From: an uncultured Lentisphaeraceae bacterium
GTDB lineage: Bacteria; Verrucomicrobiota; Kiritimatiellia; RFP12; UBA1067
DNA length: 41,172 bases
Reading direction: 5' to 3'
Assembly (NCBI GenBank): GCA_964400635.1
Contig: CAYNVE010000002.1
Coordinates: forward strand, 1 to 41,172
Part shown: piece by piece, positions 1 to 41,172 of the stretch
Numbering within the stretch: position 1 is the first letter of the stretch
Layout of the letters: the number at the start of each line of letters is the position of its first letter
Position numbers and translations under genes: made by a program
The notes under the pieces: generated by a model
The model's database searches: none
The model's input: the letters and a program-made list of their open reading frames with translations, nothing else
What the model was told of the DNA's origin: nothing

Positions 1-23
1 CTAAACACTGATGGGCGTATTTT

Positions 24-32
24 TGGTATAAT
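24..32 (+). promoter_or_regulatory. extended -10 promoter element TGGTATAAT; predicted TSS about 2 nt before ATG 41 (leaderless-type)
   Basis: Sequence ttTGGTATAAT at 24..32. The TATAAT hexamer ends 9 nt before ATG 41. No Shine-Dalgarno sequence in between. Confidence 0.5.
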
Positions 33-40
33 ATGTGCCG

Positions 41-946
41 ATGCAGAAGGTTTGTCTCTTTTTACTTGGGGTCTTTGCGGTCGTCTCGCTTGAGGCGAGC
101 TGGTACTGGCCCTTCGGCTCCGATGATGACGATCCGCCGCGCCTTTCTGAGCTCGTGCGCAAGTCGTCCGAGCTGATTGGCGAGGCGAGCGACCTCGCCG
201 CCGAGGGTAAGGTGACGGAGGCCGTCGAGAAATACCAGGAGGCCCTCGACGAACTTTCGCGCGTTGAGCGTGAGCATCCTGAGCTCGCCGAGAAGGTCGC
301 GGGCGGCACAATCAAGACGAAGAGAGCCTATGTTGAGGCGGCCATCGATTCGCTTCTCATGAATCAGGTGCGCGAGAACGCGAAGCCCGTCGCCGTGAGC
401 GACACGACGGCCCTGGAGCGGCGTCTTAAGGAGGAACGCGGTGAGAAAATCGCCGCGCCGACGGTGGTTGAGGCACCGAAAGAGGTCGCGGTGAGGAAGG
501 TGGTTGAAACCGCGCCCGCGCGCGCGAAGAAGGCGGTCGCGCCGCAGAAGAAGCCCGTCGCGCGCGCGAAGAAGACGACGCGTGCGCCACAGACGGCTCC
601 GACGCCCAAGACGCCGCGCGACGAGGCGGTGAAAGCGATTTCGGACGGCGACTACGAGAAGGCGACGCGCCTCATCGACGCGCTCCTCAACGAGCGGCCG
701 AACGACGCGGCGGCGCTGAATCTTCGCGCCGTCTGCGCGGTATCGCAGGGTGACGCGCGCGCGGCCGAGGCGGCGCTCGATCGCGCCATCCAGTCGAATC
801 CGCGCGACTACCATGCGTTCTACAACATGGCGATTCTAAAACTCGAGACACGCCAGGACGACCGTGACGGCGCGCGCCGCTACTACGAGACGGGGCGTGC
901 GCTCGGCGGGCCGCGCGACGAGGCAATTGAGGAGATGCTCAAATGA
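41..946 (+). CDS. secreted TPR-repeat protein, function unknown
   Basis: Signal-peptide-like N-terminus MQKVCLFLLGVFAVVSLEA, then a Lys/Ala/Pro-rich linker. C-terminal TPR-like helices (NDAAALNLRAVCAVSQGDARAAEAALDRAIQSNPRDYHAFYNMAIL). The ORF track starts at GTG 35, which lies inside the predicted promoter spacing, so ATG 41 is preferred. Confidence 0.7.
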   Translation: MQKVCLFLLGVFAVVSLEASWYWPFGSDDDDPPRLSELVRKSSELIGEASDLAAEGKVTEAVEKYQEALDELSRVEREHPELAEKVAGGTIKTKRAYVEAAIDSLLMNQVRENAKPVAVSDTTALERRLKEERGEKIAAPTVVEAPKEVAVRKVVETAPARAKKAVAPQKKPVARAKKTTRAPQTAPTPKTPRDEAVKAISDGDYEKATRLIDALLNERPNDAAALNLRAVCAVSQGDARAAEAALDRAIQSNPRDYHAFYNMAILKLETRQDDRDGARRYYETGRALGGPRDEAIEEMLK

Positions 947-1518
947 TTGGTCTTCTCGCGAGCGCGCTTATCTCGGCCTCGGCTTCGGCCGCAGAGCTTG
1001 TTTCGACGTGCCGCGCGATGATTCCCGAATCGGTCGAACTTTCGGGGCAGATTGTCATGCGTTCGCGGCGTGGCATCACGATGGCCGAGCACGACTATGT
1101 GCTGAGGCGCGAGAAGGATTTCACGCACCTTTCTATCGACGGCGCGGCACTCGACCTCGCGAAGGAGGAGAAAACCGCCTCGCTCCTCGGAACGGATGTC
1201 ACGGTCTCGGATCTGACGCTCGACTACCTGTGGTGGGATGATGTCTCCTTTGACGCCGAACGCGAGGGCGAGAGCGTGAACGCCTGCGTCTGCTCGGTCG
1301 TCGTCTTGCGTCAGGGCGCACGCACCGTCCGCGCGTGGATTGACCGCAAGACGGGCGCGCTCATGCAGGCGGAGGAGTGGCGCGAGGATAAGCCCGTCCG
1401 CCGCCTCTGGGGGACGCGGCTTAAGAAATTTGGTGACCGCTGGATGGCGAACGTCTTGGAAGTCGAGACGCTCTCATCGGGGCATCGTACGAAAATCACA
1501 GTGGAGACGCTCACATGA
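943..1518 (+). CDS. exported protein, tentatively LolA-like / outer-membrane lipoprotein-sorting fold
   Basis: Signal peptide MIGLLASALISASASA. About 190 aa, with a C-terminal pattern RLWGTRLKKFGDRWMANVLEVE reminiscent of LolA-like proteins. ATGA overlap with the upstream gene. The functional call is tentative. Confidence 0.55.
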   Translation: MIGLLASALISASASAAELVSTCRAMIPESVELSGQIVMRSRRGITMAEHDYVLRREKDFTHLSIDGAALDLAKEEKTASLLGTDVTVSDLTLDYLWWDDVSFDAEREGESVNACVCSVVVLRQGARTVRAWIDRKTGALMQAEEWREDKPVRRLWGTRLKKFGDRWMANVLEVETLSSGHRTKITVETLT

Positions 1519-2450
1519 AGAAAGAGACAAAAGCGAAGAAGAACATCGTGAAAAAAATCCTGATCGGCCTTGGGTGCTTCCTGGCGCTGATCCTCGTCAT
1601 CCTGCTCGCGCACCCGCTCTGGATCAGCCCCGTCGCGCGGCTCGCCGTCGGCACAATCGGGCCGCACTTAACAGGCGTTGATATGTCGCTCGGCAAATGC
1701 TCCGTGAATCTCTATTCGGGTCATGTCGAGATTGCGGGCTTTAATATGGCGAACCCGGCGGGCTGCCGCGAGACGTCGGCCGTGCGCCTTGATTCGCTCG
1801 ACCTCCGCTTCTCGACGCTCTCGGTTTTGAGCGATGTCATCCGCGTCAAGTCCGTTGAGATCGACGGCGTCTTCGCGTCTTACGAGAAGGCGGCCTCGGG
1901 CAAGTACAATCTCTTTGAGATTCTCGATACGCTGAACGACTCGCTCGGTCTGGACGAGGGCGAGGAGGTCGCGCAGGCTGAGTCGGACGCGCCGAAGACG
2001 CCTGAAGAGGCGAAGGCGGCCGCCGAGAAAGCCGCCGCAGAGGCCGAGAAGAAGGCTGCGGAGGAGGCCGCGGAAGAGGCGGCCGAGGAGGAGGAAGGTC
2101 AGAAGATCGCCATCAAGCACATCTCGATTTCGGGTGTCGTCGTCTCGACCCTCGGCGTGAAGATGCCGATTCCGCCGATCACGATCAATGACATCGGCAC
2201 GGAGTCGGACGGCGTTTCGCTCTCGAGCGCGGGTGCGGAGATCCTCTCCAAGCTTCAGGGCTCGCTCGGCTCCATCGGCGAGGGACTCTCGTCGCTCGGC
2301 GCGGCCGGGCTTGACGCGAGCGCGGATGCCGTCTCGGGCGCGGTCGACGCCGTCAAGGAGCTGAATCTCGATGGCGCGACGGACGCGCTTAAAGGCGCGG
2401 GCGAGGGGCTTAAATCGGTCGGCGACGACCTGAAGGGTCTCTTCAAGTAG
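1515..2450 (+). CDS. membrane-anchored AsmA-like N-terminal domain protein with Ala/Glu-rich low-complexity region
   Basis: N-terminal TM helix (ILIGLGCFLALILVILLA). LTGVDMSLGKCSVNLYSGHVEIAGFNMANPAG...VKSVEIDGVFASYE resembles the AsmA/DUF748 N-terminal domain. It is followed by the AEKAAAEAEKKAAEEAAEEAAEEEE tract. ATGA overlap with the upstream gene. Confidence 0.6.
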   Translation: MKKETKAKKNIVKKILIGLGCFLALILVILLAHPLWISPVARLAVGTIGPHLTGVDMSLGKCSVNLYSGHVEIAGFNMANPAGCRETSAVRLDSLDLRFSTLSVLSDVIRVKSVEIDGVFASYEKAASGKYNLFEILDTLNDSLGLDEGEEVAQAESDAPKTPEEAKAAAEKAAAEAEKKAAEEAAEEAAEEEEGQKIAIKHISISGVVVSTLGVKMPIPPITINDIGTESDGVSLSSAGAEILSKLQGSLGSIGEGLSSLGAAGLDASADAVSGAVDAVKELNLDGATDALKGAGEGLKSVGDDLKGLFK

Positions 2451-2500
2451 AGTGTCGAAAATCCGTTTCAGAAAACAAAAAAGAAAAGGCAAGAAAGAAA

Positions 2501-4951
2501 ATGACGAAGAAGAAAGACCGGCGCGTTGAAATGTCCGTTGAGGGTCTCGCGGAAGACTTCGCGTGGCACCTCCGCTACACGCTCGCCAAGGGCGACACGC
2601 GCGCGACGCCGCGCGACGAATACACGGCGTTCGCGACGGCGGTGCGCGACCGCATCGTGGAGCGTTGGATCTCCACGCAGGAGGAATATGACCGCCAGAA
2701 CACGAAGAGGGTCTACTATTTGTCGCTTGAGTTCCTCATCGGCCGCCTGCTCGGCAATAACGTCATCAACCTGAAGGCCGACAAGACGTGCGATGCGGCG
2801 TTGAAGACGTTCGGCATCGACTGGCAGAGCCTACGCGATTATGAGACGGACGCGGGTCTCGGCAACGGCGGCCTCGGTCGTCTCGCCGCGTGCTACATCG
2901 ACTCGATGTCGACCTTGAACCTCGCGGGCATGGGCTACGGCCTTCGCTACGACTACGGCATCTTCCGCCAGAAGATCGTGGGTGGCTGCCAGGTCGAGGA
3001 ACCTGATCAGTGGCTCAAGGACGGCTATCCGTGGGAGATGGCGCGCCCTGAGTATGCGCAGCAGGTTCACTTCGGCGGCCATGTTGAGTGCCTCACCGAG
3101 GGCGGCCGGCAGAAGTGGATTTGGGTCCCCGCCGAGACGGTGCAGGGCGTCCCCTATGACTTGCCGATCGTCGGCTACGACAAGGCCGTCAACTCGCTGC
3201 GTCTCTGGAGCGCGCGCGCCGTGGATGACTTTGACCTCGCGGACTTCAACAAGGGTTCGTATGTCGAGGCGGTCGAGACGAAGGTGCTCGCTGAGAACCT
3301 CACGAAGGTGCTCTACCCGAACGACAACACGATGCAGGGCAAGGAACTGCGCCTCCGTCAGCAGTACTTCTTCGTGAGCTGCTCGCTGCGCGACATCCTG
3401 CGCCGCTTCCACCGCACGAACAAGTCGATCTCGGATTTGCCGAACAAGGCGTTCATCCATTTGAACGACACGCACCCGACGCTCGTCATCCCCGAGTTGA
3501 TGCGCATCCTCATCGACGAGGAGGGGCTCGACTGGGATCAGGCGTGGGATCTGACCCAGCGTGCCACGGGCTACACGAACCACACGATTCTTCAGGAAGC
3601 GCTTGAGAAGTGGCCGGTCGCGATGATGGAGCGACTCCTGCCGCGCCATCTGCAGATCATCTACGAAATCAACGGCCGCTTCCTCCAGAAGATCTCGGCG
3701 CTCTACCCGGGCGACGTCGCAAAGCTCCGCCGCATGTCGCTCATCGACGAGAGCGGCGAGCGTTACGTGCGCATGGCGAACCTCTGCCTCGTCGGCACCT
3801 CGTCGGTGAACGGCGTTGCTGAACTTCACACGCAGATCTTGAAGGAGAATCTCTTCAAGGACTTCTACGAGCTCTGGCCGGAGAAGTTCCACAACGTGAC
3901 AAACGGCATCACGCCGCGCCGTTGGCTTTTGAAGGCGAATCCCGCGCTCTCGAGTCTCATCTCCGAGGCAATCGGGGAAAACTGGATCACGCACTTGGAT
4001 GAGCTCAAGAAACTCGAGGCCTTCGCGTCCGATGCATCCTTCCTCACATCGCTCGCGAAAATCAAGCGCGCGAACAAGGAGGCTCTCGCGGCCTACGCCT
4101 CGCGCCATCTCGGCATCACGCTCAACCCCGAGGCGATCTTCGATGTCCAGGTGAAGCGGCTGCATGAGTACAAGCGCCAGCTTATGCTCGCGCTCTACAT
4201 CATCATCTTCTATAACCGTCTCCTGAATGACCCGACGTTCGACCCGAAGCCGCGCCAGTTCATCTTCGCGGCGAAGGCGGCACCGGGCTACTATGTGGCG
4301 AAGCTCATCATTCGCCTCATTCACGGCATCGCGCAGGTCGTCAACTCGAACGCGAAGACGCGCGGCAAGCTTTCCGTCGCGTTCCTGCCGGACTACCGCG
4401 TCTCGCTTGCTGAGAAGATTATGCCGGCCTCTGAGGTCTCCGAGCAGATCTCGCTCGCGGGTATGGAGGCGTCGGGGACGGGCAACATGAAGTTCATGAT
4501 GAACGGCGCGCTGACGCTCGGCACCTACGACGGCGCGAATGTTGAAATCAACCAGGAGGTCGGCGACGAGAATATGTTCCTCTTCGGCCTGCGCACCGAG
4601 GACGTCGCGCGTCTGCGCCCGACCTACGTCTCGCGCGACTACTACAAGAAGAACCCTGAGATCAAACTCGCGCTCGACATGATCCGCTCGAATGTCTTCT
4701 CGGTGCTTGAGCCGGGACTCTTCGACCCGATCATCCGCAACCTCCTCGACTACAACGACTACTACATGCTTCTCGCCGACCTCGAGGACTACTGCCGTGC
4801 GCAGGACCTCGTGGACGCGACATATCGCGACGCGAAGAAGTGGAACAAGATGTCGCTCATCAACATCGCGCGTTCGGGGCGCTTCTCGTCCGACCGCGCC
4901 GTCATGGAGTACGCGAAGAACATCTGGCACATTGAGCCAGTGACGCTCTAA
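2501..4951 (+). CDS. glgP: glycogen/maltodextrin phosphorylase
   Basis: 816 aa. GLGNGGLGRLAACY and the PLP-lysine motif EASGTGNMKFMMNGALTLGTYDGANVEI are present. The leader is A-rich and carries aaagg/agaaag SD-like sequences. Confidence 0.95.
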   Translation: MTKKKDRRVEMSVEGLAEDFAWHLRYTLAKGDTRATPRDEYTAFATAVRDRIVERWISTQEEYDRQNTKRVYYLSLEFLIGRLLGNNVINLKADKTCDAALKTFGIDWQSLRDYETDAGLGNGGLGRLAACYIDSMSTLNLAGMGYGLRYDYGIFRQKIVGGCQVEEPDQWLKDGYPWEMARPEYAQQVHFGGHVECLTEGGRQKWIWVPAETVQGVPYDLPIVGYDKAVNSLRLWSARAVDDFDLADFNKGSYVEAVETKVLAENLTKVLYPNDNTMQGKELRLRQQYFFVSCSLRDILRRFHRTNKSISDLPNKAFIHLNDTHPTLVIPELMRILIDEEGLDWDQAWDLTQRATGYTNHTILQEALEKWPVAMMERLLPRHLQIIYEINGRFLQKISALYPGDVAKLRRMSLIDESGERYVRMANLCLVGTSSVNGVAELHTQILKENLFKDFYELWPEKFHNVTNGITPRRWLLKANPALSSLISEAIGENWITHLDELKKLEAFASDASFLTSLAKIKRANKEALAAYASRHLGITLNPEAIFDVQVKRLHEYKRQLMLALYIIIFYNRLLNDPTFDPKPRQFIFAAKAAPGYYVAKLIIRLIHGIAQVVNSNAKTRGKLSVAFLPDYRVSLAEKIMPASEVSEQISLAGMEASGTGNMKFMMNGALTLGTYDGANVEINQEVGDENMFLFGLRTEDVARLRPTYVSRDYYKKNPEIKLALDMIRSNVFSVLEPGLFDPIIRNLLDYNDYYMLLADLEDYCRAQDLVDATYRDAKKWNKMSLINIARSGRFSSDRAVMEYAKNIWHIEPVTL

Positions 4952-4956
4952 GGTCG

Positions 4957-5730
4957 ATGAAGGACGCGCGCGAAGAATGGTATGACGCCTCACGCGGTGT
5001 GGCGGTGACGATTGTGGATGTCACCTCCGCCGCGCAGGCGCTCGCGCGTGGCCATCTTGCTGGCCCGACGGCCGCATATTATCTTGCGAAGGCACTCGCG
5101 GCCGCCGCGCTTCTCGCTTCGGAGACGAGCGAGGAGGGCGAAGTTCTCTCCCTCCAGATGAAGGGCACGGGACCTTTGGGCGGCCTTAATGTCGAGTGTT
5201 CGCAAGAGGGGAAACTTCGTGGCTACACCGAGAAGAAGGTCCTCGATGCCTTCGATGGGCTTGGAACGCCGAAGGATGCGGCCGTCCTCGGCAAGACGAG
5301 CCTTCAAGTGACGCGCTCCGTTCCAGGGCGCATCCTCTCGCAAGGAATCTCCTCGTCGCTCGACGGCTATCTCGCAGGCTCGCTACAGCGTAAGGCGACG
5401 ATTCAACTCGAGGCGGCCGTCACGGACGACGTCGAGATTTTGGAGGCGCGCGGCGTTCTCATCGAGGAGATGCCCGACGCCGCGTCAACGGGCGTTCTCG
5501 GCGTTCGTTTGAAGTCCCTCAACGTCTCTTCGCGCCGCATTCTTGACCTCCTCTCGCTCAAGGGGGCGGAACTCAAGAAGACGACGCCGCTCGCTTTCGG
5601 GTGCCGCTGTTCGCCCGAGCGAGCGAAGGCGATGCTGGCGGCTCTTCCCGAGGCGGAGCGCGCGTCGTTGCCCGCGCGTGTGGATGTGACGTGCCACATG
5701 TGTGGGCGTACGTTCAGCGTGGAAAGGTAG
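4957..5730 (+). CDS. hslO: Hsp33-family redox-regulated chaperone
   Basis: N-terminal Hsp33-like region (ALARGHLAGPTAAYYLAKAL...LQMKGTGPLGGL). C-terminal zinc switch CRCS(x33)CHMCG. Confidence 0.85.
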   Translation: MKDAREEWYDASRGVAVTIVDVTSAAQALARGHLAGPTAAYYLAKALAAAALLASETSEEGEVLSLQMKGTGPLGGLNVECSQEGKLRGYTEKKVLDAFDGLGTPKDAAVLGKTSLQVTRSVPGRILSQGISSSLDGYLAGSLQRKATIQLEAAVTDDVEILEARGVLIEEMPDAASTGVLGVRLKSLNVSSRRILDLLSLKGAELKKTTPLAFGCRCSPERAKAMLAALPEAERASLPARVDVTCHMCGRTFSVER

Positions 5731-5740
5731 GAGAAAGAAA

Positions 5741-6898
5741 ATGGAAAACCGCGTCGTCGTCGAGATCCATCTGGACGCGCTCATTCGCAACTATCGGAAG
5801 ATCGTCGCCGCCGTGCGGCCGATGAAGGTCTTGTCCGTCTTAAAGGCGAACGCCTATGGCCTGGGCGTTGCCGCCTACGCAAAGGCGCTTCTCAAGGCGG
5901 GGTGCACGGACTTTGGCGTTGCCGAGCCGCACGAGGCGTTGGAGCTTCTTGACGTCTTCAAGGCCGAGAAGGGGCCTCGCGCGCGCGCCTCCGTGCAGAT
6001 TCTCTCGTCGATCCTCCCCGATGAGATCGATGAGATGGTGAGAGCGGGCGTCGTCCTGCCTGTCACGGATTTCGAGACGGCCACGCGCATCTCGAAGGCC
6101 GCCGCGCGCGCGAAAACCGTTGCGCGCGTTCACGTGAAGCTCGACACGGGGATGGGACGGCTCGGCATCCTCGCCTCGGACGAGGGCGGCGCGGCGCGCG
6201 CGATCGAGACAATCCGCCGCGTGCGCGCGCTCGATCGACTCGATTGCGAGGGCATCTTCACGCACTGCCCGATGGCGTATGAGCGGAAAGATCCTTTCAC
6301 CGCGCGGCAGATTCGTCTCTTTAAGTCGATCCTCGCCCAACTCGCCCGCGAGGGGATCACGTTCCGAAACGTGCACATGGCCGCGTCGGATGCGATCAAC
6401 AACTTTCCCGAAACGGCGAAGGCTCCGTTCACGATGGTGCGCACGGGGCTTAATCTCCACGGGAGTTTCGACCCGTGTGGGCTCAAGCGCCTTCATGTTG
6501 AGCCAGTCTTGACGCTCAAGACGCGCGTCGCTCAGGTGCGTGACCTTCCGGCGGGGACGACGCTTGGCTATGGCCGCACATGGTGCCTCAATCGCCCCTC
6601 GAAGATTGCGACCATCTCGGCGGGATACGCCGATGGTTTGCCACTCGCACTCACGAATCGAGGCTTCGTTTTTGTCGGCGCTCGTCGCTGCCCGATTGTG
6701 GGGCGCATCTCGATGGACTACACGACGGTGGACGTGACGGGGCTTGACGGCGTTAAGGCGGGCGACGAGGTTATCTGTCTTGGCGCGTGCGGTCGCGACG
6801 CGATTACGCCCGACGACTGGGCCGCTTTGAAGGGGACGCATCCCTACGACATCATCTGTTCGCTTGGAAGCCGCGTGAGGCGGCTCGTCCGCGCGTGA
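5741..6898 (+). CDS. alr: alanine racemase
   Basis: PLP-lysine motif VLKANAYGLG. Typical length and C-terminal region (GYADG, ISMDY). SD ggagaaag precedes ATG 5741, so the ORF-track start at 5702 is probably an upstream extension. Confidence 0.9.
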   Translation: MENRVVVEIHLDALIRNYRKIVAAVRPMKVLSVLKANAYGLGVAAYAKALLKAGCTDFGVAEPHEALELLDVFKAEKGPRARASVQILSSILPDEIDEMVRAGVVLPVTDFETATRISKAAARAKTVARVHVKLDTGMGRLGILASDEGGAARAIETIRRVRALDRLDCEGIFTHCPMAYERKDPFTARQIRLFKSILAQLAREGITFRNVHMAASDAINNFPETAKAPFTMVRTGLNLHGSFDPCGLKRLHVEPVLTLKTRVAQVRDLPAGTTLGYGRTWCLNRPSKIATISAGYADGLPLALTNRGFVFVGARRCPIVGRISMDYTTVDVTGLDGVKAGDEVICLGACGRDAITPDDWAALKGTHPYDIICSLGSRVRRLVRA

Positions 6899-6905
6899 GG
6901 CGTTG

Positions 6906-6914
6906 TGGTATAAT
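6906..6914 (+). promoter_or_regulatory. extended -10 promoter element (TG)TGGTATAAT for ilvE; roughly 40-nt leader with SD
   Basis: gtTGTGGTATAATac at 6903..6916. aaggag SD at 6952..6957, before ATG 6963. Confidence 0.5.
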
Positions 6915-6962
6915 ACTCTACTTATAAGACCGATTTCAAAAAAGAAAAAACAAGGAGTCACA

Positions 6963-7991
6963 ATGAAAGCACCGAAGAAGGGTATCGAATGGGAGAAGCT
7001 TGGGTTCGGCTTCTCGGATGTCAACTGTCATCTGCGCATGACGTGGAAGAACGGCAAGTGGTCGAAGCCGACATTCGTCAAGGATCCGTGGATCAACATG
7101 CACATCGGCGCGGCGTGTCTCCATTACGGGCAGGAGTGCTTCGAGGGCATCAAGGCGTTTCGTCAGAAGAGCGGTAAGATTGTCATCTTCCGCCCCGAAG
7201 AAAACGGCAAGCGTATGCATCGCACGGCGATTCGCACGTGCATGCCGCCGATTCCCGTCGAGACGTTCGTTGACTGCTGCAAGGCGATCGTGAAGAAGAA
7301 CGCCGAGTATGTGCCGCCGTACGGGACGGGCGGGTCGATGTATCTGCGTCCGCTCTTGATCGGCACAGGTCCGCAGATTGGCGTCGCGCCGGCGAAGGAG
7401 TATACGTTCATGATCATGGTCATGCCGGTTGGCGCGTATTATAAGGGCGGCATCAAGCCCGTCCGCGCGGTGATCTTCGACCAGTGGGATCGCGCCGCGC
7501 CGCATGGCATGGGCGACGTCAAGGTTGGTGGCAACTACGCCGCGGGCATCTTCGCGCACGAGAAGGCGAAGAAGGAGGGCTGGCCCGTCGAGCTCTACCT
7601 CGACGCGAAGACGCACAAGTACATCGAGGAGTTCGCGACCTCCAACTTCGCGGGTATCACGAAGGACGGCAAGTACGTGACGCCCGATAGCGGCTCGGTT
7701 CTCCCGTCCGTCACGAACATGTCGCTTAAAGCGTGTGCGAAGGATCTCGGCATCAAGGTCGAGTGCCGCCCTGTGCCCTACACGGAACTTAAGAAGTTCA
7801 AGGCGGTTGCCGCGCTCGGCACGGCCGTCGTCATCACGCCCGTCTGGGAAATTACGCGCGGCAAGGATGTCATCAAGATCTCTGATCCCGAGGTCGTCGA
7901 CCCGACGCTCCAGAAGCTCTATGATCGCGTTCAGGGCATCCAGTACGGTACGGTCAAGGACGTGCACGGCTGGTGCACGGAAGTGAAATAA
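6963..7991 (+). CDS. ilvE: branched-chain amino acid aminotransferase (class IV)
   Basis: LHYGQECFEGIKAF, MYLRPLLIGTG and GGNYAAG motifs. About 342 aa counted from ATG 6963, which has an SD. Confidence 0.9.
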   Translation: MKAPKKGIEWEKLGFGFSDVNCHLRMTWKNGKWSKPTFVKDPWINMHIGAACLHYGQECFEGIKAFRQKSGKIVIFRPEENGKRMHRTAIRTCMPPIPVETFVDCCKAIVKKNAEYVPPYGTGGSMYLRPLLIGTGPQIGVAPAKEYTFMIMVMPVGAYYKGGIKPVRAVIFDQWDRAAPHGMGDVKVGGNYAAGIFAHEKAKKEGWPVELYLDAKTHKYIEEFATSNFAGITKDGKYVTPDSGSVLPSVTNMSLKACAKDLGIKVECRPVPYTELKKFKAVAALGTAVVITPVWEITRGKDVIKISDPEVVDPTLQKLYDRVQGIQYGTVKDVHGWCTEVK

Positions 7992-9631
7992 GCCGTCTGC
8001 CCGAAATTCTTCTCAGACTCCTCAACGCACGCGGCCTTAAGGGCGCGGCGCTTGAGGCGTATCTGAATCCGTCTCTTAAAGATCTCGCTGAGCCTCAGTC
8101 GCTGCCCGGCATCGAGGCGGCGACGGAGGTCATCCTCGCGAGTGTCGCGCGAAAGGAGAAGATCGTCATCTTCGGCGATTACGACTGCGATGGCATCTCG
8201 GCGACGGCGATCCTCATGAAGACGATTTCAGCGATTGCACCCGAGGTCCCGCTTGCCGCGTTCTTGCCCGATCGACTCACCGAGGGCTACGGCATGAGCG
8301 CGCCTTCGCTCAAGCGCCTCCTTGAGGAGCACGGCGACGTGAAACTCGTTGTCACCGTCGACAACGGCATCAACGCGGTCGAACCCGTCGCCGCTTTGCG
8401 TGCGCGTGGCATCCGCGTCGTTATCACCGACCACCATCTTCCCGGTGAGACAGGACCCGAGGCGGACGCGCTTGTCAACCCGAAGGTCGCCGCGCCCGCC
8501 GCGCTCGAGTCGCTCTGTGGCGCGGCTGTCGCCTATATGCTCGCGGGTGCGCTCGTCATGGAGGCGAAGCGGCGTGGCCTTTACGCGGGCGCGCCTGTCG
8601 CCGGTCCTCTTCTCGTCCTCGCCGCGCTCGCGACGGTGACCGACATCATGCCGCTTTTGGGGCAGAACCGCATTCTTGTCTCGGAGGCACTTCGACACTT
8701 CCCGACGTGGGCACCGATGGGCCTGCGCGAACTTCATGCGCGTGCGGCGCGCACGGGTTCTGATCGCCTGACTTCGCGTGACTTCGGCTTCCTGCTCGGC
8801 CCGCGCATCAACGCGGCGGGGCGCATGTCCGATGGGCGCGACGCGCTCGCGCTGATGATGGAGGACGATCGCGAGAAGGTGCGTGAACTCGCGCTCAAGA
8901 TCGATCGGCACAATGACGCGCGCAAGCGGACGGAGCAGGAACTCACGAACGAGGCGCTCAAGAAGGTTGTTCCGGGTGCCCCCGCGCAGGTGATCAACTT
9001 GCCCGAGGGCCACCCTGGCGTCGCCGGCATCGTGGCGGCGCGCGTTTTGGAAAGCCTCCATGTCCCCGTCTGCGTTCTCGCGGGTGGTCACGGCTCGGCG
9101 CGCGCGCCCGAGGGGTTCAATTTGCGCGAGGCCTTCGTTGCGTGTGCGGCGCACCTCGCGACCTTCGGCGGACATGCCGCGGCGGGCGGGTTCTCGACGA
9201 AGAAAGGCGAAGTCGATGCCTTCCGAGAGGCCCTCTGCGCGTATGCGCGTGCTCACCGCACGCAAACGTCTGCCGAGACGACCTGTGCGCCAGAAGTTTG
9301 GATTGAGACTTCCGACGTCACGCTCGATCTCGCCGAGGCCGTGACGCGCCTCGAGCCGTTCGGCGAGGCGAACCCCGAGCCCGTCTTCGGCATCCGTCGC
9401 GCGCTCTTTACCGAGGTGCGCTCTCTCTCGCAGGGTAAGCACCTCTCCTTCGCTATCGCTTCCTCGTCGCACGCCTCCCGTGGCAGCTTAAGGGGCGTTT
9501 GGTGGGGGCACGGCGATGAGGTCGCACGCCTTAAGGCCGCGCCGACGACACCGCACGACATCGTCTTCTCCCTCGTCGTTTCGGACTACGGCGAGCGTCA
9601 CGCCGAACTTCATCTGCGCGCCATCCTTTAG
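7973..9631 (+). CDS. recJ: single-stranded-DNA-specific exonuclease RecJ
   Basis: DHH-family motifs FGDYDCDGISA, VTVDNGI and ITDHHLP, plus a DHHA1-like GGHAAAGG. The start (GTG 7973, overlapping the ilvE end) is uncertain. Confidence 0.88.
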   Translation: MHGSEISRLPEILLRLLNARGLKGAALEAYLNPSLKDLAEPQSLPGIEAATEVILASVARKEKIVIFGDYDCDGISATAILMKTISAIAPEVPLAAFLPDRLTEGYGMSAPSLKRLLEEHGDVKLVVTVDNGINAVEPVAALRARGIRVVITDHHLPGETGPEADALVNPKVAAPAALESLCGAAVAYMLAGALVMEAKRRGLYAGAPVAGPLLVLAALATVTDIMPLLGQNRILVSEALRHFPTWAPMGLRELHARAARTGSDRLTSRDFGFLLGPRINAAGRMSDGRDALALMMEDDREKVRELALKIDRHNDARKRTEQELTNEALKKVVPGAPAQVINLPEGHPGVAGIVAARVLESLHVPVCVLAGGHGSARAPEGFNLREAFVACAAHLATFGGHAAAGGFSTKKGEVDAFREALCAYARAHRTQTSAETTCAPEVWIETSDVTLDLAEAVTRLEPFGEANPEPVFGIRRALFTEVRSLSQGKHLSFAIASSSHASRGSLRGVWWGHGDEVARLKAAPTTPHDIVFSLVVSDYGERHAELHLRAIL

Positions 9632-9636
9632 GAATG

Positions 9637-9645
9637 TGATACAAT
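9637..9645 (+). promoter_or_regulatory. extended -10 promoter element (TG)TGATACAAT; hexamer ends exactly 7 nt before ATG 9652 (leaderless)
   Basis: aaTGTGATACAATatccctATG. No SD. Confidence 0.5.
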
Positions 9646-9651
9646 ATCCCT

Positions 9652-11180
<1,529 letters not shown>

Positions 11181-11184
<4 letters not shown>

Positions 11185-12533
11185 CGGTTTTGGTGGACTA
11201 TGGCGCGGGCAACCTAACGAGCGTGAAGAACGCCTTCGCCGCGCTCGGCGTTGAGACGGTCGTCACGCGCGACGCGGCTGTGATTGCGGCGGCCGACCGC
11301 GTCGTCTTCCCGGGCGTCGGCGCGGCGGCGCACGCGATGGAGAATCTGCGCCAGAGCGGCCTCGTCGAGGTCGTCCGCGAAGCGGCGCGGACGAAGCCGT
11401 TTCTCGGTATTTGTCTCGGCATGCAGATTCTCTTCGAGTCGACGGAGGAGGATGGCGGCGTGGACTTGCTCGGCCTTTTCAAGGGAAAGGTGCGCCGCTT
11501 TTCGGAGGCGGCGGGCGAGAAGATTCCCGAGATCGGTTGGAATGGCGACTACTATTTTGTCCATTCTTACGCGGCCGATGTCGTTGCCGAGACGTGTCTT
11601 GAGGCGACTTACGCGGGGCGCACATTCACCGCAATGGCGCGGCGCGGCGCGCTCTGGGCGTGCCAGTTCCACCCCGAGAAGTCGGGTCGTCTCGGCCTTG
11701 AGCTTCTGCGCGCGTGGTGCGAGCGACCCGAGGAGCCGCCGCCGTGCCTTCACCGTGGCACGGGGCTCTCGCGTCGTCTGATTCCGTGCCTTGATGTGCG
11801 CGCGGGGCGCGTCACGAAAGGCGTCAAGTTCAAGAACAATGTCGACCTCGGCGATCCCGTTGAGATGGCCGTCCGCTATGCGGAGGGTGGCGCGGATGAG
11901 CTCGTCTTCTACGACATCACCGCTTCGGCGGAGCATCGCCCGATCGACATCGGCATGGTGCGCTCTGTCGCTTCGGCCGTGCGCATTCCTTTCGCTGTCG
12001 GCGGCGGCATCTCGACGCTCGCGGATATGGAGCGCGTCATCCTCGCGGGGGCCGAGAAGGTCTCGGTCAACTCGCTCGCCGTGCGCAACCCTGCGATCAT
12101 CGCCGAGGGCGCGCGCGTCTTCGGCTCGCAGTGCATCGTTCTCGGCATGGATCCTGTGGCCGCGCCAGGTTTCCAAAGTGGCTACGAGATTACGACGCGC
12201 GGCTTTCGCGAGCGGACAGGGCGCGATGCCGCCATGTGGGCTCGCGAGGCCGTGCGGCTCGGCGCGGGCGAGATTGTTGTCAATTCGGTTGATGCGGATG
12301 GCACGCGCGAGGGCTTTGAGAAGACGCTGACGCGCCTCATCGCCGAAAGCGTCGACGTGCCCGTCGTCGCCTCGGGTGGCGCGGGACGCCCCGAGCATTT
12401 CGTCAGCGTCTTCCGCGAGGCGAAGGCCGACGCGGCCATTCTCGCGGGCATGATCCATAGCGGCGAGTGGACGCTCGCCCAGATTAAAGATGTGATGGCG
12501 AAATCGGGTGTGCCGACGCGCCTCGTGTACTGA
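11181..12533 (+). CDS. hisHF: fused imidazole glycerol phosphate synthase, HisH glutaminase + HisF cyclase in one polypeptide
   Basis: HisH part: VDYGAGNLTSV, catalytic Cys in GICLGMQ, and FHPEKS. Linker: RPEEPPPCLHRGTGLS. HisF part: RLIPCLDVRAGRVTKGVKF, DELVFYDITAS and VVASGGAG. ATGA overlap with the upstream activator gene. Confidence 0.9.
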
Positions 12534-12553
12534 TTGAGGGGGAAGGGACGCGG

Positions 12554-13810
12554 ATGAAGGTCTACAAGTGGTTTCTCCTCCTTCTCCTCAGCGGCGCGTT
12601 CTTCTTTCATCAGGCGGATCGCGCGCTTTTCGGCCTGCTCACGATTCCAATCCAACGCGAACTCGGTCTCACCGATGTCGAAATCGGCTGGATCAACACG
12701 GTTCTCTCGTGGACGCTCGCGCTCATGGCACTTATCGCGGGCCCCATCGCCGACCGCCTCTCGCGCAAATGGCTCATCACAGTCTCGCTCATGGCGTGGT
12801 CGCTCATGACGTTCATGATGGGCTTTGTCGGTGATTGGACGATCTTTGGCTTCGTCATCCCCGCATTCTTTGTTGTCATGTTCTTCCGCTCAATTGCGAC
12901 GGGGGTGGGGGAGAGCTTCTACGGGCCGTGCTACCCGCCGCTCATCGCGACCTACCACGACGCGACGCGCTCGATTGCGCTTTCGATCCATCAGGGCGCG
13001 CTCTACTTTGGGCTCATGACTTCCGGCGTTTTGACGGCGTGGGCGCTCGGCGTCTTCGGCACGTGGCGGCATGTCTTCATGGCGTTCGGCGCGGGTGGCT
13101 TCGTGCTTGGGGTTCTCTTCATTTTCGTTCTGAAGGACGCGCAGACTCCCGCCGCGCCCGATGACGCGGTGCGTCCATCCTTCTTCGCGGGCATGGTCTA
13201 TTTCTTTAAGACGCCATCGGCGTGGCTCGCGATGATGGGCTTTATCGCCATCGTCTTCGTCAACAACGCCTACCTCTTCTGGGCACCGAAGTTCATGGCC
13301 GAGAAGTTCTCTATCTCCGTCGCCCAGGCGGGCACGGCGACGATGCTCTACCACCATCTCTGCGCGTTTGTGGCGATTTTGTTGGGCGGCGTCGTGACGG
13401 ATCTTTGCGTGCGCACGTGTCCGCGTTTCCGTCTCGCCTTTCAGATTGTCGCGATGCTCCTCGGCGCGCCTGCGATTCTCCTCATTGGGATTTCTCCCTC
13501 GGTCGCCTCGACGGTTGTTGCGACGGCGGCCTACGGCGTTTTCCGCGGGTTCTTTGAGGTGAATACGCACGCCTCGCTCTTTGATGTCGTCCCGCCAGCC
13601 TATCGCTCGACGGCGGTCGGACTCTTCACGGTCTTCGCGTTCTTCGTGGGCGGGCTTTCGGGTGTCCTCATGGGCGCACTCTCCGCGCGATTTGGCGTTC
13701 GCGGCTTTGAGTGGGGTTTCGCCCTCATGGCGTGCACCTATCTTCTCGGCGCGCTCGCGCTCTTTGTCTCATGGCGCTTCACCTTTCGTCGCGACCGCAT
13801 TGCCGCCTGA
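12554..13810 (+). CDS. MFS transporter, substrate unknown
   Basis: 418 aa and about 12 hydrophobic segments. MFS motif-A-like GPIADRLSRKW between TM2 and TM3. Confidence 0.85.
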   Translation: MKVYKWFLLLLLSGAFFFHQADRALFGLLTIPIQRELGLTDVEIGWINTVLSWTLALMALIAGPIADRLSRKWLITVSLMAWSLMTFMMGFVGDWTIFGFVIPAFFVVMFFRSIATGVGESFYGPCYPPLIATYHDATRSIALSIHQGALYFGLMTSGVLTAWALGVFGTWRHVFMAFGAGGFVLGVLFIFVLKDAQTPAAPDDAVRPSFFAGMVYFFKTPSAWLAMMGFIAIVFVNNAYLFWAPKFMAEKFSISVAQAGTATMLYHHLCAFVAILLGGVVTDLCVRTCPRFRLAFQIVAMLLGAPAILLIGISPSVASTVVATAAYGVFRGFFEVNTHASLFDVVPPAYRSTAVGLFTVFAFFVGGLSGVLMGALSARFGVRGFEWGFALMACTYLLGALALFVSWRFTFRRDRIAA

Positions 13811-13930
13811 AAGGCCGCCATCAGAGTGAAAATGGACGGCTCCTAAGACGAACCCTTGATAGCCACAGCCTCAAAAAAACTTCGGGATTCGGCAAGTGAG
13901 CCGAGTCTTTCGCGCTGGCGCGGTTAGAAA

Positions 13931-13939
13931 TGGTATAAT
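13931..13939 (+). promoter_or_regulatory. extended -10 promoter element TGGTATAAT for the GYF-protein operon
   Basis: aaaTGGTATAATagg. About 35-nt leader with gagagga SD-like sequence before GTG 13981. Confidence 0.45.
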
Positions 13940-13980
13940 AGGAGTCTACCTTAAACCATTACGACGAGAGGACGGGCCAC

Positions 13981-15429
13981 GTGGACGAGGCAAAATGGTA
14001 CTTGAGAACGCAAGACGAGACCTTTGGTCCCGAAACGGAGGCGCGTCTCGTTGAGTGGGCGCGCCTCGGCCGCGTCCAGCCTGGTCAGGAGATTTCCGAT
14101 GACCAAATCGTCTGGCGCAAGGTCGAAGAAGTGCCATTCCTCGATATGCGCTTTTCGATCGACATCGGCGACGGCAACCCGCGCGGGCCCTTCAATCGCG
14201 CCGCCGCTGAGGCTCTGCTTGCCAGCGGCCGCTTGCCGCCGATGGCGACGCTCGTTGAAGTGCGCGCGCCGTTCGAGGACGAGAAGAAAGATGCCGAGCC
14301 CGCCACGCCGTCCGCGCCCGCGCCGTCGAGCGATCAGGCATCCTCCGTCGCCGAGACACCTGCCGTTCAGGTTGTTGAGAAGGTTGTCGAAGTTCCCGTT
14401 GAGAAGGTCGTGGAAGTCCCCGTTGAGAAGATTGTTGAGAAAATCGTCGAGAAGCCCGTTGAGAAGATTGTCGAGAAGGTGGTCGAGAAAGTCGTCGTTG
14501 ACGAGACGCGCGTCAAGGAGTTGGAAGGCCTCCTCGCCGAGGAGCGTCGCCACACGGCCGATCTCCAGTCGCGCCTCGACGACCTCCTTCGCGCAAAGGC
14601 CGATGCCGAAGCGGCGCTTCGTGAGAAAACTGAATCGTGCGAGGCGAAGGATCGCGCGCTCGTCGAGAAGGATCTCGATCTTGCGGATAAGAATCGGCAA
14701 ATCGCCGAACGCGAGCAAACCTTCACGACGAAGGAGCAGGCTCTTGTCGCGCAAGTCGCCGCGCTCGAGGACGAATTGAAGAGGCTCCCCGCCGCCGCGA
14801 GCGAAGTCGCCGATATCCAGGCCGCCGTTTTCAAGATCATGCAGGACGAGTCTGCGGAACTTGGCGCGACGATTGAGCGCGAGAAGGCCGAGTTTGAGGA
14901 AGTCCGCAAGCGTCATCAGGTGCGCGAGGAGGCCCTCACGGAGCGTCGCCGCGAGATCTTGAAGATGAGTGGGCGCAATGTTGAGGAGATGACGCGCAAG
15001 GCGCTCGTCGAGCGTCCCGAAGATCCGCGCACGGCGTGCCTTCGCCGCGACCTTGAGGATTTGCGTCGCGTCCACGAGAAGGCTCTCTACGAAAGCGAGG
15101 CGAAAATCCGCCAACTCTCCGAGCAGATTCGCGAGAGCCGCTCCGAGGCCCTGCGCGCGGCGGAGGGCGCGGGCGATGTCGCCTCGCTTCGCGTCGAGGC
15201 GGAGCAACTGCGTGAGCGTCTCCAACGCGCCGAGAAAGATCTTGTCACGGAACGTCAGCGTTGCGAGGAACTGCGTCAGCGCGAGGCGATGAGCAAGCAC
15301 GCGCTCATGACGCGCCTCGCCGCGCTTGAGTCGCCATCCATCGGTAGCACGGCGACCGTCGAGACGAACCAGAGCCGCGAGGCGAAACTCGTGAAGCTGC
15401 CGAACTGGATGAGGCTCAAGCATTCATGA
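13981..15429 (+). CDS. GYF-domain (GYF_2/DUF4339-like) protein with (V/I)VEK tandem repeats and long coiled coil
   Basis: KWYLRTQDETFGPETEARLVEWARLGRVQPGQEISDDQIVWRKVEEVPFL fits the WY..GP..G.i....vW...vp.L pattern. A second degenerate copy follows. Next comes the VVEKVVEVPVEKVVEVPVEKIVEKIVEKPVEKIVEKVVEKVVV repeat. About 300 aa of E/R/K/L-rich heptad-like sequence completes the protein. GTG start. Confidence 0.75.
   Translation: MDEAKWYLRTQDETFGPETEARLVEWARLGRVQPGQEISDDQIVWRKVEEVPFLDMRFSIDIGDGNPRGPFNRAAAEALLASGRLPPMATLVEVRAPFEDEKKDAEPATPSAPAPSSDQASSVAETPAVQVVEKVVEVPVEKVVEVPVEKIVEKIVEKPVEKIVEKVVEKVVVDETRVKELEGLLAEERRHTADLQSRLDDLLRAKADAEAALREKTESCEAKDRALVEKDLDLADKNRQIAEREQTFTTKEQALVAQVAALEDELKRLPAAASEVADIQAAVFKIMQDESAELGATIEREKAEFEEVRKRHQVREEALTERRREILKMSGRNVEEMTRKALVERPEDPRTACLRRDLEDLRRVHEKALYESEAKIRQLSEQIRESRSEALRAAEGAGDVASLRVEAEQLRERLQRAEKDLVTERQRCEELRQREAMSKHALMTRLAALESPSIGSTATVETNQSREAKLVKLPNWMRLKHS
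14371..14499 (+). repeat. in-frame imperfect tandem repeat (12/24-nt period) encoding (V/I/P)VEK units
   Basis: gttgagaaggttgtcgaagttccc / gttgagaaggtcgtggaagtcccc / gttgagaagattgttgagaaaatcgtcgagaagccc / gttgagaagattgtcgagaaggtggtcgagaaagtc. Confidence 0.85.
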
Positions 15430-16988
15430 CAGGCCCTCTTCTCGCGCTCTTGGCCGTTCTCTCGGTGTGGGACTATCCCGCGCGGTTTCCGCAACATCAG
15501 ACCCTGCGCGCGCAGTTCATCTCGTCGTTGCGCACGAATGACCGCGTGACGATGGAGTCTTCGTGCCGCAAGGGGGTCGAACTTCTCCCCGATGACCCGA
15601 CCTGGCACTACAACCTCGCCTGCGCGCTCGCCCATATCCCCGCGCGTCACAGCGAGGCGCTCAACGAGTTGGAGAAGGCGATCGACCTCGGCTTTCGCTC
15701 GGCCGACACCATCGCGGCGGACGGCGACTTGAAGCGGCTCGCGAAGAACCGCCGCTATCTAGAACTCATCGAGTACGCGAAAGCGATGGCCACGCGCCCC
15801 ATTCTTACGGGCCCGCTCGCGACGGTCGATGCGACGGGGACGTTCGGCGCGACGGTTGCGCTCGGCGAGCAGAACCTCGTGTGGGACTTTGATGTGGGCG
15901 CGTTCTTCGCGCGCCTCAATCTTTCTGAGACGACGCGCGCGCCGTGGACGGGCGACCTCTATATGAACCGCGACGGCGACCATTCGCCGAACGGGCCTGA
16001 GGCGAAAAAGCGCTTTCTCGCCGACTTTCCCGGCATCACCGAGGTGCGCTTTGATGCCGAGGGGCGGCGGCGCGGCCTCGACCTCAACGCGCCGAATGTC
16101 TGCTTTCCCTACCCGACGTTTGGAAACGCCTCGCGCGCGTTCGTCGGGAGTCCTTACTGGCGCTCGATCTCGCGCGCGCTCGTGACGGTCGAGGCGTCGA
16201 AGTTGCCGCTCATGGAAAAACTCTACCTCTCGAATCAAGTCTGGGTTTTTCCGTCGAACGCCGACACCGCGCCCGTCGGGACAAACGGCGATGTCTTCGC
16301 CTCTATCACGCCTTACTGGATCACGACGGCGGGGCGCAGTTGGTCGGACCTCCCTTACTTGAAAGCCGCGCTCCTCGCCTCGGCCGCATTGCCGCGCGAC
16401 GTCAAGGCAGAGGCGGTGCGGCGCGGCCTTTTGACACCGACGATCTTGACGCTCGTGCGAAAGAACCTTGCGGGCGTCCGTAGTGATGACGACTATCTTT
16501 CGGCGCGGGCGCATCCGACGGCCTTTCCACCGAACGCCATCAACACGAACCGCCTCGTCGAGGCCGCGCGTGAGATGACGGTTGAGGAGATTGCGCCCGT
16601 TGTTCCGATTGCCGTTGAGAGCGAGCCGACGAAGGGGCAGAGCGCATGGCCCGAGCTTACCTATCGGACGCACTTCGCGTGGGCGTATGTGCTGCGCACC
16701 GATGACGAAACGCGCTCGTTCAAGATCGCGGCGACGGGCGCGGAGGACTTCTGCTTTGTCTGCACACATGGCGCGGAGACGGGCGTCACGATCGAGCGAC
16801 TCCAGAAGGATGTCGTGCGCGTCACGCTTAAAAGTCGCGCCCTCTCGCCGACTCGGCGTGTTGACATCGCCGTCTTTGGGCGAAACGCGAAGACTTCGTG
16901 GGGCGCGCCGAGCTACGTCTCGTTCTCGCGCATGGATCCGACCGCGCCCTATTCCGACCCTGTGCTGACGCGCGCCGAAAAGAAATGA
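15426..16988 (+). CDS. hypothetical exported protein (520 aa) with one N-terminal TPR-like unit; no recognisable catalytic motifs
   Basis: N-terminal hydrophobic segment MTGPLLALLAVLSVW. TPR-like PDDPTWHYNLACALAHIPARHSEALNELEKAIDLGF...DGDLKRLAKNRRYLELI. I recognise nothing in the remainder. ATGA overlaps on both sides. Confidence 0.65.
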   Translation: MTGPLLALLAVLSVWDYPARFPQHQTLRAQFISSLRTNDRVTMESSCRKGVELLPDDPTWHYNLACALAHIPARHSEALNELEKAIDLGFRSADTIAADGDLKRLAKNRRYLELIEYAKAMATRPILTGPLATVDATGTFGATVALGEQNLVWDFDVGAFFARLNLSETTRAPWTGDLYMNRDGDHSPNGPEAKKRFLADFPGITEVRFDAEGRRRGLDLNAPNVCFPYPTFGNASRAFVGSPYWRSISRALVTVEASKLPLMEKLYLSNQVWVFPSNADTAPVGTNGDVFASITPYWITTAGRSWSDLPYLKAALLASAALPRDVKAEAVRRGLLTPTILTLVRKNLAGVRSDDDYLSARAHPTAFPPNAINTNRLVEAAREMTVEEIAPVVPIAVESEPTKGQSAWPELTYRTHFAWAYVLRTDDETRSFKIAATGAEDFCFVCTHGAETGVTIERLQKDVVRVTLKSRALSPTRRVDIAVFGRNAKTSWGAPSYVSFSRMDPTAPYSDPVLTRAEKK

Positions 16989-17962
16989 AGCTTGTCCTCG
17001 CTCCGCTCGCTGGCTTCACAGATGCGCCGTTTCGCCGAATGGCCGCCGAGGGTGGCGCGGATCTCACCTACACCGAGATGGTCTCGGCCGCAGGGCTTGC
17101 GCACGGCTCGTCGCCGACGCGCCACTTGATGGAGGTCTTACCCAGCGAAGGGCCCGTTGCCTGTCAACTCTTCGGCGCGAAGGAGACCGATCTCGCCTTC
17201 GCCGCGCGCGAGGTGCCGTCGAATCGTTTTGTGGAACTGAATCTCAACGCGGGTTGCCCGATGACGAAGGTGACGCGCGAGGGCGCGGGGGCGAAACTCG
17301 TTGAAGATCCGAGAAAAGTCTATCGCCTCTTAAAGGCGATGGGCGAGAATTCGCCACTTCCCGTCACGCTCAAGACGCGCCTCGGCCCGCGCCCCGACCG
17401 AACGAATGTCCTCGAACTTCTCGACGCGGCCGAGCAGGCGGGCGCGACGGGCTTCATCCTTCACGCGCGCTACACGTCGCAGATGCACGGCGGCGCGGTT
17501 CACCTAGATCTTCTTGCTGATGTCGTCCGCGCCGCGCACATTCCCGTCACGGGGAATGGGTCCGTCGTTGATCGCGCGACATTCGAGGCGATGGCGGCGA
17601 CGGGCGTTGAGGCCATCATGATTGGGCGCTCTGCACTCGCGAACCCCGCCATTTTTGCGCAGTTGAAAGCGGGCGCGGTCGTCTCGCCGAAGCGGACGCT
17701 TGACGAGGCGAAGGCGCTTCTCGCGCGGCACCTTGATCTCATAAGCGACTTTCGCGCGCTTCTGGCTGAACGCTATCCGAACGATCACATCTCGAGCGAC
17801 GATGCCTTCGCCGCGCTTCACATGCACACGCACCTCTTTCGCTACTTTAACGGTCTTCCCGGCGCGGCGGCCTTGCGCGCGAAGTTGACCACCATCCGCA
17901 CGAAGGCGCAGATCTTTGAGGCTCTTCGCTCGTGTCCCTGCGGAGAAACGGGAGAAAGATGA
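16985..17962 (+). CDS. dus: tRNA-dihydrouridine synthase
   Basis: MKLVLAPLAGFTDAPFRRM, ELNLNAGCPMTKV (catalytic Cys) and a TIM-barrel-like pattern. ATG 16985 overlaps the upstream stop (ATGA). The ORF-track start at 16898 is an extension. Confidence 0.88.
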   Translation: MKLVLAPLAGFTDAPFRRMAAEGGADLTYTEMVSAAGLAHGSSPTRHLMEVLPSEGPVACQLFGAKETDLAFAAREVPSNRFVELNLNAGCPMTKVTREGAGAKLVEDPRKVYRLLKAMGENSPLPVTLKTRLGPRPDRTNVLELLDAAEQAGATGFILHARYTSQMHGGAVHLDLLADVVRAAHIPVTGNGSVVDRATFEAMAATGVEAIMIGRSALANPAIFAQLKAGAVVSPKRTLDEAKALLARHLDLISDFRALLAERYPNDHISSDDAFAALHMHTHLFRYFNGLPGAAALRAKLTTIRTKAQIFEALRSCPCGETGER

Positions 17963-18741
17963 AGAAAGTCTGCCTAAGCTTTGACTTTGAGGAATGTGAC
18001 TTGCCGCGCGAGGGTGGCGTGGACTTTCCGCTCGCGCGCGGGATGGCCGTTTCGCGTGAGGGCGCATTTGCCGTCCTCGATGTGCTCGCGGCATCGGGCG
18101 TGAAGGCGACGTTCTTCTGCACCCTCACCTTCGCGGAGAACGCGCCCGAGGTGATGAAGCGTCTTGTGGCGGAAGGCCACGAAATCGCCGCGCATGGTGT
18201 CGACCATTTTCGCCCGCAGGAGGGCGATGCCGAACGTTGCCGCGACGGCCTTCGCGCGCTCTACGGCGTTGAGGCCGTCGGTTACCGCCAGCCGCGTATG
18301 TTCCCTGTCGACAACGCTCGGCTCGCGCGCGCGGGCTTCGCCTATAATTCATCGCTCAACCCGGCGTTCGTGCCAGGCCGCTACATGCACCTCACGATGC
18401 CGCGCACCCTTTTCAAGAAGGACGGGCTTTATCAAGTTCCCGCATCCGTCACGCCGCTCGTGCGTTTTCCCCTCTTCTGGCTCGCGCTCCACGTGTTGCC
18501 AGAATGGCTCTACCAGATGCTCGCGAAGCGGACGCTCCGCCATGACGGCTCTTTCGTCACCTATTTTCATCCGTGGGAGTTCTCGCCGTCGTTCGCGGCC
18601 GAGGCAAAGGCGCTCAAAGTCTCGCCGCTCATTCGTCGCAATCTCGGCGCGCCGATGCAAACACGGCTCAAGAACCTCATCGAATCTCTGCGCGGCGAGG
18701 ATGTCCTGTTCGAGCCGATTCGAAGTCTCGTCCAGGCCTAA
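17959..18741 (+). CDS. polysaccharide deacetylase (NodB/CE4-like) family protein
   Basis: CLSFDFEE...VKATFFCT...GHEIAAHGVDH resembles CE4 motifs (D-D/E, H-x-x-x-H). ATGA overlap with dus. Confidence 0.7.
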   Translation: MKKVCLSFDFEECDLPREGGVDFPLARGMAVSREGAFAVLDVLAASGVKATFFCTLTFAENAPEVMKRLVAEGHEIAAHGVDHFRPQEGDAERCRDGLRALYGVEAVGYRQPRMFPVDNARLARAGFAYNSSLNPAFVPGRYMHLTMPRTLFKKDGLYQVPASVTPLVRFPLFWLALHVLPEWLYQMLAKRTLRHDGSFVTYFHPWEFSPSFAAEAKALKVSPLIRRNLGAPMQTRLKNLIESLRGEDVLFEPIRSLVQA

Positions 18742-18768
18742 AGTCGCATGAGATAACGTGAGCCATGA

Positions 18769-19434
18769 TCACCGCATCAAGCGCGCGGCGTTTTCATCGG
18801 TTTGCCGCTCAAGCGCGTCGGGGGAAAGACCGCGCAGTTCGGCGACCTTCACGAGAACGTCACGAACCGATGGGCAGGCCCTCTTGTTCTCCTCCGTGCG
18901 ATCTGTCTCGCAGAGAAGACAATCGAGCGGGATCTTCTTGACGAGCGCGCGATAGTTGACGGCGTGGTCGTTGAGGACGGCAGGCCCAACGGAGATGAAC
19001 CCACCGAGGCGCACGATGTCGGGGATAAGCCCGTCCGAACGCGAGAAGCCGTGGAAGAGAAGCGGCGGCGCGACGCGGCACACCCCACCGCGCGCCCCCG
19101 CCTCCGACACGGCCTTCACGACCTCGCCCCAGCACTTTGCGCCGTGGAGGACGACGGGGCGGTGAAATTCAAAGGCGAGCGCGAGTTGTGCGTGGAAGAT
19201 CTCACGCATCTCGCTTGAGATTGTCTTTTCCTTGAGCCGATCAAGCCCGATCTCGCCAACCCCCAACCTCGGATTCGCCGCGAGTTGCGCCCTGAGATCG
19301 TCGAGGATCAGGCGCGCGGAGCGTCCGACAAAAGCCTGCGTCGCCCACGGATGAACGCCGACAAAGTCGCGCCCGATGAGGAGTTCGCGGACGGATGGGT
19401 CGCCGCCGCTCACATGGCAGTGCGCGTCAGTCAC
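18769..19434 (-). CDS. tatD: TatD-family metal-dependent hydrolase
   Basis: MTDAHCHV N-terminus, GEIGLDR, VVLHGAK and ETD motifs. GTG start overlapping the HIT gene stop. Confidence 0.85.
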   Translation of the reverse strand: MTDAHCHVSGGDPSVRELLIGRDFVGVHPWATQAFVGRSARLILDDLRAQLAANPRLGVGEIGLDRLKEKTISSEMREIFHAQLALAFEFHRPVVLHGAKCWGEVVKAVSEAGARGGVCRVAPPLLFHGFSRSDGLIPDIVRLGGFISVGPAVLNDHAVNYRALVKKIPLDCLLCETDRTEENKRACPSVRDVLVKVAELRGLSPDALERQTDENAARLMR

Positions 19435-19832
19435 AGGCGAATGCGCGCGGCGAGCTTTTGAAGTTCGTCCATGTCGGCCTTGTGGCTCTCAAAGGCGATT
19501 GGCTCGTGACCAAACCGCGGCACGATGTGGAAATGCAGGTGGAAGACGCTCTGCCCCGCCGCCTCGCCGTTGTTCTGGAGGATGTTGAACCCATCGCACG
19601 GCAAGGCGTCTTTTAGGTGCGCGGCGACCTTCTTCACGCGCGCGATGACGGCGGCGAGCATCTCGTCAGACGTCCCGACGAGGTTTGGTGAATGCGCCTT
19701 CGGGATGACGAGCGTGTGCCCCTTGGTGAACGGATTGATGTCGAGATACGCGAGGACGACATCGTCCTCATAAATCTTGCAACTCGGAATCTCGCCTGCG
19801 GCAATCGCGCAGAAAATGCAATCGTTCTTCAT
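19431..19832 (-). CDS. HIT (histidine triad) family nucleotide hydrolase/transferase
   Basis: CIFCAI N-terminus and histidine triad HLHFHIVPR. Confidence 0.9.
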   Translation of the reverse strand: MKNDCIFCAIAAGEIPSCKIYEDDVVLAYLDINPFTKGHTLVIPKAHSPNLVGTSDEMLAAVIARVKKVAAHLKDALPCDGFNILQNNGEAAGQSVFHLHFHIVPRFGHEPIAFESHKADMDELQKLAARIRL

Positions 19833-19836
19833 CGAT

Positions 19837-20523
19837 TTATTTCTCCTGTTCGTTTTGATGAAAGTCTGAAACGGCGAATGTCCCCTCGCGTCCCGTGAGC
19901 GGGTTCTTCAGTTTCAGCGAGACCGCCCGCAGATAAAGGCGATCGGCCTTCTTCGCGCCGTACTTGACATCGCCGACAACCGGGTGCCCCGCCTCCGAGA
20001 AGTGAACGCGAATCTGGTTCTTGCGCCCCGACTTGAGCGACACCTCGACCTCCGTCGCGTCACCGATGACGCGAATGCGCCGCCAGAGGGTTGTTGCCTT
20101 CTTCGCCCCTTTGACATCGGCGCGGACACTCGAGACGCGATATGTCTTCGGGTCGTCCTTGAGGTAACTCGTGAATGCGCCTGAAGCCTCCTTCAGAATG
20201 CCTTCGACACGCGCGATGTAGATTTTCTCGGTGAGCGCATTCCAGTTCTCGCGCAGAGCCTCGGCGAGACGCGCGCTCTTCGCGAACGCCATAACGCCGC
20301 TCGTCTCGCGGTCAAGGCGGTGAACGAGGTAGACGCACTTCGTGCTCTTGGCCTGCCCCTTGCGGACGTAGGCGTTGAGGAGGTTCTCGGCCGTCGCCTG
20401 ACTCTCGCGCGCGGCGCGCCCCACGAGGTGCGTATGCGTTGAGAGAAGCCCCGCTGGCTTGTCGATGACGATGAGGTCGCGGTCCTCAAAGAGGATTTCG
20501 AAGGGCAGGAACTTCGACTTCAT
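19837..20523 (-). CDS. RluA-family pseudouridine synthase (no S4 domain)
   Basis: Catalytic motif HRLDRETSGVM, IDKPAGLL and GRKNQIRVH. Confidence 0.88.
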   Translation of the reverse strand: MKSKFLPFEILFEDRDLIVIDKPAGLLSTHTHLVGRAARESQATAENLLNAYVRKGQAKSTKCVYLVHRLDRETSGVMAFAKSARLAEALRENWNALTEKIYIARVEGILKEASGAFTSYLKDDPKTYRVSSVRADVKGAKKATTLWRRIRVIGDATEVEVSLKSGRKNQIRVHFSEAGHPVVGDVKYGAKKADRLYLRAVSLKLKNPLTGREGTFAVSDFHQNEQEK

Positions 20524-21707
20524 CGCGTCTTGAGCATCTTCGCCATCCGCTCAACGGCGAGGTGGAGCTTCTCCATCGATGTCGCATAGGACATGCGGAC
20601 AAACCCCGCGCCGCACGCGCCGAACGCGCTGCCCGGGACGACGGCGACGCCAAACTCTTTCAAGAGCCGCATCGCGAAGTCCTCGTCGGAAAGTCCCGTC
20701 GCGCGGATGTCGGCGAAGATATAGAATGCGCCCTGCGGCATGACCGTCTTGAGCCCCATCTCGTTCAGCGCGCCGACGAGATAGTCGCGGCGGCGGCGGT
20801 ACTCGCGGCGCATGCGCGCGACATCCTTGTCGCCATGATCCATCGCTTCCACGCCCGCAGCTTGCGAAAGCGTCGGCGCGGACATAATGCCGTACTGGTG
20901 AATCTTCATCATCGCGTCGATGATATCCTCAGGCCCACATGCGTAGCCGAGACGGAAGCCCGTCATCGCCCACGACTTCGAGAAGCCGTTGAGAAGAATG
21001 ACGCGCTCGCGATATTCGGGGAACGACGCGAACGAGACGAGGGGTTTTGTTTCGTCCGCGGGGTCTTCGCCGATTGCCGCGTAGTTCAATTCCGAATAGA
21101 CTTCGTCCGCGAGGAGGATGAGGTCATGTTGCTCGACGAATTCAAGAATCGCTTTTATTTCGCTTGGCGCAAGCACGGCGCCCGTCGGGTTGCACGGAAA
21201 ATTGAGGAGGAGCGCCTTCGTCTTCGGGGTCACCTTTTTCTCGAGGGCCTCAACCGTCAGGCGGAAGGCATCCTCAACATGCGTCTCCACGACAACGGGC
21301 TGCGCGTGCGCGAGGCGGATGGTCGCCGCATACGAGACGAAGCACGGCTCGTGGTAGAGCACTTCATCGCCCGGCGCGCAAATGGCGCGAATCGCGAGGT
21401 CGATCGCCTCCGAGACGCCGACCGTCGCAAGAACCTCCTTCTGCCAGTCGAACGTCGCGTTGAAGCGGCGAGATAAGTAGCGGCAGATCGCTTGGCGGAG
21501 GGCGGGCGTTCCGAGGTTCGAGGTGTAGTGCGTGCCGCCGTCTTCGAGACAGGTCACGGCCGCGCGCGCGATGTGCCAGGGCGTGTCAAAGTCTGGCTCG
21601 CCCACGCCGAGCGAGACGATGTCCTTCGACTGCGCGACGATGTCGAAGAACTTTCGAATTCCGCTCTTCGGGAGGACGGCGACGTGACTGGCGACTCGCG
21701 TGCGCAT
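20520..21707 (-). CDS. PLP-dependent aminotransferase, class I/II (aspartate/alanine aminotransferase-like)
   Basis: GVGEPDFDTP, NPTGAV and the PLP-lysine context NGFSKSWAMTGFRLGY. Confidence 0.88.
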   Translation of the reverse strand: MRTRVASHVAVLPKSGIRKFFDIVAQSKDIVSLGVGEPDFDTPWHIARAAVTCLEDGGTHYTSNLGTPALRQAICRYLSRRFNATFDWQKEVLATVGVSEAIDLAIRAICAPGDEVLYHEPCFVSYAATIRLAHAQPVVVETHVEDAFRLTVEALEKKVTPKTKALLLNFPCNPTGAVLAPSEIKAILEFVEQHDLILLADEVYSELNYAAIGEDPADETKPLVSFASFPEYRERVILLNGFSKSWAMTGFRLGYACGPEDIIDAMMKIHQYGIMSAPTLSQAAGVEAMDHGDKDVARMRREYRRRRDYLVGALNEMGLKTVMPQGAFYIFADIRATGLSDEDFAMRLLKEFGVAVVPGSAFGACGAGFVRMSYATSMEKLHLAVERMAKMLKTR

Positions 21708-21714
21708 GCTTTTT

Positions 21715-22893
21715 TTAAGCGCGGCAGAGCTCGTCGGCGAGCGCGTGGATGGCCGCGCGTGACGAATCGTCGAGCGCGCTCCGAATGGTGACGGTCGTCT
21801 CGCAGAACGCGATGTTCTTTGACTTCTCGAACATTCCCTTCATCACCTTCGCGGCCGTCGGTGCCCACGAGCCGTTCTCGATGAGGCCAATCGTGCGGTT
21901 CTGGTAATTGCGTTCAACGAGGTGCGTGATGAACGTGCGCATGAACGGAAAGATTTCCATGTTGTACGTCGTCGTCGCGAGAACAATCTTGCCGTAGCGG
22001 AAGGCATCTTCGACCGTTTCGAACATCTCATCGCGTGCGAGATCGGCGACAACGACCTTGGCGCAACCCTTTGCCTTCAGCGCGGCGGCGAGCGCCTCGA
22101 CGGCCGCCTTCGTGTGACCGTAGACAGATGTGTAGGCGATGAGAACACCTTCGGACTCGACAGCGTAACTCGCCCAGGTCGTGTACTGTTTCAGCGCGTG
22201 ACCAATCGCTTCGGGCGTGTCAAGGACGGGGCCGTGGAGCGGGCAGATCGTCTTGATGTCGAGCGTGGCGGCCTTCTTGAGGAGGTTCGTGACATTGAGG
22301 CCGTACTTGCCGACGATGCCGAAGTAGTAGCGGCGCGCCTCGCAGTCCCAGCCCTCGGGGTCCTCGACGTCGTTCGCGCCGAACTTGCCGAAGCCGTCCG
22401 CCGAGAAGAGAACCTTGTCCGTCTGGTCGTAGGTGACGATGACCTCGGGCCAGTGCACCATCGGCGCGCCGACGAACGCGAATGTGTGCCGCCCCGTCGT
22501 GAGTGTGTCGCCTTCTTTGACGACGATGCGGCGGTCGGCAAAGTCCGTGCCGAAGAAGTTCTTCATCATCGCGAACGCGGGGGCGGAGGCGACGACCTTC
22601 GCCTCAGGGTAGGCGGCGAGGAAGGTCGCGACATTCGCCGAGTGGTCTGGCTCCATGTGTTGGACGACGAGGTAGGCGGGCGTCTTGTCGCCGACCGTCG
22701 TCTTCACATTCGCGAGCCAGGCCTCGCCAAAGCGCGCGTCCACCGTATCAAAGACGGTGATTTCATCGTCGAGGACGACATAGGAGTTGTAGGCCATCCC
22801 GCGCGGAACGGGATACTGCCCTTCGAAGAGGTCGACCGCGTGGTCATTGACGCCGACGGCGCGGATGTCCGAGGTGATTTTCATAGTATCCAT
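21715..22893 (-). CDS. fprA: flavodiiron protein (FprA-type A-type flavoprotein; metallo-beta-lactamase-like + flavodoxin-like domains)
   Basis: Di-iron ligand motif VVQHMEPDHSAN. C-terminal flavodoxin-like IAYTSVYGHTK. 392 aa. Confidence 0.88.
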   Translation of the reverse strand: MDTMKITSDIRAVGVNDHAVDLFEGQYPVPRGMAYNSYVVLDDEITVFDTVDARFGEAWLANVKTTVGDKTPAYLVVQHMEPDHSANVATFLAAYPEAKVVASAPAFAMMKNFFGTDFADRRIVVKEGDTLTTGRHTFAFVGAPMVHWPEVIVTYDQTDKVLFSADGFGKFGANDVEDPEGWDCEARRYYFGIVGKYGLNVTNLLKKAATLDIKTICPLHGPVLDTPEAIGHALKQYTTWASYAVESEGVLIAYTSVYGHTKAAVEALAAALKAKGCAKVVVADLARDEMFETVEDAFRYGKIVLATTTYNMEIFPFMRTFITHLVERNYQNRTIGLIENGSWAPTAAKVMKGMFEKSKNIAFCETTVTIRSALDDSSRAAIHALADELCRA

Positions 22894-22903
22894 TTGACTA
22901 TGT

Positions 22904-22912
22904 ATTTTATCA
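22904..22912 (-). promoter_or_regulatory. extended -10 element TGATAAAAT (minus strand) with TTTACA -35 at 17-nt spacing; drives the fprA operon, near-leaderless
   Basis: The minus strand reads ccTTTACAgtcaaaggcgaaacTGATAAAATacatagtcaaATG. The hexamer ends 11 nt before ATG 22893. Confidence 0.5.
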
Positions 22913-23005
22913 GTTTCGCCTTTGACTGTAAAGGATGGGCTCGGGGTCGAAGATTCAATGACGCGACATTCTGCGCATCATCACATGTGTCAGAATAAGG
23001 GGGTT

Positions 23006-23021
23006 TGTGGTATAATTCACA
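23006..23021. promoter_or_regulatory. inverted repeat TGTGG-N6-TCACA (CRP/FNR-type geometry; also resembles a Rex box TTGTGGT-N4-TTCACAT), centred on the -10 hexamer
   Basis: tTGTGGTATAATTCACAt. 9 of 10 half-site positions match TGTGA-N6-TCACA. Confidence 0.35.
23008..23016 (+). promoter_or_regulatory. extended -10 promoter element (TG)TGGTATAAT; hexamer ends 9 nt before ATG 23025 (leaderless-type)
   Basis: ggtTTGTGGTATAATtcacatttATG. No SD. Confidence 0.5.
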
Positions 23022-23024
23022 TTT

Positions 23025-24254
23025 ATGAAATTCAAACAAGCCATCATCTGGACGATTGCCCTCGTCATCGGCGCCGCGCTCGGTTGCCTCAACAACGTTC
23101 CCCTCAACCACTTCATGGACTTCGTCGCGTCCGCCTATACGCGATGCTTCCAGTTCGCCGCCGTGCCGACGGTCGCGCTCGCGATTTTGACGGCGATGGC
23201 GTCCCTCGGCGAAGGCAAGAGCATGGGGCGCGTCTTCGCGAAGACGCTCTCGATGACCGTCTTCACGTCGCTGCTCGCCGCGCTCATCGGCATGGGGCTC
23301 TACCTCCTCATCCAGCCCGGCAACCTCTCGCCCGAGGTGCTCTCGGGCGTCTCCGACGCCGCGAAGGGCACGATCGCGAAGATGGCGGAGACGCCGGACA
23401 CGGTCTACGGCCACATCCTGAACGCGATTCCGAACAACCTCGTGAACCCGTTCCTGACGGGCAACGTGCTGCCGGTCGTGCTGATCTCCGCCGCGCTCGG
23501 CATCGCGATCGCCGTCCTCGAGAAGAACAGCGAGAACGTGAAGACGCTTCACCACGCGCTCTGCGGACTGCAGGAGGTCTTCTTCGGGCTCATCAAGGGC
23601 CTCATCTGGGCCTTGCCCGTCGGCATCGTCGCGTTCGCCGCGCAGCTCGCCGCGCAGATGTCCGCCGGCGTCGTCGTCGGCTCGATCGGCAAGTACGTGC
23701 TGATTGTCCTCGGCGGAAACCTCATTCAGTTCTTCATCGTCCTGCCGCTCGTCTGCTTTGCGCGCGGCGTGAACGGCTACAAGGTGATGCGCCAGATGAC
23801 GCCGGCCCTCTTGATGGCACTCTTCACGAAGAGCTCGGCGGCGACGCTCCCCGTCACGGTCGCGACGGCGGAGCGCAACATGAAGGCGAAGCCGTGGATC
23901 GCGCGCTTCATCCTGCCGCTCTGCTGCACGATCAACATGAACGGCTGCGCGGCGTTCATCCTCGTGACGTCCCTCTTCGTGATGCAGAACTCGCCCGAGT
24001 GCGGCATCGCGCTGACGATCCCGACGATGCTCGTGTGGTGCCTCATCGCCGTCATCTGCGCGATCGGCAACGCGGGCGTCCCGATGGGCTGCTACTTCCT
24101 CACGCTCTCGCTCATGGCGGGCGTGGGCGGCAACCTTATGATTCTCGGCGTGATCCTGCCGATCTACACGATTATCGACATGATCGAGACGGCCGAGAAC
24201 GTGTGGAGCGACTGCTGCATTTGCGCCATCGTTGACAAGTCCACGGTGGAATAG
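23025..24254 (+). CDS. dicarboxylate/amino acid:cation symporter (DAACS family)
   Basis: 409 aa, multi-TM. Family motifs FTKSSAATLPVT and CCTINMNGCA. Confidence 0.88.
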   Translation: MKFKQAIIWTIALVIGAALGCLNNVPLNHFMDFVASAYTRCFQFAAVPTVALAILTAMASLGEGKSMGRVFAKTLSMTVFTSLLAALIGMGLYLLIQPGNLSPEVLSGVSDAAKGTIAKMAETPDTVYGHILNAIPNNLVNPFLTGNVLPVVLISAALGIAIAVLEKNSENVKTLHHALCGLQEVFFGLIKGLIWALPVGIVAFAAQLAAQMSAGVVVGSIGKYVLIVLGGNLIQFFIVLPLVCFARGVNGYKVMRQMTPALLMALFTKSSAATLPVTVATAERNMKAKPWIARFILPLCCTINMNGCAAFILVTSLFVMQNSPECGIALTIPTMLVWCLIAVICAIGNAGVPMGCYFLTLSLMAGVGGNLMILGVILPIYTIIDMIETAENVWSDCCICAIVDKSTVE

Positions 24255-24263
24255 CCCCCCCCC
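24255..24263. repeat. C9 homopolymer immediately after the transporter stop codon, about 30 nt upstream of the prfB -10 element
   Basis: taGCCCCCCCCCacg. This is the longest homopolymer I noticed in the window. Confidence 0.8.
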
Positions 24264-24291
24264 ACGCCAGGCGCCGCCTCGTCTGGAGATT

Positions 24292-24300
24292 TGGTATAAT
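24292..24300 (+). promoter_or_regulatory. extended -10 promoter element TGGTATAAT; hexamer ends 10 nt before prfB ATG 24310 (leaderless-type)
   Basis: gatTTGGTATAATagacacgttATG. No SD. Confidence 0.5.
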
Positions 24301-24309
24301 AGACACGTT

Positions 24310-25446
24310 ATGGCAGAAGAGACAAAAGAGAAGTTGCTTGAGGTCGAGGGCGTTCGTCAGAAGATCGATGACTTGGGACGGCGCGTCGGCGAGATGGCCG
24401 ACTACATCAAGGTGGGCGAGCGGCGCGCGCGCCTCGCGGATCTCGAGGCACAACAGGCGCAGGGAGATTTTTGGAACAACCAAGCGAAGGCGAAGGAGGT
24501 CATCGCCGCAACGAACGCCGAGCGCGCCTATGTCGTGCCGTTCACCGCGCTCGAGAAGTCCGTCGAAGATGCTCGCGTCATGCTCGAACTCGCTGAGATG
24601 GAGGAGGGCGAGGCGCAGCAGGCGGCTCTTAAGGACACGCTCGGTGAATGCGCGAAGGCCGAGGACTACTTCTCAAAACTGCGCCTCCAGTCGCTTCTTG
24701 GCGGTAAGTTCGACGCGTGTAATGTCTTCGTGAAGCTTCACGCGGGTCAAGGCGGCACCGAGGCGTGCGACTGGGTGTCGATGCTCTACCGTATGTACCA
24801 ACGCTACGCCGAAAGCCAGGGGTGGAAGGTTGAGGAATACGATGTGCAGGAAGGCGAGGAGGCGGGCTACAAGGACGTCTACTTTAAGGTCGAAGGTCCT
24901 TACGCATTCGGGATGCTCAAGGCCGAGCGCGGCATTCATCGGCTCGTGCGCATCTCGCCGTTTGACGCGAATAAGCGTCGCCAGACGTCATTCGCCTCGG
25001 TTGAGACGGTCGCAGAAATCAACGACGATATTGACGTTGAGATCAAAGACGAGGATCTTCGCATTGACACCTACCGTTCTGGCGGCGCGGGCGGCCAGCA
25101 CGTCAACAAGACCGACTCGGCCGTGCGCCTCACGCACCTGCCGACCGGCATCGTCGTCGCCTGCCAGAAGGAACGCTCGCAGCACATGAACAAGGAGAAG
25201 GCGATGAACATGCTGCGCGCCCAGCTCTACGAATACTACGAAGACCAGAAGAAGGCCGAGATGGACCGCTTCTACGGCGCGAAGTCCGAGAACGGCTGGG
25301 GCTCGCAGATCCGCTCCTATGTCTTCTGCCCCTACACGATGGTCAAGGATCTTCGCACCGAATGCGAGACGAGCGATGTCAACGCGGTGATGGACGGGCA
25401 CATCCAGCCGTTCGTCGAGGCGTGGCTGCAGATGAAGGCGAAATAA
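24310..25446 (+). CDS. prfB: peptide chain release factor 2, encoded in a single uninterrupted frame
   Basis: The SPF tripeptide (RISPFD) and GGQ motif (SGGAGGQHVNKTDSAVR) are present. No in-frame UGA or +1 frameshift site near codon 25. Confidence 0.93.
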   Translation: MAEETKEKLLEVEGVRQKIDDLGRRVGEMADYIKVGERRARLADLEAQQAQGDFWNNQAKAKEVIAATNAERAYVVPFTALEKSVEDARVMLELAEMEEGEAQQAALKDTLGECAKAEDYFSKLRLQSLLGGKFDACNVFVKLHAGQGGTEACDWVSMLYRMYQRYAESQGWKVEEYDVQEGEEAGYKDVYFKVEGPYAFGMLKAERGIHRLVRISPFDANKRRQTSFASVETVAEINDDIDVEIKDEDLRIDTYRSGGAGGQHVNKTDSAVRLTHLPTGIVVACQKERSQHMNKEKAMNMLRAQLYEYYEDQKKAEMDRFYGAKSENGWGSQIRSYVFCPYTMVKDLRTECETSDVNAVMDGHIQPFVEAWLQMKAK

Positions 25447-25449
25447 GCG

Positions 25450-25782
25450 TTGGAGAACACGAATCTCTACGGTCGGGCGACGGGGCTTCGCGAACGCGGC
25501 AGGCACGCCACGTTTCAGAGTGCGCTTGACGCCGTCTTCGCCAAGTTGACGCGCGAGACGAATCCGTTCTACGACCGAATCTGCGCCGAGTGGCCCACGC
25601 TCTTTCCGGACCTCGCCGTCCGCCCGGGGCGCTTCGAGGGCGGCATCATCTTTCTTTATGTGCGAAGCGCGGCCGCGCTCTTTGCGATGCGCCCCAAGCT
25701 GCGGCAGATTAAATCGCGTCTTTTGGCATTGCCGGGCGCACCGAAGAAACTTGAGATAAGGCTGGAGGCGCACGCATCATGA
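25450..25782 (+). CDS. DUF721 (DciA-like) domain protein
   Basis: 110 aa. ICAEWPTLFPDLAVRPGRFEGGIIFLYVRSAAALFAMRPKLRQIKSRLLAL fits the DUF721 pattern (W..l.p....P.....g.L.l.V.s......L......I...L). The TTG start is uncertain. Confidence 0.5.
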   Translation: MENTNLYGRATGLRERGRHATFQSALDAVFAKLTRETNPFYDRICAEWPTLFPDLAVRPGRFEGGIIFLYVRSAAALFAMRPKLRQIKSRLLALPGAPKKLEIRLEAHAS

Positions 25783-27206
25783 TTCTCGCGCTCCTCCTCG
25801 CGGCGACGTTTTCGCGTCCGCTTGAGCGCGTCTCGTCCATTGACCCCTTTGAGGCGCAGTCGGGCTATGACGCGCGCGTCGTGGGGCTCCTCTACGAGAC
25901 GCCGCTCGCGATCGACTATGCCGCGCGCCCCTACCGCCTCGTGCCAGGCTACTGCCAACTCCCCGAGGTGAGCGCGGACGGCCGCGTCTACCGCCTCGCG
26001 GTGGGGGCCGACCCGCGTTGCGCGGAGGATGTTGTGCGTACGCTCACGCGCCTCAAGGACCCGACGGGCCCGAACGGCTGGCTCGTGCAGGATGTTGAAA
26101 GCGTGAAGGCTCTTTCGCCGAAGCTTGTTGAGATTCGCCTAAAGCGCCCCGTTGACTACTTCCCGTGGCTTCTCGCGTGCGCGGGCGCGGCGGTGCGCGC
26201 GGCCGACGGCGGGGGGACGGGGCCCTACCGCCTCGCGCATTGGCGCAAGAATCACGAGATGGTCTTTAAACGCAAGACGCCCGATGCCGCGGGCTTTGAC
26301 ACGATTCGCTACCTCGTCATCGATGACCTTTCGACGCAGTGGCTTATGTTCCTCCGTGGCGAGCTCGATTTCTTGGGCGAGGTTTCGCGCGACAACTGGG
26401 ATATGATCGCGACAAAAGACGGAACGATTCAGCCGAGCCTCGCCGCGAAGGGCATCGCGCTTCATTCCTTCCCCGCGCTTGAGTCGCCTTACATCGGTTT
26501 CAACATGAAAGATCCCGTCGTGGGGACGAACAAGAAACTCCGTCAGGCGCTCAACTGCGCGTTCGACTACCCCGCGTGGGAGGCGTTCTATAACGGGCGC
26601 ATCGCCGAGAGCACGGGCCCCTTGCCGCCGGGCGTCGAGGGGCGGATCGACGCGCCGCTTCCCTACCGCTTCGACCTCGCGCGCGCGAAGCGGCTTCTCG
26701 CCGAGGCGGGCTACGCAGAGGGCATCGACCCGAAGACGGGGCGGCGGCTCGTCCTCACGCTCGCGATTGGTCGCCCCGACCAGTCGAGCCGCGAGATGGG
26801 CGAACTGCTCGCTTCATTCTACGACAAGATTGGCATCAAACTCGAACTCGCGTTCATGACCTGGGATGCGTATTTGACGGCTGTCAACGAAGGGCGCGTT
26901 CAGATGTACTATCTCATCTGGGTTATGGACTACCCGCACGCGCAGAATATCCTCCAACTTTTCTATGGGCCGAACCGCTCGCCGGGTGTCAACCACTCGA
27001 ACTATGAGAACGCCGCCTACGATGCGGCATACCGCGCGGGCGACTACCGCCTCTGTCAGGAGATTCTGCGCGAGGACTGCCCCTGGATCTTCACGCACTA
27101 TCGCAAGGACTCGACGCTCACGGGGCCGCGCGTCGGCAACTACATTCCGAGCGACTTCCCCTACGGCATCGAGTCGTTTTTCAAGTATCGCAAGGAGGAA
27201 AGATGA
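25779..27206 (+). CDS. ABC-transporter substrate-binding protein, family 5 (peptide/nickel/opine type), orphan
   Basis: 475 aa. It shows a typical SBP_bac_5 layout (DPFEAQSGYDARVVGLLYETPL..., LVIDDLSTQWLMFLRGELDF, MYYLIWVMDYPHAQN). No permease or ATPase genes are adjacent. Confidence 0.75.
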   Translation: MILALLLAATFSRPLERVSSIDPFEAQSGYDARVVGLLYETPLAIDYAARPYRLVPGYCQLPEVSADGRVYRLAVGADPRCAEDVVRTLTRLKDPTGPNGWLVQDVESVKALSPKLVEIRLKRPVDYFPWLLACAGAAVRAADGGGTGPYRLAHWRKNHEMVFKRKTPDAAGFDTIRYLVIDDLSTQWLMFLRGELDFLGEVSRDNWDMIATKDGTIQPSLAAKGIALHSFPALESPYIGFNMKDPVVGTNKKLRQALNCAFDYPAWEAFYNGRIAESTGPLPPGVEGRIDAPLPYRFDLARAKRLLAEAGYAEGIDPKTGRRLVLTLAIGRPDQSSREMGELLASFYDKIGIKLELAFMTWDAYLTAVNEGRVQMYYLIWVMDYPHAQNILQLFYGPNRSPGVNHSNYENAAYDAAYRAGDYRLCQEILREDCPWIFTHYRKDSTLTGPRVGNYIPSDFPYGIESFFKYRKEER

Positions 27207-27733
27207 CGACGCTCTATCTTGAACGCTCGGTTTCGTCGGGACGCAACGGAGGATGGGTTGAGGAAATTTCTCTTGACCCACCACCCGACCGCATCGTCGT
27301 GGGGACGGGACCAGGGAGTTTCGCAGGCATTCGCTCAGCGATCGCCTTCGCGCAAGGCTATGCGCTCGGTCGGCCGTGCGAGGTGTTGGGCCTCCCGTCC
27401 CCGTGCGCGCTTGCAGGCGAGGGGCGTCTCGCGGTTGTCGGCGATGCGCGGCGCGGCATGGCCTGGGTCGCGCTCTTTGATGGCTTTGAGATGAAGGGCG
27501 ATGTCTTTCAGGTGCCGCAGGCGGATCTCGCGAAGGCCGTTCCGGCCGACTTCGCCGTTGTCACGCCCGATGCCGCGCGCATCGAGCCGCTTCTCGCCGC
27601 GACGTTCGGCGCGCGCTACAAGGGCGGGCGTACGCCGACGGCGGAGGGGCTCAAGGCCTTCGCTGAGGTCCATCCCGCCATCTTAAAACCTGAGCCGCTT
27701 CCAATCTACCTGAACCCGGCCGTGCGCAGCTGA
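27203..27733 (+). CDS. tsaB: TsaB-like protein (tRNA t6A biosynthesis), N-terminally shortened
   Basis: IVVGTGPGSFAGIRSAIAFAQGYAL matches the TsaB GPGSFTG(L/I)R motif. Only about 35 residues precede it, against about 65 in typical TsaB. 176 aa in total. Confidence 0.65.
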   Translation: MTTLYLERSVSSGRNGGWVEEISLDPPPDRIVVGTGPGSFAGIRSAIAFAQGYALGRPCEVLGLPSPCALAGEGRLAVVGDARRGMAWVALFDGFEMKGDVFQVPQADLAKAVPADFAVVTPDAARIEPLLAATFGARYKGGRTPTAEGLKAFAEVHPAILKPEPLPIYLNPAVRS

Positions 27734-27754
27734 CGCCACGAAAAAGCAAATCTT

Positions 27755-27763
27755 TGATATAAT
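27755..27763 (+). promoter_or_regulatory. extended -10 promoter element TGATATAAT; hexamer ends 10 nt before ppiB ATG 27773 (leaderless-type)
   Basis: tctTTGATATAATagaaaaattATG. No SD. Confidence 0.5.
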
Positions 27764-27772
27764 AGAAAAATT

Positions 27773-28270
27773 ATGAACGCGATTATCGAGACAACGCTTG
27801 GGACACTCACGCTTTCGCTGGACGCGGAGAAGGCGCCCGAGAGCGTGGCGAACTTCGTCCAGTACGCGAAGGATGGTCACTATGACGGCACGATTTTCCA
27901 CCGCGTAATCGACGGCTTCATGATTCAGGGCGGCGGCTTCACGAAGGAGATGAACCAGAAGCCGACGCGCGCGCCGATCCGCAACGAAGCGATGAACGGG
28001 CTCAAGAACCGCCGCGGCACGATCGCCATGGCGCGCACGAGCGTCATTGACTCGGCGACGAGCCAGTTCTTCATCAACCTCGTTGACAATGACTTCCTCG
28101 ACTTCACCGCGCCGACGACGCAGGGCTTCGGCTATGCGGTTTTCGGTACGGTTACCGACGGCATGGATGTCGTCGACGCGATTGCGAAGGCGAAGACGGG
28201 CTTCGTCGGGCCCTACCAGAATGTCCCGGAGGAGGCCATTGTCATTAAGAAGGTGACGATCGAGGGTTGA
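27773..28270 (+). CDS. ppiB: peptidyl-prolyl cis-trans isomerase, cyclophilin type
   Basis: [22 protein letters not shown] and SQFFINL motifs. 165 aa. Confidence 0.93.
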
Positions 28271-28341
28271 TTTCGCCCTCTAAAAAGCATATACTAAAAG
28301 AATACGACCCAAAATCCCATAAAACAGAAGGAGTCCCGAAC

Positions 28342-28911
28342 ATGAAGAAGTTGCTGTCCCTCGCGCTCGTTTCGATGATCGCCCTGCCGCTCGTGGCTGA
28401 CGAAGAGGATGTGAAGGTCGTGCGCGCGACCGAGCAGACGGAGACCGAGAAGAACGAGGTGCGCGATGTGTGGCCGGCGTATCTGGCGATTTGCCAGTGG
28501 CCGCGCACGGCTGACGTGGTGGGCCTTCGCCTGACGATTCCTTTCTCAACCGCGCAGGAGAATGTGACGGGTCTCGATCTCGGCCTCTGGGGTCAGTCGA
28601 CCTACTTTGAGGGCATTCAGGTGAACATTCTGCGCAACGATGTCATTGACGGCGGCGCGGGCTTCCAGATCGGCCTCTACAACTCGGTCGGCAGCGGTGA
28701 GCTTCTCGGCATTCAGGTCGGCCTCTGGAACGAGGCGATGAGTTTCGGCGGTCTTCAGGTTGGTCTCATCAACGTCGTCGGTGAGGGGCGCGGCTTTCAG
28801 GTTGGCCTCGTCAACCGTGCCGACACCTTGAGCGGCTATCAAGTCGGCCTCATCAACGTCATTCGCGACGCCGAGTTGCGCTTCTTCCCGCTCATCAACA
28901 TCGGCTTTTAA
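28342..28911 (+). CDS. exported repeat protein with six or more G-x-Q-V-G-L-x-N units
   Basis: Signal peptide MKKLLSLALVSMIALPLVA. Repeats: GLDLGLWGQS, GIQVNILRND, GFQIGLYNSV, GIQVGLWNEA, GLQVGLINVV, GFQVGLVNRA and GYQVGLINVI. Ends in INIGF. SD gaaggag lies before ATG 28342. Confidence 0.75.
   Translation: MKKLLSLALVSMIALPLVADEEDVKVVRATEQTETEKNEVRDVWPAYLAICQWPRTADVVGLRLTIPFSTAQENVTGLDLGLWGQSTYFEGIQVNILRNDVIDGGAGFQIGLYNSVGSGELLGIQVGLWNEAMSFGGLQVGLINVVGEGRGFQVGLVNRADTLSGYQVGLINVIRDAELRFFPLINIGF
28516..28863 (+). repeat. in-frame degenerate tandem repeats (about 45-60 nt period) encoding G-x-Q-(V/I)-G-L-x-N units
   Basis: Recurrent ggc.t.cag gt. ggc ctc ... aac codon blocks, as seen in the translation above. 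Confidence 0.7.
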
Positions 28912-28927
28912 AAAAGGCGGCCTTGGC

Positions 28928-30121
28928 GTGATTCTCCGTCCCTTTGCCGCCGTCCGTCCGAACGAACAGGACGCCGCGCGCGTGGCTTCCGTCGCGTATG
29001 ATGTCGTCGACACGCAGGAGGCACGCCGCCTCGCCGCAGGCAACGCCAAGAGCTTTCTCCACGTCTCGCGCCCCGAGATCGACTTGGGCGCGGGGGCGGA
29101 CCCAACCTCCGACGAGGCGTACCAGAAGGCACGCGAGACGCTCGACACGTTCCGTGCGGACGGCACGCTCGTCAAGGAAGATCGGCCGATGTTCTATGCC
29201 TATCGCCAGACGATGGGCTCTCACGTTCAGACGGGCATCGTCGCGACATTCGACACGCAGGAATATCTCTCGGGCGTCTTGAAGCAGCACGAGAAGACGC
29301 GCAAGGACAAGGAGGATGACCGCACGCGCCACATCGAGGTTCTTGCGGCGCAGACGGGCCCCGCGTTTCTCACCTACCGCGATGACAAGGCGATTGACGA
29401 AATCGTCTTTGAGGCATGCCGCGAGACACCGCTTTATGATTTCACGGCCGAAGACGGCATCCGCCACACGGTCTGGAAGATGGCTGAGGCCTCTTCGTGC
29501 CGCGCCGACGAACTTCAGGAACTTTTCGCGCGCGTTCCCGTGGCCTACATTGCGGACGGCCACCATCGTAGCGCGGCCGCGAGTCGCTATGCGCGCGCGC
29601 ACGGCTTCGCGGGCGAGAGTCGCTATTTTCTCGCCGTCATTTTTCCTGCAAGCCAGCTGAAAATCCTTTCCTATAACCGCCTCGTCGCCGACTTGAACGG
29701 GCTCTCTGCTGAGGCGTTCATGTCTCGCGTTGCCGAAAAATTTGAGATTGGCGGCTTAGGCCCGCGCCATTGCCGTATGTATTTGGGTGGCGCGTGGGTT
29801 GACCTCGCGTGGAAAATCCCCGAAGGGGCGGATGCCGTCCATGCGCTTGATGTCTCCTATTTGCAGGACCATCTGCTTTCGCCCGTCCTCGGCATCGGCG
29901 ACCCGCGCACGGACAAACGCATCTCGTTTATGGGCGGCATTCGTGGCGTTGATGCGCTTGCGGCGAAGGTCGATGCGCGCGAGGCGGCCGTCGCGTTCGC
30001 GATGGAGCCGGTCACGGTCGAGGAGATGATGGCGATTGCGGATGCGGGGGGCATCATGCCGCCCAAGTCGACGTGGTTTGAGCCGAAGCTTCGGAGCGGC
30101 CTTTTTATCCACGAGGTCTAA
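28928..30121 (+). CDS. DUF1015 family protein
   Basis: MILRPFAAVRPN... N-terminus, HEKTRKDKEDDR and YIADGHHR motifs, all typical of DUF1015. GTG start. Confidence 0.75.
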   Translation: MILRPFAAVRPNEQDAARVASVAYDVVDTQEARRLAAGNAKSFLHVSRPEIDLGAGADPTSDEAYQKARETLDTFRADGTLVKEDRPMFYAYRQTMGSHVQTGIVATFDTQEYLSGVLKQHEKTRKDKEDDRTRHIEVLAAQTGPAFLTYRDDKAIDEIVFEACRETPLYDFTAEDGIRHTVWKMAEASSCRADELQELFARVPVAYIADGHHRSAAASRYARAHGFAGESRYFLAVIFPASQLKILSYNRLVADLNGLSAEAFMSRVAEKFEIGGLGPRHCRMYLGGAWVDLAWKIPEGADAVHALDVSYLQDHLLSPVLGIGDPRTDKRISFMGGIRGVDALAAKVDAREAAVAFAMEPVTVEEMMAIADAGGIMPPKSTWFEPKLRSGLFIHEV

Positions 30122-30134
30122 GGGTGCGGCGGTT

Positions 30135-30617
30135 ATGAAGTCTCTGAAAGCCTATGGCCATGACCTCTACGAGAAGATGGTGAAAGACCCTCTTCCGCCA
30201 GAGGATGTCGCCGCAGGCTGGGCGCTCGGTATGTTCGTCGGCTGCGCCGTCCCGTTCGGCCTCCAGCTTCTCGTCTCGATTCCTTTAGCGCTCATTATGC
30301 GCGTCTCGAAGATTGGCGCGACGGTCGGTACGCTCGTGACGAACCCTGTCACGATTTTCTTCATCTATCCCGCGCAGACATGGGCCGTCAACAAAATCCT
30401 TTTCGGTGGCTCGCTCTCGTTTGAGCGACTGATGGCCGTCGAGTGGACCTGGGAGAAGGTGCGCCAGCTCGGCGCGGAGGCGATGGTCTCGTTCTTCCTA
30501 GGTGGGCTCTTCCTCGCGATTATCCTCACGCCGATCACCTATTTCGTCGTCAAACGCATCGTCGTCACGCATCGGCGGCGGCGCGACAAAAAAGCAACAA
30601 TAACAGCAAACGAATAA
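30135..30617 (+). CDS. DUF2062-like small membrane protein
   Basis: About 160 aa. PEDVAAGWALGMFVGCAVPFGLQLLVSIPLALIMRVSKIGATVGTLVTNPVT fits the DUF2062 pattern. Basic C-terminal tail. Confidence 0.6.
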   Translation: MKSLKAYGHDLYEKMVKDPLPPEDVAAGWALGMFVGCAVPFGLQLLVSIPLALIMRVSKIGATVGTLVTNPVTIFFIYPAQTWAVNKILFGGSLSFERLMAVEWTWEKVRQLGAEAMVSFFLGGLFLAIILTPITYFVVKRIVVTHRRRRDKKATITANE

Positions 30618-30621
30618 CACC

Positions 30622-31521
30622 ATGAGAAAACTCATGATCGCTCTGGTGGCCCTGTCTTCGTTCGGCGCATTCGCCGAAGAGGAGGTTGAGGCCGAAAACG
30701 AAGGGGCTCCGATTTTCTGGGGCTTTGGAAATTACGGACTGTATTCGGGCTATCAGCTCTACGGTTCGCTCGTCAATGACAACCCGACGCTTCAGGGCTA
30801 TGTCGAGGGCAACGCGAACATCGGCGATCTCGGCTATGTCGGCATGGGCCTCTGGTCGAACACGGACCTGACGCCCCGTCGCCGTAACAACCAGATCGGC
30901 CAGGCGTTCAACGAGTACGACTTCAACGTCCACTTCGGTCGTACGTTCTGGTTCGACGATGACAAGACCTGGGGCCTCGTCTGGCGTTCGTCTATCGTGT
31001 GGTACTACTATCCGCCGAAGAACTACAAGGGGCCGCGTCATGATCATGACAACAATCACACGGCGACGACGTGGGACTTCAATCACTCCTTTGAACTGGC
31101 GAACCCCTACGTGACGCCGTACATCACGGCCGTGCGCGAATACTCGAAGGGCGCGAACCTCATCGTCTTCGGCGCGAAGAAGGTTCTTGCCGCGACGGAC
31201 GATCTCTCGCTCACGCCTTACATCGAGGGCGTCTGGCGCGAGGCGCAGTACAACTGGTGCTTCCCGACGGCGTTTGACAACGAGGTCGGCGGCGTCAAGC
31301 ACGCGAACTCGGGCATCGCGACGATGAAGATCGGCCTTGACGCGAATTATCAGCTGGGCGACCACTTTGGCCTTTTCGCGAAAGTCGCCTACTGCTGCGT
31401 CGTCGATCCGGATCTTCGCGACAACTGCGATGCGATCCGCGCGATGCCCTACGACTGGTACAGCTACGGTTCTCGCAAGGACTTCGCGTGGGGCGCGATT
31501 GGCGTCTCGTTTAACTTCTGA
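30622..31521 (+). CDS. outer-membrane beta-barrel protein (TorF/Gcw_chp-like putative porin)
   Basis: Signal peptide MRKLMIALVALSSFGAFA. Alternating aromatic/hydrophilic strands. PTLQGYVEG...GLWSN...NEYDFNVHFG resembles the Gcw_chp family. C-terminal GVSFNF ends in Phe. Confidence 0.6.
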   Translation: MRKLMIALVALSSFGAFAEEEVEAENEGAPIFWGFGNYGLYSGYQLYGSLVNDNPTLQGYVEGNANIGDLGYVGMGLWSNTDLTPRRRNNQIGQAFNEYDFNVHFGRTFWFDDDKTWGLVWRSSIVWYYYPPKNYKGPRHDHDNNHTATTWDFNHSFELANPYVTPYITAVREYSKGANLIVFGAKKVLAATDDLSLTPYIEGVWREAQYNWCFPTAFDNEVGGVKHANSGIATMKIGLDANYQLGDHFGLFAKVAYCCVVDPDLRDNCDAIRAMPYDWYSYGSRKDFAWGAIGVSFNF

Positions 31522-33716
31522 TGGCCACGCCAAAGAAGGGGAGTGAACCGCCGAGCCTGTTCGATCATCTCGACTTGTTCTCGGCGGAGGCCTCCGCGAA
31601 AGGGGGTCGGGGTGTGGGCGAGGGCGCGAAAGGTGCCCCCGCTCCCGCGCTTTCCGAGACGGAGCATCTGACGGGCAAGGGACCGCTCAAAGATCTCTAC
31701 GACTTCAACTTCCGTCACTACTCCGCCTACGTCATCTGCTCGCGCGCGATCCCGGCCGTCGAGGACGGCTTAAAGCCCGTGCAGCGGCGCATTCTCCATT
31801 CGCTCTGGGAGAAGGACGACGGCCGCTACACGAAGGTCGCGAATATCGTCGGCCACGCGATGCAGTATCACCCGCACGGCGATGCGTCGATCGGCGACGC
31901 ACTGTGCGTCTTGGCGAATAAACTTTGGGGCAAGGGCAAGGGTTATCTCATTGACGGTCAGGGCAACTACGGCTCGCTCTTCACGGGCATGCCGCACGCC
32001 GCGACGCGCTACATTGAGTGCCGCCTTACGGATCTCGCGCGCCAGGAGGTCTTCAACAAGAAGACAACGACATTTGTCCCCAACTATGATGGTCGTCGCG
32101 AAGAGCCGGTTTACTTGCCCGCCAAGATTCCGCTTCTTCTCATGCTCGGCGCGGACGGCATCGCGGTCGGGCTTTCAACGGCCATCTTGCCGCACAACTT
32201 CGGCGAGCTTCTTGAGGCCGAAATCGCGTGCCTCCAAAAGAAACCGTTCGCGCTTTATCCCGACTTCCAACTCGGCGGTGTCATGGACGTCTCGGACTAT
32301 CAGGACGGCCTCGGCAAAGTCAAGGTGCGCGCCGTCATCAAGAGCGAAGAGAAGAACCGCCTCGTCATCACGGAACTGCCCTGGGGCGAGACGACCGATT
32401 CGATTGCCGAGTCCATTGAAGAGGCGATCAAGAAGAAGAAAGTCGCCGTTCGCCACCTGAACGACCTCACCTCTGACTCCGTTCGCATCGAACTTGAACT
32501 TCAGGCGGGTGCGAACGTTGAGAAGACGATTTCCGCACTCTACGCCTTCACGCACTGCGAACGCTCGATTTCCTCGCGCCCCGTCGTGCTCGATGCGGGC
32601 CGTCCGAAGCTCATGACGGTTTCGGAAATTTTGAAGCATAACGTTGAGCGGCTCATGGCGCTTACGAAGCGCGAGCAGGAGATCCGCCTCGGCGAGCTGG
32701 ATGACCTTTTCCACGCGCGCACGCTTGACCGCATTTTCGTCGAGGAGCGCATCTACAAGCGCATTGAGACGGAGAAGACGCTTGAGGGCGTCTTGGCGAC
32801 AGTCAAGAAGGGCTTTGAGCCGTTCCGCAAGGAGTTGCGGCGCGATCTCGTTGATGAGGATGTCGAGCGGCTCTTGAAGATTCCAATTCGGCGCATTTCG
32901 CAGTTCGACATCGACAAGAACCGCGACGAGATTAAAGCCATCGAGCAGGAGGAGGCGGAGGTTCGCGACCACCTCGAGCATTTGCGCGCGTTCGTGATCA
33001 AGTACCTCAAGGGACTTCACAAGGAATACGCGAAGCGCTTCCCGCGCATGACAAAGATTGAGAAGGGCGCGTTCCGTCAGGTGGACGTGCGCGCCATCAC
33101 GGCGAGTGAGCTCACGATTCGCTGGGATCGCGAGAATAACTACGTGGGCGCGGGTCTGCGCGGCGGTGACGAACTTTTCAAGTGCTCTTCGCTGGACGAG
33201 TTGATCCTCGTCTGGAAGGACGGCCGCTATCGGAAGGTTCAGCCTGAGGACAAGATCTTTGTTGATAAGGACCTTCTCGCCGTCTTGCGCTACAATCAAG
33301 AGAAGGATCGCGAGACGCGCCACTTCACCTGCGTCTACGAAGACGGTGGCTACGGCTTTAGCTACATCAAGCGTTTCACGTTCGGCGGGCTCATTCGCAA
33401 CAAGGACTACCGTCTCGCGCCGGAGAAGCCGAAGTCGAAGATTCTCCTCTTCGCGGAGGGCTGCGGCGAGACGCTCTACGTCAAGTTCAAGCCGATGAAG
33501 GCGCAGAAGATTCATCAGCAGTTCTTCCGCCCGCTCGACCTCGTCGATCGCGTCGACCGCGAGACGGGCAAGACCGCGAAGAAGCCCGTTGTTGAGGTGC
33601 GCGCGGCGGGCGTGAAGGGCAAGCAGCTGACGACGAAGCCCATCCAGCGCATCGCCTTCTCGAAGGGCGCGTGGTGGGATGAGAAAGAGCCGCCGTCCAA
33701 GGGCATCCTCGACTAA
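31521..33716 (+). CDS. parC: type IIA topoisomerase subunit A (ParC/GyrA-like, short form)
   Basis: RAIPAVEDGLKPVQRRIL, QYHPHGDASI and the catalytic-Tyr context AATRYIECRLT. 731 aa. No partner B subunit lies in the window. Confidence 0.85.
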   Translation: MATPKKGSEPPSLFDHLDLFSAEASAKGGRGVGEGAKGAPAPALSETEHLTGKGPLKDLYDFNFRHYSAYVICSRAIPAVEDGLKPVQRRILHSLWEKDDGRYTKVANIVGHAMQYHPHGDASIGDALCVLANKLWGKGKGYLIDGQGNYGSLFTGMPHAATRYIECRLTDLARQEVFNKKTTTFVPNYDGRREEPVYLPAKIPLLLMLGADGIAVGLSTAILPHNFGELLEAEIACLQKKPFALYPDFQLGGVMDVSDYQDGLGKVKVRAVIKSEEKNRLVITELPWGETTDSIAESIEEAIKKKKVAVRHLNDLTSDSVRIELELQAGANVEKTISALYAFTHCERSISSRPVVLDAGRPKLMTVSEILKHNVERLMALTKREQEIRLGELDDLFHARTLDRIFVEERIYKRIETEKTLEGVLATVKKGFEPFRKELRRDLVDEDVERLLKIPIRRISQFDIDKNRDEIKAIEQEEAEVRDHLEHLRAFVIKYLKGLHKEYAKRFPRMTKIEKGAFRQVDVRAITASELTIRWDRENNYVGAGLRGGDELFKCSSLDELILVWKDGRYRKVQPEDKIFVDKDLLAVLRYNQEKDRETRHFTCVYEDGGYGFSYIKRFTFGGLIRNKDYRLAPEKPKSKILLFAEGCGETLYVKFKPMKAQKIHQQFFRPLDLVDRVDRETGKTAKKPVVEVRAAGVKGKQLTTKPIQRIAFSKGAWWDEKEPPSKGILD

Positions 33717-33728
33717 CGGGGAGGCGAG

Positions 33729-34730
33729 ATGAACGCGCATGTGATCATCGGCGAGGACGACTTTCTCGTGGAGGAGGCCGCGAAGAAGGCGATCGGTTCA
33801 ACGGAGGGGCTTGAGGTCATCGACTCCGTCAACGCGACGAACGCCGACTTGCAGATGGCTGACTTGCGCCGCGCCGAGGAGAGCGTTCTCACGCCACCCT
33901 TCCTTGAGCCGCGCAAGGCGACGTGGTGGAAGAACGTCCACTTCCTCCCGTCGGGCGGCGCGGGCGGTGGCGAGGCGCGCCTTTCGCAGGAGGTGAAGGA
34001 GGCGCTCGAAGCGTTTGCGAAGCGCCTCGCGAGCCTCGATCTCCCCGACAATCAGGTCTTCGTCCTCTCAGGTCCGCGCCTTCTTAAGACGTCGCTCTTC
34101 GCGAAGGCGCTTCTCGGCAAGGTCACATTCGCCGTCTTTTCGCCCTGTAAGCCGTGGGAGGAGGCGGCCGAGGCCGCGCGCCGCGCCGAGGCGTACGCGC
34201 GCGAAGAGGGGCTTTCTTTCGCGCCGCAAGCGGCCGCGCGCTTCGTCGCCATCGTGGGGACGGATGCGCGCTCGCTTAAAAGCGAAATCCAAAAACTTCG
34301 TGACTATCTCGGCGCGGCGGGTGCGACGATTCGGGCGGAGGACATGGCCGCCGTCTCGAGCCCGGGCGCGAAGGTTGAGGCGGAGGTGTGGGATCTGACC
34401 GACGCGATTGGACGGCGCAATCTTGCTGAGGCGCTGAAGGCCCTTCGCGTCTTCGCGCTTGAGAAGGGGTTCGCCGTCTTCATGAGCGGCATCGTTGAGA
34501 AGTTCTTCCGCCAGCTCATCGATGTGAAGGAAGGTCGCACGGGGGCGATGTCGCCCTACGCCGTTCGCAAGAACGAGGCGTTCGCGGCGAACTGGTCGCT
34601 CGCCGAACTGCGAACGGCGCGCGATCGCTTCTTTGCGCTCCGCGAGGCGGTTGTCTCGGGGACCACGGCGGGCGAGGAGCTCATCGTCATTGAGCTTACG
34701 CGCGCCCTTCGCCGACCGTCGTCGCGATAA
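33729..34730 (+). CDS. holA: DNA polymerase III delta subunit-like protein
   Basis: 333 aa. It has a delta-like N-terminus (VIIGEDDFLVEEAAKKAI) and a helical C-terminal half. The assignment rests on overall pattern only. Confidence 0.5.
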   Translation: MNAHVIIGEDDFLVEEAAKKAIGSTEGLEVIDSVNATNADLQMADLRRAEESVLTPPFLEPRKATWWKNVHFLPSGGAGGGEARLSQEVKEALEAFAKRLASLDLPDNQVFVLSGPRLLKTSLFAKALLGKVTFAVFSPCKPWEEAAEAARRAEAYAREEGLSFAPQAAARFVAIVGTDARSLKSEIQKLRDYLGAAGATIRAEDMAAVSSPGAKVEAEVWDLTDAIGRRNLAEALKALRVFALEKGFAVFMSGIVEKFFRQLIDVKEGRTGAMSPYAVRKNEAFAANWSLAELRTARDRFFALREAVVSGTTAGEELIVIELTRALRRPSSR

Positions 34731-35865
34731 GCTTTTCGCCGTCGGCGCGCACAACGCGCGCGCGAACGAGCGACTTGCGCGGCGTCGCGCGCGCGTCCTG
34801 AAGCGAGCAGGGGAGATACGCGCCCGTCCAGCCGCTCCTTTTTTCCGCGTCCTCGATGACGAGCATCACGTCGCGATTGACGAAGCGCGAGGCGAAGACG
34901 GCGCGCTTTTCGGCGGCGAGGACGGCGAGCGCGTGTGCGCGGCGATGGCGGAGGTCGTGTGGGACGGCGTGCGGGAAGGCCACCGCCTTCGTCCCAGGTC
35001 GCTCGGAGTAGGGAAAGATATGGGCGTTCGAAAACGGCAGGCGCAGGAGGAGACTCTTCGTCTCGAGGAAGTCATTCTCACTCTCGCCTGGAAAGCCCGT
35101 CATCAGGTCGCACCCAAGCCCCATGAGCGGGTTTGTCTCGATGGCCTTCTCGACGAGAGATTCTACTTCACGGACGGGGTAGGGGCGGTTCATCGCGCGC
35201 AGGATGACATTTGAGCCAGACTGGACGGGGATGTGAAGAAAGGGCGCGATGGTCTGTGGGTGCGCCTTGAAAACGTCAAGGACGCGGAGGGCTGTCGCGC
35301 CTGGTTCTAGCGAGCCGAGGCGGATGCGGCAGTCGTCCGCGAGTGAGGCGAGTGCGTCAAGGAGGTCGTCGAGGCGCTTCCCCTCGGAGGCGTAGAGCGC
35401 AAGATTGCAGCCCGTGAGAACGATCTCGTGGTAGCCCGCGTCGATGAAGCGGCGCGCGCGGTCGAGAACGTCGCTGAAGGGCGTCGAGACGGAGGAGCCG
35501 CGAAAGGTCGGCACGATGCAAAATGTGCAACGACCGCTACAGCCGTCTTGGCACTTGAGGTAGGCGCGGGCGGTGCGCGTGGGGAGGGTATCGTGGGCGT
35601 GGTCTTCTCGCGTCGTCTTGACGGCATCCTTGAGGCAACCGACGATACGAAAACGCGCCTTCGGGTTCGTCGCGCGCAACTGGGCGATGCGCTTTTCCGA
35701 GTCACGCTCGGCGCGCCGCGTCACGCTACAGCCGCGCACAACGATGAGGTCGGCTTGGCGCGCGTCGTCTGTCCATTCCCAGCCGCGCGCGAGATAGTCC
35801 GCCTCGTCGTCGAGTGCCTCGGCGCGGTTGAGGCGGCAGCCGAATGTCTCAAAGAAGACCTTCAT
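34696..35865 (-). CDS. mtaB: radical-SAM methylthiotransferase (MiaB/RimO/MtaB family; MtaB-like)
   Basis: MTTase N-domain MKVFFETFGCRLN...VVRGCSVT. Radical-SAM cluster CSGRCTFC. TRAM-like C-terminus. ATG 35865 overlaps the upstream stop (ATGA). The 3' end overlaps holA convergently by 35 nt. Confidence 0.85.
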   Translation of the reverse strand: MKVFFETFGCRLNRAEALDDEADYLARGWEWTDDARQADLIVVRGCSVTRRAERDSEKRIAQLRATNPKARFRIVGCLKDAVKTTREDHAHDTLPTRTARAYLKCQDGCSGRCTFCIVPTFRGSSVSTPFSDVLDRARRFIDAGYHEIVLTGCNLALYASEGKRLDDLLDALASLADDCRIRLGSLEPGATALRVLDVFKAHPQTIAPFLHIPVQSGSNVILRAMNRPYPVREVESLVEKAIETNPLMGLGCDLMTGFPGESENDFLETKSLLLRLPFSNAHIFPYSERPGTKAVAFPHAVPHDLRHRRAHALAVLAAEKRAVFASRFVNRDVMLVIEDAEKRSGWTGAYLPCSLQDARATPRKSLVRARVVRADGEKLIATTVGEGRA

Positions 35866-36404
35866 TCGACAGGGATGACGAAGAGAAGGACGAGATTCGT
35901 CAAATTGAAAAGCGCGTGCAGGAGCATCGGGCATCCGATGCGGTCTGTTTTTTCGTAGAGTCGGCACTGCGCGAGGCCGAAGAAGAAGAGCGCGAGAAAC
36001 GCCGCATCGGGCCAGGGCTGCGTCAGATAGTGCGCGGCGGAAAAGAGCGTGGCGGAGACGAGCGCGGCGAGGACGGTCGCGACTGTGACGAGTCGGCAGG
36101 TCGCTCGGTGCGCGGCGATTTTTTTCGTCGCCCAGATGGGGAGTTTAAAGAGGAGACCGCGAAAGAGGAGTTCTTCGAGCGCGGGCGCGAGGATGATGAT
36201 TTGTGCGACGAGAAATGCGGCACCGAGGAAGTGGCGAGGCGAGGCGAAAGCGTTCTCGAGGACGTGCGCGACGATGTGGACGTTCTGTTGGTCGGGGAGG
36301 TCGAACCCGAGCCACGCCGCGACAGTCTTCGTGAGGTAGCAGAGAGCAATTGTCGCGGCTGTGACGACGGGCCAAGCCTTGAGCGTCAAGAGAAGTGATT
36401 TCAT
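35862..36404 (-). CDS. CPBP-family (CAAX-type) intramembrane glutamic protease
   Basis: Motifs LEELLFRG, FSAAHY and HALFNL. The start is taken at ATG 36404 (MKSLLLTLK), which sits directly downstream of a promoter. The ORF-track start at 36497 would read through the promoter. Confidence 0.8.
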   Translation of the reverse strand: MKSLLLTLKAWPVVTAATIALCYLTKTVAAWLGFDLPDQQNVHIVAHVLENAFASPRHFLGAAFLVAQIIILAPALEELLFRGLLFKLPIWATKKIAAHRATCRLVTVATVLAALVSATLFSAAHYLTQPWPDAAFLALFFFGLAQCRLYEKTDRIGCPMLLHALFNLTNLVLLFVIPVE

Positions 36405-36411
36405 GCCGTTT

Positions 36412-36420
36412 ATTATATCA
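36412..36420 (-). promoter_or_regulatory. extended -10 element (TG)TGATATAAT on the minus strand; hexamer ends 8 nt before ATG 36404 (leaderless)
   Basis: The minus strand reads ctGTGATATAATaaacggcATG. Confidence 0.5.
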
Positions 36421-36445
36421 CAGTCGCGCACCCCTCTTTTCGGGT

Positions 36446-36472
36446 CCTTTATGGTCTTTATGTTCTTTATGG
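36446..36472. repeat. three tandem 9-bp repeats (C/T)CTTTATG(G/T) in the divergent intergenic region
   Basis: cctttatgg tctttatgt tctttatgg. Confidence 0.85.
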
Positions 36473-36484
36473 TTAAAAGACGAT

Positions 36485-36503
36485 AGATGCCTGTCAAGAT
36501 GCC
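36485..36503. promoter_or_regulatory. direct repeat AGATGCC-N5-AGATGCC abutting the -35 of the Tad-like operon promoter (candidate operator)
   Basis: atAGATGCCtgtcaAGATGCCTTTACA. The centre-to-centre distance is 12 bp. Confidence 0.4.
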
Positions 36504-36533
36504 TTTACACGAACCCCTTAAAATTGATACAAT
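36504..36533 (+). promoter_or_regulatory. promoter of the Tad-like cluster: -35 TTTACA, 18-nt spacer, extended -10 TGATACAAT
   Basis: TTTACAcgaaccccttaaaatTGATACAAT. This leaves an untranslated leader of about 55-60 nt before the peptidase start. Confidence 0.45.
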
Positions 36534-36594
36534 ATGCGTTAAAGGCGAAAGGAAGATGCTGAATTCGACAGTCAGAATTTGACAACTTGATCAT

Positions 36595-37143
36595 GTGCAA
36601 ATGACCTCCTGGCATATTTCCTTCATCGCGCTTCCTTTCCTCTTCGCGTTTGCGATCTACGGCGAGGTGCTGAAGCGGCGCATTCCAAATGTTTTGACGC
36701 TCGCCGCCATGGCGTTTGGCCTCGGTGCCGCGCTGATTGAGAATGGGCTTCCGGGCCTCAAGGAGTCTGCGCTCGGCCTTTTGATCGGCGGCGGTGTCTT
36801 TCTGCCGTTTTGTCTCTTCGGGCTCGTGGGTGGCGGCGACATGAAATTGATGGCCGCGACGGGCGCGATCATCGGCTATCCGCTCGTCTTGCGCGCACTC
36901 ACCGATACGTGCATCGCAGGCGGGCTTCTCGCCGTCGGCATCGCCGCGTGGAACGGGACGCTCTTAAGCGCATTCGCGTCGGCCTTTCGTATCATCTTCG
37001 GCGCGAAGAGAAAACGCGACGAGAAGAAGACTGAGGCCTCGGCGGAGGATGCGGGCGACGCGCGGCATCCCCTGCCCGTCATGATTCCCTACGGCCTCGC
37101 CATCGCGGCGGGAACGCTCTACACCATCTTCACGGGGGCGTAA
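36595..37143 (+). CDS. A24-family prepilin peptidase (CpaA/TadV type)
   Basis: YGEVLKRRIPN (first active-site region) and LVGGGDMKLMAATGAIIGYP (GxGD second active site). About 180 aa and polytopic. The start is GTG 36595 or ATG 36601, and no obvious SD is present. Confidence 0.85.
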   Translation: MQMTSWHISFIALPFLFAFAIYGEVLKRRIPNVLTLAAMAFGLGAALIENGLPGLKESALGLLIGGGVFLPFCLFGLVGGGDMKLMAATGAIIGYPLVLRALTDTCIAGGLLAVGIAAWNGTLLSAFASAFRIIFGAKRKRDEKKTEASAEDAGDARHPLPVMIPYGLAIAAGTLYTIFTGA

Positions 37144-37147
37144 GACG

Positions 37148-39754
37148 ATGTTCTTCTTTCGGCGCGAGAGCAGGCTCAAGAAGACGGCCGCACGGCGCAT
37201 GGCTTCGCCGCGCGCTTCCGCCTACCTTGAGTTCGCGCTCGTTCTGCCGATTGTCGTCATGGTCATTTCCGCAATGATCGAGTTCACGTCGTTTTGGGAC
37301 GCGAAAATTATGGCGAACCACGCGGCGTGGACGGTGGGGCGCATTGCGACGGTGCGTGCGGGTGCGCGCGAGGCGAAGAAGTCGTCGACATCTCTCATCG
37401 GCAAGAAGCCCGCGAACGTGAAGGAGCTCTTAAACCCCGACACGCAGATTGACGGCATGTATGTTTCGACGGCGCTTCTCATGTCCACGTGCTCAATGGG
37501 CTCGATGCACGGCAGTTCGGCGGATCTCGCGAAGGACTGGGTCGAGAAGTGGATCGGCCAGGGCATGGCCGCCTTAAGAAACCTCATTGAGAACCAGATT
37601 AAGACGAAACTGACGGAGCTCGCGAAAAGTCTCGCGAACCTCTTTCCGCTCGACCTTGGCGATAACACAATCGGGAAGTTCGTGACGGAGATCATGAACA
37701 AGATCATCGAGAATGTGACGAAGCCGATTGCGGAAAAGCTCGCGTCGTTTATCGAAAGTCTCATCCCCGCGGGGGCCTACACGGGCTTCGAGGATCTCCT
37801 CAACAACAGCCGCGTCCTGCGTCAGGTCGTCTACGCGGCGGATCGCGTCGCGACATACGACGTCATCACGGTGAAAGAGCGCGATGACAAGTCGATCCCC
37901 GCCTTCTCGCGTGCGTCGCTCTACGGCGGCTCGCCGCTCGATTTGCCTGCGACATATGACACGAAATCAACCTACGACGACTGGATGGTGAAGACCTACT
38001 CGGGCTGGCCGCCGAACAACCAGTCTCAGAAGATGATTGATGTCACAATCAAGTGGCCGTTTGAGCGCGCGTGGATGTTCCCCGTGCTCGCGTCAGCCGC
38101 CTCGTCGTCCGACCCAGGCGATGTGCCCGTTGCGGTCGGCCGCGCCCTCTTCTACCCGCAACCGAATATCAAGAATGCGAACCTCTACAGCGACGGCGCG
38201 GAGGCGTTTGATCCTGGCACAACGAACTCGTATGTGAAGGCGATCGAAGAGCTGAAGAAGTCTTATAACGGTTTCTTGAATATCGTCCTCCTTTCCTACA
38301 AGTACCGCCTTCTCGAAGAGACGGTTGGGCCTTATGACAGCGACACGGGCAGCTACTCTTACAAGGGCATCGGGCGCGGCATTTCGGGCGAGGCTGAGGA
38401 GTCCGCCTACTACGCGCTCGACGGGCTTGTCCTCTGGATGGAGCGCGCGCCGGATGACACGAGCCAGAAGTCGAACTGGCAGAGCAAGTCGCCGCCCGCC
38501 GACTACAAGAAGTGCTTCATGGAATTAACGGGCACGTCTGACGAGACCTGCAAGTTTTGGAACGGCGTCGTGTTTCATCCGTGGACAATTAAGACGGCCG
38601 CGCTCGAGAATCTCGAGAACCGTGCCTACAAGGATAAGGAGTGGTTCTTCTGGGGCGACGACACGCATCGCCACCTGCGCGTCAAGCATGCGACGCCGAG
38701 CGATCTCTTCGCGGCGTGGAAGGGCAGCTTCGGTGGTCAGCCGCCGTGGTATGCGTTTCTGAATGGTGGCACGATCGACGGCGCGTCGAGCGAAATCAAC
38801 GGCTCGTTCACGGCGGGGAATCTCGTGATGAACGTCTCGGAGGACGACTTTAAGAGCGCCGTCTCGCGTTATGTCGGCGGTTCGGCGGCATCCTGTCAAG
38901 ATTGGCGCACCTTCGTCGCCTCGGCAAATGTTTTCGCGCCGAATGCGAACGCGATGGTCGCGTTCTCCTCGTCGTCGGCATCGACCTTGAAGACGCGCGA
39001 AACGGCCGCGCTCAAGAATGTGTTTTCGGACGCGGCGACGACGCAGGAGAAGATTCGCCAACTCGAGCGCGCGAGCCGCGACGAGTTAGCCTCCGCAATT
39101 GGCGGGGGCAGCGAGGAGGCGGACTACAGCAGCATGGGCTTCTTCGACTACGGCGATGATGACGCGGACATCGCCAAGGATCCTGAGAAGGCTGTCGAGA
39201 AAATGAAGGAGAAACTCGAGACGCTCAAGAAGACGATTATCAATGACGTCATTGCCATCGACGAGGCGGAGCAGGCCGCACGCGATGCCTATTCGAAGCT
39301 TCAGGAACAGATCAAGACGACGACGAATGAACGCCGCGAGAAGATCCTCGAATGGGCCGCGAAGACGGCCGCCGCGTTGCAGCGCGCGGGTGTGGCGGAC
39401 GCGACCGCCGTCGCGCAGATCTTGCGCACGGCGTTCCCCGTGAAGGATGACTTTGAGACGGGGGTTGCCGCCTTCGAGTCGGCGGCCACGGCCTACGCCT
39501 CTGCGCTTGAGACGCTCTACAAGGCGGAGCAGCAACTCGCGAAGGATCTCGGGCTCAAGTCATCGGGTAGCAAGGACAAGGAGAAGGGCGATGCTGATCC
39601 GAGCGGCGAGGGCGTGCCCGAGGACGACCCCTATCGTCCGTCGGAAAGCGGCTCAGACAGCGGCTCGGATGACGACGGGTGCGGGGATTTCTGGAAGCGG
39701 AAGGCGGGCGGCCACGGTTGGACGCAAGATCCGAGCGGGAAGGAGGATGTCTAA
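37148..39754 (+). CDS. 868-aa protein with TadE-type (Flp-pseudopilin) N-terminus and a large uncharacterised body with an acidic tail
   Basis: The N-terminus RRMASPRASAYLEFALVLPIVVMVISAMIEFTSFW matches the TadE class signature (xEFALVLPxxxxxxxxxxEF). The rest shows no motif I recognise. A coiled-coil-like segment covers roughly aa 690-810. The tail is SESGSDSGSDDDGCGDFW. Confidence 0.8.
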   Translation: MFFFRRESRLKKTAARRMASPRASAYLEFALVLPIVVMVISAMIEFTSFWDAKIMANHAAWTVGRIATVRAGAREAKKSSTSLIGKKPANVKELLNPDTQIDGMYVSTALLMSTCSMGSMHGSSADLAKDWVEKWIGQGMAALRNLIENQIKTKLTELAKSLANLFPLDLGDNTIGKFVTEIMNKIIENVTKPIAEKLASFIESLIPAGAYTGFEDLLNNSRVLRQVVYAADRVATYDVITVKERDDKSIPAFSRASLYGGSPLDLPATYDTKSTYDDWMVKTYSGWPPNNQSQKMIDVTIKWPFERAWMFPVLASAASSSDPGDVPVAVGRALFYPQPNIKNANLYSDGAEAFDPGTTNSYVKAIEELKKSYNGFLNIVLLSYKYRLLEETVGPYDSDTGSYSYKGIGRGISGEAEESAYYALDGLVLWMERAPDDTSQKSNWQSKSPPADYKKCFMELTGTSDETCKFWNGVVFHPWTIKTAALENLENRAYKDKEWFFWGDDTHRHLRVKHATPSDLFAAWKGSFGGQPPWYAFLNGGTIDGASSEINGSFTAGNLVMNVSEDDFKSAVSRYVGGSAASCQDWRTFVASANVFAPNANAMVAFSSSSASTLKTRETAALKNVFSDAATTQEKIRQLERASRDELASAIGGGSEEADYSSMGFFDYGDDDADIAKDPEKAVEKMKEKLETLKKTIINDVIAIDEAEQAARDAYSKLQEQIKTTTNERREKILEWAAKTAAALQRAGVADATAVAQILRTAFPVKDDFETGVAAFESAATAYASALETLYKAEQQLAKDLGLKSSGSKDKEKGDADPSGEGVPEDDPYRPSESGSDSGSDDDGCGDFWKRKAGGHGWTQDPSGKEDV

Positions 39755-40878
39755 TGACAAGTCGGCTCTTCGGCTTCCTTCGTTCGTCGCGTGCGCGCCT
39801 CGCGGACGATCGCGGCCACGTGGGTGTCTTGATGGCGCTCGTCATTTTCGTCGTCATCGGCTCGCTCACGATGACATGGAACACGGCGCAACTTTCGAAG
39901 GAGAAGATGCGCCTTCAGAACGCGGCTGACTCGGCGGCGCTCGGCTTCTGCGTCTGGCAGGCGCGCGGCATGAACACGGTGCAGAACCTGAACGACGAGA
40001 TGTACGCCGCGCTCTCGATCGCGAAGAAGTTGCTCGTCGTCGCCGTGCCCGCCGAGACGGCCGCGCAGGTTCTCGAAAAGATGGGCTCTATACCTTACAT
40101 CGGCATCGTCTGCAAAATTGCCGCGCAGGCGTTCCACATCATCGCGGCGATCTCGGGCGGCGTCTCGGGGCTTCTCGCAAACCGAATCTGCCCTTACTTC
40201 TTAAGACCGCTCGGCTATTTCTACGCCTACGGCGCGACGGTCTTCGCCTATTGGGGCGCGCAACAACTTGCGGCGAAAAATCGAGCCGATCCGCTCGGCA
40301 ACGTGAGCATCAACTTAGGACCTTTCGGCAACCTCGGCGTTTACGCGCTCGGCATCGCCTTCCCCATCATCGACACGGTGAAGCTGCCCCTCGCGACGGA
40401 GTCCAAGAGCGAGGAGCCGTGGAAGAACGACACGGATTATTCGTCGCTCTTTCAGGAAAAAAGCGGCGGCATCTACAAGACGATTCACAAGATTTGCGGC
40501 ACGGGCGGCAAATGGGAGGTGAAGCCCTGGGTTTCGAAGCGTGACAACAAGACGGGCAAGAATGCGCTGCCGGGCCCAAGCATTTGGATCGCGCACAAGT
40601 ATTATACGCACATTGAGACGATGCCGCTGGAGGCGTGGTCGTCGAAGACATCGAAGACGATTGACCAGTGGCCGATGATGGCGATTGCCGCAGCGCAGTG
40701 CGTGACGGGTGATGTCGTCGCGCACTCCGTCACGCCGAAGAATGCGAAGAACAACCAGCGCCCCGCCGGCTTCGGCACGGGCGCGACCGCGAAGCTCATC
40801 CCCGTCACGACGGCCTTTGAGTCGCTGACGACGAACAGCGTGGCCAATGGAATTTTGAAGAGGATCATTTACCACTAA
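39754..40878 (+). CDS. TadG-type (Tad/Flp pilus-assembly N-terminal domain) protein, 374 aa, no vWA motifs seen
   Basis: DDRGHVGVLMALVIFVVIGSLTMTWNTAQLSKEKMRLQNAADSAALGFCVW fits the TadG/Tad N-terminal pattern (G.v.vl.al....l.......d.......r..LQ.AaDaAALA). TAATG overlap with the upstream gene. Confidence 0.75.
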   Translation: MTSRLFGFLRSSRARLADDRGHVGVLMALVIFVVIGSLTMTWNTAQLSKEKMRLQNAADSAALGFCVWQARGMNTVQNLNDEMYAALSIAKKLLVVAVPAETAAQVLEKMGSIPYIGIVCKIAAQAFHIIAAISGGVSGLLANRICPYFLRPLGYFYAYGATVFAYWGAQQLAAKNRADPLGNVSINLGPFGNLGVYALGIAFPIIDTVKLPLATESKSEEPWKNDTDYSSLFQEKSGGIYKTIHKICGTGGKWEVKPWVSKRDNKTGKNALPGPSIWIAHKYYTHIETMPLEAWSSKTSKTIDQWPMMAIAAAQCVTGDVVAHSVTPKNAKNNQRPAGFGTGATAKLIPVTTAFESLTTNSVANGILKRIIYH

Positions 40879-41172
40879 TGAACACACGCGAAGCGAGATT
40901 GAAAACTCGTCTCATGCGTCGGCTTCAGTCAACGCGGGGGACGGCGTATCTTGAATTCGCCTTCGTGATGCCGCTCGTCGTCATGACGATGTGCTTCGCC
41001 GTTGACTTTACGCGCCACCTCTATGTCGAGCAACAGGTCGAGATTGCGTCGCGCGCGCTCTGCGACGTCGAAAGCCATCTCATTCCTGGCAAGCGGAAGG
41101 GATGCCCTGGGCGGCCTGCGAAGATCGTCGTTCGGAACTACCTCGCCGAGTCGCTGAAGAACGAGGGGCTTC
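40878..41172 (+). CDS. TadE-type pseudopilin-like protein, 5' partial (runs off the window)
   Basis: My own translation from ATG 40878 gives MNTREARLKTRLMRRLQSTRGTAYLEFAFVMPLVVMTMCFAVDFTRHLYVEQQVEIASRAL... This contains a canonical G/xxxxEF prepilin site plus a hydrophobic helix. The frame stays open to the end of the window. The ORF is absent from the supplied track. TAATG overlap with the upstream gene. Confidence 0.75.
   Translation, partial: MNTREARLKTRLMRRLQSTRGTAYLEFAFVMPLVVMTMCFAVDFTRHLYVEQQVEIASRALCDVESHLIPGKRKGCPGRPAKIVVRNYLAESLKNEGL

Follow-up and report, generated by a model that had tools for sequence, protein, structure and literature searches.

A Tad pilus operon of gut and rumen Kiritimatiellae predicted to encode a giant TadE-class tip protein

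A 41,172-nucleotide stretch of DNA from an uncultured Lentisphaeraceae bacterium (contig CAYNVE010000002.1; referred to hereafter as the window) ends in a gene for an A24 prepilin peptidase followed by three genes whose products resemble TadE or TadG at their N-termini. In canonical Tad loci, such as flp-tadV-rcpCAB-tadZABCDEFG of Aggregatibacter and pilA-cpaA-F of Caulobacter, the pseudopilin genes lie at the distal end, whereas here they come directly after the peptidase. Does this cluster mark the head of an undescribed Tad-derived system, as a sequence-only reading had proposed, and where are its Flp pilins encoded?

The genes were read directly from the DNA (Table 1). The four open reading frames lie where they had been placed and are as tightly joined as described, with a 4-nt gap (TAA-GACG-ATG) between the peptidase and 868-aa genes and one TAATG overlap at each of the 868-aa/374-aa and 374-aa/261-aa junctions. 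The peptidase start was set at the ATG preferred by gene callers on identical contigs, and the ATG start of the 374-aa frame follows homologues and gene calls; the longest frame would begin at GTG 39679. The second TadE-class gene, cut by the window end, is complete in contig L001 (11125–11910, 261 aa). GC content (0.575–0.63) is the same as in the remainder of the window; because composition is indistinguishable, the region was not marked as foreign DNA and a foreign-island reading was rejected. Rfam revealed no riboswitch or other RNA anywhere in the window, including upstream of the cluster, and tRNA and repeat scans found no tRNAs and no meaningful tandem repeats.

Table 1. Positions of the features discussed, in window coordinates unless marked L001, a contig 99% identical to the window.
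Feature	Position	Strand	Remarks
Sigma-70-like promoter	36504..36533	+	TTTACA, 18 nt, TG-TACAAT; consensus match only
flp1-like -10, 5' leader, RBS and ATG	36524..36582	+	proposed scar of lost flp1-flp2-flp3s trio
tadV/cpaA-type peptidase ORF	36595(GTG)/36601(ATG)..37143	+	180 aa from ATG
868-aa TadE-class ORF (giant minor pilin)	37148..39754	+	
374-aa Tad/TadG-class minor pilin	39754..40878	+	
Second TadE-class minor pilin, 5' part, open ORF	40878..>41172	+	98 of 261 codons
CpaF/TadA-type ATPase	L001 15043-16665		T2SSE PF00437, 202 bits
tadB	L001 16665-17369		T2SSF PF00482, 38.3 bits (cut-off 25.2)
tadC	L001 17375-18259		T2SSF PF00482, 59.6 bits (cut-off 25.2)

Downstream genes were read from contigs 99% identical to the window, L001 among them, which reach 7.4 kb past its end. 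There the 374-aa gene is followed by the 261-aa TadE-class gene, a 293-aa gene, rcpC/cpaB, a secretin gene, an ATPase gene, tadB, tadC and two more genes; Pfam and NCBIfam assigned no family to the products of the 293-aa gene and of the two genes after tadC. RcpC/CpaB matched TIGR03177 (pilus_cpaB) with 139 bits (cut-off 71) and also PF16976. The 471-aa secretin matched PF00263 (88.8 bits), with no Secretin_N or pilus-N match in Pfam and no match to an RcpA-specific model. The best NCBIfam match of the ATPase was TIGR03819 (TadA family; 329.7 bits, under the 373-bit equivalog cut-off), and its 126-aa N-terminal extension showed a match to PF16697 (FHA-type fold) below the Pfam cut-off (E=0.031; 15 bits against 33.2). 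All core Tad components that were looked for, except TadZ, were present, the Flp pilins in the loci of relatives.

Since near-identical contigs run on into rcpC, secretin, ATPase, tadB and tadC, the cluster forms the opening part of a full Tad machine; as judged from gene content, the window closes with the promoter-proximal end of one operon, in which an uncultured gut member of the Kiritimatiellae encodes a complete Tad (type IVc, Flp) pilus apparatus. The earlier reading as the start of a Tad-type machine therefore stands, with ATPase (T2SSE), platform (two T2SSF genes), rcpC and secretin found downstream, and so does the non-canonical order peptidase-pseudopilins-rcpC-secretin-ATPase-tadBC, of which no description was found in the literature searched. 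The claim of a separate Tad-derived system does not stand, since core Tad parts are present and the loci of about 30 relatives start with Flp genes.

The locus shares with canonical Tad/Flp systems a TadV-type A24 peptidase lacking a methylase domain, RcpC/CpaB, a secretin, one CpaF/TadA ATPase, TadB and TadC, pseudopilins of the TadE and TadG classes and, in orthologous loci, Flp pilins with the motif G|xxxxEY. It differs from them in several respects besides gene order. Pfam and NCBIfam searches of the loci examined found no TadZ/CpaE, ParA or AAA_31-type match in any of them, and no recognisable accessory RcpB or TadD; four conserved genes have no assigned function, and there is a third small Flp-like gene, flp3s. 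The large TadE-class protein spans 820–995 aa, as against the ~150–200 aa that the sequence-only reading gave for TadE-like pseudopilins, the peptidase has Glu at its first catalytic site, and the Flp genes of the window species are detached from the locus.

The order flp1-flp2-flp3s-tadV-big TadE-TadG-TadE-x-rcpC-secretin-ATPase-tadB-tadC-x-x (15 genes) was found in 27 GTDB species loci and in further metagenome contigs, giving ~30 species-level loci, every one of them from gut or rumen Kiritimatiellae. We conclude that the locus is a lineage-specific form of a system type that is already known and that, on the sequences compared, the gene cluster is confined to Kiritimatiellae of gut and rumen. 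This lineage is common there though uncultured, and the literature searched held no description of this conserved variant in it. Knowledge of Tad pili is not overturned by it; their known diversity is extended into the PVC group, and proteins now annotated as hypothetical acquire names.

Nearly all orthologous loci start with the three small Flp-type genes before tadV, flp1 and flp2 being those of the major-pilin type (PF04964, short, G|xxxxEY); the exceptions are the window species and a second species, represented by locus L014. A search for the pattern [GAS]x4E[YFW] plus a hydrophobic stretch, on both strands, yielded no Flp-type frame in the whole window, and tblastn with relatives' Flp proteins found none in the window or the 7.4 kb downstream (48.6 kb around the locus). 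The earlier observation that no Flp pilin gene lies upstream is thus upheld. Opening with the peptidase is nevertheless not a feature of the system: with ~30 related species starting with Flp genes, it reflects a recent local event. The comparison of loci indicates that flp1-flp2-flp3s was recently lost or relocated from its ancestral position in the window species, whose pilin genes most probably sit elsewhere in the genome.

Traces of this event may persist upstream of the peptidase gene. A stretch of the window (36524–36558) aligned locally with the region upstream of flp1 in contig L048 with a score of 17.5, as compared with 7.7 ± 1.3 for shuffled sequences, none of 300 shuffles reaching the score. 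After the flp1-like leader there remains a frame of eight codons (ATG 36556, MLNSTVRI, stop 36582). Loci L044 (z=3.9) and L012 (z=4.0) gave comparable alignments, but most other loci gave no significant alignment, so that the reading of this stretch as a retained flp1 promoter, leader and ATG, homologous over 35–45 nt, is suggestive. The three Flp-type genes would then no longer occupy their ancestral place, and the old flp1 promoter would now read straight into the peptidase gene. The sigma-70-like promoter, which lies in the 100 nt that separate the peptidase gene from a divergently oriented CPBP protease gene, has 10 of 12 consensus matches and an extended -10; the region holds two such sites, with 0.6 expected from shuffles.

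Searching the protein collection with an Flp profile gave 586 matches. Following the nearest variants of Flp1 brought up sister species whose loci are arranged in the ordinary way, a trio standing alone in a different metagenome-assembled genome (MAG), and L048, a 1.9-kb contig (k141_493359). L048 is the sole candidate for the window organism's flp trio; it comes from the same sample but is not linkable to the window genome. That sample holds the window organism, and the trio-bearing sister species was not seen there. The stand-alone-trio MAG, GCA_963657105.1, was considered as a member of L014's species and rejected, being absent from 10 assemblies with identical TadG.

Were the pilins lost and not moved, the machine would be Flp-less, building from its three large pseudopilin-class proteins a short pseudopilus that acts as a T2SS-like piston or displays the 868-aa protein. 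The absence of an Flp frame from 48.6 kb, the scar-like remnant directly ahead of tadV and the trio-less locus of a second species are all consistent with this, as is the purifying selection that persists on all machine genes: dN/dS was 0.04–0.19 across genes and 0.08–0.19 for every gene between window and L014, and the 868-aa genes of window and L001 differ by 28 synonymous and 4 non-synonymous changes. Against it, stand-alone flp trios are known in the clade (L050 has one with its own promoter), and L048 was recovered where the window organism and, so far as seen, not the trio-bearing sister is found. The closest sequenced relatives (L044, L047, L049 and L061-70), ~80% identical to the window over concatenated TadV, big TadE and TadG (84% for TadG alone), retain the trio, and unlinked pilin genes exist in Tad systems of other bacteria. 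We therefore regard an Flp-less machine as unlikely. Equally improbable, in our estimate, is its fuller form, in which Flp was truly lost in the window species and, independently, in that of L014, leaving the machine to build a Tad-derived pseudopilus for displaying the 868-aa protein or pushing it out, with processing by a natural Glu/Asp variant of a GxGD peptidase. With relocated pilins, the two species would be natural variants in which pilin genes are uncoupled from the Tad machine.

What, then, do the three unusual genes encode? Profile searches matched each product at its N-terminus only. In the 868-aa protein, TadE (PF07811) covers residues 24–60 (28.4 bits, cut-off 22.9), where a leader with RA|SAYLEF precedes a hydrophobic alpha1 segment with Glu5. 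In the 261-aa protein the same family covers residues 21–60 (30.5–32.5 bits), with the motif RG|TAYLEF. The 374-aa protein matched Tad (PF13400) over residues 26–63 (29.1 bits, cut-off 22.3), and its hydrophobic N-terminus has no Glu5. At 868 and 261 aa, both TadE-class proteins exceed the usual pseudopilin size. The two share leader and alpha1N and nothing more (hhalign 95%, 43 columns), and profile-profile comparison showed no relation between big TadE and TadG. None of the four window proteins reached a cut-off in NCBIfam. A full-length family assignment was accordingly rejected, the Pfam matches being confined to the N-terminal 40–60 residues; Peptidase_A24, TadE, Tad and TadE were matched in turn, but the three are not ordinary full-length TadE/F/G orthologues. 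That no motif could be placed past the first 50–60 residues, as had been remarked, was borne out in Pfam and NCBIfam, and the two proteins modelled have no PDB relative.

The AlphaFold2 model of the 868-aa protein shows an alpha1 helix at residues 21–73 (53 residues), a helical insert at ~124–236 and a beta sheet at 240–335, this N-terminal third being of moderate confidence (pLDDT ~55–80). A confident alpha/beta domain (~370–650) and long helical hairpins (611–801) lie distally, followed by an acidic disordered tail (805–845) and, at the C-terminus, a conserved hairpin (W858). A profile search of PDB sequences returned coiled-coil noise only, and Foldseek against the PDB reached at best E 0.06, with generic helical bundles. 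The protein belongs to a narrow, unnamed family, with no Pfam match beyond its N-terminus and no PDB-sequence or Foldseek match. Across the family, residues 1–120 and 281–360 are conserved and 400–800 are variable, and MAG assemblies frequently break within the gene. The 374-aa model comprises two helices (22–110 and 117–175) and then a beta domain; Foldseek found no structural relative for this model (best E 0.88).

The idea of tip pilins of the TadE/F/G class that are large and modular is already established; heterotrimeric tips have been predicted for such proteins, with a distal domain without a PDB homologue on the largest of the three, and Tad tips were recognised only recently as a site of functional specialisation (PMC12075869). 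Together with these tips, the modelled architecture, the split in conservation between core and distal parts and the assembly breaks support reading the 868-aa protein as a tip module. Its conserved N-terminal third would be a pilin/assembly module, and the variable, elongated, mostly helical distal two-thirds an exposed, lineage-specific binding module. By analogy with Myxococcus Kil tips, we read the 868-, 374- and 261-aa proteins as a TadV-processed tip/priming complex. Their hydrophobic alpha1 helices would pack together on the TadB/TadC platform to give a priming complex, which would then stay as the pilus tip, in analogy to KilL/M/N and to the minor pilins of T2SS and type IV pili. Beneath this complex, the CpaF/TadA-type ATPase would drive Flp polymerisation, and the fibre would exit through the RcpC ring and secretin. 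The operon head of a Tad machine, such a tip/priming complex and displaced Flp genes form one explanation that we consider likely.

CofB of ETEC is one large tip-located minor pilin. Others in type IV filaments are PilB/PilC of S. sanguinis and TcpB of V. cholerae (cited in PMC12075869). As proposed for the 868-aa protein, these join a pilin N-terminal module to extra C-terminal domains that give the tip its specific properties, and we count as a further likeness that minor pilins of this type are needed to start assembly. Unlike it, they come from T4a/T4b systems, in which the peptidases are of the PilD type and the leaders class-specific, and they have lectin, vWA or beta-rich folds as extra domains, whereas those of the 868-aa protein are largely helical and elongated, with no detectable relative. 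Tad pili rank among the major factors in colonisation, and members of the 820–995-aa family are candidates for adhesins that bind host glycans, plant particles or other cells.

The Kil system of Myxococcus xanthus resembles the locus in its single ATPase with an N-terminal extension, in the absence of TadZ and in its short secretin, as well as in three TadE/F/G-class minor pilins (KilL/M/N), one of them large with a distal long-helix domain without PDB homologue (PMC8460266, PMC12075869). Numerous associated genes without assigned function are a further likeness. In Kil, however, the large member is TadG-class (KilN), while here it is TadE-class and much longer; moreover, the present loci have no paralogous tip clusters or T3SS*-type partner, and their FHA assignment is below threshold. 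We draw the likeness from architecture and claim no sequence similarity past the N-terminus. Could the pilus then have a non-adhesive role, with a tip specialised to engage other cells, like the contact weapons of Myxococcus and Bdellovibrio? The lone ATPase without TadZ, its weakly FHA-like extension (PF16697) and the short secretin without Secretin_N or pilus-N match all recall Kil (PMC8460266), and the large tip pilin carries a domain without a recognised fold. But the FHA match lies under the Pfam cut-off, and none of the loci examined contains T3SS*-like or toxin genes. Kiritimatiellae are also, to our knowledge, saccharolytic gut and sediment anaerobes and not predators. Although these points touch on function only indirectly, such a role seems unlikely, and a tip/priming complex of a Tad adhesion pilus remains the preferred reading.

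Its assembly would depend on the peptidase. This protein matched Peptidase_A24 (PF01478) with 51 bits (cut-off 26.5; E=2e-13), has no methyltransferase domain and retains the Asp of GxGD (D80), but Glu (E22, codon 36664–36666) occupies the position expected for the first catalytic Asp. A tblastn search of plasmids for reference TadV sequences gave no match with the peptidase, and E. coli GspO served as reference; in the profile alignment, the Glu aligns with the Asp of SVIDFRTQLLPD, and GGGD with GYGD. Because of this Glu, activity of the peptidase is an assumption. Its predicted substrates, from their motifs, are the 868-aa and 261-aa TadE-class proteins and the Flp pilins, whose short basic leaders would be cut at [G/A]|xxx[LI]E[FY]: Flp1 has RRG|ATYLEYA, Flp2 KG|ATFIEYA and Flp3s RG|SVYLEYA, and the same motif recurs in big TadE (RA|SAYLEFA; RG|SAYLEFA in L014) and TadE2 (RG|TAYLEFA). 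A decaying locus, non-functional after pilin loss and heading for pseudogenisation, might be read from the missing Flp genes and the replaced catalytic Asp, but is very improbable given frames intact in nine independent assemblies, the low dN/dS, preserved translational coupling and a Glu common to peptidases of Flp-bearing loci too. Glu stands at the first catalytic position in all 20 orthologues. This sets apart a family of prepilin peptidases whose members consistently carry glutamate in place of the first of the two catalytic aspartates considered 'invariant'.

Near-identical contigs continue past the end of the window into the machine genes, so the window closes with the first genes of a complete Tad-type machine. 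The exact 374-aa protein was found on nine ENA metagenome contigs, all from one study, and one of these, L001, a contig of the window organism, was 99% identical to the window across 2,973 compared bases and extended 7.4 kb beyond it. There rcpC, secretin, ATPase, tadB and tadC genes follow, in agreement with the proposal of the sequence-only reading that the cluster heads a Tad-like assembly system. The four ORFs of that reading, with their coordinates and junctions, were borne out by ORF calls, reading of the sequence and Pfam: the peptidase and 868-aa ORFs meet at TAA-GACG-ATG, and the next two junctions are TAATG overlaps. Pfam matches in the three pseudopilin-class ORFs were limited to N-terminal residues, and NCBIfam gave no match above cut-off for any of the four window ORFs. 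The base composition of the Tad region was close to that of the remaining window. Upstream of the peptidase, on the opposite strand, lie a MiaB-like radical-SAM gene and a CPBP protease gene, whose best NCBIfam matches (MrtJ and myxosortase-type models) were all below cut-off; adjacency of the protease to the peptidase was limited to the window species and not kept in relatives.

Features of the Tad locus in the window and on retrieved contigs (L-numbers)
Feature	Source	Position	Strand	Details
CPBP/Rce1-type glutamic intramembrane protease gene	window	35862-36497	-	upstream of peptidase, divergent
TGGTATAAT(A) element	window	36524-36540		
Prepilin peptidase (tadV)	window	ATG 36601 or GTG 36595..37143	+	180/182 aa; Pfam Peptidase_A24
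E22 of peptidase	window	36664-36666	+	numbered from ATG 36601; same position in L010-L041
868-aa ORF (big TadE)	window	37148..39754	+	Pfam TadE, residues 24-60 only
374-aa ORF (TadG)	window	39754..40878	+	Pfam Tad/TadG, residues 26-63 only
Second TadE-class ORF (TadE2)	window	from 40878, past window end	+	98 codons inside; Pfam TadE, 21-60
Full TadE-class gene	L001	11125-11910		261 aa
Membrane-anchored protein	L001			293 aa; no family match
RcpC/CpaB gene	L001			TIGR03177, 139 bits (cut-off 71)
Secretin gene	L001			471 aa
T2SSE ATPase gene	L001			540 aa; best NCBIfam match, TadA family
TadB and TadC platform genes	L001			two T2SSF proteins
Further membrane protein	L001	after tadC		no assigned family; start only
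flp1	relatives			about 54 aa; RRG↓ATYLEYA
flp2	relatives			about 75 aa; KG↓ATFIEYA
flp3s	relatives, outside window	between flp2 and tadV; L010 8429-8632; L012 8984-9154; L044 1856-2062		56-68 aa; R[GA]↓SVYLEY(A); C-terminus FRE(V/I)LIKLPIF almost invariant
TGGTATAAT(A) element	L050	1090-1200 and 2040-2075		
TGGTATAAT(A) element	L048	1330-1345		

A tblastn map revealed a single gene order across all loci: flp1, flp2, flp3s, tadV, big TadE, TadG, TadE2, x(293/306), rcpC, secretin, ATPase, tadB, tadC, x(about 357) and x(about 580). This fixed order, with pseudopilin genes directly after tadV, upheld the claim of a non-canonical arrangement. On related contigs the last two genes of the cluster, about 357 and 570-660 aa long, have no assigned family. 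The ATPase carries an additional N-terminal domain (~110 aa) that is only weakly FHA-like (PF16697, E=0.031), and no TadZ/CpaE-type gene was found in any locus examined.

Among the assemblies of the window organism, only L001 (18263-18565) and L002 (16244-16489) extend to the gene after tadC, and both end no more than ~300 nt into it; something local, variation or a repeat, interrupts the assembly. In sister species that carry the flp genes (L044 9034-10940 and L047 8015-8501), a DeoR-family regulator follows rcpC, replacing secretin, ATPase and tadBC; the split within the machine genes seems to fall elsewhere in these loci. On one UBA1727 contig (DCIL01000013.1; L011/L020 16995-18612) the NCBI copy has the ATPase gene called as two ORFs, of 412 and 135 aa, and the JGI copy as a single gene of 533 aa, a mismatch that suggests a frameshift or a difference in sequencing.

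The 868-aa protein had 81 relatives (90% clustering) of 790-995 aa, unnamed save for one 'hypothetical protein [Kiritimatiellae bacterium]'. Searched exhaustively with a profile, 1.84 billion representatives yielded only 163 matches, ~45 of them full-length and the others fragments or N-terminus-only. Scanning GTDB with a single genome for each species returned 27 loci, all in gut/rumen MAGs labelled Kiritimatiellae/Kiritimatiellia or with looser or wrong names. Kiritimatiellae-type loci occurred in MAGs labelled Alistipes onderdonkii (CAVGMG010000018.1) and Eggerthellaceae (JAFRJC010000001.1), labels that likely reflect bin contamination or mislabelling. The 374-aa protein, with 164 relatives, was similarly distributed and better conserved (44-87% identity).

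A model of the 868-aa protein was built from 62 homologues (pLDDT 75.5, pTM 0.58). It comprises an alpha1 helix of 53 residues (21-73), a helical insert of lower confidence (about 124-236), a beta sheet (240-335) bearing the invariant W287-P288, W303-P304, W309 and P312, an alpha/beta domain predicted with confidence (about 370-650), long helical hairpins (611-801) followed by a disordered acidic tail, and a short, conserved C-terminal hairpin with invariant W858. Conservation peaked at 1-120 and 281-360 and was lowest at 400-800. The 374-aa model (pLDDT 81.9, pTM 0.72) has a very long helix (22-110) packed back onto a second (117-175), then a beta domain. No PDB relative was found for the 868-aa protein by sequence or fold search, nor a PDB match for the 374-aa model. 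Big TadE and TadE2 have only the leader and alpha1N in common (51% identity, 43 columns), and no relation between big TadE and TadG was detected beyond that segment. In most of ten independent NCBI MAG assemblies (L052-L060) of the species of L014, a relative, the contig ends inside big TadE, cutting the product at 356-844 aa; such frequent breaks fit with, and suggest, strain-level variation in the gene.

Glu occupies the first catalytic Asp position of GxGD prepilin peptidases, both of whose aspartates are described as invariant (PMC3584216), in 20 of 20 Kiritimatiellae TadV orthologues examined; the second Asp is kept (GGGD, D80). When a 20-orthologue profile was aligned with E. coli GspO, 'acyGEirerriPN' fell on 'SVIDFRTQLLPD' and 'GGGDlKLmAA' on 'GYGDFKLLAA', which supports the Glu-on-Asp placement.

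Relatives carry three small genes 5' of the peptidase: two Flp_Fap genes and then, invariably between flp2 and tadV, the Flp-like flp3s, which had no Pfam match. No Flp-type ORF was found in the window, as the sequence-only reading had noted of the region upstream, nor in the L001 or L014 loci. Species with TadG 84% identical to that of the window, retrieved from NCBI MAGs and from further samples of the study, keep the order APH-flp1-flp2-flp3s-tadV, so absence of the trio is recent. Over three proteins, the values for the window, L014 and the trio-bearing species (80, 80 and 77%) amount to a near-trichotomy. The trio was probably uncoupled from the locus twice, because the upstream neighbours of the trio-less loci differ (the CPBP protease gene in the window, lpoB in L014).

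By its features the locus is a Tad system, with peptidase, ATPase, two platform proteins, RcpC, secretin and pseudopilin N-termini, with Flp in orthologous loci, and with TadZ missing. The suggestion of an undescribed Tad-derived system held in that our literature search found no paper on Tad/Flp systems of this lineage, but not as a new kind of system. What is new is a Tad locus in this lineage (PVC group, Kiritimatiellae) with a fixed non-canonical gene order, four conserved genes without known family, a third Flp-like gene, an 820-995-aa TadE-class family and Glu at the first catalytic position of the peptidase. The closest described relative is the Myxococcus Kil apparatus (PMC8460266): its one ATPase bears an N-terminal FHA domain, its secretin is short and it lacks TadZ. 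The kinship is one of architecture, because ATPase make-up (a single enzyme with an N-terminal extension), TadZ absence and short secretin match; at the sequence level it is confined to shared families. The TadE/F/G homologues KilL/M/N are predicted to build a spearhead, the largest member ending in a long-helix domain without PDB homologue, an arrangement that the authors of that work propose for TadEFG in general (PMC12075869).

From the genes and motifs observed we infer a mechanism in which TadV would cut at a [G/A]↓xxx[LI]E[FY] site that the two TadE-class proteins have in common with Flp1-3. The TadG-class protein is without Glu5 and may remain uncleaved; Aggregatibacter TadG is reportedly uncleaved. 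The 868-, 374- and 261-aa proteins would assemble on TadB/C as a priming and tip complex which, by analogy, would mirror the KilL/M/N tips. The ATPase would polymerize Flp beneath it, and the fibre would leave via the RcpC ring and secretin. In the 868-aa protein the distal part, which is variable, elongated and helical, may be an exposed specificity module; its slenderness would suit secretin passage.

Judged by its sequence, the locus is alive. dN/dS was 0.08-0.19 for the four window genes against L014 and 0.04-0.16 for seven downstream genes (L001 against L014). Between the window and L001 the big gene showed 28 synonymous changes and 4 non-synonymous ones, and ORFs were all intact in nine assemblies.

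A 1.9-kb contig, L048, carries dinB(-)-flp1-flp2-flp3s and ends inside flp3s. It is a candidate for the relocated pilin genes of the window organism, because it comes from a sample that also contains that organism (ERZ27279222), and because, among the contigs retrieved, the window type and the trio-bearing sister species had no sample in common. A 35-nt stretch of the window (36524-36558) aligned with L048 sequence that spans the -10 region, leader, RBS and ATG belonging to flp1, with a score of 17.5, compared with 7.7 +/- 1.3 in shuffles and reached by 0/300; flp1 upstream regions of L044 and L012 aligned more weakly. The ATG in this stretch opens an 8-codon ORF only. Limited evidence thus suggests that an old flp1 promoter may now drive tadV. 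The TGGTATAAT(A) extended -10 element recurs upstream of flp1 in several species. In another MAG (L050) a stand-alone trio has its own TGGTATAAT promoter; downstream lie a second promoter and then a gene unrelated to the trio, and the TGGTATAAT(A) element also lies upstream of that gene.

Follow-up and report, generated by a model that had tools for sequence, protein, structure and literature searches.

Tad (tight-adherence, type IVc) pili serve in adhesion, surface sensing and contact-dependent killing. Their TadE and TadF subunits are small, consisting of an alpha1 helix and a compact beta head in about 150-210 aa, and the locus described here raises the question of what a protein of 868 aa, far outside that size range, does with a TadE-type N-terminus. 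The window, that is, the whole stretch of DNA analysed, comprises 41,172 nucleotides of contig CAYNVE010000002.1 from an uncultured Lentisphaeraceae bacterium. The giant TadE-like gene is real and conserved, and it belongs to a Tad pilus operon of gut and rumen Kiritimatiellota. [quoted passage not shown] The gene and its neighbours are as follows.

36595..37143, + strand: A24 prepilin peptidase of the short CpaA/TadV type (Pfam Peptidase_A24, E = 2.2e-13)
37148..39754, + strand: giant TadE-like protein, 868 aa
39754..40878, + strand: TadG-like minor pilin-like protein, 374 aa (Pfam Tad, PF13400, E = 1.2e-6)
40878..41172, + strand, cut by the window end: second TadE-like minor pilin, with the site STRG/TAYLEF (Pfam TadE, E = 4.1e-7)

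Across the related loci the gene order is conserved: Flp pilins, A24 peptidase, giant TadE-like protein, TadG-like protein, second TadE-like protein, an unknown protein, RcpC, secretin, TadA, TadB and TadC, and the part from the peptidase through TadC is kept in more than 30 loci. The giant gene is thus accompanied by the components that define a tad locus (A24 peptidase, RcpA-type secretin, RcpC/CpaB, TadA and TadB/TadC), and the near-identical contig L003 carries the operon of the window on through TadC. Most related loci also have two Flp genes and the gene for a 67-aa pilin upstream; the window and the two contigs of its clade lack Flp genes. The A24 peptidase gene, which here has no methyltransferase domain and whose true start is likely the ATG at 36601, ends 4 nt ahead of the giant gene and lies directly upstream of it in nearly all related loci. 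No TadZ/CpaE homologue was found in these operons, which include an uncharacterised membrane protein of ~290 aa, and because of these two features the Tad machinery appears non-canonical.

In every locus long enough to show it, the TadG-like gene comes directly after the giant gene. The TAA stop codon of the giant gene and the next ATG share an A (TAATG), with GGAGG 7 nt upstream of that ATG, and such TAATG overlaps indicate that the two genes are co-translated. The N-terminus of the TadG-like protein (DDRG/HVGVLMAL) has Gly at -1 and no Glu at +5, and this lack of Glu is conserved in all loci. The second TadE-like pilin measures 261 aa in contig L003. The reading made earlier from the sequence alone (the sequence-only reading) had described a neighbouring ORF with the canonical form TRG/TAYLEF; the sequence is correct, but this ORF lies two genes downstream, and the adjacent gene is the TadG-like one. 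In profile-profile comparison the second TadE-like pilin matches the giant family with a probability of 97% (E = 5e-11), whereas the TadG-like protein reaches a probability of 9% in hhalign and shows no sequence similarity to it.

Within the family, 81 homologues of 792-995 aa can be aligned end to end at identities down to 24%, and an exhaustive profile search gave ~55 full-length representatives of 750-1000 aa at identities down to 22%. The gene is present at 27 independent MAG loci, and nearly all of the loci belong to Kiritimatiellota-type MAGs; an independent ENA contig encodes a near-identical 868-aa protein that differs in a few residues. The proposal that the protein is 4-5 times the size of known TadE and TadF was also borne out by the canonical tad locus of a Novosphingobium plasmid (L035), in which the TadE proteins have 157 and 208 aa. 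A literature search on Kiritimatiell* Tad pili found no paper.

AlphaFold divides the protein into five parts: alpha1, a helical alpha-beta-loop region, a beta-sheet (aa 240-335), a body (370-800), and an acidic linker with a C-terminal motif. Together with the leader, they are encoded as follows.

37148..37216, + strand: leader peptide of the giant prepilin (aa 1-23, 35% Lys+Arg, ending in S-P-R-A)
37217..37366, + strand: alpha1 helix of the mature protein (aa 24-73; hydrophobic alpha1N, then the WDAKIMANHAAWTVGRIA motif)
37367..37855, + strand: expanded alpha-beta-loop region (aa 74-236; helices 124-165, 175-205 and 209-236 amphipathic)
37856..38167, + strand: predicted beta-sheet head (aa 237-340; invariant GWPPN and WPFExxWxFP motifs)
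38168..39550, + strand: C-terminal body (aa 341-801), a confidently predicted module
39551..39754, + strand: acidic Ser/Gly/Asp linker (aa 802-848), C-terminal motif (aa 836-858) and stop codon

The N-terminus shows all the marks of a class III prepilin, as the signal is defined in PMC10191384: a hydrophilic leader that ends in Gly or Ala, some 20 hydrophobic residues (the single hydrophobic segment of the protein covers aa 22-50) and, as a rule, Glu at +5. The TadE-type signal proposed from the sequence is confirmed by Pfam TadE (PF07811): the match over aa 24-60 scores 28.4 bits against a cut-off of 22.9 bits (E = 1.8e-6), and 43 of 50 family members match the model. The predicted cleavage falls between Ala23 and Ser24; S20 and R22 of the leader are nearly invariant across the family, and Glu at +5, here Glu28, is found in 78 of 79 sequences. 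The alpha1 helix, modelled as helix 21-73, is the best-conserved segment of the protein (mean column conservation 0.73), with P34, S41 and E45 invariant in alpha1N.

It should be mentioned that the Ala at -1, which had been singled out as a departure from the canonical Gly, was correctly located (Ala23, with Glu28 at +5) but is not unusual, and we rejected it as a special trait. Among 79 family members, 46 have Ala and 33 have Gly at -1, with no other residue, and the closest orthologues carry Gly. The second TadE-like pilin and the 67-aa pilin of the same operons likewise mix Ala and Gly at -1, and a canonical alphaproteobacterial TadE has Ala there (A/ATTAEF). The leader consensus ends in Gly or Ala (PMC10191384), and the site consensus is given as "G/A-X4-F/E" (PMC12607857).

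Behind alpha1, a helix-rich insertion of ~230 aa had been thought to split the TadE fold. In the model, ~165 aa lie between alpha1 and the first strand and the sheet is unsplit, so that this segment is better described as an expanded alpha-beta loop common to the wider family; the expansion is also present in the shorter relatives P0128 and P0133 (456-599 aa). The region is modelled at pLDDT 50-88, bears a weak resemblance to the helical repeats of tape-measure-like giant proteins and contains a conserved LLMSTCxMG segment at aa 108-118, in which M112, S113, T114 and G118 are invariant. The predicted strands of the sheet occupy aa 240-245, 264-269, 281-287, 296-304 and 328-335. Of the closing beta-strands that had been placed at aa 295-315, the strand at 296-304 is thus confirmed, but 310-314 is helical and another strand follows at 328-335. 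The invariant residues of the head are P267, W287, P288, W303, P304, W309, P312 and G331, and its column conservation is 0.54. The pilin fold as a whole (helix 21-73 and the strands within 240-335) is modelled at pLDDT of only 43-88. Foldseek matched the N-terminal module to no solved pilin in the PDB, and to nothing at E <= 1e-3.

The body is modelled with much higher confidence, most of its residues in 370-650 and 680-800 exceeding a pLDDT of 90. Its first part (aa 341-610) consists of small helices and loops and is the least conserved; column conservation in the body is 0.33-0.38. The coiled-coil-like stretch read at aa ~690-810 corresponds to long helices predicted at 611-651, 679-747 and 769-801 with pLDDT above 90. 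The ~550 aa described as unassigned and rich in Trp, Tyr and Gly indeed contain no known domain, but the enrichment is mild (W 3.3, Y 5.2 and G 8.5% in aa 341-610, as compared with 2.3, 3.5 and 6.9% protein-wide). The remote-homology and structure searches proposed in the sequence-only reading place the body in no known domain family. In Pfam, TadE is the only family that recurs among 50 members, and the body has no recurrent family; Pfam and NCBIfam otherwise gave LYRM2-like, CBM46, TelA and PhaR matches, which are single, below cut-off and in helical regions. A PDB profile search gave coiled-coil matches only (E >= 0.002), and Foldseek with the full model against the PDB and BFVD gave nothing at E <= 1e-3. 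The body, then, is a module that is modelled with confidence and for which no relative was detected outside the giant family.

The pilin module and the C-terminal tail are highly conserved, the mid-body poorly. At locus L037, two tandem giant paralogues differ mainly in the mid-body, where they are 41-47% identical; their pilin modules share 66-87% identity and their C-terminal tails 80%, which makes the tail as conserved as the module. In more distant operons the pilin module of ~340 aa is kept while the C-terminal parts are shorter or different (proteins of 456, 599 and 760 aa, the first of them encoded in the complete genome CP119760.1).

The tail had been regarded as acidic and disordered. 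It is both, with 30% Asp+Glu and pLDDT below 50 at aa 809-824 and 837-840, but it ends in a family-wide motif, SGSDxDxxGDxW...GGW, which reads SGSDDDxxGDFW...GGHGW here. W858 is kept in every sequence, G839 and D841 in almost all; the model also places short strands at 849-851 and 858-860, but with a low pLDDT of about 56-60. A divergent CPBP/Rce1-like protease gene further upstream (35862-36497, - strand), with weak matches to the myxosortase family, was considered as a processor of this C-terminus. We rejected it because the giant protein has no C-terminal transmembrane sorting domain and because the gene occurs only in the window and the near-identical L003, being absent from other related loci.

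How, then, might such a protein work? We propose that the A24 peptidase cuts the 23-residue leader at the cytoplasmic face of the inner membrane, and that the mature giant protein (92 kDa), the TadG-like protein and the 261-aa TadE-like protein would bundle their alpha1 helices into an initiation complex, which would prime Flp polymerisation and finish at the pilus tip. The TadG-like protein has no Glu at +5, as is expected of an apical subunit of the PilK/GspK kind, and is therefore probably the apical subunit. In the giant protein, the pilin module (aa 24-340) would be the anchor in the fibre, and the body of about 460 aa (341-801) would jut past the tip and provide its working surface, which would most likely serve to adhere or to recognise a ligand, with the long helices as a stalk and the variable part (aa ~400-650) exposed. 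The C-terminal motif, on its acidic flexible linker, may fold back and dock on the pilin module or on a partner minor pilin, in parallel to the C-terminal beta-strand addition shown for CpaL/TadG.

The closest precedent is CpaL/TadG of Caulobacter crescentus and Aggregatibacter actinomycetemcomitans, which joins a pilin module to a middle region of about 470 aa and ends in a C-terminal strand that it cannot do without (PMC13533445, PMC12607857); it is predicted on the tip with its module projecting outward (PMC12607857, PMC13533445). The giant protein shares with it a prepilin-like module with a G/A-X4-E/F site, a middle region of similar length and then a conserved extreme C-terminus, and the company of two other minor pilins in the tad locus. 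The predicted order of its parts (sheet at 240-335, body at 341-801, C-terminal motif with short low-confidence strands) would fit a large insertion between the pilin sheet and a C-terminal strand that may complete it. Unlike CpaL/TadG, it has PF07811 and Glu at +5 instead of PF13400, a separate TadG-like protein adjoins it, and its module has no vWA/MIDAS domain; no vWA domain was found in Pfam (50 members), in the PDB profile search or by Foldseek.

A second precedent is the Kil pilus of Myxococcus xanthus, where KilL/M/N form tip trimers with a large KilN (PMC12075869). Compared by description, both loci have three adjacent minor-pilin genes, one of them large, with long helices and domains of unknown fold, and for each system it is proposed that the end of the pilus displays variable modules. 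The several alternative Myxococcus tips resemble the tandem paralogues of L037, and the small adapter pilin of Kil may correspond to the 67-aa pilin of the related loci. However, the large Kil subunit is described as a TadG homologue whereas the giant protein is of the TadE class, and Kil works with a T3SS-like apparatus in predation, a context that the gut and rumen Kiritimatiellota loci do not have.

Like canonical TadE/TadF proteins (e.g., those of L035), the giant protein has the class III signal and a hydrophobic alpha1 with Glu at +5, and its tad operon includes an A24 peptidase. It is 4 to 5.5 times longer than they are, and they have neither its helical expansion of the alpha-beta loop nor its extension of about 530 aa at the C-terminus. 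Other modular minor pilins, namely PilB (vWA) and PilC (lectin) of S. sanguinis and GspK (alpha-domain) (PMC10191384, PMC13533445), follow the same principle of a domain grafted on a pilin scaffold at the fibre tip in an initiation complex. Their filaments are of other classes (T4aP, T2SS), and the grafted modules have known folds; GspK has no Glu at +5, in contrast to the giant protein. The suggestion that a tip or cargo pseudopilin with an adhesin-like body would be unusual therefore stands in part: a tip or adhesin role is the best reading, but the concept is known from CpaL/TadG and KilN, and it is the class of the subunit and the module on it that are unusual.

Several observations weigh against the modular tip-pilin reading: the pilin head is modelled with only moderate confidence and matched no solved pilin, the C-terminal strands are of low confidence, Flp genes are missing from the window and its clade, the large subunit keeps Glu at +5 whereas the large TadG/PilK-like subunits of known systems have none, and the complex is bulky. 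The sole solved Tad secretin narrows to a lumen of 62 A (PMC10499894), and for this reason a 92-kDa protein, or a three-subunit complex of about 160 kDa, would need an elongated shape to pass through it. The same mismatch between mass and lumen (PMC10499894) favours the best-surviving competitor, which we nevertheless hold to be unlikely, namely that the giant protein is an alpha1-anchored periplasmic assembly or alignment component outside the extruded fibre. Its helices, predicted at up to 69 residues (~10 nm), would span the periplasm to RcpC or the secretin, with the C-terminal motif as a docking peptide; the lack of TadZ/CpaE, the presence of the ~290-aa membrane protein and the listing of TadG in one review as a cytoplasmic-membrane sub-complex protein, not a pilin (PMC10191384, Table 1), agree with such a role. 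On the other side, strict conservation of the cleavage motif and of Glu at +5 is typical of subunits incorporated into the fibre, the rapid mid-body variation and the tandem paralogues are more easily reconciled with a surface that is exposed and faces ligands than with a machine part that has to fit conserved partners, and TadG/CpaL and KilLMN have been placed at the tip (PMC12607857, PMC13533445, PMC12075869).

Far less probable is a pilus-delivered effector, in which the pilin module would serve only as a carrier to the tip and the body would attack other cells or polymers as a toxin, pore-former or enzyme. Myxococcus Tad tips mediate contact-dependent killing (PMC12075869), and on a Moraxella plasmid, genes for a TadE-family protein and an RHS toxin come after the tad locus. 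The alpha-pore-forming toxins AhlC, ClyA and YaxB top the Foldseek list for the N-terminal module, but these matches are non-significant (E = 0.25-5, TM-scores around 0.15), and we rejected them as noise. Moreover, 50 members contain no catalytic family or motif, the few conserved residues of the body (e.g., Y453, W502, R729 and E794) are aromatic or charged structural positions, and no conserved immunity-like gene adjoins the giant gene across the related loci. Finally, an artefact of frameshift or assembly that would have joined a small TadE gene to the one after it, which the sequence-only reading had named as fatal to its finding and to which only the unusual length for a TadE-signature protein points, can be dismissed with near certainty because full-length homologues of 750-1000 aa exist at 22-24% identity, the 27 MAG loci and the near-identical ENA contig also refuting it.

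A bolder proposal can tentatively be added, although we doubt that all of its four linked parts hold jointly: that the Kiritimatiellota and their relatives possess a distinct Tad sub-type. In this sub-type, the large tip module would be carried by a TadE-class subunit (Glu at +5), not by a TadG-class one; the module would have a new fold with a fast-evolving face, duplication giving alternative tips, perhaps for different host or dietary glycans or gut particles; the conserved acidic C-terminal "clasp" (SGSDxDxxGDxW...GGW) would license assembly; and the prepilins would be cut by a peptidase with a Glu/Asp instead of an Asp/Asp active site.

Recent work indicates that minor-pilin tip complexes with variable modules set the function of Tad pili. 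The giant family brings this modular-tip idea to a little-studied phylum of the gut and rumen, and suggests that a large module need not sit on a TadG-type subunit. In addition, its body of about 460 residues is a confidently predicted module with no structural relative; if it is an adhesive or sensing surface, it would indicate the attachment targets of these uncultured polysaccharide degraders. The C-terminal motif may provide a second, independent case for the proposed rule that a C-terminal strand licenses filament assembly.

A separate observation concerns the A24 peptidase. A tblastn search of plasmids with it gave no match, and the canonical peptidase used for comparison was reached through the ATPase instead. 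The peptidase clade has Glu23 at the position of the canonical first catalytic Asp, with the GGGD motif intact, and this Glu-for-Asp clade bears on the chemistry of the GxGD-type intramembrane proteases.

The giant, the ORF of 868 aa at 37148..39754 singled out by the sequence-only reading, was recovered as described there, with an ATG start, and its N-terminus is indeed of the TadE type, matching PF07811 at aa 24-60 (28.4 bits against a gathering score of 22.9, E = 1.8e-6). When it was scanned against Pfam and other family models, no family besides TadE reached its threshold. One segment only (aa 22-50) is hydrophobic, and the predicted mature form is of 92.3 kDa with a pI of 4.9. The genes around it are as follows.

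36595-37143, plus strand: A24 prepilin peptidase, with E23 in ...Y-G-E-V-L-K-R-R-I-P-N...
37148-39754, plus strand: giant
39754-40878, plus strand: TadG-like gene (PF13400), directly downstream of the giant

An ORF with the canonical form STRG/TAYLEF had been placed next to the giant; such an ORF is present, but its start at 40878 puts it two genes further down. In profile comparisons, the giant family matched the small TadE-like family with a probability of 97% (E = 5e-11), versus 9% for the TadG-like family, and it therefore belongs with TadE and outside TadG. In every feature tested other than size, the giant fits the TadE-signature family, and by analogy it may function like a modular tip pilin of the CpaL/KilN type from outside the TadG family.

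A word-indexed search gave 81 homologues of 792-995 aa, alignable over the whole length at identities as low as 24%. When 1.84 billion cluster representatives were searched exhaustively with a profile, no more than 160 proteins reached E <= 1e-3; some 55 of these are full-length (750-1000 aa), and the remainder are fragments, N-terminal-helix-only matches, or helical-repeat matches. Scanning one genome per species revealed 27 loci with a giant homologue, nearly all in MAGs labelled Kiritimatiellae/Kiritimatiellia, 'Lentisphaerae' or Verrucomicrobia UBA1727 and mostly from rumen or gut samples; the Alistipes and Eggerthellaceae labels of two loci are probably binning errors. An essentially identical 868-aa protein is encoded on an independent ENA contig (L003), which reaches beyond the window downstream. 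A fusion or frameshift artefact is ruled out by the full-length homologues, the 27 loci and this independent copy.

With Glu28 at +5, Ala23 precedes the predicted cut. The non-Gly site that had been considered unusual is thus real, but it is ordinary, because the family itself mixes the two residues (Ala in 46/79 homologues, Gly in 33/79, and no other), the annotated TadE of a canonical Novosphingobium plasmid locus has Ala (...DDLA/ATTAEF), a review states that the prepilin leader "invariably ends with ... Gly or Ala" (PMC10191384), and the CpaA consensus is given as G/A-X4-F/E in the CpaL paper (PMC12607857). In the orthologues nearest to the giant (72-78% identity), Gly stands at -1, and Ser20, Arg22 and Glu28 are nearly invariant among the 79 homologues. 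Within these operons, the Ala/Gly mix is found in the giant, in the second TadE-like protein and in a 67-aa pilin (motif S-x-R-[AG]/S-V-Y-L-E-[FY]); at -1, Gly is the sole residue in the Flp pilins and in the TadG-like protein. At the first catalytic Asp position, the window peptidase has Glu (E23), versus Asp in a canonical Novosphingobium Tad peptidase (...W-D-I-R-Y-R-R-L-P-N...). This Glu is present in 33/33 orthologues in the fetched loci (L001-L034) and in 120/120 of the best database homologues, and the Asp of the GGGD motif is retained in all of them. Judging from sequence, these A24 peptidases would be GxGD-type aspartyl proteases with a naturally occurring Glu. A second gene for a protease, CPBP/Rce1-like and intramembrane, matches myxosortase-type models weakly and is oriented away from the tad operon (35862-36497, minus strand); it is probably unrelated, since it is confined to the window and the near-identical L003 and absent from other loci.

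On L003, the order is A24 peptidase (180 aa), giant (868 aa), TadG-like (374 aa), TadE-like (261 aa), an unknown membrane protein (293 aa), RcpC/CpaB, secretin, TadA/CpaF ATPase, TadB and TadC, and when all fetched loci were searched with these proteins by tblastn, more than 30 showed the identical order. Every operon encodes a conserved protein of ~290 aa that carries a membrane anchor at its N-terminus and matches no Pfam family (L003 14495-15376; L001, a related locus, 9144-10004), either after the small TadE-like gene or, in UBA1727, before the giant gene. No TadZ/CpaE homologue was found in these operons. In the window, 4 nt separate the peptidase stop from the giant ATG, the giant TAA overlaps the TadG-like ATG (TAATG) with GGAGG 7 nt upstream, and the TadG-like/TadE-like junction has the identical TAATG-type overlap. 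The order also holds in more distant operons, whose first minor pilin measures 760, 599 or 456 aa; the 456-aa one is encoded in the complete genome CP119760.1. The TadA/CpaF ATPases of the more distant operons have an FHA domain at the N-terminus (L031 9794-11503, L032 14425-16080), and the 540-aa ATPase of the window clade has an N-terminal extension of ~170 aa preceding the T2SSE domain.

Upstream of the peptidase, nearly all loci outside the window's clade have two Flp genes and the 67-aa pilin-like gene. All three are missing from the window (36498-36594 and upstream), L003 and the sister contig L004, and no Flp-like ORF occurs anywhere in the 41-kb window or in these contigs; therefore, the major pilin of this lineage must be encoded elsewhere, or else the operon is orphaned. 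The third pilin-like gene (~61-70 aa; at L001 8429-8632 and correspondingly placed in most related loci) has a site of minor-pilin type, S-E-R-[AG]/S-V-Y-L-E-Y, and its C-terminus, ...LIKLPIF, is strictly conserved; it may be a counterpart of the Myxococcus tip 'adapter' pilins KilK/KilO.

An AlphaFold2 model of the full giant, based on the 81-sequence alignment (mean pLDDT 76.7, pTM 0.59), predicts the following segments.

aa 21-73: alpha1 helix, the best-conserved segment
aa 103-112: short helix within the invariant LMSTCxMG segment
aa 124-236: amphipathic helices, pLDDT 50-88
aa 240-335: beta-strands with the invariant GWPPN and WPFExxWxFP motifs, moderate confidence
aa ~370-650 and 680-800: body of many small helices and loops, then long helices (611-651, 679-747, 769-801), pLDDT above 90
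aa 802-848: acidic Ser/Gly/Asp linker of low confidence, pLDDT below 50 in parts
aa 849-851 and 858-860: two short strands, pLDDT about 56-60

The N-terminal topology recurred in a further run confined to aa 1-348 (pLDDT 70.5). The idea that an insertion splits the TadE fold finds no place in these models, which put the helical region after alpha1 and before the sheet, at the position of the alpha-beta-loop, and in which the sheet appears unsplit. Because the 456- and 599-aa relatives also have this region, it is part of the pilin module of the wider family. Strand 264-269, present in the full-length model and absent from the truncated one, may hint at the pairing partner of the C-terminal strands.

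Column conservation falls from alpha1 (0.73) through the beta-sheet (0.54) and helical loop region (0.40) to the long helices (0.38) and body (0.33), with a minimum of 0.09-0.25 around aa 521-580; the pilin module is thus conserved and the body variable. The terminus of the tail carries a family-wide motif, SGSDxDxxGDxW...GGW, with G839 and D841 nearly invariant and W858 invariant. Distant operons retain the pilin module and have an altered or shortened C-terminal part. At L037 (2475-8047), two tandem giant paralogues of 865 and 870 aa, with an extra Flp gene between them, share 66-87% identity in the pilin module, 41-47% with indels in the mid-body and 80% in the last 55 residues. From these observations we infer that the giant is a modular, exposed tip pilin, its processing, export and location being presumed. 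What the sequence-only reading observed is thus largely correct, and its interpretation is partly right: a tip component is supported, but the non-Gly site is ordinary and the split fold was wrongly described.

In the type II secretion pseudopilins, the apical subunit (GspK) lacks Glu at +5, and subunits below another keep it. Since the TadG-like neighbour lacks Glu +5 in every locus, it would, by this parallel, be the apical subunit; this Glu is retained in the giant and in the small TadE-like protein, both of which would sit beneath another subunit.

Modular tip pilins are already known. Caulobacter CpaL, a TadG orthologue of about 600 aa, joins a pilin-like module to a vWA domain and, according to prediction, makes up a trimer at the tip together with CpaJ and CpaK (PMC12607857); pilus assembly needs the strand at its very C-terminus, and the middle ~470 residues are partly dispensable (PMC13533445). 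The KilL/M/N trimers of Myxococcus, with the large KilN, are interchangeable tips, and TadE/F/G of other bacteria have been modelled as similar trimers (PMC12075869). The giant has a CpaL-like layout of pilin module, ~460-aa middle region and conserved C-terminus. Unlike CpaL, however, it is a TadE-class subunit with Glu +5 and without a vWA domain, and its locus encodes a separate TadG-like protein, whose C-terminus (...GILKRIIYH) looks strand-like. What is novel here is the module and its TadE-class carrier, and the interest lies in a fast-evolving module of unknown fold, the swap of the module-bearing subunit and the conserved C-terminal motif. Because the sole solved Tad secretin narrows to 62 Å (PMC10499894), the 92-kDa giant with two partners must be elongated for passage, and its modelled long helices suggest such a shape.

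The body was rightly called unassigned. Pfam found TadE alone on 50 family members, a PDB profile search gave only coiled-coil noise, and Foldseek gave nothing at E <= 1e-3, either for the full model against PDB and BFVD or for the N-terminal module against PDB. The helical loop region (aa ~125-236; window 37520-37855) repeatedly but weakly matches proteins of 1000-2000 aa (E 1e-8 to 1e-4), of which one has a phage minor-tail (tape-measure-type) domain and several hit Baculo_PEP_C-like repeats; we read these matches as a common amphipathic helical-repeat style, not as functional homology. It should be mentioned that on the Moraxella bovis plasmid NZ_CP087831.1 (12848-18418), genes for a 'TadE family protein' of 333 aa and an RHS repeat toxin of 1516 aa come after a tad locus, and this Tad system may be tied to a polymorphic toxin.
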